Source of the DNA: Bispira polyomma
Lineage: Eukaryota
Direction of reading: 5' to 3'
DNA: 64,000 nucleotides
Assembly: GCA_965649765.1 (NCBI GenBank)
Contig: OZ287749.1
Span: forward strand, 21,886,001 to 21,950,000
Below, piece after piece: positions 1 through 64,000 of this stretch; position 1 is the stretch's first letter, and every line of letters begins with the position of its first letter. The notes under the pieces were generated by a model that saw only the letters and a program-made list of their open reading frames with translations, searched no databases and had not been told where the DNA came from. The position numbers and the translations under genes were made by a program.

Positions 1-1235
1 TTTCAAGCAGTATTCATCCATATATAGTCATTTTCTTGTTCAAAATGGTATTTTGGTAAAACAAGAGTTGTCATGTAAAAAAGACATAAGCACACAGTGT
101 AAAATACACTATCGTTGATATGGCCACTATATACTCAGGCCCCCAGGCTGCTACCGACAACAATAAATCTGACACCCCCTCAGTTTGGCCAGATCAGTTG
201 TTTCCAACTAATCCATGAAGGCCTTACACATTTTCCAAAATGGCGGCACCCTTTTCAGAATGCAAACAAAATCTGGCTGTGTCTAATAAAAATTTAAGAG
301 CAGTTCCTAGTTCCAACCTTACTTGTGGGCATGCTGGCAATCATTATTAAATGGCTCGCCATTACAAACAACATTGGATACAAACACTACCAAGGAGGTT
401 ATGTTTTTCCCTGTGTTCATTGGTTGGTTTGTAAAAATAGATAGATAAAATAGCTAGATAAAATATGTACAGAGCCTACTATGTATATATTGTTTATTAT
501 AGTGACATGTAACATTAATACATTTGATACAAAAAAGCAAAACAAATGTTACATGACTACATTTAGTTAAATGATGTGGCATGGGCCAAGGAATAACTAA
601 TTAAATGCTGAAACGGATCCAACTGGAATAGCCTATACAGGTGATATTTTTTTTTCATTTTTGACACTGTCACGCCTTTGCGGAGGTATGAGTTCTACTG
701 AATGTGCTTCTGATTGAATGTATTAATGTATTATAGAATGTAATCGTATAATTTTAAAATTATGTTGTGATGTAAGAATTCTCTACTTATCTTTATTTAA
801 TACAAATTTTAATCATATATTGGGATCAATGACTTTTGCAAATGGCATGAATTTTTTATTCCAAACTGCACCAGTTTATGATTTTTTAAAAATCTGTATA
901 TAATATATATACATATGTGTCTGCAACTGTAATGTTATCATAGTATGTTCTTAGAAGTTAAAAGTTCAAATTGATATCTTCTTTAATGTACAAGTAATGG
1001 GTTTCAGATGCTGTGCACTTGGTGTCCTTTTAGGCTAATTTTAACTTTTGTTTTGTTCTTTTCAAGTGGTATTCATAAACTTGTTAAAAAGTTAAAAGAG
1101 TCCATTACTTCAGCTGCAATACACACACACCTAGTACATTACCAGTAAAAAGACTACAGTAGTGTGTACTTTTTTGTTTACAGATTTACTATTTAAAACA
1201 AATTCCATGCAGAGGTCAATGGCTTTTTTTGTTAT

Positions 1236-1237
<2 letters not shown>

Positions 1238-1283
<46 letters not shown>
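1238..1283. repeat. (TA)n microsatellite
   Basis: Direct read. Confidence 0.95.
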
Positions 1284-1284
<1 letters not shown>

Positions 1285-2289
1285 AGGAAATAGTTGGGTT
1301 TTGTGGTGAGAAATAATCCTTGTTTGCATGTATTTTGGACAAACACATTGCCTGGCTTTAAAAGAAGACGTTTGAGAAGATATAGAAAATAGAAAATTTA
1401 TAATAGATGTTTTTTTTTGATTTGGATAAATTTTATCTTGCTACTAACTAACCATAATTACTAGAAAGAATATATATGTTGTGAAAATTAAATTTGTTAA
1501 ACTACTGGTACTGCTGTAACTGGATATATTGGTTAATAATCTCCTAGAAGCATTGATATTTTTAGCCCAAATAGATTGTGTGGTATTGAAAACAAAATGA
1601 CAACTAAATATATGGAACACTATATCGATGACATATTTAAAAGCAATCTTTTAAAATATTTTATTTCCAGTCACAAACAATGGGTGGGTGAACCTTTTAA
1701 CTGTTGGTTGGCATTAATTGTTACAGCACCAGTACAGTACATAGCATTGTTGGATTATTATTGTTAGTGTATCAAGGAAGCCACTTACATGTTAACGAAG
1801 ATATAACAGATGCCTATTGGAATCTACATGGTACTAGTATTCAACCTTTCATGGATTGTCGATGGTTCAGGTAAATTTTAAATCTAAAAATAGCAAGTAT
1901 AGTATTTTTTTTAAATTTTAAAGTCTAGGAAGTAAGATTGTGTATTTGTCAGTGTAAAGGTAAACAAGAAACTGGTCCATAATACATTTATAATATACAT
2001 GAATTAATGTAACCCATCCTTTAATGTGGGTTTTTACGTGTATTCATTATGATGATGAAGAGTTTACTGAATGTCTACATCTTAACATACTTTATTTTTC
2101 TTGAATTTACACTGGTTATAAATCTTGCATATACAATTTTTTTTAATTGATATAAAAAAACACGATAAGTTACAAATTCTAGATGGGTTCTGAGTTGATA
2201 TTATATTTAAAAAAATTAAATAATTACAATTTGAGGCATAAGGATTATATTTATCTCTTAGTGTAAGGGTTAACTTAATCATCGAATGA

Positions 2290-2500
2290 AGAACATAACT
2301 CTGAGAATTAATGACCCTCTCAAGTGGAATTATGGCAAAAACTATTTCTATACTGGGGGCCACTAATTGGAATAAAGCTGCATCTGCGAGGCTGGACATT
2401 ATTATTGTGTGACAAAAAGCTGGGGGTGACAAATGTTTATCCATTACTTGAAGGGGAGGAATTCTGGTCAAACGGACTTCACAAAATGACACGGGCATGG
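2290..2500 (+). repeat. Dispersed repeat, paralogous to ~5680-5890; possibly an old LINE 3' remnant
   Basis: Shared ccactaattggaataaa...gacattattattgt.tgac...gtgacaaatgttta...tgacac. Confidence 0.55.
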
Positions 2501-3612
2501 ATTACCATCCAATTAGTAGAAGGATTAAAATAAAGAAGTCTGGACCTTGAGATGGGGAAATGATCAGATATTCTGGAAATGATGCACTGACCAAATCCGT
2601 GAGTTGTATGTCTAAAACTCAGTCAAAACAATAGTAAAACGAAGGTTTTAAGTGCTGAGTAGATATCATGCAGACATAAGCTCTTGTAGTTTAAGGTTTT
2701 GATTTTCCTATTTTTGTTACTCAAAATGCCGTTTTAATATATTTGTTATCTAAAGGAAAAAGCATATATGTATGCCGTACAATAGTCAATGAACACTTTA
2801 AGTTTAAACATAAATCATATTTATATTCATTGTACAAATCCTGACCACGTGTTCAGTGCACGTATTTGCAAAGAAGCCACTGTCCACCCCACAACAAGAT
2901 GGCTTCTTTGGGCTTTTTTATTTTGGTACTTTGTGTCCAATTTGTCCTTGGTGAAGCGTGTGGACATAATAAGCCAGTTTAGGAGTAATTAGTGACAAGA
3001 TAAATGTCTAATGAAGGCACATTTAAGGTTGGAGAAATTGTTAGGCACTATTAAAGATTTTCGTATTTTCCAAGTATCTGTGTCTGAATTTGTGAGGTTT
3101 TTTGCTACCTCTGCTATGGGAGGTTATTATGGTTTATTACCCATGTCCATTCGTTTGTATTGTCACCAGGGCTTACACAAAAACTACTGAAATTATTTAC
3201 ACTCAACGTTTGGTTGAAAAAAGAATGGGGCAGATACCAAGGAGGAAGTTTCCATTACAATTTGGAGTGAATCAGGGTAGAAAGTTAAGGCAGATCCAAC
3301 AATTGTTGGCCCTTGGTACCCTGTACTGAGTGCCTATCATAGCTGTAATACAATGAACTCTATGATTCGTCAGTAGATTACATTATATAGCTATATTCCA
3401 CATATATAACAACTTAAGGTTTATGCAAAAAAGTATTATCTAGAAATATTTATATATCTGCAACTGTGGCCTACAGTTAGCTCGAAGGTCTACCCACTTA
3501 AAATGATGGCTCTCTCTCTAACTGGACCCTAGCAACAGTGGCAGGCTAAGCGGGGAACTAGACCTATCCTAGTTCACTGGTACCTAAATCCTTAACAGTA
3601 TTCGCGGAGGGT

Positions 3613-3874
3613 TTGAATTTGAATTTGAATTTGGATATTTAACGTCCACTCTAGTACTTGTTTAGGCTATATTGGGACGAGTAGTTGAAAACGCTGGAGG
3701 AAACACTGCATACAGTCGATCAAGGTTCTGCACTGAAACCAGCGGCCCACAGTAAGGAACTACCACCTTTCCCACATAGGCATCGACGGGATTGGAACTC
3801 ACGCCGCCCAGAGGTGAGAGACCAGTGATTGTGAAGCGCAATGCTTGCTAACCACTAGGCCACCACGACTCCTA
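3613..3874 (-). mobile_element. tRNA-derived SINE, family 1 (Meta-SINE-like body), full length
   Basis: Minus strand has A box TGGCCTAGTGG, B-box-like GAGTTCCAATCC and a (CAAATT)n tail. TSD tattcgcggagggt (3599-3612) / tattcgcagaaggt (3875-3888). Homologous to the 6348 and 10196 copies. Confidence 0.88.
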
Positions 3875-6347
3875 TATTCGCAGAAGGTAACCATATAGTT
3901 CAACCATAAAAACAGCAAATAGCACCGATTTACCTCATTCATATAAATTGAAAAAGCTTATGGACTTTTTTTTGACGAAATGTGGATGAAAATGGCAACT
4001 TTTGCCAAAAACATAATTGCAAATATGGGAAATGTATTAGTATACATGTAACAGAAACAAGATGAAGATAAATTAATTGCCAGTATATTTGTGAGTTTAA
4101 GAAATATATAATTGTACAATGTGTCAAAAAGCCTCACTCCAAACAATAAAGATCTGGCTAAATGATTTTTGAACAGCGGAAAATCAAATAAATAATGAGT
4201 AGTTATCCTCTCTGTCAGCCTGACAGGAAGGACAAGAACTGTTTTCTATAAAATAGAACATTTTCTACTGTGATTAGGACCACTTAATCCCATTCTGATT
4301 CTGTTGTGGTATATAGCTGAAGTACCTTAGGTAAATTTTATTGAATGTAGATTTATATTTTATTTCTTGATAAATAATAATGAAATAAATAATAAAATAA
4401 ATATTTCAATTAATGAAGCTGACCTAATCACAAATAGTACAAATATGAATACCACTTTGAATTACTACAAATATTATACAAGTTGCAGATACACCTATTC
4501 AAATTTATATCACATGTTACTTATACTTAGACTATCCTGGACCTTATAAATTTGAGCCCGGGTAAGGGACCTAGGGCCAATTATAACACATGTACAATAG
4601 ATAAGTATAATAGAGATATCAATAGGTTTCATTGAAAAGAGACATTTTTACAGTTACATAATTTTTCTCCAGTATCTAAAAAAATATTTCTGCTATTTCT
4701 AATGTAACAAACGCTATTGGTAAGATGTAGTCATTGTATCTTGACAATTCTTTATTCTACGTCATTTGTTTTATAGTGTTTTTGTGGGAGAGAATATTTA
4801 GAAACTTTCGTCAAATCAAATTTCCACCATCGTTAAGTTACTATCATGTGCTGCACTTTTAGGTGTTTATTTCGATCAAAAATCTCATCGTGGAATTCTG
4901 TCTTTAAAGATGAAATAGAAGTGTTTTTTTTTTGTCTGTTTAAAGATCATTTTATTATTTCTGCATTGTTATATATTTTGAGGTCATTGACTAAGTTAAT
5001 CTTAGGGTCTAACTTTTATAAAGACTTCGAAAACTGCTGAATCATGTACCAAGTTAAAGAGCAGTGTTTTTAGTGGATTAAGGTAGTAATCAACAAAAAG
5101 CAAGCTTATTACTCCACGAGTCGAGAGGCCCTTCAAAGCTGGTAATGAAGAAATAACATTAGTAGTGGCTAGTGGCGACGTGAGAGTAACGTTATAGCAG
5201 CCTGGTAAAGGCGTTTATGTAGTATATTGCTCTGTAAAATGTTTCTGAGAAAGAGCTGTTGTAGTTAAACATTCCATTTTTATCAAATCATAAAAATACT
5301 TTTGTGAATCAATTATTTTTAACTGTGTACTTTGTTCAGAGTAGAAACTTATTTTGATGCAAGTTAATGTCTCTAATTTATATTGCAAGTTAATATTATA
5401 TATAGAGAAAAATTAAATTTTCTATATTTTTAAGGGTCATAGTGAAAAAAACACAAACAAATCTGATATTTGTATTTTAAATTAATGTTTAAATTTTATT
5501 GACTTAAAAAAATTTTTTTTTTATAATTAAAGGTCGCAAAAATTACACAAAGTCAGTATTTTTTAATTTCATTGTTTTTATTTATATTGATGTTTGCATT
5601 AAAATCAAATTGTTTATCTGGTCATGGAGTAAAGTTATAATATATTAACTGTTTTCCTTTTTTTATTACGAATTATGGTGAATTCTGATGACAAGCTCAG
5701 TGGAAATATGAAATGAACAAGCTCTTTTAGACCCACTAATTGGAATAAATGTGCGGCCTCCTGGTTAGACATTATTATTGTATGACTGAAATTAGCTTGA
5801 CAAAAGTGTGACAAATGTTTATACCTGACTTGAACTATGTGTGGGGGAGGAAGGATGTATGGCCAAATGGACTCCATAAATGACACCAAAAATGCATTAC
5901 TTTCCAACTGTATGGTCGTGGTAGTTAGGATAATAGTGTGTGTGTAATCCTGTGAAGACAAAATTGTAATATCAATATCCACATTATGATGCAAACAAGG
6001 TTATATTCTAGTACTTTACAATGAAACACATATAATAAACAAGAAAACCTAGAACTGTTTCACACTAATAAACCAAACGTCTTGTGGAAAAAAGCTATGC
6101 CTAATTGCATGGGTCACACAGTGACCAATTAGGGCGGTGAATCATGGCGAATAGGCAAATCGCCTTAGTTGGTAGCTAATTCTTGTTAAATATTTCACCT
6201 TCTTCAATGCTCCCCAAGCTTTGTCGTTAGGCTACGATAATTTTGAAATGTTTAAAATTGTCAAAGTCCCCATCACTCGCCGTTTGTAATTTTTCTGTCT
6301 AAAAGGCGCCATGAATTGAATGCAGCTTCTTTATTTTGATAGCTTCC

Positions 6348-6600
6348 AGGGCCACGGTGGCCTAATGGTTAGCAGGCATTGTGCTTCACAATCACTGGTC
6401 CCTCACCTCTGGGCAGCGTGAGTTCGACTCGTGTCAATGCCTATGTGGGAAAGGTGGTAGTTCCTTACTGTGGGCCACTGGTTTCAGTGCAGAACCTTGA
6501 TCAACTGGATGCAGTGTTTCCTCTAGCGTTTCCAACTACCCGTCCCAATATAACCTAAACAGGTACTACAGTGGACGTTAAATATCCCAATTCAAATTTG
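6348..6600 (+). mobile_element. tRNA-derived SINE, family 1, full length
   Basis: A box TGGCCTAATGG, B box GAGTTCGACTC, tail gacgttaaatatcccaattcaaatt. TSD tgatagcttcc (6337-6347) / tggtagcttcc (6601-6611). Confidence 0.9.
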
Positions 6601-6946
6601 TGGTAGCTTCCTTATACAAACATTCACCATCCCATACATATAATAAGAAGCCACATTTTTTAGCATCCTAGGGCCAGGCGCTGCTGAGCTATTGCAAAGC
6701 CACTACCAATTTGGGCTTAAATATAGCATGGTTAAAAAGTTTTTAATGTGGTATTGATTGAGCTCCACAAATGTAGGTGATGCAACAGCAAAAGCTTGGT
6801 TGCCATATAAAATCCACTAGACCAATAATAGTTACAACAGTTTACAACCAGGTTCAAGTGATAACTATCAACTACCTACTTTTGATTTGTAGTTTAGAAT
6901 AGATCAGGATCCACCTCAACCAAGGTGCTAAAGTGTTAAGTTTGTG

Positions 6947-7186
6947 GACCGTATTCACATAATGTCTCAGTCTTAATTTAGTCTTAAGCTAAAGATTTTG
7001 TTCTTTGATTTTGACCGAAAAAGGTTAAGCTTTTGGTCTCACTTCCAGTGACAACAAGAAAAGACCTTTGGTTTGTGTTGAATTGTTCTTAGCACTAAGA
7101 CTAGCAGTAGGCAACCTTACATATTTGATATGTAAATGTTAAACTTAAGACTACTCTAAGACTAAGACCTCTTTGTGAATACGGTC
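6947..7186. mobile_element. MITE with 13-bp perfect TIRs (PIF/Harbinger-like); related copies at ~34396-34580 and ~59412-59611
   Basis: gaccgtattcaca ... tgtgaatacggtc, with an extended subterminal inverted match (gtcttaatttagtcttaag / cttaagactactctaagac). Confidence 0.75.
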
Positions 7187-9391
7187 TTAGGTTTTTCCTC
7201 TCTTCTACCCAGAACAACTGACAAATTTAATGGACTCTTCCTTGACCCATGCCCCCCTCCCATTCATTGGTCATTGTGTCATTCTGTTGACAAACTGACC
7301 AACCAAGGGACAACAAATATTAACCTTCTTGGCAGAGGTTAAAATAGCAAGATTGGAAGAACTCTAAGACTAGATTAAAAGAGCAAGATTGAAAGAACTC
7401 TATGAATAGATTCTACCACTGAGTCCCACAATAGCATTAGCCTTGTTAGGAACAAACAATCAAGAAGCTTAAACAAAGGTATTTTATTATAAAGTTTACC
7501 GACCGCAGTCACAAACATTCACAAAATACAATTCTCAGACTGTTCTTAGTCTCAGTCAATCAGATTCTCTGAAACAGTACTTTTTAGCCAATCAAATTGG
7601 CTAAAAGACAAAAATATAAGAATAAAAATCTTTGTGCATATCTGCCTATTAAAAACAGTTAAAAGTTAAGTGAATGTACATGCATACCTTCAATCAAAGA
7701 TTGCTGTTTACAATGTTGGGTCCGCTCTTAGTTAGGTTTAAGCATTATAGGCCTTAGTAAGGCTAATACAACTCTCGCTTCCATCATTTTACTGAAGCAG
7801 AAATTCAAGCCAAACAACCAACCCAATTCTGTCACCTATCAGGTTGAAATAAGCTAACTCTTCAGATACAAGAGAGGCTATTGGACATTTCTCTTCTGAC
7901 AAGTTTTTTTTAGGGTTCTTTTATACTACTAGTACTACTAGTTCGCCAATCTGTCTAGAAATACACCATACTTCTAAGTTTATATTTACTTTCAATAACC
8001 AGCTTATTTATCATTTATGATATGTCTCAGTCACTTCATTGTGTACTATCATCTGCATATAGAACCTTTTTTGTTGTTAAATTGCTAAAATTAATCATAT
8101 GATCAGCTTGTATGGGGAGGAGGGGGGTGGGGTATTCTGAGATTAATACATATTTAAAGCAAGAATATCACAAAGCAAAGTATGTCCTGAGAACAAATAC
8201 TGCATTACTAGAAAATTTTATCTGAAGGAAAGTTTTACAAATTTACAATTTCATTGGAATAATTTTGAATTCTTAATTTAAAATATCAATACAAATTTTC
8301 ATTGGGACCTATTTTTCACTCTGCCAAATTCATTAGGCTAATATTTATAGCCAGTGAACATTTCCACTTATACTGGTATACAGTATATAAACAAGCCCTT
8401 GCTAGCAATGCATTGGAACAGACTACTTGGCATATGTTGCCACAGCTTTGGTGATTTTACCTTTTATCTTATTCAAAGGCAAAATACACACATACATTTG
8501 ATTGACAGAACAATCGATTTTGGCTCGCCACCCCTATAGCCTCATTACAACAGCCACTCTTATCTGTTTAAAATGCCATCTCATTAGAGACCTACCTGGT
8601 TTTATATACCAGGCTTATATACTTTTATATCATATATATTGGATATTCGGGTTTTCAAATAAAATGTGTCCTAGCCTTTTTAGTAGCATCATAGTACACA
8701 CAATATTAGATCTAGATGGAATTTTAGATACATAGTGTTTGTTTGAGGATAAACTAGGACTTCAAGAAACCTGGGATAATTGGGCAACAGGAGTTTGTAA
8801 ATATTTAAATGAATTGTAAAATTGTAAGTATGAATATTGACAGAGGGGCTATTTGGATATTGATAACATATATATATATATATGCTGGCAGTGCAATGCG
8901 GCGTTGTCCCAAAAAGTTTTACCATCTGGTATATTATTAATATATCGCTTTTATATACAACCGTGAGATAATATACCTTGGCTATGTCTATTTAGAAAAT
9001 GTTCTAAATTTTCTCAAACTGAAGCACAGGAATCTGAAATATTCTTATTTTTTTATGAGGATTTGGAGATTTTTCCAATGACATGTTGTAATCAGATCCT
9101 TGTATGCAAAGTAACATGTGAAATGTGTGTAGTACAAACCACTTACTCCACAGAGATCACAATTTGTGCCGTGCCATGCAGCACCATGTATATGCAAAGC
9201 CCTTAAGCTCAGGTTATGCTGATTGATGGCTGGTTGGGCCGAAAAGCTATTTCTGGAAAAAGAGACGTCTGCATTTTGCGTTAATTTGTTTATTACACAG
9301 AATAAAAGAAATTAATGTCAAATATCTAGTTGTTAAATGGCAAACAGAAAACAGTAATATCCTAGACTATAAGAAGAAATCTACAGAGCCC

Positions 9392-9670
9392 GGGGCTACA
9401 CCATGATTTATTACAGGTCACATGACCTTGTTTAAACCAATGGAATTGCGCTAAATATACCATGACTTACAACAGGTCGTGTGACCGTGTTTGAACCCAT
9501 GTAAATCGCTAGATTTTGAGGTAAAAATAATGCTTTATGCATGCACGGAAGCTACTAAAGCTACATTGAGTGTCACTGAATTAACACAATAAAATCCGAG
9601 TTCCAACACCGGTTGGACTCGGTATGACTCCTGACAAGCTTGTTTTTAAACTCTTTCTAGGTTTGGCCCC
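9392..9670. mobile_element. Probable MITE with short imperfect TIRs and an internal ~60-bp direct repeat
   Basis: ggggctacacc ... ggtttggcccc; two internal copies of accatga..acaggtc..tgacc.tgttt.aacc.atg. Confidence 0.45.
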
Positions 9671-10039
9671 TGGCCTTAAATACACAGATTTTTACAAAAA
9701 AAAATCATTCAATAATTTGCACGAGCTGAGACAAATTAGACTGAGTTCTTATGAGTTGTGAAGAGTAATGTTAGAGTCTTTAAGAGTTCCATCAAGAGCT
9801 AACTCGGGAAGGCGTGACACTTGTCTTTACACACTGAGGTCAAAGTAGATTTCCACACACGACTGTTCTAATAACAGTGTGTATGAAGAAATAGAAGGGA
9901 TATCCAGTATATATTTATAAATCTAAATGGAACTTCTGGACAACATACTGGCTGTTTCCAAATATGAGCGGTATGCAAAATCTGCTACCGCAAAGTGATT
10001 ATGATAAACTTTCCTAGAAAATATGTGAACACTGTTTTG

Positions 10040-10197
10040 TACAGTAAATATGATGTATGCATGGTACTGGGTACAGTAAATATGTTGTATGCATGGTACG
10101 GGGTACAGTGAATATTTGTTGTATGCCTGGTAAGGGGCACACTAAATATGTTGTATGCATGGTACCGTGTACAGTAAATTTGGGTTGTGTGCATGGT
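10040..10197. repeat. ~31-33-bp minisatellite, about 5 copies
   Basis: Repeated tacagtaaatatgttgtatgcatggtac(t)gggg. Confidence 0.8.
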
Positions 10198-10392
10198 TGA
10201 ATTTGAATTGGGATATTTAACGTCCACTATAGTACCTGTTTAGGTTATACTGGACATGTAGTTGGAAACACTGGAGGAAACATTGCATAGAGTTGATCAA
10301 GGTTCTGCACAGAAACCAGGAGTCAAACCCACTCCCGCCGATCCCAGAGGTGAGAGACCAGTGATTGTGAAGCGGAATGCTTGCTAACCACT
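10196..10392 (-). mobile_element. tRNA-derived SINE, family 1, internally deleted copy
   Basis: Same tail and body as 3613-3874, with the gtgggaaagg segment missing. Confidence 0.85.
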
Positions 10393-10696
10393 GCTCTGCA
10401 GTTCATTAGGCATGTACAATATATAGCACAAGATTGTTCACCCAAGAGAAGAATACAAGAATGTACAACTTAAATACTATACAACAGACACACACTAATA
10501 CCTTACAGCACACACACACATACACAGCATAACAACAACAGCTATGCAGTGGTCCTAGGGGGGCTACAGGCCGTTTGTATTCCGAACTGATGCCAATCAA
10601 AGATAGCAGAGGCGGCCAAGCATTGCGTTTTCAGGCATTTGTCTTCGTTTGCGAACAGGTCATCAAAAACCCAGGGAAGCTCGATTAGGCTTTAAA

Positions 10697-10730
10697 GAGA
10701 GACAGGGAGAGAGAGAGAGAGAGAGAGAGA
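10697..10730. repeat. (GA)n microsatellite (another at 18523-18543)
   Basis: Direct read. Confidence 0.9.
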
Positions 10731-12924
10731 CTAGTGGTGGGGTTATATATATATAAACTTACTAAGTCCCTTTAAATGTGGATAGCAACAGGCCTATTAT
10801 GCAATAGTTAGACCAGAGATGTGTCATATAAACATATATAGTCTAGAAGGAGTGAATGTGATTATGTATTATGTCGGCTGATGCTTCATTCATTAATTAG
10901 ACACAAATGTCCTTGATGCATCAACGGATATTGCCACTAGGCGCGGTGTGGATGTATTTCTCAGTAAAAAGGTGGGGAAGGGGGTTATTGAGTAGGAGGC
11001 AAGAGGGATGGGGAAACTCTTGAATATAAGTAGTGGGGAGTGTGTGTTGTGTGGGGGAGAGGGATGTTGCTTATTGGCGGCTCAAGTTGGCAGGTGGCGT
11101 GTGTGGAGTCTACCCGTCATAACTGATTCCAGATTTTGACTGATGAAAGAGGGACAAAATATAATATTCTTGACTTGAGTTCATTGAGGGGGGTGGGCTC
11201 AGCAGTAAATATAAATAAATATTTTTCCCTCCCCTTTGAAAAGAACAAGGATATGATGATCACAGTGTATATGATTTTAAAAGTTAATATTTTGCACTGA
11301 AGAAATTTTGTTTGGTTCGCCAGCATATATTGTTGTTTTTGTTGCTTATTGTGGGTGAATAATTTTTTTTTATGTTTTGTTATATGTTTACAGATAGCAG
11401 ATAATATACTTTGAGAAGATGTCAAGGAACTGAAGCATTTGTGAAGAGGATTGACTTATAAACAAACACTAATTCTGTGCTTAAAAAATAAAAGATAGTT
11501 TCTGAAGAGTATATGAGGACTATACATTGTTATCTATGGAATAGGATGGAGAGACATCAAAAAATGTTGTGATATTGCTTTGTTTTTGTTCATAGCTAGT
11601 GCATTAATTGGATTTTACTAGACAGCTGGAATGGACCATAAAGAAAGCTAAACGCCAAAAACTAAAATTGCCAAGGGATAAAACAGAACTAAAAGGACAC
11701 AGATTGTAAGGATATAATAGATGTATATTACCCTAGGTTTTAAATGGTGTGACAAAACAGCCTCATCACAAGAATGAAAAAGGAGTACACATTCAATCTT
11801 ATGACACAACGTTTTTATGGTATTTTTAATTTTAAATCACCCAAACTTTATTTCATTATCATGTAGTGTCTAATGTAATCTTCTTTGGTTGAATTTCGCA
11901 ATTTACTAAATATTTTCAAAATCAGATGGATATTTGAAATGGTTAAAATTCACTCAAATATAGAATTGAATATATTTTTTGACTGATTAAATGGTGATGA
12001 CCATTTATATGAACTAATATCAGTTTAATAGTTGGTCAACATTCCAAATTTTGAGATATAACTGGTGGTGTAAGTTGTAGTGTGTCATGTATATGTTAAA
12101 GAAAACAATATTACTATGGTACATGCGTACATATATCCTCGATCTGCCGGTTTTCGATCACGTAAGAGGAACATTGTGCAGTAGATTACCTGTTATTGCA
12201 CTGATCGATAACAAAAAATAGTACATATGACAAATTTGTTGAAAACACTGACGTTTCAATAATGCGCACATCAACTATACACTGTGTCAAGATGCCACAA
12301 GTTCATATATAAAATGTAACTTATTAAGAGTATATCACACCATTCGATTCTTGACCATGACAAGTGAGAAAGTTGGCAGTAGACTTGCTGAAGGCCTGCT
12401 GTTTAGAATGCACAAAACATTGACCAACTACCCTTGAAAACTTACCTCCACCCATAAACTGCCCATTTTATATACTAATATAGAAGGCTTATGAAAAGGG
12501 AATAATAAATCTACATGTTATGGAGTTAATTGGATATATATAAAAATGTATATATGTATTTGCCAGACATTCTATATGTAACATATATGGATTTGAAATT
12601 TAATTTAATAGATTAGTTACAAATTGTATAGAATATTAAATTATTTATTTTTCAATTTAAATTTAATTCTGTCAATAGTTTGTTGTACGGAACACTATGA
12701 CATTAAATTGTTACTATGACATTAAATATATACAAGCTTGTAAAATAGATACTTCTCCTTCAAGTCAATTTTAAGTCAACTATAGAAACAAAATTGTGTA
12801 TAATATTAATATATTTGACAGTTAAAAATCTTTTAGAATTTACACTTTTCAGCCTTTTCCAGTAAATGTAGAAAAAATGCTATGTAAATGTATCATTACA
12901 TTGTTTTGTTACCTAGAACTAAAC

Positions 12925-12947
12925 TTTTTTTTTGGCTTTTCTTTTAG
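12925..12947 (+). other. 3' splice acceptor upstream of the GPCR coding exon (implies an upstream 5'UTR exon)
   Basis: ttttttttggcttttcttttag|caatctg, 42 nt before the ATG. Confidence 0.7.
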
Positions 12948-12989
12948 CAATCTGAAAGCTCTTCTTTGTTTATAACTGCCTCCCTCCTG

Positions 12990-14210
12990 ATGGATCTTCT
13001 TATACCTTCCAATCACACAGGTGACATTAACATGGATAACAGCTCAACCGCTATGCCAAACAGCGTCCACGAAAGGTACAACCTGCAAGAACTATTTATG
13101 GAGTTTAGACCTTTGGCATTGTTTGTGGACCGTGGTGTGACTCCGGTTTGGTACCTTATCGGCATCACAGGAAACCTCCTTGCAGCTAGAGTATGGCTAG
13201 ACCGCAGAATCAGAATGAACAATTCTTCTGCTATATACCTAGCCACTCTATCCATTGCTGATCTCATCTTTCTTCTACTGCATATTTTGCAGGAGCTGAA
13301 GTATTCTTGGGGATGGAATACGTTGGATCACCGCGGTGTGTGCGAGTCATATTTCACGTCTTCTTTAGTCGCTCAGTATCTGTCCCCAATACTCGTACTG
13401 GCATTCACTGTGGAGAGATGGATAGCCGTTTGTCATCCATTCGTAAAGGAGAAATACTGCACCTCACACAAAGCAGTTCGAGTGGTCATCTGTTTGATCA
13501 GTGTGTGTGTTGTTCTGGGTTTGATGCAGTCCTACTTTTGGACGTACAACAGTGAAGTGGGTCAGTGTGACATTCGGGAAGAAGCGATGGTGGGTGGGAG
13601 TTCATCCCTATGGTCTATATGGACCTGGATCACAGAAATGTTAGTGTTCCTTGTGGTTCCCCTTGTCATACTAGTCTTTAATGTGATGGTGATAAAAGAA
13701 ATACAGACTTTATCAAAGGCAGGCCAGCGGATGTTGCCTACCGGTGGGGGAAGTGGTGGAGGAGGTAAAGGTAATGGACACAATAACAATGGTGGCAGTG
13801 CAGCGACTACAGTGATGTTACTCTCTGTCTCGTTCTATGTTATCCTGACTACTTTACCTGCTACCTTAGTCTATGCTCTATATCTGAAGTTCCCTGAAGG
13901 AGACCCATACCTGACAGACTCAGACATCAGAGAAAACCCCCAGTGGGACAGTTACTTTACTTATATAACGTACAGAAAGTTTGTGGAGGAAATCTGTCTC
14001 TCGCATTACGCGTGTAACTTCTTCCTCTACGTTATCACAGGTCCTCAGTTCAGGAAATCTCTGATGACCTTGTGCATTTTTTCATGGCTTAAACGGAGGA
14101 ACAGCAACTCAACGAAGTATGTGTCAGAAGCCACACAAAGAACTTCCTTCAGAAACAATTACGCAACTGTCAATGACAATGGCATGGTTTCTTCTAACAC
14201 AAAAATGTGA
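12990..14210 (+). CDS. Class A (rhodopsin-like) neuropeptide GPCR, FMRFamide/sex-peptide-receptor-like group, ~406 aa, uninterrupted coding region
   Basis: Seven hydrophobic segments: TM1 GITGNLLA, TM2 LSIADL, TM3 AFTVERWIAVCHP (DRY variant), TM5 VPLVILVFN, TM6 TTLP, TM7 NFFLYVITGPQFR. N-glycosylation sequons NHT and NSS; Gly/Asn-rich ICL3. First ATG at 12990 follows a polypyrimidine-AG acceptor ending at 12947. Confidence 0.93.
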   Translation: MDLLIPSNHTGDINMDNSSTAMPNSVHERYNLQELFMEFRPLALFVDRGVTPVWYLIGITGNLLAARVWLDRRIRMNNSSAIYLATLSIADLIFLLLHILQELKYSWGWNTLDHRGVCESYFTSSLVAQYLSPILVLAFTVERWIAVCHPFVKEKYCTSHKAVRVVICLISVCVVLGLMQSYFWTYNSEVGQCDIREEAMVGGSSSLWSIWTWITEMLVFLVVPLVILVFNVMVIKEIQTLSKAGQRMLPTGGGSGGGGKGNGHNNNGGSAATTVMLLSVSFYVILTTLPATLVYALYLKFPEGDPYLTDSDIRENPQWDSYFTYITYRKFVEEICLSHYACNFFLYVITGPQFRKSLMTLCIFSWLKRRNSNSTKYVSEATQRTSFRNNYATVNDNGMVSSNTKM

Positions 14211-14277
14211 ATCTCTTTAGAAAACTGAAAAATATCTTTGATATTGTTTATGTTTACTCGATACCATATACAGAGTT

Positions 14278-14440
14278 GAGCCTCAGTGGTGTAGTAGTAA
14301 CACACTAACCTCTGCTGCCATAGGCTCGAGTCTTGGCTCTGGTCTGTATGTGGGAAATGTGGCAGTAGACTTGCTGAAGGCTGAAGGTTGGAAGAGTACA
14401 AAACCTTAATAATCTACTCTGTTCTGAGTTCCTCCACCAA
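14278..14440 (+). mobile_element. tRNA-derived SINE, family 2, just downstream of the GPCR stop (likely 3'UTR)
   Basis: tggtgtagtagt A-box-like, ggctcgagtc B-box-like, body gtgggaaatgtggcagtagacttgctgaaggc shared with ~12365-12460. Confidence 0.65.
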
Positions 14441-15700
14441 GGTTATGTCTGTCGCAAAATTGAAAAAAAAACTAAGTTAGATCAAAACTAAACTATATGC
14501 AATATAAAATGTACTTTGTTTATAATTCAGGTGTACATGATTTGGAAAGATAAAGTGATATGTAAGAGGAGCAAGATCTTGTTCAGGTAATATATATAAA
14601 ACAATAGGAAAAAGAAATTTAGGTGAGTGTAAATAAGTTCATGAAATTGAATATGTAGATAATAGAAGATCTACTGATAGAGGTTTGACCATATTTTGAT
14701 ATTATGCATCATGTGAGACAATATCTCCCATGGTTTGAGATTAAAATAAATACTTTTGAAATTCACTAGTATAATGATTGAGTACCTTTAGAGATTGATT
14801 AAATGACAGGAAGTCAATTTTACAAAGGTAGCAGGTAATGTACAAAAATGGATACTACTTTTATATTAGATAAAATTGGTGTCAATGATTTCAAAATCTG
14901 ATCTCATATTTTTGTGGATTGTTATTGAGGCCAAAAAAATCAATTTTTATTGGTAAATGATGCATACATTGAATAAACAACAATGGTCACCATGTTGAAC
15001 ATACTTCTGTTTTTATATTGATATGACATCCTGAAATGTTAAATTAAAGACCTTAAGAATTCATTTTCTCTGGATCTAGTTCAAGGTGTTTTAGGCATAC
15101 ATAGTGCCAGATTTAATGACAAGCCAGAAACAAATTGTGGTTAAAAATGTATGAGTATATAAATTGAAGTATTGTTTCTTTCTGAAGGAGGCGTATATTT
15201 TCTTAGGCATGTGGAATATATCAGTATTTGGTATTACAAGGAATGCCTTGTAAATATTTAGTAAGCGAAAAGGTTATGTTCGTATCCCAAATTGATCTCT
15301 GTATTTAGTTTGAAGTCATAACATATAAGTTTGGACAGAACTTATAGTTAATTGTATATCTGGCACAGTACCAAATCATTTAAAATTAGAACTGTTGTGT
15401 ATAAAATTACCATATACAAATCATCACATTACCATGTTTTAGAGTTAAAGTCCAATTTCTTGCATTTTGTTTGAGCTGCATGTTTAGGTATTGTATGTTA
15501 CAATTTCTTATTTATCACCAAGTCCCAAATTATTTTGAAGTGTCCACTGAAGCTTGAATGTATATATTATCCAATGTAAGACTTTAAGTCATCCGTGCAG
15601 TGATATATGGTCACTTAATCACTTAAAGTAAATTAACAAAAGAAGAATAGGAAGAGAAACGTGTCCATTTTAAAAACAGGCAAGTTTTACTACTGTTTTG

Positions 15701-15868
15701 ACTGCATCTACATATTGCGTGAAATATGCAAAACTGTTTTTAATATTGCTGTCTGGGATAGGGCATGGTGTGGTCAGTACTGCATCAGTACTGCATCTAC
15801 ATATTTCGTGAAATATGCAAAACCATTTTTAATATAGCTGTTCGGAATAGGGCATGGTGTGGTCAGTA
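15701..15868. repeat. ~89-bp tandem duplication
   Basis: actgcatctacatatt.cgtgaaatatgcaaaac...atagggcatggtgtggtcagta occurs twice. Confidence 0.85.
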
Positions 15869-18250
15869 TGAAGTAGCAAGCTAATCAATCCAGTGATACA
15901 ATTATGCTATTACAATAATAACAGATGTTTAAATTTTGATGATAACAATTATACTTTGTAGCTGGTAATGCTGTTGAATGCAGCTCTATCTCTGTTTTTA
16001 TAAAAAGGTCAGTATATATTAATAATGTATCATTAAAGTAGCATTTGATGTCATTAAATTGATTACATAACATTTGTAACTGTAGTAGGGTTAAAATACC
16101 TGATTTATGTGTAATGTCTTGTTAAAATTGTTGTGTATGTAATACATACTCTTATATAAACTTGGTTGCATCATTCCTGTTCATTTTATTTCTACGTCAA
16201 GAGTCCGCAATATCACTCACTTAGTATACCATAATTAAAACAAGGAACAAAATTGTTACAAAATAAAATCCATGTGATTAAATAATTTGGACATACTTTT
16301 CTGTAAACGGAAGTACAAATTTGCATTACGTTAAATTAATGCCAATAGTATGATAATTCCTGTTAAAAATAATTATTGGGATACATTTTATTGGTAGAAT
16401 ATAGCATATTCATATATTAAACACATTTTGCAATTAAAATTATATACAGAGTAACAATTGAATATTCTTATTATGCCTTAGCAGCTATTGCATGGAAGTT
16501 AGTATCATGGTAACATTCCACGTGAAAAAAAATCTTTTGAAACTACTGACCATAACAGTCTTGTAATATTCCCAATGACAATACAAGTAACTTCTCTACT
16601 TCAATGCCATTTCACAATGTCTGTCAAATCTAATTTCTGTCTTGTAAGCAGAGGTTTTTAATTGTTAGACAAATATAAGCAATCTTACATATAAATATAT
16701 TCATTGGCCTCGTTATTAAAATCAGCTATCGAATGCAGCAGACCCGGGTTTTAATACCAGCCTGGCAGATGGCAGGGGAGTCTACCTCATATTGATAGTC
16801 CTCTGTCATTAAGTCCTTAATCTAGCGTGAGGCCCAAAAACCCTGGCATATTTATCATCCTGAAGCCTCTGAATCCAGTTAGAAGGGATAATAGGTAATA
16901 CTAGATGCTTAACTCCTATGAAGCCACAATCGATGACCAGGCATCCTCTGTGGCGCACATTCCAGTCAGTATGCAAAAGAATAGTCCGGAAGGAGAAAAG
17001 GTTCAGAGTTAAGTTGTAACTAGCAGACAAATGTTAGGGCAGAAAAGCCAGTTTATACAGATGTGTTTTGAGGTTTTTCCTAAAGCCTGTAATCCTTATC
17101 TCAGTGTAAATACTGGCAAGGAAATTATTCAATACAGCAGGTGAATTTGAACTTGCTAGTGTCTATGGGTAGGAAGTCAGAGATGGAGAGACGATTTCCT
17201 CTGGCGAGAGACAACAGATGATACATAAGCAGGCTGCTGCATATGGATACATAGCTATTGATGCTGTCTGGCTTCATATATGCAGTCAAGAAAGTTTTTT
17301 AGTGGCTTACATCCCAGATCAAAGGAAAATCTGAGTATAAATATGACCTTATAACTTGTAATTCACTAAGATACAAGTCTTAAGATGGACACTCATGTTT
17401 GCCATCAACATTTCACAAGAAATTTGATAGGCTGTTTACTCAAAAAGCATTAAAAGCAATGTTTTTAAATATAAAAAACTTGGTGTAGTGTAGTTTTACA
17501 AAATGACGGAAAGTACATCCATTTTTTAATTTGTCCTTTTTGAAGTAATTTTATACAAATAAGATAAAACAAAGTATTAACAGAAAGGGTATTACTATAT
17601 AAAGGGAATAATTTGTTGTAATTTAACCAAAATTAGTGGCGAAGTTCCCAAAGTGCCAAACACCTTTTTAGAATGTTAAAGTGATATCGATTACATCATA
17701 TTGGTACCGCTGTAAACAACAATTTAGACAGGCAGTTTAATATTGCAAATTATCCTTGTAAAAATACCATGAAATAGAAATGTACCCCAATAAAAGCGGT
17801 AACTAAAATATGCTGCCTAGTGTTTGAAGCAAAAAGAACGACACAATCTAATGGGGCAATAAAACTATCTCCTTCAGATAATCCACTTTTTACTGTTAAA
17901 TTACCATTAGAGTAATTTAAAACAATGCAAATGAGTTCACAAGAATGCAACACATTCCTGTAGACCCTGCAATGACCTGTGTTGTTTGTTCCCACTGTCT
18001 AATGACTATTCTGGGGGTCTTACAAATGCTTGTAAATAACTACAAATGTTCATTGTGCAGCCTTTGTCATTTCCTCCAACTATTCTTGTCTACTTACATC
18101 CACCCAACTCCCTCTCTCTCTGTGACTTAAGGAGTTAATCAGATAAAAAGTCATGGAATTTCCTGGTTTGCATTTAAATGATACAGACTGACATCCCCAA
18201 TAGATGTTTAAGTGTGTGTGTAAAATGAACTGCTCAACAGAGAGGGTGGC

Positions 18251-18420
18251 GACACTGAAAGCAACTGCTTCCAGGGCTCAATAGAATATAATTTTTGTAT
18301 TGTATGTGACACTGAAAACAACTGCTTCCAGGGCTCAATAGAATGGAATGTATGTATTGTATGTGACACTGAAAACCACTACTTTCAGGCCTCAATAAAA
18401 TAGAATGTATGTATTATAGA
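18251..18420. repeat. ~56-bp tandem repeat, 3 copies
   Basis: gacactgaaa.caactgcttccagggctcaatagaat...gtattgtatgt. Confidence 0.85.
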
Positions 18421-19299
18421 TACCTGTCTATTATTATCTGCTATATCACAAAACTGTACACATAATAAAACAATATGTAGTTTACTGATTAAATTATAAG
18501 CATAATTTGGAGACATGTGTGCAGAGAGAGAGAGAGAGAGAGAAATTTTTTTATTTTAGTGCTACCTGCACTCCAATATATATATACATTTTTAACAAGT
18601 CATAACTATGGCAGCCGGCCCAGCATAGATTGGCTTATGAGGCACTTTTTTACGTATATTACAATTACTGTCATGAGATATAAATAATATATATACTATA
18701 TACAATTACTGTCATGAGATATAAATAATATATCTACTATATTACATAAAGTATTGTATGTGACACATACATAAAGTATAAAACATGTGGTACATAGGTA
18801 TATCATATAAACGGTAGTCCAAGGCTATTGAAATATTAGAGATTTACGTTTATCCAAAAAATAACCAAATAATTACAAAAATGGGTTATATTATATGTGC
18901 AATACTTAGCAGGTAATATAAATGTGGTTCGAACATCTGTTTGTTGTTAGGTTTTCACCCAAAGCCCACATAATTATTTTACCAAATGCATATTACTGGT
19001 TGAACTATTTATTAAAATAATGTTTCAGGATTTATTGCTTTGTTGGAACAATATATTCACACAATCATTAACGCTGTGGATATCAAAAGCTTTATTCATT
19101 GCTCTATATATTAACATAGATGGATAACAGATTAAATTGATTTATAATATAGATTATCAACTAATAAAATTTGCATTTGTAATTTACTCATTTACATAAT
19201 AAAGTAGTTGAAATTATATTGTATTGTAATTCAATTTTTAATGCGCCGTATTGATTGAAGGCATCTTCTAAAGCACAACAACTGAATTGGAAACTAAGA

Positions 19300-19640
19300 G
19301 GGTTAAGCGAGTTTGAAGAGATACATTTTAAACTTTTTTCTCAAATTAGAAAGTGTTTAAAGTGATCGAAGATAAACAGGGAGACTATTCCATAACATAG
19401 GGGTAGCAAAAGAGAAAGCTCTAGATACAGCACTCTTGGTAACAGAGCAAACAAAAAGTCTATTTTCCCTTAAAAAGTTACTGGAAGAAATGTGAGCAGC
19501 AATGTAGGAGGGCTGTTGAGAGATAACAGCTTTAAAAGTGGTTACATGGATTTTAAACAAAATACGATAATGAATATGAAGCCAATGTAGCTTTTTGAGG
19601 TAGAGAGAAACATCAGTACGCATATATAACAAAATTAGCA
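19300..19640 (-). mobile_element. L2/CR1-group LINE ORF2 3' fragment
   Basis: LKKLHWLHIHYRILFKI...PSYI...RAFSFATPMLWNSLPVYLR matches the typical L2 ORF2 C-terminus. Confidence 0.8.
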
Positions 19641-20899
19641 GTTGCTGCTTCGCTGTCGTGAATTGAGCAAGCTTCCACAAACTCAGGATACAATCACTGC
19701 TTTCAGAAGCCTACCTCCCCCTTTAATTTCTCTCCTAATTGGATGTTTTTTGGTAACAACCTTTTTTTAGATATCAGCGCCTTAGAAAATGTGCTTATCA
19801 TATCAATTTGGTGCTTTATGAATGATTCAATTATCTTTTTTATGTGTAGATATATATATGATATATAACAAGAAATTTTTTCAAAAATTCATAATCATTT
19901 TACAGGGATTTTATTTTAAAAATAAATATTCCTGCATTATTTTTGGTTAGATAAAAGAGGCAGCAATTTACTAATAACAACGTCATCACATTAAATGAAT
20001 ATTTTTCATATGGCGTCTGCATATGTCTAGACAATGAAAAAAGGCCTACAGATTTTAATTTAAAATCAATGTAACAGTTGAAATACAGTCAATAGGGAAT
20101 TAATATCAGCCCACAGACATTGATTAAAAACCATGATTGGCTTAAATCTTTTATTAAATCACATATGAAGTCTGCACTTCTCGGAAATATAGCATTATTA
20201 AAGGACTAGAAATATAATTAATGAGAGCTAAAAATAAACCATCAGACTTAAATGGAAACCTGGTGACAGCTTGGAGACTTTATTATTGTGCCATAGGAAA
20301 TGGTAATTTAATGAAAGGATTAAATTCTAAACTCATTGAATCTGCAGTATTTTTTTAAAAAAATTGATGATATTTTTTGGTATTTTCTTCTAAAAACACA
20401 GTACACACACGACTACATGACATCTGGTTGAAGCTGAAGAAATGTAAAGATGTGTTATATGCTATTACATGTTGTTTTTTAAAATAAATTTTATATAAAA
20501 TTTTGAATTGTTAAAATGATTTACTGTTTAAAAGACAACAAAATTGTCACCTCTCATATTTTAATAACACAGTCGCGGAACATTATCTTATCAAATGTGA
20601 TAAACAAGAGCCAAAATTTGGCTTTTAATAAGATTTAACACATTATACAAATTGTCAGTTGCCCCTGTATGATTTTTACTGTTTTTTAGATTTATATTTA
20701 AGATATATACTTACTTTGTTTTGCAAATTTCAAATGCTTGAGTGTTTTTAGTGGCATGGAAAATATCACAGTAGTGATACAGAAATACGTAGAAACGGGT
20801 GATTTTTTCGCATTTGAACAGTCGGTACAAAACATCCACCTTGCATGGCTGACTGTAGGTGATTTGGAAGGAAGCTGAAGTTACAGTACGATATAGATA

Positions 20900-21110
20900 T
20901 GGTTCCCTATGCTTCAAGGTGATTTTCATGACTTTTCTTACCGCCATAGTGACTGGTGAAGGGAAGTCAGAACAGGGTAGTTAGTCAACATTTTCAACCC
21001 TGCAAACCAGTTTACCACCAACTTTACACCGCACTCATCAGGGACGCTATTTGAACCTATGATGGCAGAGGTTGAAGGCGAGTGTGTCACCACTACAAAA
21101 CTGAGCCCTA
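20900..21110 (-). mobile_element. Degenerate tRNA-derived SINE related to family 2
   Basis: Minus strand agggctcagttttgtagtggtgacacac...aacctctgccatcataggttcaaat resembles the head of the 14278 copy. Confidence 0.5.
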
Positions 21111-21899
21111 CGCCCAAATCGCATACTTCAGACTTTCTATTATTTGAACAACATATTCATCCCCCGAAATGTTCAGATAATATATTTTCTATTCAATTTA
21201 AACTTGTAGAACTCATATATATCATTGTTAGGTAATCTGTAAGGCACACATCATAGGTTACAGCAACAAGCATTACACTTAGCAAATAACAGATATAATG
21301 ACTGAAGTTAGTCAAAATATTATAGTTATTAGTAGACGTTAGATGTAACTTAATATGATGATGATCAGGGCTGGTGTTCACAAAGATTCTTATTCCTAAA
21401 TTTTTGTTTCAACCAATTTGATATTGGTTGAGAATATTGGTTGAGAATAGAAAATTATGGGAGAATTCTGCACATGTAAAAATTGAAAATCTTAAAATAA
21501 GTTGAGTAGCATTTCATAACAGTAAAATAGCCCAATTTGTTTGTAATTCCCTGGGTTTATTGATATGTTTGGAAATGAGAAAATGATGAAGTACACCGGC
21601 TTTACTGACATATGAATGATGTCATCCTAAAAACGGCCTATGAGGAGAAATATTTGGTCTAATGACATGTTTTGTCTGACAGAGATGGATTACACCAGTA
21701 TGTGATAGTTTTATTGTGGAAGAACTGCAACATTTTTCAACATATAATACCTAATGTGTGGTCCACACTGTGGTGTTATGCAGATTTCACCAAATTGCAC
21801 CAGTTTTGTCCAGATCAGACAAGTTCTTGAAGCAGTTTAAGCCCAATCACACCCCTTGTCTCCAGCTCTCAATATGTGCTTTGAGAACCCATTACCCAC

Positions 21900-23645
21900 G
21901 GAAGTATTGGACATGTTCAAATTATCGTCTTGCTTTAAGTCGCATGGTCTATTAGCGATTGCCTTATGCCTTTCTGTTGGTAAACGTGTAAGCAAGATTT
22001 GCTTTTAGCGGAAAGTGTTGACTTACATAGATGCCGTTTTTCAGTACACCCTTAAATGGTTGCTTCCACATTCAAGTACGATTGGCAAAATGGACCTGAT
22101 TTTGAGATCAAGGCGGCCGTGGCGGAAAAATCAATACTGTAATATTTGGATGGGAAAATGAAAGTGTGGGGCGACCTTTTAGATCAAAATGATTGCATCC
22201 CGATTTGACTGGACACCAACCACGATCAAACTTAGAGTCAAAGTAATAAAACTGGCCCAGCCTACCTGGCCCAGGTAAGGATCGAACTTACTGGTGATAG
22301 AATCTGACGTATCACCCTAGGATAGAACTTACTGGTAAAGGATCAACAATAGGCAATAAAGCGTATCGGCAATAAGATCCGACAGATCTATACCCCCCTC
22401 CCCCCATCTATCACATTCGTACTTGTAATAATCAAGGTCGGGACTGCTATGACAAATAACTGACAAAATGGTCTTTGTGACCCCCCCGTTCACCACGTTT
22501 TCCCCCCTGACCTCTACGTTTTAACGGGCCAGTGTTAGAACAGGCCTGAAGTGAGATAAGACCTATCAGACTGAACGTAATGACAACAGAATTAATTTAT
22601 TCAGCAATACAAACCTTTTCATTTTTAGAGGTCGGGGAGCTAGTCTGAGGTACTTTTTGAAAATATTGAACATGTTAAATATCTTTCCTGACCACCACAT
22701 TCACCCCGTTTTTGCCCCTAGACCTATACAAACTCGCCCTAGACCTGAAAATTAGGAAGGTCGGCTACCAAATCGGCTTAGTGGAACCACCATTTAAGCA
22801 GGAAGTGTTTACTTGTGCACATTTTTAACTCAGACCATTGAGAGACTGTAAAAGTAAAAATTTTAGGTGAAATAAAATTTGATCATTTTATAATATTTAA
22901 GAAGTTCACTGTAATTAACTTGTGTTTGTATTGGATTTTTATAACAACAACTGAATCAATCAACTAATCATGTGTCCTAAAACATAGCCATGGTCCTCAT
23001 CAGTATGCAATGACATGTTCACATCTTGCCCAATAATGTTATGCCACCATTGAACCTAGCGGCATTAGCAGGAGTCAAAGGACCTTCTGATCACCAGACC
23101 AACTCTGTTTAACCTAGAAATTAAGTTTTGCTGATAGTTAGTTTGTTTAAGAGATTAACAGAATTTTTTAATTTTTACTAGAATTTTAGAATAACTAGTG
23201 AAGTTTCAATTTTTGCAGTCTAGAATTTTGCAAAGCACAGTAAGTATATAAATGAATGTAAATATTCAGTCCAAATTTTGGCTCTTGCTTTTGATACTTT
23301 GATAAGATAATGTTCTGTGAATATGTTATTAAAAATATAATAGGTGGGAATTTTTTTTTTTTGTCTTTTAAGCGGCAATTCTTTTCAAAATACAAATTTT
23401 TGGGTTTAGAATTTAATCCTTTCAATTAATTACCATTTCCTATGGCACAATAATAAAGTCCCCTAGCTGTCACCAGGTTTTCATTTAACTCTGATAGTTT
23501 ATATTTAGCTCTCAATGATTGTATTTCAAGTCTTTTAATAATGCCTAATATTTCCAAAGAGTGTAGAATGCATATGTGATTTAATAAAACTTTTAAGCCA
23601 ATCATGGTCTTTAATCAATGTATGTGGGCTGATATTAAGTCTCTA
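21900..23645 (-). repeat. Inverted copy of ~27270-28655; part of the same block is direct at ~20030-20760, ~33680-34040, ~58640-58990
   Basis: Reverse-complement match, e.g. gctgtcaccaggtt / aacctggtgacagc and catagccatggtc / gaccatggctatg. Confidence 0.8.
22056..22793. mobile_element. Non-autonomous TTAA-specific DNA transposon (Kolobok-like)
   Basis: TTAA TSD at 22052-22055 and 22794-22797; imperfect TIRs atggttgcttccac / gtggaaccaccat. The joined flanks cagtacacccttaagcaggaagtg are the exact reverse complement of an empty paralogous site at ~28456-28480. Confidence 0.8.
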
Positions 23646-23650
23646 TATGT

Positions 23651-24010
23651 TATTACCAAGCCATGCTTTCGGTCAGTTCTATTGGTTGATTTTTTCGGTT
23701 ATTTGTCACTAGGATTAAACAAAAACAACTGGTTAAGTTGGTGCAGGGATGGGACATAAACCAAGAAAGAGTCTAATCAATTTTGGATCTTATCCCAGTA
23801 GTAGGACGGATGCAGGAATTACATAGATTGCATTCCTCCACCAAGGCACCACATTGCCAAATAATGAAACTATTCCTGCATCCGTCCTTCGGCTGGGATC
23901 TGATCCGAAATGTTTTCGATTCTTTCCTACACCTTATCTTATGTTAGTGATAAACAAACGAATAAATCAACCAATGAAACCGAACAAAGCATGACTTGGC
24001 AGAGGTAATA
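23651..24010. mobile_element. Fold-back element with ~150-bp inverted arms; partial family copies at ~390-690, ~7200-7340, ~30740-30932, ~55762-55955
   Basis: ttattacc...aggacggatgcaggaat is mirrored by attcctgcatccgtcct...ggcagaggtaata. Confidence 0.65.
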
Positions 24011-24212
24011 ACAGAAATCAGTGGATATATTTTAGAATTCAAACCCTACATACTAACACTTTTCAAAGTCCTACACCGTTACCACTATGATGATGCATAT
24101 TCTAAACTGTTCTTGTGTAATTTTTGTGTTACTTTAAGCAATGCATGCAGTAACTTGTTTTTTATATGTATGCTTAGGCATACTTAAAGCTTGATGAGTT
24201 GGTATACACAAT

Positions 24213-26416
24213 AGCCATTCAGTTAATACGGCTGTGTGTCCCAATTTGTATCTAGATGAAGAATTCATCCTCACTTATCCGTCAATTGATACAAATACAG
24301 ACTAGGTAACTGCCATGGGCAAAGTTCTTTAATCTTTAAAGCGGATATAAGTTGCTCTTTCCGACATGTGACTATGGATCCTCAGGACATAAATTTGTTG
24401 GGACTATATTAGGATCTTTATTACATAGACGGATTGCTGCCCTTCGGTTACAAGCATGGCTCAGAGATCGTTCAGCGAATTTCCGATGGCATAAGATATA
24501 TCATGAAAGATGACCATATCATGAATTATATAGACGATCTTTTATGCTGCTCAATTCCCTTAAAAATATACAAAACGTACAACAGATTACAGGCCCTCTT
24601 AACTGAACTAGATTTGACCTTGAGCCACAAAAAATTGGTACCGCCTGCATCTCAGGTTACTTGTCTTGGCATTGTAATAGATACGGTTGAATTCGCTACC
24701 TCTATACTTGAGGACAAACTAATAAATATCCAGGCCATGTGCGACAAGTGGGCAGACAAAAAGTACTGTACGAAGAGAGAACTACAGTGTCTAGTGGGTT
24801 CCCTGCTCTATGTCTCTAAAAGTATGAACCACTCGAGATTTTTCCTGACTAGGATGCAATCACAAGAGTAAAGCATTCATAATTACCCCTGATTATCACA
24901 ACTAGTTTAGAACGTTTCTCAAAAAATTCAAAGGGGTTTCTTTTTTCTACCATAAACACACAACTGCCATGATAGAACTTGATGCTTGCCTTACTGGCAT
25001 GGGAGGGATATATGGCAATCGAATATACACATTACACATACCTGCTAGAATTCAGCATCTAAATATTGCTTCTTTGGAGATGTTAAACATCTTGGTGGCT
25101 TTAAAGTTGTGGGGTGCACAGTGGCAGGGCCATAGAGTACTAAAGAGTACAAAAGTGTGATAACCAGGCTGTTGTCAGTTCTCTAACCAATGGCAGAAGC
25201 CGGGATGAGATATTGACCCTGTACTCTAGAAATATTTTCATGATAGCTAGCCAATCTGATGTGGAATTGAAAGTTATTCATATTTTAGGAGAAGACAATT
25301 CAACTGCTGACCTGTTGTCACGATGGACCAATCCAAAGAAAATCATGTTCTCTTGCACAAACTTGGAGGTCATGTTCAGTGGTGCCCAATACCGTCAAGT
25401 ACATGCTTTCAGTGACTCACGTATTGCCTATTATCAAAAGGCAGTGCAATTGGCAGCCCCTTTGCACGTTTAACTTAAAAAGATAATTGATGTGCCCACC
25501 TTGGAAAATTTTGTGGCCACGTGCCTCACATTGGCCTTGTCTTTAGAGCACTTTATTTGACTAGTTTCTTTTCGTTGCTCCGGTTATCCAAACTGGTTCC
25601 TCACTCAGCTAACCATTTTCTGCGTTTTCTTGCTTGAGCTGATGTCATGATTTATCCGAATAAGGCTGTTCTTTTGATCAAATGGTCTAAAACCATGCAA
25701 CACGAGAACCAAATTAAATTAATTACAATTCCGCGATTACCAGGCTCGCCACTATGCCCTGTGAGGTCTCTGGAGGACATTATGGCCCTTACTCCATCTG
25801 GGAATAATTTACCCTTGTTCTAAGTTAAAGTAAATCAAAATTGGACACCTTTAACTGACGCAAAGATACGTCACCATTTTAAGAATATCCTTACCAGGTT
25901 GAAATTAAAACACTCTGGACTTACCTTCCAAGCTTTCCGTCATTTGGTTGCCACTTTTGCTTTTAACCATAACATTAGCATTCAAAACATTCAAAACCAT
26001 GGCACCTGGACCTCGGATTGCGCGTCCAGGTATGTCACTAATACTGTGGATGCTGGCCATCAAGTGGCAGACAACATCTTTTTGCGTCCCCTGTTCCCAG
26101 AAAGCTAACCATAAATGATTTTGGAATCTAAGGTCACCTTGCTTTTACTTAAATGCCTAAAGGACTGTATAAATGTAATATGGACAATGACATTTTCGTA
26201 ATGTAAGGTGACCTTATCACAACTTTAATAATTATGCTAATAAAACATATATTTTAGGTGACCTTAAGTCACCAAAATGTTTCATAGTAAATAGTAGTTT
26301 CAGTTTACGGTGACCTTAAGTTGCCTTGCATAGAGTAGCTTAACATCCGCATCCTTTTGTATACTTACCTTGCCTTCTTAACCTTTGACGTCTTTGGCCT
26401 GTTACTCGGGGAAATG
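24213..26416 (+). mobile_element. Decayed, 5'-truncated Ngaro-type YR retrotransposon (RT-RNaseH-YR)
   Basis: Broken frames give LTYPSID, LPFGYKHGS, NYIDD (RT); ELDACLTG, SLEML, ADLLSRW (RNase H); IKWSKTMQ, LCPV, AFRH, HGTWTSD..Y (YR). Many stops and frameshifts. Host repeat sequence resumes at ~26417. Confidence 0.88.
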
Positions 26417-28145
26417 TGATTAAATTACAACCAAAATAAAACCCTATCATGTCGCAAATTGTAAATCATGAAGAGCTCTGTTAAAAGAAAATGGACAGGT
26501 GCAATGGCTGTGTTTTTATACCAATTTAATTTAAAAGGAAATGTTGTTTTGTCTAATTTTATTACCACTTGAAGCATGTTTTACAACTATCCCAGGGAAA
26601 AAGAATTGAGTGGAATGCGTCACAATATGTGTGGATCAATTTAACGACCAAATGAGTCGTACTTACTTGCGTTGGTGTTTACTACTTAGAGAGATTTAAG
26701 GAAATTGCCCGGAGAAAATCTCTATTCAATGAGCCACTTTTATTTAGTGCAAAATTTTAAACAAAGTATAAAAATCTTTAATAGGCAGAGATTAGGTTAA
26801 TATTTTTAATAGTGTAAAAAAACCTAAGTATATGTGTATAGAGAAACAATTATCAAATGGGTTGATGTAAACAACAAAAAACAAATTGTACAATTGCATC
26901 TTTATGTTAATGGTTAGATCTCAACTTTTTTTTATATATCAAGATTTTACAAATAAAACAAACCCCTCCAGCGTCAACAAACGATAAGGCTATGAACATT
27001 TCAAACCTTCAGAGGGAAATCATGTGTTTAGATGCAGACTTTATTGTAGTCGGTATCAGTATATAACTAGCCAATATCATATACAGACAGTCGATTGTAT
27101 TACATTTAATTGTGTTTTATTATGTCTGGCATCTTCTTAAGTGTAATATCAATTTTTTTTTTTTAAAAAAAAACAAGAAATGGTTAAAAACATAGCCAAG
27201 TAGTTCTAGACAATGAAAATGGCTACTTCCTACAACGTAAAATCAGTGTAACAGTGAACTACAGTCTAAAAGAGACTTAATAGCAACCCACATACATGAT
27301 TGGCTTAAAATTATTTCAAATAACATATGCATTTTGCACTACTCGGAAATATGGCATTATTAAAGGACTGGAAATACAATCATTGAATGCTAAATATAAA
27401 CCATCGGAGCCAAATGGAAACCTGGTGACAGCTTGGGGACTTTATTATTGTGCCATAGGAAATGGTAATTTAATGAAAGGATTATATTCCAAACCCATCG
27501 AAACTGCAGTATTTTTTAAAGTTGGTGGTATTTTTTCATGACTACATGACATATGGTTTAAGCTGAAGAAACGTAAATATGACTCATATGCCATTATTTC
27601 CAAAACAAATTTCAAAAAAATTTTGAATTGTAAAAATAATTTACTGTTTCAAAAACAACAAAATTATTACCTATCATATTCAATAACATAATCACAGAAC
27701 TTATTTTATCAAATGTAACAAACAAGAGCCAAAATTTTGCCTTTGATAAAGATTTAAGACATTGTACAAAATGTTTCAAAAGCTTGAGTGTTGTCCTCAC
27801 ATCGCATATCAGTTGAAATATTTACCAGGAATTATATTCGGCTATTTTAGCTAATGAGCATGAAAAGATTCAAACAAATCTGGTGATTCCAAAATTTTAG
27901 TGAAAATTTAAAAAATACTGTTAATGTTTTAACTAAAATAACTATTAGTAAAACTTAATTCCTAGATTTAGAAGACTTGGTCTGGTGATAGAAAGGTCCC
28001 TAGTTTAACTCCTAATAATGCTACTAGGTTTATTGGTGAGATAACATTCTTCGGCAAGATATGAACATGCCATCATTGCATACTGATGACGACCATGGCT
28101 ATGTTTCAAAACACATGATTGGTTGATTGATTCAGTTGCAGTGCT

Positions 28146-28590
28146 TTAGAAGATGTCTTGTACCAATAAAGCACATTAAAAATAGAAAACATACCATACA
28201 TACCATACAAACACAAGTTTGAAATGGTGAAATAGTATTTCACCTAAAATTTAGAAGATGTCTTGTACCAATAAAGCACATTAAAAATAGAAAACATACC
28301 ATACATACCATACAAACACAAGTATGAAATGATGAAATATTATTTCACCTAAAATTTTCACTTATAACGTATCTTAATGGACCGAGTTACGAATGTATAT
28401 AGGTCAGCCCTTCCTTCTTAAGGGTTTACTAACAAAAAGGCATGTATATAGGTCAGCACTTCCTGCTTAAGGGTGTACTGACAAAAAGGCATGTATATAG
28501 GTCAGCACTTCCTTCTTAATTGTATACTGACAAAAAGGCATGTATATAGGTCAGCACTTCCTGCTTAATGGTTTAATAGCAAAAAGGCAT
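28146..28590. repeat. ~104-bp tandem duplication followed by a ~49-bp repeat in 4 copies
   Basis: tttagaagatgtcttgtaccaataaagc... twice; atgtatataggtcagcacttcct.cttaa...aaaaaggc four times. Confidence 0.85.
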
Positions 28591-29709
28591 AGGGTAATCG
28601 CGAATAGACCATATGACTTTAAGCGAAATGATAATTTGAACAAATCAAGATACTTAAATATTTATAGTATAGTATTAAATAATTAATAACATTTTATGAA
28701 TGGCTTAAGGTGTAGTTAATTCCCTGCAGGTGTCTAGATAGAAATACAATCGTTGGTACACACAAAGCTTGATAAGCTGATATGATACCTAAATTTCCAA
28801 TAATAATGCAATGAATAAAGCTCTAAAGCATAACAGCCTGGCCATATGTAGCCCTAATTTTCAAATAGATATAGTTTAGATTCTATTGAAGATATTAATT
28901 TATATCTTCAGGTGGTAGTAATCAATGGCATGCTATTTGCCATAAGATCATTGAATGTTAATTATGTCATGTTAGGCAAAATACTCACTCATAAAATCCA
29001 TTGGGTTGTATTAGTGTATTATATTCAAATTTATGCATTATTTGACATATTAATTTACAGTGCCCAAGTACAGCCAACCAGCACAGGTAACTGCCATTCC
29101 TATAACTGAAGACAGAGGTTTGAGGATGACAATTTAATTTTACCTTCTGAAGGTTGTTTAGATTGGAATGCCATTTTTGGTGGTCATCTGAACCACTATG
29201 TATCTTCTTGTACTTGGTCACCCCAAGACTGGGATTGAAACCATGTGTTATTTGTGTCTGACACAGTAGCAGATACGCAGAGAAGCTCAAATTCATAACT
29301 TATAAAACTTAAAATGTTTGTCTAAAATATCTAAAAGATTGCCTGGCGTTAAGAGCACAGTTAAAACTATGGTAACATCTTTAAATCATGTTACTAGGAC
29401 CAAGAACAACATCACAATAATTATGAGAGATAGTAAAGAAACTAGTATTTGCAAAACTACAAGCAGAAGTGGCTTGGGCCCAAGACAAGTCTAAATTTCT
29501 ACTAGAACTTCACAGCTGCTGCAGTGTTTCATGACAAGGGGTTGGTTGTGCCCCGTTCACACATTGGTGGGATGGTAGGCAATACCAGTTAATACCAGAA
29601 GGTACTACAACGTATTGTAATTTGTTGTCTCTTCTGTCATACCAGCTGATCCATCAAGGGGAAGTTGTGGAGTGAAATTTGTCCAGATAAGTTTCGCAGA
29701 CGGAAACAG

Positions 29710-29940
29710 ACAATTACTAGCATGGAAGAGTTACAGTAGTAATACAGAAATACTCAGAAATAGTCATACACGCATGAAACACACAATTACTGGCACGGAT
29801 GAGTTACAGTAGTAATACGGAAATACTCAGAAACAGTCATATAAACACGTGAAACACACGATTACTGGCATGGATGAGTTACAGTAATAATACAGAAATA
29901 CTCAGAAATAGTCATAAACGCATGAAACATACGATTATTG
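29710..29940. repeat. ~72-bp tandem repeat, 3 copies
   Basis: attactggcatggatgagttacagtagtaatacagaaatactcagaaatagtcata..catgaaacac. Confidence 0.85.
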
Positions 29941-32900
29941 ACCCTACACCTCATACAGCCGTCTGTAGAAGGCTTGGGAAGGAAACTGAAGTAACAGAAA
30001 CATTGCGATTTTCATAACTTTGTTAGTGGCCTGCATACCACCAAACTGTGAACCCCACATTAGGTAGTATGTGTAAGAAGATGTTGTAGTTCTTACAGAA
30101 TAGAAAACCCAACAAATTCCAGCACTTCCATGTCCACTCATTTATTAGGATCACTGACATTTCCAATATCCCTTTGTAACTGAGATTTTTTTGTGTGAAT
30201 CTCATGAACTAAGAAATTCTAGACAAAAAGCAGCCAGCTTTGCATTATGTCATTGAATTTGTTTCATAGCAAAGTCTTGTATATAAAACTATAACAAACT
30301 ATTCTAATCCATCTCTGTCAGACAATAACTTGTGATTATACCAAATTTTTCCTCATAGTCTGTTTTTATTATGACATCATTCATATGTGAGTAAAGCTGG
30401 TGCACTTTATCATTTTCTCATTTCCATACATATTAATGAACCCATGTAAATACAAATACAAGAGGATTCTATTGTACTGTTATGATATGCTACTCAACTT
30501 ATTTTGAAATTTAAATTTTGTATGATGTGGCTAACGTAGCTAATGGATCTTGTACATTGTACATAACAACTATTGTGCAGTCATATTGTGCATAAATATA
30601 TTGCCATTTACTATTTAATTTTGCTAAAAAAAACCATCAATATAATTTAAAAATTATTTTGACTAAACATTTGCTTGAAACCAAATGATGCACAAAGAAA
30701 CTATAATTATCCAGAAGGACTTTCGACAGAGTATATACCACAGTGCCAAAAAGTGAAAATAATTCCTGCATTCATTCTTTTACTGGGATCTGATCCAGGA
30801 TTGATCAGATTCTGGTTTATGCCCCACCCCAGCACCAAATTACCAGTTGTTATTTTGTTCAATCCTTTTGACAAACTAACAATCAAATCAATCAATGGAA
30901 CCGGTGTAAAACATGACCTGGTTTAGGTAATAACATAGTAACCACCAACTGATTTCACCACACATAACATATCAGTGGATATTATAGAACCCAAACACTA
31001 CATACCAACACTCAAAGTCCTGCACCGTTACCACTTGAATGCATATCCTAAAATGTTATGGTGTAATTTTTGTTTTTTTCATATTGTTCTTACATAATTT
31101 TCAGAATAATTTAACACCTATTTACTTAACATGAGACATAATGGCCTATAAAAGTTGCAATGTAGCTAAATTAAGCCTAAAACTACCAGTGTGTTTGTGT
31201 ATGTAACAGGAAAACATCTGCTAAAAAGTGGATGCATATATCACATATGCGTATTTGTCCATTCTGTGATGTTATTCTATACTTAAACCGATTTTACGCG
31301 CTGTGCATCGTAAAACACCCCCTGTACCTTTTCCACGCACCACGTACAATCTGTATAATTTCTACGCAATGTAATTTACACATGCATGCAGTGACTTTAA
31401 ATCCTATACTTTACTTTAAAACCTTTTCTTGTACACATGTGTATGCATACGTAACTCAAGTGTGATGATTTTTAGCTGAAAAAAGCTGATCAAATTTAGA
31501 AGGAGCTGCAATCGCCATAACCCAAAAGCGAGATCGCAGTGGAAGAATTTAGCTTCTTTGCAGTAATAATGCATCACACGAGTGGGGCAAGCCATTGCTG
31601 AAATTTCTAAATTTTCGCAATAAGCTACAATAAGCTGCAATAGGTCACAATGTTAGGGTCAAGTTGACCATTCATCACCATCGCAAGAATCACAAAGTTG
31701 TTGAATACGGATTGCCCTTGTCAATACCAAATTAGACCACATGGAAGCTATAAAAAATAGCAAAATACTTTTACAAATTTTATAAATATTTCTGCCTGAT
31801 AAGCTGAGTTTGAAGTAATTGAGATATTAAGAATAAGCTAGTTTTGTGAGATTGTAAGATTGAAGAAATCGCATTAGTCACCTTATTCACCCAGAGAATG
31901 AGTTGTGGTTAAGTTATGGGCAAGTGTGAGTTGTAGGTCCCAGAGACCGTTGAAAAGTTGCAAGATAAGGTCATGAAAGCGGAACGAACCCCTATATAAG
32001 ATGGCCATTTTAAGTGATCAGACAACCAACAATATATCAACTGCAACAGGATGTAAAGCAAACAATATAGTTGTTTAAAACAGTCGTGCAACTCATTTAT
32101 TCAGAACACGAAGAATAACCATTTATTATTCACAAAGGTTTATTTGTCCCACAAGAGGTAAATTTCTGTATTAGAAGTTTGCATGACCTTGGAGAAGACT
32201 AAAACACTTCCACCTTTGCAACCACCCTTTAAAATAGTAACAGCACCAATTAACTGAAAGCCTCATGGCATGCAAATCAGAGACCATGTCTCCAAAGAGA
32301 AGAATTTGCCTAGTTACCTCTTCCAACTTAGGTTCACATTTAATTGGTATACACAATGATTGAATTACAGCCTACATGAAACCTTATCCTGTCTCAAATT
32401 GTAAATCATGAGAGCTCAGCTAAAAAAAATGGACGGGTGTAATGGCTGTGTTTTGTAATTTAAAGTTTATTGTATTTTGTCCAATTTTGTTACCACTTAA
32501 AGAATGTTTTACAAACATCCAAGTAAAAATATAGAGTGTCACAATATATGTGGATCATCCTTTAATTTAACAACCAAATGTGTCTTTCTTACTTACGTTG
32601 GTGTTTACTGCTTAGAGAGATTTAAGGAAATTGCCCAGAAAAAAATCTCTAATGAAAGAGCCAGTTTCATTCAGTTATAAACAAAGAAAAAATCTTTAGT
32701 TTAGTTTAGCTTTTGGGTCATCTCACCTTATATTTATCAATAAAAGTTCAAATGATATTTTCTCTTTATTTAAGCTATCTTCGAAATAGTTATTAAAAGA
32801 AAATAATAATTCTTTCGATCATACCAAAAATGGCAAAATAATAGGTCATCATATATTAGCAATACTTTTTACAATATCCCCAAAAATTAGGGGATGTTTT

Positions 32901-35075
32901 AACCAAGATGAAAATGGGGAATGTCCGCTGTATTGTAATTTTTTATTAGGATACTTTGTATTCCTTTTAGGCAATTTAGTGGGAGATAATGTGCAAGTTT
33001 AACCAGATCCAGCACGAATTACTCAGCCATCCAAGAGGCTGTAATCTTATAAACTCCCACTGTCCTCCCCGGATATTCTTTGAGCTAGTGTGTGTGTGGA
33101 TGAGTGTCTCTGTGTGAGTCCTTGAAACACTTAAACTCTGCACTAGTGTCAAGTTAGCTTGTTACACAGGAGAAATGCCACAATTGGCAGAGGTTAAGTT
33201 TGATATTGTTGTGGAATATAGTGTAAACAATTAGTATGTGTTTAACCTATTTTTTATTTGCAATAGTGTAAAATATAATCAAACATAAGCTAGTATATGT
33301 GCATAGGGAAAGAATTATTAAAAGTGTTGATGTAAACAACAAAAACCCTATTGTACAATTGCATCTTTATCTTAGTGCAAAATGGTTAGATCTCAGCTTC
33401 TTTTTTCTATAACAAGATTTTACAAATAAAAAAACCCTTTCAGCGTCATCCTACAATAAGGCTATAACGATTTAAAATCTTCAAAGGGAAATTATGTGTT
33501 CATATACCATCTTTACTGTAGTCTATGTCAGTATTAACCTAGCCATTCTAATATACAGGAAGAGTATTTTTATCGTATTACAATGTGTTTTTTTATGGTT
33601 TGCATCTTCTAAAGCGCAATATCAAAATAGAAAAACATCAGATAGTTTGAAAACATAGCCAAGTCGTAAGTAAGGATGTAGTGCTAGAAAATGAAAATGG
33701 CTACAGCTTTCAGTTTAAAATCAAGGTAACACTTGAATTATGGTCAATTAATATCAACCCACATATATTGATAAAAAAAACCATGGTTAGCTTTAAACTT
33801 TTGTAAATTTACATATGCAGTACACACTCCTTGGAAATGTGGCATTATTAAAGGACTTCAGATATAATCATTTAGAGCTAAAAATTTTAAAAAATCAGAG
33901 TTAAAAATAAAACCTGGTGACATCTTGGGCACTTATTGTGCTATAAGAAATTAATTTAAGGAAAGGATTATATTCCAAACCCATCAAATCTGCAGCTTTT
34001 TTTTAAAAGTGGGTGGTATTTTTTTTCTTCAAAAACATTATACATGCCAACTTGATTGCAGTCTATATCAGTAATATACTAGCCATTTTAATATACAGGA
34101 AGCTTGTTTTATTGTATTACATTGTGTTTGGCATCTTCTAAAACGCAATATCAAATTACCTACCATGGGTATGCGAGTTAAGAAGGTGGGACTTAAGTTT
34201 TCTCCAAAAACCAAGAAGTGTTTCTTGTAATCTCAGCCTGACAGAAGAAGCATGGAGTCTGTTGCCTCTTTTGAGGTTGGTAACGCCAATTATGATGAAA
34301 AGACAAAATCTCACTGACATAAAATGTGATTTGACACTGACTAATACCCAAACAAAAGATAATTGCAGTAGTCAAAGCGGCTATTGACACAGGGCAATAG
34401 TTACATAATGTCTCAGTATTAACATTTAGTTCTAAATATTTAAGACTTTTTTACCGTTGTTCTTAGTGTTAAGAGCAAAGTTAACACCAGACAAAGATCT
34501 TTTCTTGCTATCACTGCAACAAAAACCTTTTTGGCCAAAATCAAAAACTGAAATCTTAAGCTCAAGACTAAGAACTTTTGTAGTGCTGTTGAAAAATTAT
34601 CTAGCTCACTTTTATAAATTCAGTTTTATCTGAATTTAATTTCGATTTGGAGAAATTTGCACAAGTCTGACCTTAACAGAGACAATCAGCAAGCAAGGAG
34701 AGGCTAGTTTTGGCCTTTTGAGTGTTGACAGATAGGTTTGAGGATGATCAGCATATGTCTCAACATAATCTCTCAGTTATGGCTTTTATATCTTGAAAAG
34801 AGGGATAAATTGTGTACATTTTATTGTAATTTATCTTTTGATAAGATAAATACTTACCTTATCCTCACAGTGACTTAATTCTATTTTAGAATTAACCGCT
34901 CGAACATTGAATAAGAGCCTTTTTTAAAAGACTTTTCTTGTCGTAAACCCCAACCAACAATGTGTACTGCGCATGTGCGAAGGTAGTTTCCTTCCACTTT
35001 AGCGCAAAATCCTCATTCTAATTTTTGAATTTCGGCACAAATATGGTGGGGTAGGCCAGGTGGGTATCCGACCTT

Positions 35076-35106
35076 TACACATTTTATTGCGATAAACACA
35101 CCTTAC
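35076..35106. repeat. Internal complementary region (ICR) of the DIRS element
   Basis: tacacattttattgcgataaacacaccttac matches the element's 3' end (..gtacaca) joined to its 5' end (ttttattacgatttatacaccttac), in the opposite orientation to the element. Confidence 0.75.
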
Positions 35107-35759
35107 CACTTTCAATTTGATTCCAACCTTAAAGGTGGAGAGATATTTGTATTTAAACAGAGCCCCACTTCAAGATTTCAAAATTTTTGCAGCACATTGT
35201 CGAGGATAAGATGAGGGACATAGTATATATGTATCAATCTAAAATCCTATTCCAACTGATAAACTTAAGTAAGCCTTAAAGCTGAAGTTTTACATCAGTG
35301 AAATGATAGTTACTGTTTATGATCAAAGAAACCAGTATCTCTAAAAGTAGTCAGAATTACATTAATTCATGAAAACTCACTAGCACTAAGGTAAGATTTA
35401 AGAGTTGAAGCTGTAGCTTACCCTAATCCCGACTTGATAATGCAGTCCTGGAAGTGGTGCCGTCCACTCTCCCGCAGTAGCCATTATTAGGACGGCACCA
35501 TAAAATCAACCAGACCGATCAACTTTTAAAAACAAGAGTGGAGAGCTGTAAAAGAGAAGATACACAAGTCATCGGCATACAATGAAGATCTAATAGTAAA
35601 GTATATATGCACCATGCAAAAACTGTAATTGTATCAAACAACATCAAGTCATTGTCTTAAAGGACTTAACTTCTGTAACCGAGATTCCTGGACAACAAGA
35701 CAAATTCCATAAGATATAGCTTAAGTTCAAGTGTAAACTTACTTAAGTCAAATGCACAA

Positions 35760-36800
35760 TATGCTGAGCAGACACCACGGGACCCAAAGAGAAGTCAGCA
35801 TCTTCACTAGTTTGCCATGCAATATCCTTAAGGTAAAAATTGGTGAAGGTGTTATGAGATTTCCAAAGGCTCCCAGGATCTGGTCAAGTGAGACTCCCCC
35901 CTCGAAAACTAATGAGGCTGCCATAGCCCTAACATCATGAGCCTTAACCTGACATAGGTTCTGAACCTCAGCATCAGCATGTTCATAAGCAAGAATCACA
36001 ATTTGTTTTAACCAGGATGAAATTTTTTATCTTTCTCAAACTAGGCCTGTGAGATATGAAGAGCAACTTTTTGCCTTTCCTTAAAGCTTGAATCTGTTTG
36101 AGATATAACCTCAGAGCTCTGACTGGGCATACAGTGATGTCCTCAGTCAATGAGTCATCCAAAAATGGCCTTAAAGCAGGTATAATCACTGGTTTGACAT
36201 AATCTGGTCCCTGAGATGCTGGCTGATTCTTGGCCAAAAGTACTGGTGAGGGTGCTGTGGTGACCTCAGCCCAATGTGGTTTATGTTTGAGGGAAGGGAA
36301 AGTCCAAGCATGTATTGCACATTTTTCCTGAGGTCAGAGCTATCAAAAATAAGATTTCGAAGGTGACTAGTTTCAAAGAAGCATCCTTCATAGGTTCAAA
36401 TTGATGCTTTGTCAAAGCTAGTAATACTAAAGACAAATCCCAAGTTGGAATACCTCTGTCCTTAACTGGTTTGTCTCTGTAAAAACTAGATAAAAGTCTA
36501 TTCAGTTCAAGACTCTTTGAGACTTCTAGTCCAGTACTGCCCATATGATCTGCAATTGCTGTACGATAGCCATAGGAACAGTAAGAAATTTGCTATTTGG
36601 GCTATAGTAGCTGTGTAGCTGACCACCTTATTCTCTGAGGCCCATTGTTCAAATAAGGACCACCTTGATTCATACACTCTTCTAGAGGAAGCTCGTTGAG
36701 GTGCCTTAATTGGTTCTTCCACAGAATTTGAAAACTGTAAATTTAGTGACCTTGAGATTCCAGTAGCCAAACATGTAGATTGAGATATGGCAGGTTTAGT
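35760..36800 (-). pseudogene. DIRS tyrosine recombinase (frameshifted)
   Basis: IKAPQRASSRRVYESRW, PTWDLSLVLLAL, LFLIALTSG, CPVRALRLYL, AHDVRAMAAS. Confidence 0.88.
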
Positions 36801-36892
36801 TGATACTGGAGGCCGAATGGTTGTTTGAGTAGATGAGGCCACTGTGGAATTAGAAGTGGTAGTCTGACCAATAGGTCCACCAGATCCCCAAA

Positions 36893-37186
36893 CTAAGCAA
36901 TTCCCGGCCATCCTGGGGCTAAGACCAACATTCGACACTGATAAGTTCGCATCTTTTGGACTAGCTTGTGCAGAAGAGGTACTGGACAAAAGGCATAATC
37001 GTCCAGACCCTCCATGGAGATGTTCAATGCATCTATTTCCAGTGCGTGGGCATCTGGTGTGGGTGACACATAAAGGGGAAGTTTGTCATTCTGGTAAGTG
37101 GCAAACATGTCTCTTTGTGGGCGATACAGTTTCTTGCAAATTAAGGTGAACATTTGTGGGTGTAATGACCATTCTGTCTGAATCAC
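36893..37186 (-). pseudogene. DIRS Dam-like DNA methyltransferase (MT) domain
   Basis: TEWSLHP...DMFATYQNDKLPLYVSPTPD..A..IDAL...YAFCP..LLHKLVQK...LVLAPGWP; the YAFPP-type motif is degenerate. Confidence 0.8.
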
Positions 37187-37189
37187 CTT

Positions 37190-38560
37190 CTCTTTTTGAG
37201 ATAAGCTGTCTGCTATTACATTGAGAGACCCTTGTACATGTCAGGCTCAAACCCGGATCTTCCTTGGATTGCAATAAGCAGGTATCCGCCATACTAGGAG
37301 ACACATCTTTAGAAAGTGTGTTCCCCCTTGTTTGCTCAGGTAGGCCACTACTGTTACATTGTCTGTTGCTACCAGAATCCGTTTTCCTTGAACCAAACTG
37401 GCAAATGCCTTGAGTGCAAGTAGAACTGCCTTTAACTCTGAAACATTTATGTGTAAACCTGTGTCTAGACCTGACCAAACGCCTCTGGCTGTAGTCTCGC
37501 CTAGATGTGTCCCCAACCTGTGTTGGATGTGTCTGTAAATAAGAGAAAATTGGATGCAAATCTTCTCTTATCATGACATTTAAGGGGTCTTCCCACCATT
37601 GAAGATGGTCTTAGACTTGGTTTGTCACTGGTATCTGAATATCTAAAGACTGGGGAAACTTCCAATGAGACTTCAGGTACCACTGGAAAGGTCTCATATG
37701 TAGCCTTCCGAATGGTACCGTCTTCTCCATACTGGCCTTAACCCTATCAAAGACATTATCTTTCTGGGGGTCACAAACTGAACCTTTTTCACTGCGAGAA
37801 TCGACTTTAACAGGTTCAACCATTTCTTCTGAGTTGGAAATACTAGGCCCAAATTCAGGTCAAAGTGATTACCGAGAAAATCTATCGTCTGGGTTGGATG
37901 TAACGCAGATTTCTGGAAATTGATCACCCAACCTAGGTGTTGAACTATGGATGCCATTTGTACAATCTGAGCTTGCCCTTGTTCTATCGACGGAGAATGA
38001 ATTAACCAGTCATCGATGTACTGATGAATTCTCACTCCACTGGCTCCACTGGTTTCTCAAGTAAATTCTAATGGGGCTATCGCTATACCAAATGGAAGCG
38101 CTTTGAACTGGTAGGTTTTCTGTCCCACATTGAACCTTAGCAATCGATGAGAGTCTGGATGTATAGGGACATGGAAGTAAGCATCTGAGAGATCCATCGA
38201 AGCTACCCATTCCCATTTCTTCAATGAGTTTCGAATCACTTCCGCCGTTTCCATTTTGAAGGTCGAGATCTATTACTGGACGCCACTTTTTCAAAGGTTT
38301 CGGTACCAGAAACAGTCTGCTGTAAAACTGACCCTTACCCTTTCTATTGCCCATTTTTCTAGCATCTGATCGACACTATTTTGAAGGAAGCTTTCTTTCT
38401 TGCCATGTACCCACTTAAAATGGTCGCGTACCTTGCCAACGGAATATTCGAGTTGAGGACTATTCGATAGCCTCATCTCAGAATCATCACGACTCACAGG
38501 TGAGCCCCTAAATTCTGCCATACCTGCCAGTAGTGTTTCAAGTGGCCTCCATGCAGTGGG
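37190..38560 (-). pseudogene. DIRS reverse transcriptase + RNase H (frameshifted)
   Basis: FYSRLFLVPKP..KWRPVIDL, SMDLSDAYFHVPIHP, LPFGIAIAP, YIDDWL; RNase H LFTDTSNTGWG, HINVSELKAV, TDNVTVVAY. Confidence 0.92.
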
Positions 38561-38569
38561 CCTCCACCT

Positions 38570-40059
38570 TGGCTGTCATTTACGTAGAATCCCTCCATGT
38601 CCCCCACGTGTAGAACTCAAATTTCCCTGGTAGCCTGTGCTATTCTTGGTAGCTGCCTCTTTACTCCAATTCCCTTGTGGCCTAAAGGGAAAACTCTGAT
38701 AGGTTGATTGTTTTTTTAAGTGGGTTTCTGTGAATCTTTTCCCCAGTTTTCATAACGAGGTCGTTTCGGTAAAGACTTCACCTTCATCTTGGAGACCTTC
38801 TTCTCAACTTCGTTTATAGTGGTAGGGTTAAATTAGTCAGTAGTTACAAATCCCTTCCTTCTTAATCTATTGGATGCACTTCCAAGTGTGGGCAGCAATT
38901 CTTTAAGATGGAATCTCTCCTGGCTAACTGTAAATTGCACACCATGGCAATAGATGTGCCAATACTAGACTCCAATGCCTTATCCACAGGGACTAACACA
39001 GTACCAGCCTCCTGTACTCCAGCAGCCACCTTCTCAACCAAACTTTCATCTTGATCACCCTTCAAATGTTCTGACAAGGTTAACAAATTTGAGTCAACTT
39101 CTAGTAAGGACCTGTCTATGGCTCTCACAAAATGGGACACAAACGACAGTACCTGAACATTTTCTCGCAATACAGATTCTAGTATAACAGCCTGCTTCAT
39201 AGGAACAGCTACAAAACTTGGTAGAGACACACCCTTACCCATCAACACCTTGAAAGGATCCTGGGCCTTTGGAGCTGAGATAAAAAATGAAGTACAAGAA
39301 GGTCTGTAAAACCTCATTTTCGCTCTTGAATAATGGATGAATTCACCTTTGTTTAGAAGAGTTTCATCCAAAATTTCCACATTACTAGGATCAGGCTTCC
39401 CAGACGTCATATCCTCATAATACTTCCACCTGGATAGCACTTCTTCTACCGGGGGTAAAGGCATAGGTGGAAGGACGATCCCTTGAAGCAAAGATTCTAG
39501 CTGGCTGCGCTGCCTTCTCAGGGGAAGTCTCCAGAGCCAATAGTGATCTTACTGAGGCCAACACAGTTCGGTAGCAAGGGTCGTCTTCTTTGTCTACTGC
39601 TTCAACTTCGTCTTCTCTGTAATGCTCTATAGGGGGTGGGGACCTCTTGCTTTGCCTAGATCTCACATCGCCTTGATTGTCCTCCAACTCGCCTTCCTCC
39701 ATTCCAGAATGTGTGTTGGGTATATTTGAGGCCTTGCCCCCATCCTCCGCAACACTCAGACGTTGATTAATTTTATTTAATTCTTGCAGAACTAAGGTCA
39801 TAGGGTCAACAATTGAAGGCTGGGTAGAACTGGTCTACAACAACCCTGAAGGACCACTTTCATCTAAGAGGTGGCCTTCCAGGGCTAACTCTTCAGCTTT
39901 CTTCCTAATTTTCTGATCTGAAATCAGTTAAATACACGTGTAGTTATCTTCTTCACAAGTCTGGACACAAAGGTCATCATTGTAGACAATAAAAATGATG
40001 GTCAAATTTGTGTACTTCATAAGAACACTTGGGAGCAATCCTCTGAGAAGTAAACGACA
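38570..40059 (-). pseudogene. DIRS gag-like ORF (frameshifted)
   Basis: ATG at 40059 opens a Cys/His-rich stretch (CSYEVHKFDHHFYC). ORF pieces 39415-39801 and 38862-39491 include NLQLARRDS, as in DIRS1-type Gags. Confidence 0.65.
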
Positions 40060-41870
40060 TAACTCCAAAAAAGTAAAAAACTTTGAGAGTTTACAAGCCG
40101 TCAGAAGAACAATAATTAGTCCGAGCAGTCTCACAAACAAAATTAGAATGAGGATTTCCCGCTGAATCGGAAAGAAGCTACCTTCACGCATGCGCAGTAC
40201 ACATTGTCGGTTGGGGTTTTACGGCAAGAAAAGTCTTTTAAAAAAGGCTTTTATTCAATGCTCGAGCGGGTAATTCAAAAATAGAATTAAGCACACTGTG
40301 AGGATAAAGTAAGGTGTATAAATCGTAATAAAAAGATCACATACCTGTGTGTGGCCATCTTTCTTAAATTCAGCTACAATATTGCTGGTTACAGGGATTC
40401 AAAATAAATACATAAACTACTTGTTTTAAGTAGTAAATACCAGCCTTGTATACATTTATTTAAACTTATTACCGCATCTCTTATTAACTCCAATTTAACT
40501 TGCACTTTACAGCATCCAGTTACTTTGTCCCTTACTCATTGTTAGTTAGTTTAGTGATACAAATGCTTTTATCTTGAATGTATAAACACTGCCCATTATT
40601 CTGGAGGACAGTAAAAAGGGGGGCTTTATGTAAAGTTACATAATCAACTATAGCTTTTGAACTGTGTCATCTACATTTACAATACATGCTTTTTGTATTA
40701 ATAAAAAATATTACCCTAAAACACAAAGCATGAGAATATGCTCAAAGTGATTGCACCTTTTACACATGCAGACAATTTTTAGAATAGGAATTCTGCTATC
40801 AAATGGGACATAAAGGGTAAGTGGGCTGTGTACTATAAAGACTAAAACGGCAACTAAATACGTTGTAATATGTCATGCGAAAAAAAAAACAATTAGAGTA
40901 GCATATCCATGTAGGGAGAGAGACAAGCATGCTCCACTGGAACTGAATAAAATAATACACCAAATATCAAACAAAAAATAGGACTACAAAATGTATCTGG
41001 CAAATGTAATCTGGCAAAATATGTAACTTTCAACTACATCTGGCTGATTAGTGTTACGAGACTTTATAAGTATTCATTTATAAAATAAATCTAGATAAAC
41101 AATAAAAGGTATTTATTTTCATGCTCAATATTTTTTCAGGGTTACACACATTTTCACTTACAAAATTCCTTAAATTTTCCTTGACGTTTCACTGGATAAT
41201 TTACAAAAGTTTCTCTGGCCAAATATTCAACACAATATATTCCCACCACAATTCAATAAATTAATTGTGGATACACAAGAAGTATGTTTTGCAACATAAT
41301 AAGAAAAATAGTAAATATTGTAAAATTTTCACAGTCCACCACAGATATAAAATGTACACTCCAATATTTCTGTATAATATGACAATTCCACAACATACTC
41401 AAAGCAAATAAAAACCTTTAGTGAACTTAAATTCATCATCAGTTTAGTTGTCATGTTGGTAATATATGGCATTAATTGGGGTCACATGATGAGGGATGAG
41501 ATAATAGCCTAAATGAAGCTTTAACTTCGGTTTATTGATCTGTTACAATTCTCAATATAGCAAAAGTTAAAGTATAAATTTTGTGTCCAGGTACCCTGAG
41601 ATTGCAAATATAGGCTATCATTGTTTAATACCTCTCCTTGACCTGTGACCACTGTTTTGTCATTGATAATTGAACAAATATTAGTCATATTAGTTTGTGA
41701 CTATTTTAGATCTACTAATTAGTTACATGCATAATAAAATATACCACAAAGCTATGGCCACCTTAACCTAAATTTACAAGCTTTAGTTTAATCTTTTAAG
41801 TTAAGGTTTAGCTTCGATTACTACTACGTAACATTTAAGTATGGGTTAAGATTTACATAGGCCATGTTTT

Positions 41871-41975
41871 TAGCAGTCACTGCAGGCACGGCATGACCCT
41901 TCAGTCGAGGGCACAATAAAACACCTTTACTCCCTAGCTAGCTATGCTGAGCACAATATCACACGTTTACATCAG
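41871..41975 (+). repeat. Repeat A1, 5' part (equals 51546-51650)
   Basis: 105-bp direct match with one mismatch. Confidence 0.95.
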
Positions 41976-42399
41976 CCTCTCACCCAGGAGGGGCTGGCAG
42001 GCCCAATTTGCCCGGCCAGCCAAAAGAAAATTGACCATACAAAGCAAACAAGTTTGTTACACATTTGGGTTGTTTATTCATACATAAAACACATGTTAGT
42101 AACTACTACCTCTCAAGTTGAGGTTACCTTAATAATGCACCTGCTAAATATGATTACTCCTTAATCCTCCCACTTTAAGGTGGCGTTGACCTCAGCATGT
42201 TCTTTTACATGTCACACTTAAGGTTGCCTAAAGCTGGGTTAAGGTATTGTTAAAGTGATAGCACCCTTGCATGTTGTTAGTTAAGGTGACCTTTCCCCTG
42301 AAGGGCCTCTACAGTCTATTTGTTATGCTAAACCTAGTTTATTTACACTACTATATAATTTGATATAATGTATGATATAACTTGCCAAACCCAATGTAA

Positions 42400-43401
42400 T
42401 TATTTGTAGGTGTGTGCTGTGGTTAAGTGAGTGTGGAAGGCAGCTGCTACTAGTCCCGCTGTTTTGGGGGTTTTTACCAAGTAACGCCAGATGGCATCTG
42501 AACGCCAACCGCCATGTACCTTAATATGTTGGAGGTCAACGTGGTGGTCGAAAGCCCATGAAGCAGCCGACCTTCTAAGAGCATGGAAGCCATATTCAGC
42601 TGGGATGAGGCCTATTTGCTGCACTAAGGCAGAGAAAACTTTACGTACGTGGAAGGCCGTAACCACGACGTGTGTACCTGACTGTGTGTATTGAAAAAGA
42701 GGGGTTTTGTTTGAACAGGGGCTGGGGGGGCAAATATTACGCAGGGCCTGTACTGGGCATAAAGGGGAACCTGGAAGGTTAGGGACCTGGACTACCTGCG
42801 CTTACCCTGACACCTGCATGTTCTTTGCACACTTAGTTATTATGTGAGCCCCGGGCGCCCCCCAAACTACGTCCCGTGGTGTGGGAAACCTTGAGGGGTG
42901 ATAAAGAGTCGCTTTAGATAAAACCAAGGTTGCAAGTCTAAAGAACCCAAAGAACCCTAACAGTATGATGGCTTTGTGTACCTTAGCCCCTGGAAACTTG
43001 GATACCAGGGATATTATCTGGATAAGTTTGTCTACAGAAAGAACTCCTTTTACTTTATATCTGAGGGGTGCATTATGAGACACCACCTTGATCATGAGAT
43101 GCACTTTCCTATGCTTTAGCACCTGCAAGGGGAAGTCGTACATCTGGAAGAAGTGGTTAAGTACAGCTAAGTAGCCTTGTAGTGTCTGTGATCTGAGTCC
43201 CTGCTGGGCCAAGAACTCGAGGAATAGTAAGACTGGATTAAGGTCGTGGGGGACCTGGATTTTAAGGTGAGACAAAAAGGCTATGTACAGCCTGAATTTA
43301 GATTGGTAAGCCGAGGAGGTCCGGGGCCTGAAACCCGTAGAGATGCGTGAGTGGACATCTTGCAGCAACCGTCTGGAAAGGCTGTTACCTACAAGAATCA
43401 A
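42400..43401 (-). pseudogene. Tyrosine recombinase of the nested element with one in-frame TAA (42802-42804)
   Basis: ORFs 42802-43401 and 42400-42666 share a frame; FFGFFRLATL, KCAKNMQ, LCPV, HALRRSAA, HGGWRSDAIWRY (catalytic set otherwise intact). Confidence 0.9.
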
Positions 43402-45389
43402 ATGTCACAATTAGGTTTTGACCATTGAATGTCCACCGGGCACCAATTACATGTCTTCAGGTAAAGGACCTCGGCCTTGTTTGTGCTGTAAAAATGTTGC
43501 CAGCGTGACAATATATCTGCATACGTATTGTTACTTCCCCGAACGTGCTCCACTGAGATGTTTATATTAAACTTGGCCTGAATTAACCATAATGTCCTGG
43601 CACAAGCATTCAGAAAGACATCTTTACCTTTAGACTTATTAAGTATATGGACCACAGCCATATTGTCGCAATGGACACAAACGCTTGTATCCCTCCAACA
43701 ATCACCCCATAGTCTGAAGGCAATCAATATGTTACACATCTCGAAATGCACAATACCTAGGTGTTGTTTATACTCTTGGGGAATATCCACACTATATATT
43801 TGCCCTTCCCAATATGCCCCTAAACTTTGCGGTGAAGCATCTACAAATAATTGTTTTCTAGGGGAGTTCATTTGGTGAATGGCTGTAACCCCATTGTATT
43901 CTTGTAAAAATACACAAAACCAATTAAGGTCTTTGTGAAATGAATCATTTAAGGGGACCTTAGTATGAGGGGGAGTGCCTCTTAACACCCCCAAAATCCT
44001 GTTAACGAACAGCCTGGCAGGCTTAACACAACGGTGTATGTAGATCAATTTGCCCAGCAATTGTTGTAACTGTCTGCGTGTAGCCCAGGACTTGTGAGTC
44101 CATTGTTTACATAATTGGCTGATTTCGCTAAGTTTATTCGCTGGTATCGTCAGGACCCCTGTGCGTGCATTCACATTTATCCCCAAACATGTAACACTTT
44201 CTGAGGGGGAATCTACCTTTTCATAATTAATTGGGAGGCCTAATTCTGTGATTAAATTCTTGAGGGAGTTAAACCCAGCACTAGCCTTTCTGGGAGGCGC
44301 AACGCCCAAGAAATCGTCTAAATACGCGCACGTCCAGTGATCAAGTTGACGCAACAAGTGAGTGACGCAGTCTGACGTCATCTGACACGCGCTGGCGCCC
44401 GAGGAGAGCCCGAAGGACACACTTACGTCCACATAGTAATCACCCTCCCAACTTATCCCCAAGGCCCCATAGTCATATGGATCACTCCTCAAATTACGAT
44501 ATGCTCGTTTAAGGTCGATTTTATATATAAGGGCTGTAGGGCCTATCAAGGCTATCTGGTCCACTAAATCATCTATAGTTGGATAGGACAATTTAAACTC
44601 GACCTCATCAAACACGTCCTTGGGAATGCAACTGTTTACACTTTTGCCTTTAGGCCATGAGAGATCCACTATAATGCGTCTATTCCCGTCGGGCTTGGGG
44701 CGAGACATCAAAGGGGATACATGTAATTTTGGAAATGGGCTGTCCGCCAAAGGACCTACAATAGCCTTAAACTGGATTTCAGTGCTAAGATACTTGGCTA
44801 CATGCTGGGGGTAATTAGAAGCTGAGGCATGATTCACTGTAGTTTTACTATATTGAAACTGGTCATAATCCAGGGAAAGGGGGAAGCCATATTGCAAGTA
44901 TTCACAAACCACATTATAGTCGTAATCCTTAAGGTAGGAACGCCAAGCCTTTATGTTCAATTGGGAGGGGACAGATACTCTGGCCCCCCTATAGTTAGGG
45001 CATTGTTCTACTTGGGCGAGGGCATGAGCTTGTTTAACCCAACTAACCATGTCAGTGTCACTCAACTCCCGGGCTTCAGTCCTGTGCGCTAAATACTGCA
45101 CAGGCCAACTTGGAACAAAGCCCCTCAGCCACTTACCCAACGTTTCTCCCGAGCTAATTGTGACCCCACAGTCTTTCATTGAACGATCCAATTGTGAGGG
45201 GCTTATACCTTCAGTACACCTTAATTGGGTAACACTCGTGCCAAACTGCCCTTGCAATATAGCTGAGCTAATATTAACTGATTCTTGGAACAATTCAACG
45301 GTAGCAACACTTGAACTTCCCCCTAACTGGTCTTGTGACCAAGTACAATCACTATCGTCTGTCAGTAGGCCGAGCCGGCTCGGCAGCAT
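43398..45389 (-). CDS. Reverse transcriptase-RNase H of the nested element, open 663-aa ORF
   Basis: SPLMSRPKP, RRIIVDLSWP, YKIDLKRAYR, VSFG, AYLDD, CLGI; RNase H FVDAS, HFEMC, CDNMAVV, ADILSR. Confidence 0.93.
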   Translation of the reverse strand: MLPSRLGLLTDDSDCTWSQDQLGGSSSVATVELFQESVNISSAILQGQFGTSVTQLRCTEGISPSQLDRSMKDCGVTISSGETLGKWLRGFVPSWPVQYLAHRTEARELSDTDMVSWVKQAHALAQVEQCPNYRGARVSVPSQLNIKAWRSYLKDYDYNVVCEYLQYGFPLSLDYDQFQYSKTTVNHASASNYPQHVAKYLSTEIQFKAIVGPLADSPFPKLHVSPLMSRPKPDGNRRIIVDLSWPKGKSVNSCIPKDVFDEVEFKLSYPTIDDLVDQIALIGPTALIYKIDLKRAYRNLRSDPYDYGALGISWEGDYYVDVSVSFGLSSGASACQMTSDCVTHLLRQLDHWTCAYLDDFLGVAPPRKASAGFNSLKNLITELGLPINYEKVDSPSESVTCLGINVNARTGVLTIPANKLSEISQLCKQWTHKSWATRRQLQQLLGKLIYIHRCVKPARLFVNRILGVLRGTPPHTKVPLNDSFHKDLNWFCVFLQEYNGVTAIHQMNSPRKQLFVDASPQSLGAYWEGQIYSVDIPQEYKQHLGIVHFEMCNILIAFRLWGDCWRDTSVCVHCDNMAVVHILNKSKGKDVFLNACARTLWLIQAKFNINISVEHVRGSNNTYADILSRWQHFYSTNKAEVLYLKTCNWCPVDIQWSKPNCDI

Positions 45390-45831
45390 TTCGGCAGATG
45401 GGGGTCCTATGTTTCGGCGAGCTGTGAGCCGACGGCATCGGCTCCAGCGACAAGGCGGAATCTCTCACCCACTCCTGAGCATCTAGCCTCTCTTCAATTT
45501 CAGTGAACCTGTCCATCATCCTATCCAGCTTCGTCAGGAGGTCCACGCTTGCCGCCTTCCGTTTAGCGCGTTTCTTGGGGGCCTTACCTCTCACGTCTGC
45601 TTGGGATTGAGACTCGTCCACCGTCGCTAGTGATACTTCTGCAGTTGCTGGCCTCTGTGTAGAAATGGAAGGAAGTCCCGGAGTCTGCGCCTGTTCGCCT
45701 TCTGATGATGAGGAGCGATCCATAGCTCTCTTCTTTCTACATAAATTACCCAGTGGAGGGTTGTGCACAGAACGACAAGCTGAACACCGCTCCTTGCGTT
45801 TACTCCTGGTGTTATAAGATTCAGGTGGCAT
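45352..45831 (-). CDS. Short, probably internally deleted Gag-like ORF1 of the nested element (~159 aa from MPPESY)
   Basis: CSACRSVHNPPLGNLC is homologous to the host gag CSRCNIIHPRPVGNRC; basic patch and coiled coil follow; the KSGR/CCCH C-terminal half is absent. Confidence 0.7.
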   Translation of the reverse strand: MPPESYNTRSKRKERCSACRSVHNPPLGNLCRKKRAMDRSSSSEGEQAQTPGLPSISTQRPATAEVSLATVDESQSQADVRGKAPKKRAKRKAASVDLLTKLDRMMDRFTEIEERLDAQEWVRDSALSLEPMPSAHSSPKHRTPICRNAAEPARPTDRR

Positions 45832-46161
45832 TTCCAGACAATGATCACCCACTACTATCACATATGACACACATACACCACTTTGCACAACTACACACAT
45901 AACAAAATAAAATGACTAAAACGTTAAAAGTAGTAAATGTACTGTGTTTCTTAGTTTAAAATCCCCACAGAGCTTTTCATATGTTCTGTTCAAAAGCCTT
46001 TCCAAGAATGAGGGTTTTTGGACACTTGTGCACAAGCTTGGGCATTTTGGCGGGAAACCCAAGTTGTCACTTCAATTATGATTAATTGGTGAATGCTTTA
46101 CACTAGGTGAGAGGCTGAAATCTGACGCTGGCATTCCATAATGCACGCGTTCACTACACAG

Positions 46162-46310
46162 TCCACTTAACAAATGTTTATAAGTTAGGACCCAATCAGG
46201 CATGACCTACACAACCAATAAAAAATTATTTACCTCAAAGTTTTTCCCGCCTTTCCCATTGTGGGCTCACAAATTAGCTAGACACACAAGAGCTAGCATA
46301 CAAAAAGTTA
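46162..46310 (+). repeat. Repeat A1, 3' part (equals 51651-51799)
   Basis: 149-bp direct match with one mismatch. Confidence 0.95.
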
Positions 46311-46511
46311 GGAAAACGACAGCCATCTTGAATGTTACATATTTTAGAAAGAAATACAACGGTTTTAACCTTTTAGTGTTACCTATTTTAGTGTTTTACG
46401 TGTTACTTTTACAAATATACGTGTTTTACATATTGTGGAGTAATTCTTTATTGTGATAAAGTGGTGGAAATCATACACAAACGGACACTCTGAATATATC
46501 AGTAGGACACA

Positions 46512-47876
46512 ATGGGAAGAGGAAGAAAACGACAAGTAACACAACAGGGAGCATCCTGTTCTAGATGCAATATTATTCACCCGAGGCCAGTAGGTAACAG
46601 ATGCACAAGGGAAACTGATTTGCAGCAAACTGACATAGAGGGATAATTAACGGACGAGGACAACAATAGCGTCGTCTCAGAAGGACAAAGCATAGCAGGC
46701 GTAAGTACTGATAACATTTACCAGTCCCTTTTTGAGAGACAGTCTGTAATGATGGAGTCCATACTAAAATCAGTCACAAAGCTAGAGAGTGACGTCTCAG
46801 GTCTTAAAGCTAGAGAAGTTAAGTCGTTACCGCAGAGCAACCCAGCGACTGTCCCCCTCGTCAGCTCTTTAACTCAAGCTAACCTCGACATGCACTCGAG
46901 GCCAACACCAGTTTCTAGAATACGCAGAACAACAAATCACAACGGCCACATGCAGGACACCCCGGCCACACAACAAGTACACTCGCTAGCAGCACCAAAC
47001 ACTGCCTTACTGCCAACTCCCAGGCATTATGGGATTATAGAGGCACACACGACTACTCCTCTGCAGTTAAGCGCTGGTCATACCACACACACACCACACA
47101 CGGCTGAACCGACAGTACCTCATACACATGATGCCATACCACCTTCGATGGATATTCTACGCCATTCAACTCTTATACAGAATGAAGTCAATCAACGACT
47201 TGCACAGTACGAGACATGGGCTACAGAAAACAACTTGCAGGGTAAGCTTTTGTCTAAGAAAAAGTCAGGAAGATTTAACGTCTCTGAGGCTTGCACTTCA
47301 GACCCATCACTGAGCTGGCCCAACGAAGGGTGCCTAGCAGGGGTAGGTAGAAAACGCATAACGTATGACGACCTGTCGGTCGCTCAATTTGCCGCCGGGC
47401 AAATACAAAACGCCCTCGAAACTAAGCACCCTGTCGTATCTCGAGCCATGTTAAAGTAACTCGCGGATACAGTAAAAGATTCGGCTAATATATTATGGCA
47501 TGTTGCACGAGGAGCTTATGCTAGCAACATGCACGACATCGAGGAAGGACGCTTAACTTGGACAGACGACACAAAATGGACAATGAATAGGTTATCCTAT
47601 TCACAGGCGCTTATATCCAATTCCACTTCCACCCTCACGGGCACATCAACGGGAAATGGCAGCAGTAAGAAGGAAATGCCATGCAGGCATTTCCAGCGCA
47701 ACCAATGCCAACATAAGGCCGACCACGAATCCGCCACGATGTCATTCCGTCATATTTGCGCACATTGCTATAAGCTCAATAAACGAGCCAACCCACACCC
47801 AGAGATGAAATGCTACAAACTACATGGAAAACCAGATTCCACAGCTCCAGCTGTGGAATCTAAACATCAGGGGTAA
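46512..47876 (+). pseudogene. Gag-like ORF1 of the host Ngaro element with two in-frame TAA stops (46644, 47457)
   Basis: One frame from ATG 46512: MGRGRKR..CSRCNIIHPRPVGNRC, coiled coil, KKKSGR, YDDLSVAQF, then C-terminal CRHFQRNQCQHKADH and HICAHC..H...C fingers. Joins listed ORFs 46749-47459 and 47529-47876. Confidence 0.85.
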
Positions 47877-50349
47877 TGATGGTAAATTGAACTCAGTAGT
47901 TAATCACTGTGATACAAGATCTGTAGATCAATGTACTAATATACCTAACACATCCTATATGTATACTAACCATGTACAGAAGCAGTTATATAACAACTAT
48001 GTGACTAACAGTACACACACAGTGCACTCGACAAAGATAGAGAGTAGCAACTGTGAATGTCATACTATTGATCTATATGCTAGTATGTGTAAAACAATTT
48101 ATGGTGATAGCATATATTATGTAAGGGGCATAAAAGACCCCCATATTACAGGCATATATTGCAACAGACAAACAGACAGCACAAATACTCTTCACAGACT
48201 AAAAACAGACATTCAACATATTTGGCCTGTCATGTACGTCAACACCACAACACTTACAGTCCAACCAAATAATACACGACAACACATACAAAAACTCATG
48301 GACAAAACACACACACTGACAAAAATCAAGAGTACACATTATTACACAGAGATGATTGATAGCATATGTAAAAGAGACATAAGAAACCACTCACGTCAGG
48401 ATACAAATCTTGGGATGGGAAAACACACAATCACACAACATATAACACACAAACAGACAGAACATGCAGTTCTAGACAGTACATCGACTGTTGAGTTAAA
48501 TACTGATGTCATAGATGACGCACAAGCAGTATTAAACAGTTTCATAAATAATGACAAGCATGACGAGATAGGAAAGACAGACAGTACTTCAGACAAACGA
48601 ACAGACGACAATGAGAGAGACTATGGGTTTAAACCAAATGATAATAAATTCACATTTATTGGCCCGGACAGAGAAGCTGTCACTTTAAATGATTACGACA
48701 CGCTGATTAAAGTCGCAGAAATAATAAAAGCTACTGGAGTACCAAATTATCAGAAAGCGAGAATCCCAATAAAAAGCGACCTCAACATACCGAACTGGAA
48801 GAAATATTTAAAAAACTACTGTGATAAAACTTTGATAGAATATTTACAATTTGGTTTCCCTATATCTCTATATGATAGAGACAGGGTCAACGTACAATCA
48901 GTAGATAACCACCATTCGGCCCAAATTTACCCAGATGACATAAACAGCTATTTTGAGACAGAGGTAGAAAGAGGCGCCATACTTGGCCCCATACAAGGCG
49001 ATATACATAAAGAGTGCCACTTCTCACCTTTGCTAACGCGTCCGAAAGACAACAATAAGCGAAGATTAATACTGAACCTTTCACACCCCACGGGTCATTC
49101 AGTAAACGATTGTACTATAAAAAACAGCTATCATGGCACCCCCTTTCAATTGACCTTACCGACAATTGACCAAATTACTACACATTTAAAGACATTAGGA
49201 AGTAAAGGCATGTTAGCGAAGGTCGACATAGCCCACGCGTTTCGAAATTTAAAAATAGATCCTTACGACTCCCTCAAACTAGGTTATCAATGGAATAATA
49301 ACTGTTACTTAGATTTAAGTGTAGCCTTCGGGTTAACACACGGAACGGCCATCTTTATGAAGGCCTCAGACGCAGTAACATATATAATGAAAGGACACGG
49401 CTTTAAAGTATGGAACTACATAGACGATTTTATCATTTGCGAAACTAAAGATAAGGCTACCTTAGCCTATGAATTTCTGCAAAAAATCCTTCGCGAACTA
49501 GGTCTCCCAATTAATGAAAAGAAACTCGTCCCTCCCAGCAAGCGCGTCACCTGCATGGGTATTACAATAGATGTAGATCAGGAAACACTAGGAATAGATG
49601 ACGACAAATTACTTTCTATTTATGGAACATGCACCGAATTTAAAGCGCTAAAGAAAACTAATAAACATAAATACCAGTCACTCCTGGGTAAACTGCTTTA
49701 TGTACACAGGTGCATCAAGCCTGCACGTGTATTTATGAATAGAATGCTGACTTTGCTACGGGAGTCCAAAAGTGACACCAAAATAAAATTAACAGAAGAA
49801 TTCCATAAGGACTTAAAATGGTTCCTAACTTTCCTTCTGGATTATAATGGTAAAACCAAATATAATTTGGATAATGAAAATAAAGAAATAGCATTATATG
49901 TTGACACATGTTTATCGGGAATAGGAGGCGCATGGGGTAAAAATGTCTACAGAGCACCTTTGCCTATGTATATTACTGAAACGTTGACAATCGTACATTT
50001 TGAAATGTTGAGTGTATTCATCGCATTACGATTATGGGGTAAACTCTGGAAAAACAAACAGATCACCATAAAATCGGATAACATGGCAGTGGTTTCTGAT
50101 GTGCAGTCCTCACGTACTAGAGATAAATATCTAAGTTTATGCTTAAGAAACATATGGCTGATATATGCAAAATATAATATAAACATACTAATAGAACACA
50201 TACCAGGAAAATTAAATATACTCGCAGATACCTTGTCTAGATGGCAGGAGCTAGGACCGCAGGCCTATAATATCAGAAGTCTAATAAAAGCAAATTTCAA
50301 ATATACTGACGTGACAACAGACATGTTTATAATGAATAATTTTGTTTAA
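47824..50349 (+). CDS. Reverse transcriptase-RNase H (Ngaro clade), open 841-aa ORF with a long N-terminal extension
   Basis: SPLLTRPK, RRLILNLSHP, AKVDIAHAFR, VAFG, NYIDD, CMGI; RNase H YVDTC, HFEML, SDNMAVV, ADTLSR. True start uncertain. Confidence 0.92.
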   Translation: MENQIPQLQLWNLNIRGNDGKLNSVVNHCDTRSVDQCTNIPNTSYMYTNHVQKQLYNNYVTNSTHTVHSTKIESSNCECHTIDLYASMCKTIYGDSIYYVRGIKDPHITGIYCNRQTDSTNTLHRLKTDIQHIWPVMYVNTTTLTVQPNNTRQHIQKLMDKTHTLTKIKSTHYYTEMIDSICKRDIRNHSRQDTNLGMGKHTITQHITHKQTEHAVLDSTSTVELNTDVIDDAQAVLNSFINNDKHDEIGKTDSTSDKRTDDNERDYGFKPNDNKFTFIGPDREAVTLNDYDTLIKVAEIIKATGVPNYQKARIPIKSDLNIPNWKKYLKNYCDKTLIEYLQFGFPISLYDRDRVNVQSVDNHHSAQIYPDDINSYFETEVERGAILGPIQGDIHKECHFSPLLTRPKDNNKRRLILNLSHPTGHSVNDCTIKNSYHGTPFQLTLPTIDQITTHLKTLGSKGMLAKVDIAHAFRNLKIDPYDSLKLGYQWNNNCYLDLSVAFGLTHGTAIFMKASDAVTYIMKGHGFKVWNYIDDFIICETKDKATLAYEFLQKILRELGLPINEKKLVPPSKRVTCMGITIDVDQETLGIDDDKLLSIYGTCTEFKALKKTNKHKYQSLLGKLLYVHRCIKPARVFMNRMLTLLRESKSDTKIKLTEEFHKDLKWFLTFLLDYNGKTKYNLDNENKEIALYVDTCLSGIGGAWGKNVYRAPLPMYITETLTIVHFEMLSVFIALRLWGKLWKNKQITIKSDNMAVVSDVQSSRTRDKYLSLCLRNIWLIYAKYNINILIEHIPGKLNILADTLSRWQELGPQAYNIRSLIKANFKYTDVTTDMFIMNNFV

Positions 50350-51334
50350 TTTAGGGACATCTGACTCAGCCAGACCATTGCTGGTGAAAGCAGTGAAACG
50401 ACTACAACAGACGCACAGACCTCGGACGCAGAAAGCCTACAATAACCAATTTAGATTGTTCATTGCCTTCATAGTATACTACCGACTACAGGATTCTTTT
50501 AACTTTGCTTCTGTGATTTCTTTCATGGAATACTTACAAGAAAATAACATTTCTTACAAGGTAATTAACAATTACCTCTCAGCCATCAGGTTTAATTGCA
50601 AATTACTTAACGTACTCGACACGGGTCTGTATGACCCCAGAATTGCACTATACCAGAGATCATTAGAAATCAACTCTAAGTTTGCCCCCAAGGTCAAAAG
50701 CATCTTCGACCTGAAACAAATGCAACAAATTTCTATGACATGTGAAACCTTATACTGTCCTGAACTATTCAGGACAGCTTTTCTATTTGCTTATTTCGGA
50801 TTCCTGACAATTTCAAACCTCACTCCCACCTCAGGGGCAAACTTTGATCCTACACGTCACATCACCATCTCTGATTTCATCTTAGTACCACCAGGCATTC
50901 ACCTTATTCTAAAGTGGAGCAAAACAAATCAAACCAGAAACTCACCAAACATCATCCAAGTACCAAAACTTAACAACCCTTGGCTCTGCCCAGTCAGAGC
51001 CTTCACTTCTTTTCAACAAAAATTCTCATTAAAACCACAGAATCTTTTATTGGCAGACCCAGCACAAAAAGGCATATGTGTCTCAGATACAAAACTAAGG
51101 GAACACCTCAGAAGAGTGCTAACTACTTTAAATATTCCTAGAGAAGGCCACTCTTTTCATTGCTTTAGAAGGTCAGGGGCATCCCTGGTCTTCAACAATA
51201 ATATAAAGCTACAACACATACAAAAACACGGATGCTGGAAATCTGACGCTGTTTGGTCATACTTAGAATCAACTTCCCATGCCTCATCTATCATTCCTTC
51301 TACTTTTGCCGCCATCATACCTCCTTCCCTGTAA
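50342..51334 (+). CDS. Tyrosine recombinase of the host element (no ATG start; probable exon start 50355; first catalytic Arg replaced by Thr)
   Basis: RPRTQKAY, YFGFLTISNL (R expected at T), KWSKTNQ, LCPVRA, HCFRRSGA, HGCWKSDAVWSY. Confidence 0.9.
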   Translation: MFNLGTSDSARPLLVKAVKRLQQTHRPRTQKAYNNQFRLFIAFIVYYRLQDSFNFASVISFMEYLQENNISYKVINNYLSAIRFNCKLLNVLDTGLYDPRIALYQRSLEINSKFAPKVKSIFDLKQMQQISMTCETLYCPELFRTAFLFAYFGFLTISNLTPTSGANFDPTRHITISDFILVPPGIHLILKWSKTNQTRNSPNIIQVPKLNNPWLCPVRAFTSFQQKFSLKPQNLLLADPAQKGICVSDTKLREHLRRVLTTLNIPREGHSFHCFRRSGASLVFNNNIKLQHIQKHGCWKSDAVWSYLESTSHASSIIPSTFAAIIPPSL

Positions 51335-51343
51335 TTTGGGCTT

Positions 51344-51542
51344 TGGCATTCCTTTTTTAATTTTAACATGGCTTAAAATTTGTGTACAGATGTATATAGA
51401 GGCAAAAACTTTATGCCTTAAAATAAATATCCCAAACAGAGTCAGAGCCTTTTCCAACATCCAAGGTCAACCATCCACTGATCACTCATCAGAGTTAACC
51501 ATACCTGACTTGAAGGTCACACTCATAGGCTTGTGACATAGA
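51344..51542 (+). repeat. Repeat B1
   Basis: Direct repeat of 51974-52172. Confidence 0.95.
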
Positions 51543-51545
51543 TGG

Positions 51546-51799
51546 TAGCAGTCACTGCAGGCACGGCATGACCCTTCAGTCGAGGGCACAATAAAACACC
51601 TTTACTCCCTAGCTAGCTATGCTAAGCACAATATCACACGTTTACATCAGTCCACTTAACAAATGTTTATAAGTTAGGACCCAATCAGGCATGACCTGCA
51701 CAACCAATAAAAAATTATTTACCTCAAAGTTTTTCCCGCCTTTCCCATTGTGGGCTCACAAATTAGCTAGACACACAAGAGCTAGCATACAAAAAGTTA
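51546..51799 (+). repeat. Repeat A2 (intact)
   Basis: Contiguous copy of the two A1 halves, joined at a single CAG (51648-51650). Confidence 0.95.
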
Positions 51800-51973
51800 C
51801 CCACCTCACCTCACCCCTTTAATACATGAGTTCTAGTAATCTATGTGATAGGGTGACGTTATTTTATTATAGGGGTTTGTATTATCCCCAATTGGTTATT
51901 TTATTATGACTTGTGTTTGTAGGGTTGTATGTTCGCCCTAACATTCTTTGTATATTTTTTTTTATTGCCATAA

Positions 51974-52172
51974 TGGCATTCCTTTTTTAATTTTAACATG
52001 GCTTAAAATTTGTGTACAGATGTATATAGAGGCAAAAACTTTATGCCTTAAAATAAATATCCCAAACAGAGTCAGAGCCTTTTCCAACATCCAAGGTCAA
52101 CCATCCACTGATCACGCATCAGAGTTAACCTTACCTGACTTGAAGGTCACACTCATAGGCTTGTGACATAGA
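51974..52172 (+). repeat. Repeat B2
   Basis: Direct repeat of B1; host duplicated sequence resumes at 52173. Confidence 0.95.
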
Positions 52173-53169
52173 CTGCTTCTGATATTTACCCTTACAGCTA
52201 TTTATGTGTTACAAGAATGAGCATCTCCTCTAAACTGTAGTGGCGTCATTATTACTATTTTGTTTGTATCTGCTAAAAGAAAGAGTTGGTAAAGTTTTCC
52301 CAAGCCCTGACCCCCTCTTAGTTTTGATTAACCCTGTCTTTTACTACCAAAATGACTTTCTCAAATGTTTTCTCTCTCTTTTACACACCCTTTGCCCATC
52401 ATGTCACACTTTTGTTCGGCCAAGAAAAACCAATGAAAGGAATAAAGGTTAAAAGAGCGTTCTTTATGGATGATAGGCAACTCAATTTTTTGGCAGCATT
52501 TAAAACTGTCAGGATAGATAATGGGGATGAAAACATTGCATAAAGAGAGGGAGTTTGTGTTTATATAAACAGAGAGAGAGGACTGAAATATCAACACAGA
52601 CTGACTGGGATGTATATATAGAGTCCCCTAATGTATAGGTTAGGGTCCTTAAAATACAGTTGATACAGCTGTCGAGACCCCAATAAGCACCCAGCAACTG
52701 TACTCTACTTTAAAATAGTTAACATTTAACAAGAGCAATAACCTACTTAAATTACATACCAACAGTTATATATAATGTTAATAAAATCTGATACTATATA
52801 CAGGTAAAAACCCTTGAAGTCGCACCTCAAGGGACCATGAAAAATACCTCTACTTTAGCAGAATTTCCACTTAACAGGGTAGATTTGACAAGACAATATC
52901 TCAATGGGACTACATATTTTTCTTTACATAAAGGGAAAATTTACTTAACAAAGTTCTATTTCACTATATATTATATCCTATCCCTTTTATGGTTCTTTTT
53001 ACTGAAATAAATAAGTCCAGACTCTTTGAAAGAAAATAGAAAAGTACACTTACTACAAGGGAAAAATCCCCAGACATAGTTTGAAGAGAGGGAGAAATGC
53101 GATACTAAACAATCAAAAAACATCCAATTTGAATTGTCCAATGGCTTTTAAATTGTGTTCAGATTACAG

Positions 53170-53385
53170 TAGAACCCTAGCCATGCTGCCACATACAGCG
53201 CACAAAGATGAACACCCATTAGCGGCCAGGTACTCATTTATACACCTAGGTAGACAGGGACAACTTTGTGTAAAGCACCTTGTCCAAGGGTACAATCTCG
53301 AAGCCTGCAACGAGGAGGGAAACAGGGCTCTGAAATCACTTAGATCCAAAGTCAACACTCTAACCATTAGGCCACAGACACCTCT
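53170..53385 (-). mobile_element. tRNA-derived CORE-like SINE (paralogue at ~62290-62500)
   Basis: Minus strand tggcctaatggttagagtgttgac head, then CORE-like gtacccttggacaaggtgctttac...aggtgtataaatgagtacc. Confidence 0.65.
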
Positions 53386-56300
53386 GATTTTGAAGGAATA
53401 AGTTGTTTAGATAATTAAAATAAGCTAGTTTTGTGAGATCGTGAGAAAAATAGCATTGGTCGCATTGTTTGTCTCAAAGAACGAGTTGTACATTTTTGAG
53501 TTATTGGCAAGTGTGAACACAACCGACCAGTGTGATTCGTAAGTCCCATAGATCACTGGAAAGTTGTTAGTAAAGGTCAAGAAAGTGGGACGCACTCTTT
53601 ATAAAATGGCCATTTAAAGTGATCAAACAACAGACAGCAAACAATACAGCTGTTTAAAACAGTCATGCACCTAAAATATTCAAAACACGAAGGGTGACCA
53701 TTCATTATTTACCTTCTCTAATTGTCCAATAAGAGGTAAAGAGGTAAATTACTGTATTAGAAGTTTGCATGATCTTGGAAAAGACAGAAACACTTCCACC
53801 TTATAGTCATTATTAATAGTAACAGCACCAATTTGACTGAAAGCATCTTGGTATACAAATCAGAGGTCCAATCCTCAAATTGCCTAGGTAATCTTTTTAA
53901 TTTAGGTTCACATTTAATTAGTATACACAAGGATTAAATTAAAGCCAAAATTATAGCTCATTGTGTCAAATTGTAAATCACAAGAGCTTATTTGCAATGG
54001 CTGTATTTTTATATAAATTTAATTTAAAGTTAATAGATTTTTGTCTAATTTTGTCACCACTTAAAGCATGTTTTACAACCATCTCAGGGGAGGAATGGAG
54101 TGGAATGTGTCACAATATTTGTGGATCATCCTTTAATTTAACGAGCAAATGGGTCTTTCTTACTTGTGTTAATGCTTACTACTTTGAGAGGCTTAAGGAA
54201 AATGGCTCAAGACATTGAAAGAGCCAATTTCATTCAATCAAAACAGAAAAAAACATGGTTTTAACCTCGTATTTATCAATTAAAGTTAAAGAAATATATG
54301 ATTAGATCTCAGCTTCTTTTTTCTAAAACAAGATTTCACAAATAAAAAAAAACACCTTTTAGAGTCATCCTACAATAAGGCTATAAAGATTTAACATCTT
54401 TGATGTATTCAACGTCATAACATAGTTTTAAAACTTAAGATGTTTGTCTAAAATAGCTAAGACTGCTTTATGTTAAGATATTTGAATCATGCCACTAGAA
54501 CAAAGACAACATCATAATAATCGTGAGAGATATTAAAATGTGTGATATTAAATTTCAGAAAATAGTATCTTGCAAAACTACCGGCAGAAGTAGTTTTGGC
54601 CAAGACAATTTACAATTATGCAGCTGCTGCGGTGTTTAAGGACAAGGGTTACTGGTTTTGCCCAGTTAACACATTAGCGGGAAGGGGCAATATCAGAAGG
54701 TATTGTAATTTGTCATTCCAACTGTCATACCAGCTGATCCATCTAGAGAGGAAAGTTTTACAGACTTTCAACAGAGTTACAGCAGTTATATGAAAATAGT
54801 CGAAAAAGGACTTTTTCACCTTTGTGAAACAGAAGTTTTTAAGGGTTGATGCAAAACTTCTGCCTGGCATAACAGACTGTAGATGATTTGGAACGAAGCT
54901 GAATTTAGTGGCCTGCATAACACAATAGTGTGAACCCCACATTAGGTAATATGTATAAGAAGATGTTGCAGTTCTTACAGAATAAAAACCCAACAAATTC
55001 CAGCAATTCCATGTGCACTCATTTATTAGGATCACTGACATTCCTAAAATCCCTTTTAACTGAGATTTTTTGTATGAATCACATGAACAAAGAAATCCTA
55101 GACAAAAAGCATTAAATTTTTGTCATAGCATAGCATTGTATACAAAACTATAACACACTGTTCTAATACATCTCTGTTAGACAATAACTTGTGATTATAC
55201 CAAACTTTTCACCATAGCCTGTTTTTATTCATATGTTAGTAAAGATGGTGTAGTTCATCATTTTCTCATTTCCATACATATTAATAAACCTATGGAAATA
55301 CAATACAAGATGACTCTGTTGTACTGTTATGATAGGCTACTCAACTTATTATGAAATTTTAAATTTTCTATGATGTGGCTTATGTAACTAATGGATCTTG
55401 CAGGGCAGAATTCTCTTTTCCTAATTCTCCTTTAGTTGCAAATAAATCTAAAAATTAATTCCCAAATTGCACAGAGATTACAACAACATTGCCATTTCTA
55501 AGAAACAGATGAAAAGTTTATTGTTGTATTTGCGATAAGACCAACTTAAAGATGTGATAAAGTTGAGATAACTGATTAGTCTAACATTGTACATAAAAAC
55601 TATTGTGCAGTCATATTGTGCAGAAATATATTGCCATTTACTATTTAATTTGGGTTAAAAATCCATCAATATAATTTGAAAATTATTTTGACTAAACATT
55701 TGCTGGAAACCAAATGATGCACAAAAAAATTAATATCTAGAAGGACTTTCAACAGAGTATATACCTCCGCCAAGGGACCACAGTGCCAAAAAGTGAAAAT
55801 AATTCTACCGGGATCTGATCCAGGATTGATTAGATTCTGGTTTATGCCCGACCCCTGCACCAAATTACCAGTTGTTATTTTGTTCAATCCTATTGACAAA
55901 CAAACAATCAAATCAATCAATGGAACCGGTATAAAGCATGACCTGGTTTAGGTAATCACATATAAGTAACCACCAATTGATTTCACCACACATAACATAT
56001 CAGTGGATATTATAGAACTCAAACACTGCATACCAACACTCAAAGTCCTGCACTAGCATGATACTCATCCTAAAATGTTGTGGTGTAATTTTTGTTCTTT
56101 TGATATTGTTCTTACATATATTTTAGAATAATTTTAACACCTGTTTACTAAACATGAGACATAATGGCCTATACAAGTTTCAATGTAGCTAAATTAAGCC
56201 TAAAACTACCAGTATGTATGCAACAGCAAAACGTCTGTTAAAAACTCACTATGTATGTATCACATATGCATATTTGTCCATTCTGTGATTTATTCTATAC

Positions 56301-59300
56301 TTAAACTGATTTTATGCACTGTGTAACGTAACAAAATGCCCCTGTACTTTTTCCACGGACCATGTACAATCTGTATGATTTCTACGCAATGTAATTTACA
56401 CATGCATGCAGTGACTTTAAGTCCTATACTTTATTTTGAAACCTTTTCTTGTATACATGTGTATGCATATGTAACTCAAGTGTGATGAGTATTGAGCTGA
56501 AAGAAGCTGGTCAAGTTTAGAAGCAGTTGACATCTCCATCGGATAAAAAAGAGATCGCGCGGGCTTCTTTGCAGTAATCATGCATCACACGAGTGGGACA
56601 AGCCATTGCTGAAATTTCTAAATTTTTGCTATAAGCTACAGTAAGCTGCAAAAGATCACAATACTAGAGTCAAGTTGACCATGCATCACCATCGCAAAAA
56701 TCACAAATACGCTGAATACGGATTGCCCTTGTCAATACCAAATTAGACCCCATGGAAGCTATAAAAAAACAAGCAAAATATTCTGACAAATTTTAAAAAT
56801 ATTTCTTCCTGATCAGCTGAATTTGAAGTAATAGGTACTTGAGATAATTAAAATAAGCTTGTTTTGTGAGATTGTAAAAAAGAAATTGCATTAGTCACAT
56901 TATTATTCGCCAGAGAATGAGTTGTGGTTGAGTTATGGGTGAGTGTGAGTTGTAGGTCCTATAGATCGCTGAAAAGTCACTGGATAAGGTCATGAAAGTG
57001 GGACACACCCCTGTATAAGATGGCCAATTTAAGTGATCAGATAACAAACAATATATCAACTGCAACATGATGTAAAGTAAACAATACAGTTGTTTGAAAC
57101 AGTCATGTAATTCATTTATTCAAAACACGAAGGAAGATCATTCATTATTCACTGAGTTTTATTTGTCCCATAAGAGGTAAAAAAAACTGTACTAGAAGTT
57201 TGCATGACCTTGGAGAAGACTAAAACACTTCCACCTTGTTTTGCAACCACTATTATTAATAGTAACAGCACCAATTAACTGAAAGCCTCATGGCATGCAA
57301 ATCAGAAGCCAGGTCCCCAAAGAGAAGAATTTGCCTAGTTGCCTCTTATAACTTAGGTTCACATTTAATTGGTATACACAAAGATTAAATTACAGCCAAC
57401 ATGAAACCTTATCCTGTCTCAAATTGTAAATTTTGAGAGCTTGGTTAAAAGAAAATAGAAAGGCAATGTTTTTATATAAATCTAATTTAAAGTTTATTGT
57501 ATTTTGTCTAATTTTGCCACCACTTAGACAATGTTTTACAAACATCCCATTAAAAACAAATGCAGTGTCACAATATATGTGGATCATCCTTTTATTTAAC
57601 AACCAAATGTGTCTTTCTTACTTGCGTTGGTGTTTACTGTTTAGAGAGATTTAAGGAAATTGCCTGGAAAAAATCTCTATTAAAAGAGCCACTTTCATTC
57701 AGTTATAAACAGAGAAAGAAAATCTTCAGTTTAGTTTAGCTTTAGGATGGTCTCACCTTATATTTACCAATAAAAGTTCAAATGATATTTTCTCTTTATT
57801 TAAGCTTTCTTCGAAAAAGTTATTAAAAAGAAATATAAACTCTTTCGATCATACCAAAAATGCCAACATAACAGGTTGTCATAAAATAGCAATACTTTTT
57901 ACAGTACCCCCAAAATAGTGCAATTTTAAACCAAGATGAAAATGGGGAATGTCCCCTGTATTGTAATTCTTTATTGGGATACTTTGTATTCCTTTTAGGC
58001 AATTCTCTGGGAGATAATGTGCAAGCTTAACCAGATCCAGCTAAAATATTTTTTGTGCTGGTGTGTGTGTGGATCGGTGTCTCTGTGTGAGTCCTTGAAA
58101 CACTTAAAACTCTTCACTTTTGTCAAGTTAGCTTGTTGCATAGAAGAGATTCCACAACTTGCAGAGATTAAGGTTGATTTTGTTATGGAATATAGTGTAA
58201 ACAATTAGTATGTGTTTAAACTATATATATATTTGCAATAGTGTAAAATATAATCAAACACAAGCCAGTTTATGTGCATAGGGAAACAATTATTAAAAGT
58301 GTTGATGTAAACAACAAAAACCTTATTGTACAATTGCATCTTTATCTTTGTGTAAAATGGTTAGATCTCAGCTTCTTTTTTCTATAAGAAGATTTTGCAA
58401 ATAAAAAATCCCTTTCGGCGTCATCCTACAATAAGGCTACAATCTTCAGAGGAAAATCATGTGTTCATATACCATCTTTGACTTAGTCTATGTCAGTATT
58501 AACCTAGCCATTCCAATATGCAAGTGTTTTTTTATTATATTACACTGTGTTTTTTTATGGTTTGTATCTTTCAAAGCGCAATATCAAAATAGAAAAACAT
58601 TGGATAGTTCAAAAACATAGCCAAGTCGTAAGTAAGGATGTAGTGCTAAAAAATTAAAATGACTACAGCTTTCAATTTAAAATCAATGTAACACTTGAAT
58701 TACGGTGAATTGTTATCAACCCACATACATTGATAAAAAACCATGGTTAGCTTCAGATTTTTATAAATTCACAAATGCAGTATGCACTCCTGGGAAATGT
58801 GGCATTATTAAAGGGCTTCAAATATAATCATTGAGAGCTAAAAATAAAAAAAAATCAGAGTTGAAAAAACCTGGTGACAGCTTGGGGATTTATTGTGCTA
58901 TAGGAAATAGTAATTTAATGAAAGGATTATATTCCAAACCCATCGAATCTGCAGCATTTTTTAAAAGTGGGTGGTATTTTTTCTTTAAAAAAACATGATA
59001 CATGCCAACTTGATTGCAATCTGTATCAGTATTAACCTAGCCATTCTAATATACAGGAAGCTTGTTTTATTGTATTACATTGTGTTTGGCATCTTCTAAA
59101 GCACAATATCAAATTACCTAGGATGGGTATGTAAGTTAAAAAGGTGAGACTTAAGTTTTCTCCAAAAACCAAGAAGTGTTTGTTGTAATCTCAGCTCAAC
59201 TAGGAGGTTATTCCTTAACATGGGTGCAGCGACTGGACAAAGCCCTAGATCCAGTCTTTCTCATGGGTCTGACAGAAGAAGCATAGAGTCTGTTGCCTCT

Positions 59301-60869
59301 TTTGAGGTTGGTAACACTAACTATGATGACAAGACGAAATCTCACTGACATAAAATTTGTTTTTACACTTATTAAAGAGAATTGCAGTAGTCAAAGCGGC
59401 CACTGACATAAGGCAGTATTCACATAAGGTCTTAATATCAACATTTAGGTCTAAATACTTAAGACTTCCCACTGTTATTGTTAGTGTTAAGAGCAAAGTT
59501 AACATTAGACAAAGATCTTTTTTGGCTATCACTGCAACAAAAATCTCTTTGGCCAAAATCAAAAACTAAATTCTTAAGCTCAGCACTAAGACCTTTTGTG
59601 AATACAACCCCAGGGTATAAGCTGCAACAATGCAACAATGACTCTTTCTATATCTGGAATGTGATGGTAACAGGAGTGACTCACATTTCTAATATGTCTA
59701 ATAAAAAAGCTTATAGTAACACGTTATCGACACTGCCATTAGGTAAAATATAATTTTTCAAGTAGTGCTGTTGAAAAATTATCTGACTCACTTTTATAAA
59801 TTCAGTTTTATCTGAATTTAATTTCAATTTGGAGAAATTTACACAAGTCTGACCTTAGAAGAGACAATCAGCAAGCAAGGAGAGGTTAGTTCTGGCCTTT
59901 TGAGTGTTGACAGACAGATAGGTTTGAGGATCATCAGCATATGTCTCAGCATAATCTCTCAGTTATCAGCTTTTTATATCTTGAAAAGTGGGGAAAAATA
60001 GAACACTTATGTGTGTGTGGCCATCTTCCTTAAATGTAGCTACAATATTGCTGGTTACAGGAATTTAAATTGAATACACATACCACTTGTTTGGACTAGT
60101 AAATACCAGCCTTGTATACATTTAAACTCACTACCACGTCTCTTTTTTAACTACAATTAAACTTTTTAACTACAATTAAACAGCATCCAATTACTTTGTA
60201 CTTTACTCATTGTTAGTTAGTTTGTTGATACAGATGCTTTGATCAACTGCTTTAGTTGCATGTCTGTCTCTCAAATGTATAAACACAGTCCATTACTCCG
60301 GAGCACAGTGTAGAGGGGCTTTATCTGAAGTCACATAACTAGCTATAGCTTTTGAACTGTGTCATCTACATTTACAATATATGCTTTTTGTATAAATAAA
60401 AATATTACCCCACAACACAAAGCATAAGAATATGCTCAAAGTGATTGCATCTTCTACACATGCAGGTAATTTCTAGAATAGGAATTCTGCTATCAAATGG
60501 GACAAAAAGGGTGAGTGGTTTGTGTTAACTATAGAGAGTAAAACGACAACTACATACAGTGTAATATGTCATGCAAAAGAACAATTAGAGTAGCATATCC
60601 ATGTAGTAAGAGAGAGACAAGCATGCTCTATTGGAACTGAATAAAAGAACAATACACTAAATATAAAACGCCAAGTAGGACTACAAATGTTTCTGCTGAA
60701 ACCATGAATATGTAATTTTTTACTGTATCTGGATGATTTGTGTTACAAGTATTTATATGAGTATTCATTTATAAAATTATAATCCTAGATAAACAATAAA
60801 AAATGTTATTTATTTTCTTTCTCAGTACTTCAGGGTTCCTACAAATTTTCACTTTCATACTTTCCTAAA

Positions 60870-61078
60870 GGTTTGAAAGCACTGGTATGTTTCATAATCA
60901 CTGGCTTCTCACCAATTTGGGTTCAAAACCTGTTCGTTCCTTCATGTGGGAAAGTTTACCAGGTACTTGCAGTAGCTCATTGATTTATAGTACTTCAGCA
61001 CGGGTTTGTTCCACTATTGAATGTGACCGTCGTTATATGACCTAAGCTGTTCAAAGCAATGTAAAGCCAAACCCATCT
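60870..61078 (+). mobile_element. SINE (family 1-related) present only in the second duplication unit
   Basis: aatcactgg...gggttcaaaacc...atgtgggaaag...ttatatgacctaagctgtt; absent from the paralogous position ~41160. Confidence 0.65.
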
Positions 61079-62289
61079 AAAATTCCCTAACTTTTCAATA
61101 ACATTTCTCTGAACAATTTATAAATATCCCTGGCTGAATATTCACAATTACAAGAACAATGTTTCTTTTGATGTCTACCTTGCAGCTATTCACGTGGATG
61201 TGTCAGACGAATAAGCATCTCCTCTAAACTGTAGTGACGTCTTTATTAATCTATTGTTTGTATCTCCTAAAAGAAAGAGTTTTCCTAAGTTGTGACCCCC
61301 TCTTAGTTGTGATTAACCTTGTATTGTACTACCAAAATGACTTCGAAATGATTTTTCTCTTTTACACACCCTTTGCCCATCATGTCACATTTTTGTTCGG
61401 CCAAGAAGAACCAATGAAAGATATTAGGGTTGAAAGAGCGGTTTCATGGATGATAGGCAACTAATTTTTTTTGGCAGCATTAAAAACTGTCAGGATAGAT
61501 AATGGGGATGAAAACATTGCACAAAGAGAGGGAGTTTGTGTTTATATAAACAGAGAGAAGACTAAAATATAAACAAAGACTGACTGGGATGTATATATAG
61601 AGTCCCCCAATGTATAGGTTAGGGTCTTTAAAATACAGCTAATGTATGTTACAGGTGGCGAGACCCCAATAAGCACCCAGCAACTGTACTCTACTTTGAA
61701 ATAGTTAACATTTAACAAGGGCAGTAACCTACCTAAATTACACACTAACAGTTATATTTAATGTTAATAAAATCTGATACTATATGCAGGTAAAAACCCT
61801 TGATGTCGCACCTCAAGGGACCATGAGAAATACCTCTACTTTAGCAGAATTTCCACTTAACAGGGTAGATTTGGCAAGACAATATCTCAATGGGACTACA
61901 TATTTTTCTTTACATAAAGGGAAAATTTACTTACCAAAGTTCTACTTTACTGTATATTTATATCCTATCCCTTTTGTGGTTCTTTTTACTGAAATAAATA
62001 AGTGCAGACTCTTTGAAAGAAAATAGAAAAGTATACTTATTACAGATGTAATTTGAAGAGAGAGAGAAATGCGATACTAAACAATCAAAAAGCATCCAAT
62101 TTGATTGTCCAGTATAAACAGGCTTTCAAATTGGATTCCGATTACAGTAGAACCCTTAACCTCTATTAACTGACTTTCAAATATATTCAAGTTTATAAAG
62201 TCATTTCAAATATAGATTTATCTAATGCCCCAGCCTGGGTTCTTCTACTTGTCAGCCAATTTTTAAGTCTCAGCTTCCTCAGGAAGCAT

Positions 62290-62500
62290 ACTAGCCTACT
62301 GCGATGTACAGGGCACAAAGATGAACATCCATTAGCGGCCAGGTACTTATTTATACATCTGGGTAGAGAGGGACAACTTTGTGTAAAGCACCTAGTCCAA
62401 GGGTACAATCTCAAAGCCTGCAGCAAGGACGGAAACAGGGCTCTAAGATCACTCAGATCCAAAGTCTGACACTCTAACCATTAGGCCACAGAGACCACTG
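62290..62500 (-). mobile_element. tRNA-derived CORE-like SINE, paralogue of 53170-53385
   Basis: Same head and core, at the equivalent position in the duplication. Confidence 0.65.
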
Positions 62501-64000
62501 ATTTTGAAGTAATAAGTTGTTTAGATAATTAAAATAAGCTAGTATTGTGATATTGTGGGAAAATAGCATTCATCGCATTATTTGTCCCAGAGAACGAGTT
62601 GTACATGGTTGAGTTATGGGCGAGTGTGGACACACCCGACCAGTGTGATTTGTAGGTCCCATAGATCACTGAAAAATTGTTAGTTAAGGTCGAGAAAGTG
62701 GGACACACTCTTTATAAGATGGCCATTTTAAGTGATCAAACAACAGACAATTTATTTATTCAAAACAAAAAGGATGACCATTTATTATTCACTAAGTTTT
62801 AATTGTCACATACGGGGTAAATAACTGTATTAGAAGTTTGCATGACCTTGGAGTAGACTAAAACACTTCAAACTTGTTTTGCAACCACCCTTATTAATAG
62901 TACCAGCACCCCATGGAATGCAAATCAGAGGCCATGTCCCCAAAGAGAAGAATTTGCCCTGTTACCTCTTCCAACTTAGGTTCACAATGGTATACACAAT
63001 GTTTAATTACAGCCAACACGAAACTTTATCCTGTCTCAAAATGTAAATCATGAGTGCTCGGTTAAAAGAAAATGGACAGGTGTAATGGCTGTGTTTTTTT
63101 ATAGATCTTATTTAAAGTTTATTGTATTTTGTCCAATTTTGCCACCACTTCAAGAATGTTTTACAAACATCCCAGTGAAAAAGAATGGATTGTCACAATA
63201 TATGTGGATCATCATTTAAGTTAACAACCAAATGTGTCTTTCTTACTTGCGTTGGTGTTTACTGCTTAGAGAGATTTAAGGAAATTGTCCGGAAAAAATC
63301 TCTAATGAAAGAGCCAGTATCATTCAGTTATAAACAGAGAAAAAAATCTTTAGTTTAGTTTAGCTTTATAATGGTCTCACCTTATAGTTATTAGTAAAAG
63401 TTCAAATGATATTTTCTCTTCATTTAGGCTATCTTCAAAAAAATTATTAAAAGAAAATAGTAATTCTTTCAATCATAACAAAATGCCAAAATAACAGGTT
63501 GTCATATAATAGCAATACTTTTTACAGTACCCCCAAAAATATGGCAATTTTGAACAAAGATGAAAATGGGGAATGTCCCCTGTATTGTAATTCTTTATTG
63601 TGTTACTTTGTATTCCTTTTTGGCAATTCTCTGGGAGATAATGTGCTAGTTTATCCAGATCCAGCGTGAATTACTCAGCCATCCAAGAGGCTGTAATCTT
63701 ATAAACTCTCACCGTCCTCCCCAGATATTCATTGTGCTACTGTGTGTGGGTGGGTGTCTCTGTGTGAGTCCTTGAAACACTTAAACTCTTCACTTGTGTC
63801 CAGTTAGCCTGTAACATAGGAGAGATGCCTCAATTGATGGAGATTAAGGTTTATATTGTTGTGTAATATAGTGTAAACAATTAGTATGTGTTTAACCTAT
63901 ATATATTTCAATAGTGTAAAATATAATCAGACATAAGCTAGTATATGTGCATAGGGAAAGAATTATTAAAAGTGTTGATGTAAACAACAAACAGGGGGCC

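What the first reader, a model, noticed from the sequence alone, without database searches (positions are those of the whole stretch)
41973..46161. Ngaro-clade YR retrotransposon with unusual termini: 5' fold-back, 5'-located complement of the 3' end, and a 3' hairpin, with no split direct repeats or long ITRs
Seen: both ends are defined to the base by the interrupted A1 repeat, so the termini are complete. On the element's sense (minus) strand the first 47 nt fold back (CTG/CAG, TGAACGC/GCGT-CA, GCATT/AATGC; plus-strand 46115-46161). The segment 46103-46117 is complementary to the last 15 nt of the element (41973-41987, 14/15). A GC-rich hairpin (ggctggc-a-ggc-ccaattt-gcc-cg-gccagcc, 41992-42021) lies just inside the 3' end. 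No A/B direct repeats are visible. Known: DIRS1 elements use long ITRs plus a 3'-located ICR; Ngaro and PAT elements use split direct repeats. Inference: ~46103-46135 is an imperfect complement of the circle junction, a miniature ICR at the 5' end that could splint both ends for priming or circularisation. That would be a third end architecture for YR retroelements; I cannot exclude that it is already catalogued.
Basis: partly seen in the sequence, partly recalled or inferred. Interest (0 to 1): 0.9.

Follow-up and report, generated by a model that had tools for sequence, protein, structure and literature searches.

The report
Defective Ngaro retrotransposon copy, repeats lost
This is a broken, single-unit copy of an ordinary Ngaro-type jumping gene whose relatives in the same genome do carry the usual split direct repeats, so it is not a new end architecture, although its two ends form a conserved hairpin that may matter for how these elements circularise or insert.

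Summary
The insertion is exact: an uninterrupted copy of the host repeat lies at window 51546-51799, and there is no target-site duplication. The last 15 nt are complementary (14/15) to 46103-46117.

In the same family (97% identity), copies continue past the same 3' end into A2 (first 189 nt), a 273-nt unique spacer "x" and B2 (last 413 nt). This holds for the C2 cluster, C5:51246002 and a fragment at C3:85066366, and for a sister family at 72% identity.

The predicted circle junction occurs verbatim as the genomic B1|A2 junction. About 80% of copies, including the window's, are unit-length A-internal-B.

The window copy is defective. It lacks about 1.37 kb and has an in-frame stop in the recombinase.

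The 5' fold-back and the end complementarity are two halves of one ~75-nt imperfect hairpin spanning the B|A junction (z -4.8 to -6.0). It is conserved across families, with one compensatory pair. Its conserved 5x5 mismatch bubble argues against a DIRS-1-type copying template.

How the unit-length form arises is unresolved: template switching during reverse transcription, or later B1xB2 recombination.

Other agents of this scan had already noted Ngaro split repeats and the structured A2-B2 spacer elsewhere in this genome.

The parts
41973..46158 (-). Whole element copy (4,186 nt), unit-length A-internal-B form. The CTG at 46159-46161 is target-derived or ambiguous.
   Evidence: Empty-site paralogue. 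The same first and last bases recur in about 25 other copies with unrelated flanks. A near-full copy on C5 is 5,558 nt.
45970..46158 (-). A region: the 189 nt that recur as A2 after B1 in split-repeat copies.
   Evidence: Query positions 1-192 are found again directly after position 4189 in L010-14, and partly (from q63) in L018 and diverged in L025; L052 also has it by alignment to the full C5 copy and the A-x-B query.
46103..46117 (-). 15-nt arm complementary to the last 15 nt of the element (outer stem of the junction hairpin).
   Evidence: pair I5; 14/15, 0 of 20,000 shuffles. In sense RNA the single mismatch is a G-U pair. The arm is conserved in the 72% family with changed outer bases that still pair.
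46123..46153 (-). Inner stem-loop of the junction hairpin (7-bp stem with a bulge, 2x2 loop, 5-bp stem, tetraloop). It is preceded by the 5-nt unpaired element start at 46154-46158.
   Evidence: Folds of natural B1|A2 junctions. The sequence is nearly invariant in all families, while the first 5 nt vary by family.
45352..45900 (-). ORF1 remnant (gag-like, 182 aa). It is cut short by a copy-specific internal deletion of about 1.37 kb at about 45358.
   Evidence: Other copies have 1,373-1,411 extra nt here, and ORF1 is 418 aa in L029. No Pfam family matched.
43398..45389 (-). ORF2: reverse transcriptase plus RNase H-like domain. Its N-terminal part is lost to the deletion.
   Evidence: Pfam RVT_1 E 5.8e-9 (above the curated cut-off) and RVT_3 E 0.0013. 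Atlas neighbours are RVT_1 clusters, mostly from Cnidaria.
42400..43401 (-). ORF3: tyrosine recombinase, 333 codons, interrupted by one in-frame TAA at 42802-42804.
   Evidence: Translation. Pfam Phage_int_SAM_1 and Phage_integrase hits on the two halves, both below curated cut-offs. Other copies keep open frames of 328-334 aa.
41973..42385 (-). B region: the 413 nt after the recombinase stop that recur as B2 in split-repeat copies. AATAAA signals lie at 42343 and 42078.
41992..42021 (-). GC-rich 3' hairpin, 19 nt inside the 3' end.
   Evidence: Predicted (z only -0.68). A hairpin at the same position exists in all subfamilies, and one position changes G-U to U-A.
41973..41987 (-). 3'-terminal 15 nt, pairing partner of 46103-46117. 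The last 12 nt are invariant across families.
51546..51799 (.). Uninterrupted paralogue of the host repeat that the element split (the empty site).

Best explanation
What it is. Window 46158-41973 (minus strand) is a defective, unit-length (A-internal-B) copy of an Ngaro-like tyrosine-recombinase retrotransposon family. The canonical form of this family does have split direct repeats: A1-gag/RT-RH/YR-B1|A2-x-B2, where x is a conserved 273-nt unique spacer. The copy was inserted without a target-site duplication, exactly between the ...GAGGCTG end of B and the TGTAG... start of A. That is the point where B and A abut in the internal B1|A2 junction and in any circular or end-joined intermediate.

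How the A2-x-B2 module was lost. Either reverse transcriptase switched template between the 413-nt B2 and B1 repeats while copying a split-repeat RNA, or B1 and B2 recombined after insertion. The first seems slightly more likely. Both routes are precise and leave the true ends intact.

The end features. I infer that it is the cis element that brings the two ends together and/or is recognised by the recombinase, and not a copying template.

Shown: the anatomy, the exact ends, the existence of split-repeat copies, the conservation of the hairpin, and the defects of this copy.
Inferred: the route of loss and the role of the hairpin.
For: Exact insertion with no duplication.

Identical termini with unrelated flanks: 13 unit-length copies of the family (window, L002-9, L017, L019, L027, L028) and 2 of the 72% sister family (L024, L026).

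Split-repeat copies of the same families: L010-14 (one locus duplicated five times), L018, the L052 fragment and L025.

The junction exists in the genome: GAGAGGCTG followed by TGTAGTGAACGCG occurs verbatim.

Genome-wide counts: 4 of 27 exact A starts, and 10 of 53 with one mismatch allowed, are preceded by the B end.

The module is inherent, not a chance tandem: 12 of 14 independent junctions have the x-core motif 342-389 nt downstream, and no junction was seen followed by the internal region. The x-core motif has 109 genomic hits against 0 in the control and is conserved between families. B1 and B2 differ only by private mutations, 0.7% in L010 and 3.2% in L025.

Junction hairpin: z -4.8/-5.7 as RNA and -5.3 to -6.0 as DNA in two families. 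Between families one outer pair changes U-A to C-G and another C-G to G-U.

Domains and defects.

Precedents in the literature: Ngaro copies lacking split repeats are common in Xenopus (PMC9210276). VIPER/SIRE has an A2-unique-B2 module, and only 7 of 15 copies have the repeats (PMC6681497). Solo AB repeats occur in Cafeteria (PMC8547959). Direct repeats of 110-700 bp are deleted precisely, at 41% to over 90% per retroviral replication cycle (PMC3187697).
Against: - No RNA data exist for this organism in the runs on offer, so transcript ends and expression of either form are unknown.
- Unit-length copies outnumber split-repeat copies about 4-5 to 1 in every family sampled. The youngest copies (end branches 0.006-0.008) are already unit-length, while older split-repeat copies survive (0.012, 0.030). 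This sits less well with slow post-insertion loss, but the numbers are too small to reject it.
- One clade (L004-L007) carries an uncompensated mismatch in the core stem.
- Placement in the Ngaro clade rests on architecture, not on a tree with reference sequences.
Confidence: 0.8

Rival explanations
1. The unit-length A-internal-B form is itself the autonomous, replicating architecture. The 5' segment (46103-46135) acts as a miniature ICR that splints or regenerates both ends, so split direct repeats are not needed.
For: - Unit-length copies are the majority in all families sampled, and the youngest copies are unit-length.
- The end complementarity is far beyond chance and is conserved.
- No permuted form (junction followed by the internal region) was seen among 14 junctions. 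This argues that the real termini, and not just any B|A junction, define integration.
- DIRS-1 uses single-stranded linear cDNA and needs its ICR (PMC7192593).
Against: - Split-repeat copies exist in every family examined. Their unique spacer x is conserved across families and always follows the junction. This implies that the split-repeat form is transmitted and under selection.
- The complementarity is interrupted by a 5x5 bubble kept in all families. The first 5 nt of the element therefore cannot be copied from it, unlike the exact DIRS-1 ICR.
- An AATAAA 105 nt before the 3' end suggests that transcripts of a unit-length copy would lack the last ~85 nt, with no internal copy to restore them.
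Confidence: 0.1
2. The split-repeat copies are only chance tandems: a unit-length autonomous element next to an independent non-autonomous A-x-B element (SIRE-like) that integrated at its 3' end.
For: - Solo A-x-B copies exist: C7:15780294 (L055), and three A starts followed by the x-core without a junction.
- In L025, B2 is marginally closer to L024's B than to its own B1 (97.6% against 96.8%).
Against: - Unit-length circles should then land next to resident copies at least as often, giving junctions followed by the internal region. None was seen among 14 junctions, and 12 are followed by x.
- Solo A-x-B copies are no commoner than split-repeat copies.
- A2 and B2 match the family of the element they follow.
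Confidence: 0.07
3. The end features (fold-back, 3' hairpin, 15-nt complement) are chance similarities without function in a decayed copy.
For: Taken alone, the 5' 60 nt and the 3' hairpin fold no better than shuffles (z +0.63 and -0.68).
Against: - The combined junction hairpin has z -4.8 to -6.0 in two families.
- 0 of 20,000 shuffles reach the observed complementarity.
- The first ~55 nt and last 12 nt are nearly invariant in families whose neighbouring non-coding sequence has diverged beyond alignment.
Confidence: 0.03

Closest known systems
Ngaro-like retrotransposons (order DIRS; Goodwin & Poulter 2004, as summarised in PMC9210276, PMC4157794, PMC8547959)
   Same: - gag-like, RT/RNase H and tyrosine recombinase frames in that order on one strand.
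- No methyltransferase domain.
- The family's full form has split direct repeats, with A1 at the 5' end and B1-A2-B2 downstream of the recombinase.
- Insertion without a target-site duplication.
- Many genomic copies lack the 3' repeats, as reported for Xenopus.
   Different: - The window copy has only A and B once.
- A2 and B2 are separated by a conserved 273-nt unique spacer instead of abutting.
- The B|A junction lies inside a conserved ~75-nt imperfect hairpin, which I did not find described in the papers I could read.
- Clade membership by RT tree was not tested.
VIPER and its SIRE module in trypanosomes (PMC6681497)
   Same: - A1 ... B1-A2-B2 repeats.
- SIRE is the first ~185 bp of the element, an exclusive internal stretch and the last ~220 bp, which corresponds to A2-x-B2 here.
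- Solo modules occur.
- Only about half of the copies carry the repeats.
   Different: - Kinetoplastid lineage.
- The exclusive stretch is ~30 bp there against 273 nt, conserved and apparently structured, here.
- SIRE is abundant, whereas solo A-x-B copies here are rare.
DIRS-1 internal complementary region (Cappello 1985; PMC7192593, PMC3266345)
   Same: - An internal segment complementary to both extremities that could bring the ends of a single-stranded cDNA together.
- A 3' hairpin has been proposed there as a primer.
- Integration by recombinase without duplication.
   Different: - The DIRS-1 ICR is an exact 88-bp complement next to the right repeat, and the element has long inverted terminal repeats and a methyltransferase.
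- Here the segment is at the 5' end and is about 35 nt, interrupted by a conserved 5x5 bubble and a 2x2 loop.
- There are no inverted terminal repeats and no methyltransferase.
- The family also keeps a same-sense internal junction (B1|A2).
Direct-repeat deletion during reverse transcription, and solo-LTR-like recombination products (PMC3187697; solo AB repeats in Cafeteria, PMC8547959)
   Same: Precise loss of one repeat plus the intervening sequence. This gives A-internal-B from A-internal-B-A-x-B, and solo A-x-B by the A1/A2 route.
   Different: This has not been shown for any tyrosine-recombinase retroelement. Here it is an inference from copy structures only.

Membership tests
Ngaro-like (DIRS order) | Encodes a tyrosine recombinase | tested here: met
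   Frame 43401-42400 has 333 codons with HxLR ... W ... Y motifs visible in the translation. Pfam Phage_int_SAM_1 (E 0.0013) and Phage_integrase (E 4e-5) match the two halves, both just under curated cut-offs. This copy has one in-frame stop; other copies are open for 328-334 aa.
Ngaro-like (DIRS order) | RT and RNase H upstream of the recombinase on the same strand | tested here: met
   RVT_1 at 36.4 bits (cut-off 29.6) and RVT_3 at E 0.0013 in ORF 45389-43398. The same holds in L002.
Ngaro-like (DIRS order) | No methyltransferase domain | tested here: met
   No methyltransferase family appears in any ORF of the window copy or of the fuller C5 copy. The RNase H match ends 33 residues before the ORF stop, and the recombinase frame starts at once.
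Ngaro-like (DIRS order) | Split direct repeats: A1 at the 5' end; B1, A2, B2 downstream of the recombinase | tested here: inconclusive
   Not met in the window copy. Met in the same family at 97% identity (L010-14, L018) and in the 72% sister family (L025), with an extra 273-nt spacer between A2 and B2.
Ngaro-like (DIRS order) | RT/RH groups with Ngaro reference elements in a phylogeny | not tested
Atlas neighbours are unnamed RVT_1 clusters, mostly from Cnidaria.
Ngaro-like (DIRS order) | Insertion without a target-site duplication | tested here: met
   Empty site in the same window. There is no shared duplication in 12 other copies with both flanks known.
DIRS1-like | Long inverted terminal repeats | tested here: not met
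   The only terminal inverted match is the 16-nt pair I5.
DIRS1-like | Exact internal complementary region near the 3' end, complementary to both termini | tested here: not met
   The complement lies at the 5' end and is imperfect, with a conserved 5x5 bubble.
DIRS1-like / PAT-like | Methyltransferase domain after RNase H | tested here: not met

The most novel reading that the evidence does not exclude
The conserved junction hairpin is a working end-joining device common to this Ngaro lineage. In a linear single-stranded cDNA, the 3'-terminal 15 nt pair with positions 45-59 and the first ~40 nt fold on themselves. The two true ends are then held at a nick beside a 5-nt unpaired core, and the tyrosine recombinase acts on this folded single strand, as recombinases do on folded integron attC sites or CTX phage DNA. 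This would explain three observations: only the real termini are used for insertion and never the identical internal B1|A2 junction; the 5-nt core varies by family while the arms stay fixed; and unit-length copies are primary products.
Probability: 0.2. Interest if true: 0.65.

Novelty: new member of a known kind. Interest (0 to 1): 0.33.

Why it matters
As first framed, a third end architecture for tyrosine-recombinase retroelements, the finding would have been important. That reading does not hold, because the family has ordinary split direct repeats and this copy has lost them.

Three modest but useful points remain for a poorly understood group whose replication has never been studied experimentally outside DIRS-1:
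1. The two ends of these Ngaro elements are parts of one conserved hairpin across the junction.
2. The internal junction is always followed by a conserved spacer and is never used as an insertion end.
3. Four in five copies are unit-length forms.

These points give concrete, testable handles: hairpin mutants, and junction-followed-by-internal reads as a circle-specific marker. They also warn annotators that repeat-less Ngaro copies with exact ends are not a separate class.

Tried and rejected
- **Fetching full copies.** A later pattern search could no longer cut loci either. More distant families were therefore studied only through motif counts.
- **Target duplication or microhomology.** None is consistent. 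Only the window (CTG) and L024 (TGTAT at both ends) show any, which is compatible with chance.
- **Paralogue-specific differences between B1 and B2, to type the single B of unit-length copies.** None exist; all differences are private mutations.
- **Age test on a tree of 17 copies.** Split-repeat copies are not the youngest, but two data points cannot separate loss at replication from loss afterwards.
- **Rfam.** There is a weak twister-P3-like match in B (window 42141-42198; 21.5 bits against a threshold of 39.9; E 0.66) and a partial GIR1 match. Neither recurs in subfamilies 89-91% identical or in the 72% family, so I take both as chance. The junction hairpin of L025 gives only a meaningless microRNA-precursor match.
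- **RNAalifold on the 3' ends.** I read the pairs by eye from the alignment.
- **Sequencing runs.** Three DNA runs of one study and no RNA were offered. I did not lay them, because genomic B1|A2 junctions make a circle-junction read undiagnostic.
- **Two-junction circle with random choice of junction.** This predicts permuted copies (junction followed by the internal region). None was seen among 14 junctions.
- **Literature.** One search on Ngaro hairpins returned nothing relevant, and the original Ngaro paper is not held.
- **Not run.** I did not run the large protein-homology searches, since classification was not the point at issue.


Full report
**Conventions.** The element lies on the minus strand. 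I write q for positions on its sense strand, with q1 = window 46161 and q4189 = window 41973.

**The observation.**
- The flanks of the element, joined together, match an uninterrupted copy of the same host repeat at window 51546-51799 (98% over 254 nt).
- The three-way alignment shows the empty site with a single CTG between the two flanks. The insertion is therefore exact and made no target-site duplication.
- The 16-nt inverted match between 41972-41987 and 46103-46118 is reported by the repeat finder. Within the element it is 14 of 15, and none of 20,000 shuffles of the first 200 nt reaches that.
- The GC-rich hairpin near the 3' end and the fold of the first ~45 nt are both predicted. Each alone is no more stable than shuffled sequence (z -0.68 and +0.63).
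- No second copy of the terminal regions exists anywhere in the window.

**Other copies fix the ends.**
- A search of the window's own genome returned dozens of copies.
- Thirteen copies of the family, and two of a sister family only about 72% identical, end at the same ...GTGAGAGGCTG followed by mutually unrelated DNA.
- About 25 copies begin with T(G/A)TA(G/T)TGAACGCG after unrelated DNA.
- The true 5' end is therefore window 46158.
- There is no recurring duplication or microhomology.

**This copy is defective.**
- All other long copies have 1,373-1,411 extra nt at q~804, window ~45358. A fuller copy on C5 measures 5,558 nt.
- The deletion removes the end of the gag-like ORF1, which is 418 aa in L029 against 182 aa here, and the start of ORF2.
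- The recombinase frame has 333 codons with one in-frame TAA at 42802-42804.
- The domains are RVT_1, an RNase H-like RVT_3 match, and the N-terminal and catalytic parts of a phage-type integrase. No methyltransferase is present, and there is no room for one.

**The family does have split direct repeats.**
- In five near-identical duplicates of one locus on C2 (L010-14), in L018, in a fragment at C3:85066366 (L052) and in L025 of the sister family, the same 3' end is followed directly by three segments: the first 189 nt of the element (A2), a 273-nt stretch found nowhere else in the element (x), and the last 413 nt (B2).
- This is the Ngaro arrangement A1 ... B1-A2-B2 (PMC9210276, PMC8547959) with an added spacer. 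It recalls the VIPER SIRE module, which also has an exclusive stretch between its A2 and B2 (PMC6681497).

**How common each form is.**
- With exact matching, 27 element starts of this group of families are found, and 4 are preceded by the B end.
- With one mismatch allowed the figures are 53 and 10, before collapsing duplicated loci.
- About one element in five is the split-repeat form, and the rest are unit-length.
- Papers on Xenopus Ngaro and on VIPER report the same thing and treat it as degeneration (PMC9210276, PMC6681497).

**The split-repeat form is an inherent form, not a chance tandem.**
- Of 14 independent B|A junctions, 12 have a conserved motif of x 342-389 nt downstream. None was found followed by the internal region.
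- The x motif occurs 109 times in the genome, against none for the reversed control. It aligns between families whose other non-coding DNA has diverged.
I confirmed only its conservation and position.
- B1 and B2 of one copy differ only by private mutations, so they were identical at insertion.

**The end features are one hairpin.**
- Natural B1|A2 junctions fold into a single structure of about 75 nt. From outside to inside it has a 15-bp outer stem (end of B with q45-59), a 5x5 unpaired bubble whose 5' side is the first 5 nt of the element, a 7-bp stem with a bulge, a 2x2 loop, a 5-bp stem and a tetraloop.
- Its z-scores are -4.8 and -5.7 as RNA and -5.3 to -6.0 as DNA, on either strand, in both families.
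- The core 12 bp and the inner stems are almost invariant.
- The outer three pairs differ between the two families yet still pair: U-A becomes C-G, C-G becomes G-U, and G-U becomes A-U.
- One clade (L004-L007) carries an uncompensated mismatch in the core.
- The first 5 nt differ between families (tgtag, tatag, tgtat, tgaat, taaat, taatt, tactt), while the flanking arms do not.
- Because the bubble is kept unpaired everywhere, the 5' segment cannot be the template from which the ends are copied. This is the role of the exact 88-bp ICR of DIRS-1 (PMC7192593).
- The segment can still hold the two ends together or mark the recombinase site. That is my inference.

**How the unit-length form arises.** Two routes give the same precise product.
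1. *Template switching during reverse transcription.* Reverse transcriptases delete direct repeats during copying at high rates. The reported figures are 41% per cycle for 110 bp and more for longer repeats, and the deletions are precise (PMC3187697). A 413-nt B repeat should therefore often be collapsed.
2. *Recombination after insertion.* B1 and B2 could recombine later, as in solo-LTR formation and as suggested for solo AB repeats in Cafeteria (PMC8547959).

On a tree of 17 copies, the unit-length copies include the shortest end branches (0.006-0.008), and the two split-repeat copies have 0.012 and 0.030. Split-repeat copies are therefore not enriched among the young. This leans towards loss at replication but does not exclude slow loss.

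An AATAAA 105 nt before the 3' end suggests that a transcript of a unit-length copy would lack its last ~85 nt and have no internal copy to restore them. Such copies would then be dead on arrival. No RNA data were on offer to test this.

**Rivals.**
It is weakened by the conserved, always-downstream x module and by the unpaired core.
- *A chance-tandem origin of the split-repeat copies.* This is disfavoured by the exclusive junction-then-x arrangement.
- *Pure chance for the end features.* This is excluded by the statistics and the conservation.

**Verdict.** The finding is an ordinary, defective member of a known kind. Its description was accurate, and its claim of novelty is not supported. 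The conserved junction hairpin, and the contrast between the used termini and the unused internal junction, are the parts worth keeping.

Noticed in passing
L010:1038-1310 (minus strand); motif hits genome-wide, e.g. G000:C2:11117850-11117874: The 273-nt spacer x between A2 and B2 has a core with two short hairpins (AGCCT...AGGCT and AGCCTT...AAGGCT). It is conserved between families. Its 25-nt motif has 109 genomic hits against 0 for the control, usually about 1.3 kb downstream of a recombinase N-terminal match.
   Followed up: partly
G000:C2:10.84-11.24 Mb (L010-L014): One split-repeat copy, with its own internal deletion, is present five times in both orientations with identical flanks. This is a segmental duplication cluster, not five insertions.
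   Followed up: partly
window 42141-42198 (minus strand): Weak twister-P3 ribozyme-like match inside B (21.5 bits, threshold 39.9, E 0.66), lacking one stem. It is not found in the 89-91% subfamilies or the 72% family, so it is probably chance.
   Followed up: yes
L052:1452-2823 (G000:C3:85066366-85067737): A fragment made of only the last 47 nt of B, then A, x and B, the last interrupted by about 425 nt. The 47 nt begin almost exactly at the 5' base of the 3' hairpin, which might mark a stalled or truncated cDNA. Unexplained.
   Followed up: no
L024:4520-4540 and G000:C10:19529718: This unit-length copy of the sister family has the 5-nt core TGTAT both as its first 5 nt and directly after its 3' end. 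Here it is a single case among about 18 copies.
   Followed up: partly
whole genome G000: The recombinase N-terminal half gives about 9,100 first-look candidates. The 150 scored are all at 59-99% identity, and many have open frames of 328-334 aa. A pair 5.7 kb apart (C9:49426115 and C9:49431807) has the x motif only after the second copy. This genome has a very large and probably recent Ngaro expansion.
   Followed up: no
I did not identify the repeat.
   Followed up: no
window 43398-45389 (minus strand): In the language-model feature search, one group of neighbours of the RT/RNase H protein is hepadnavirus polymerase (score 0.95), beside unnamed eukaryotic RVT_1 clusters. It is a lead only.
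   Followed up: no
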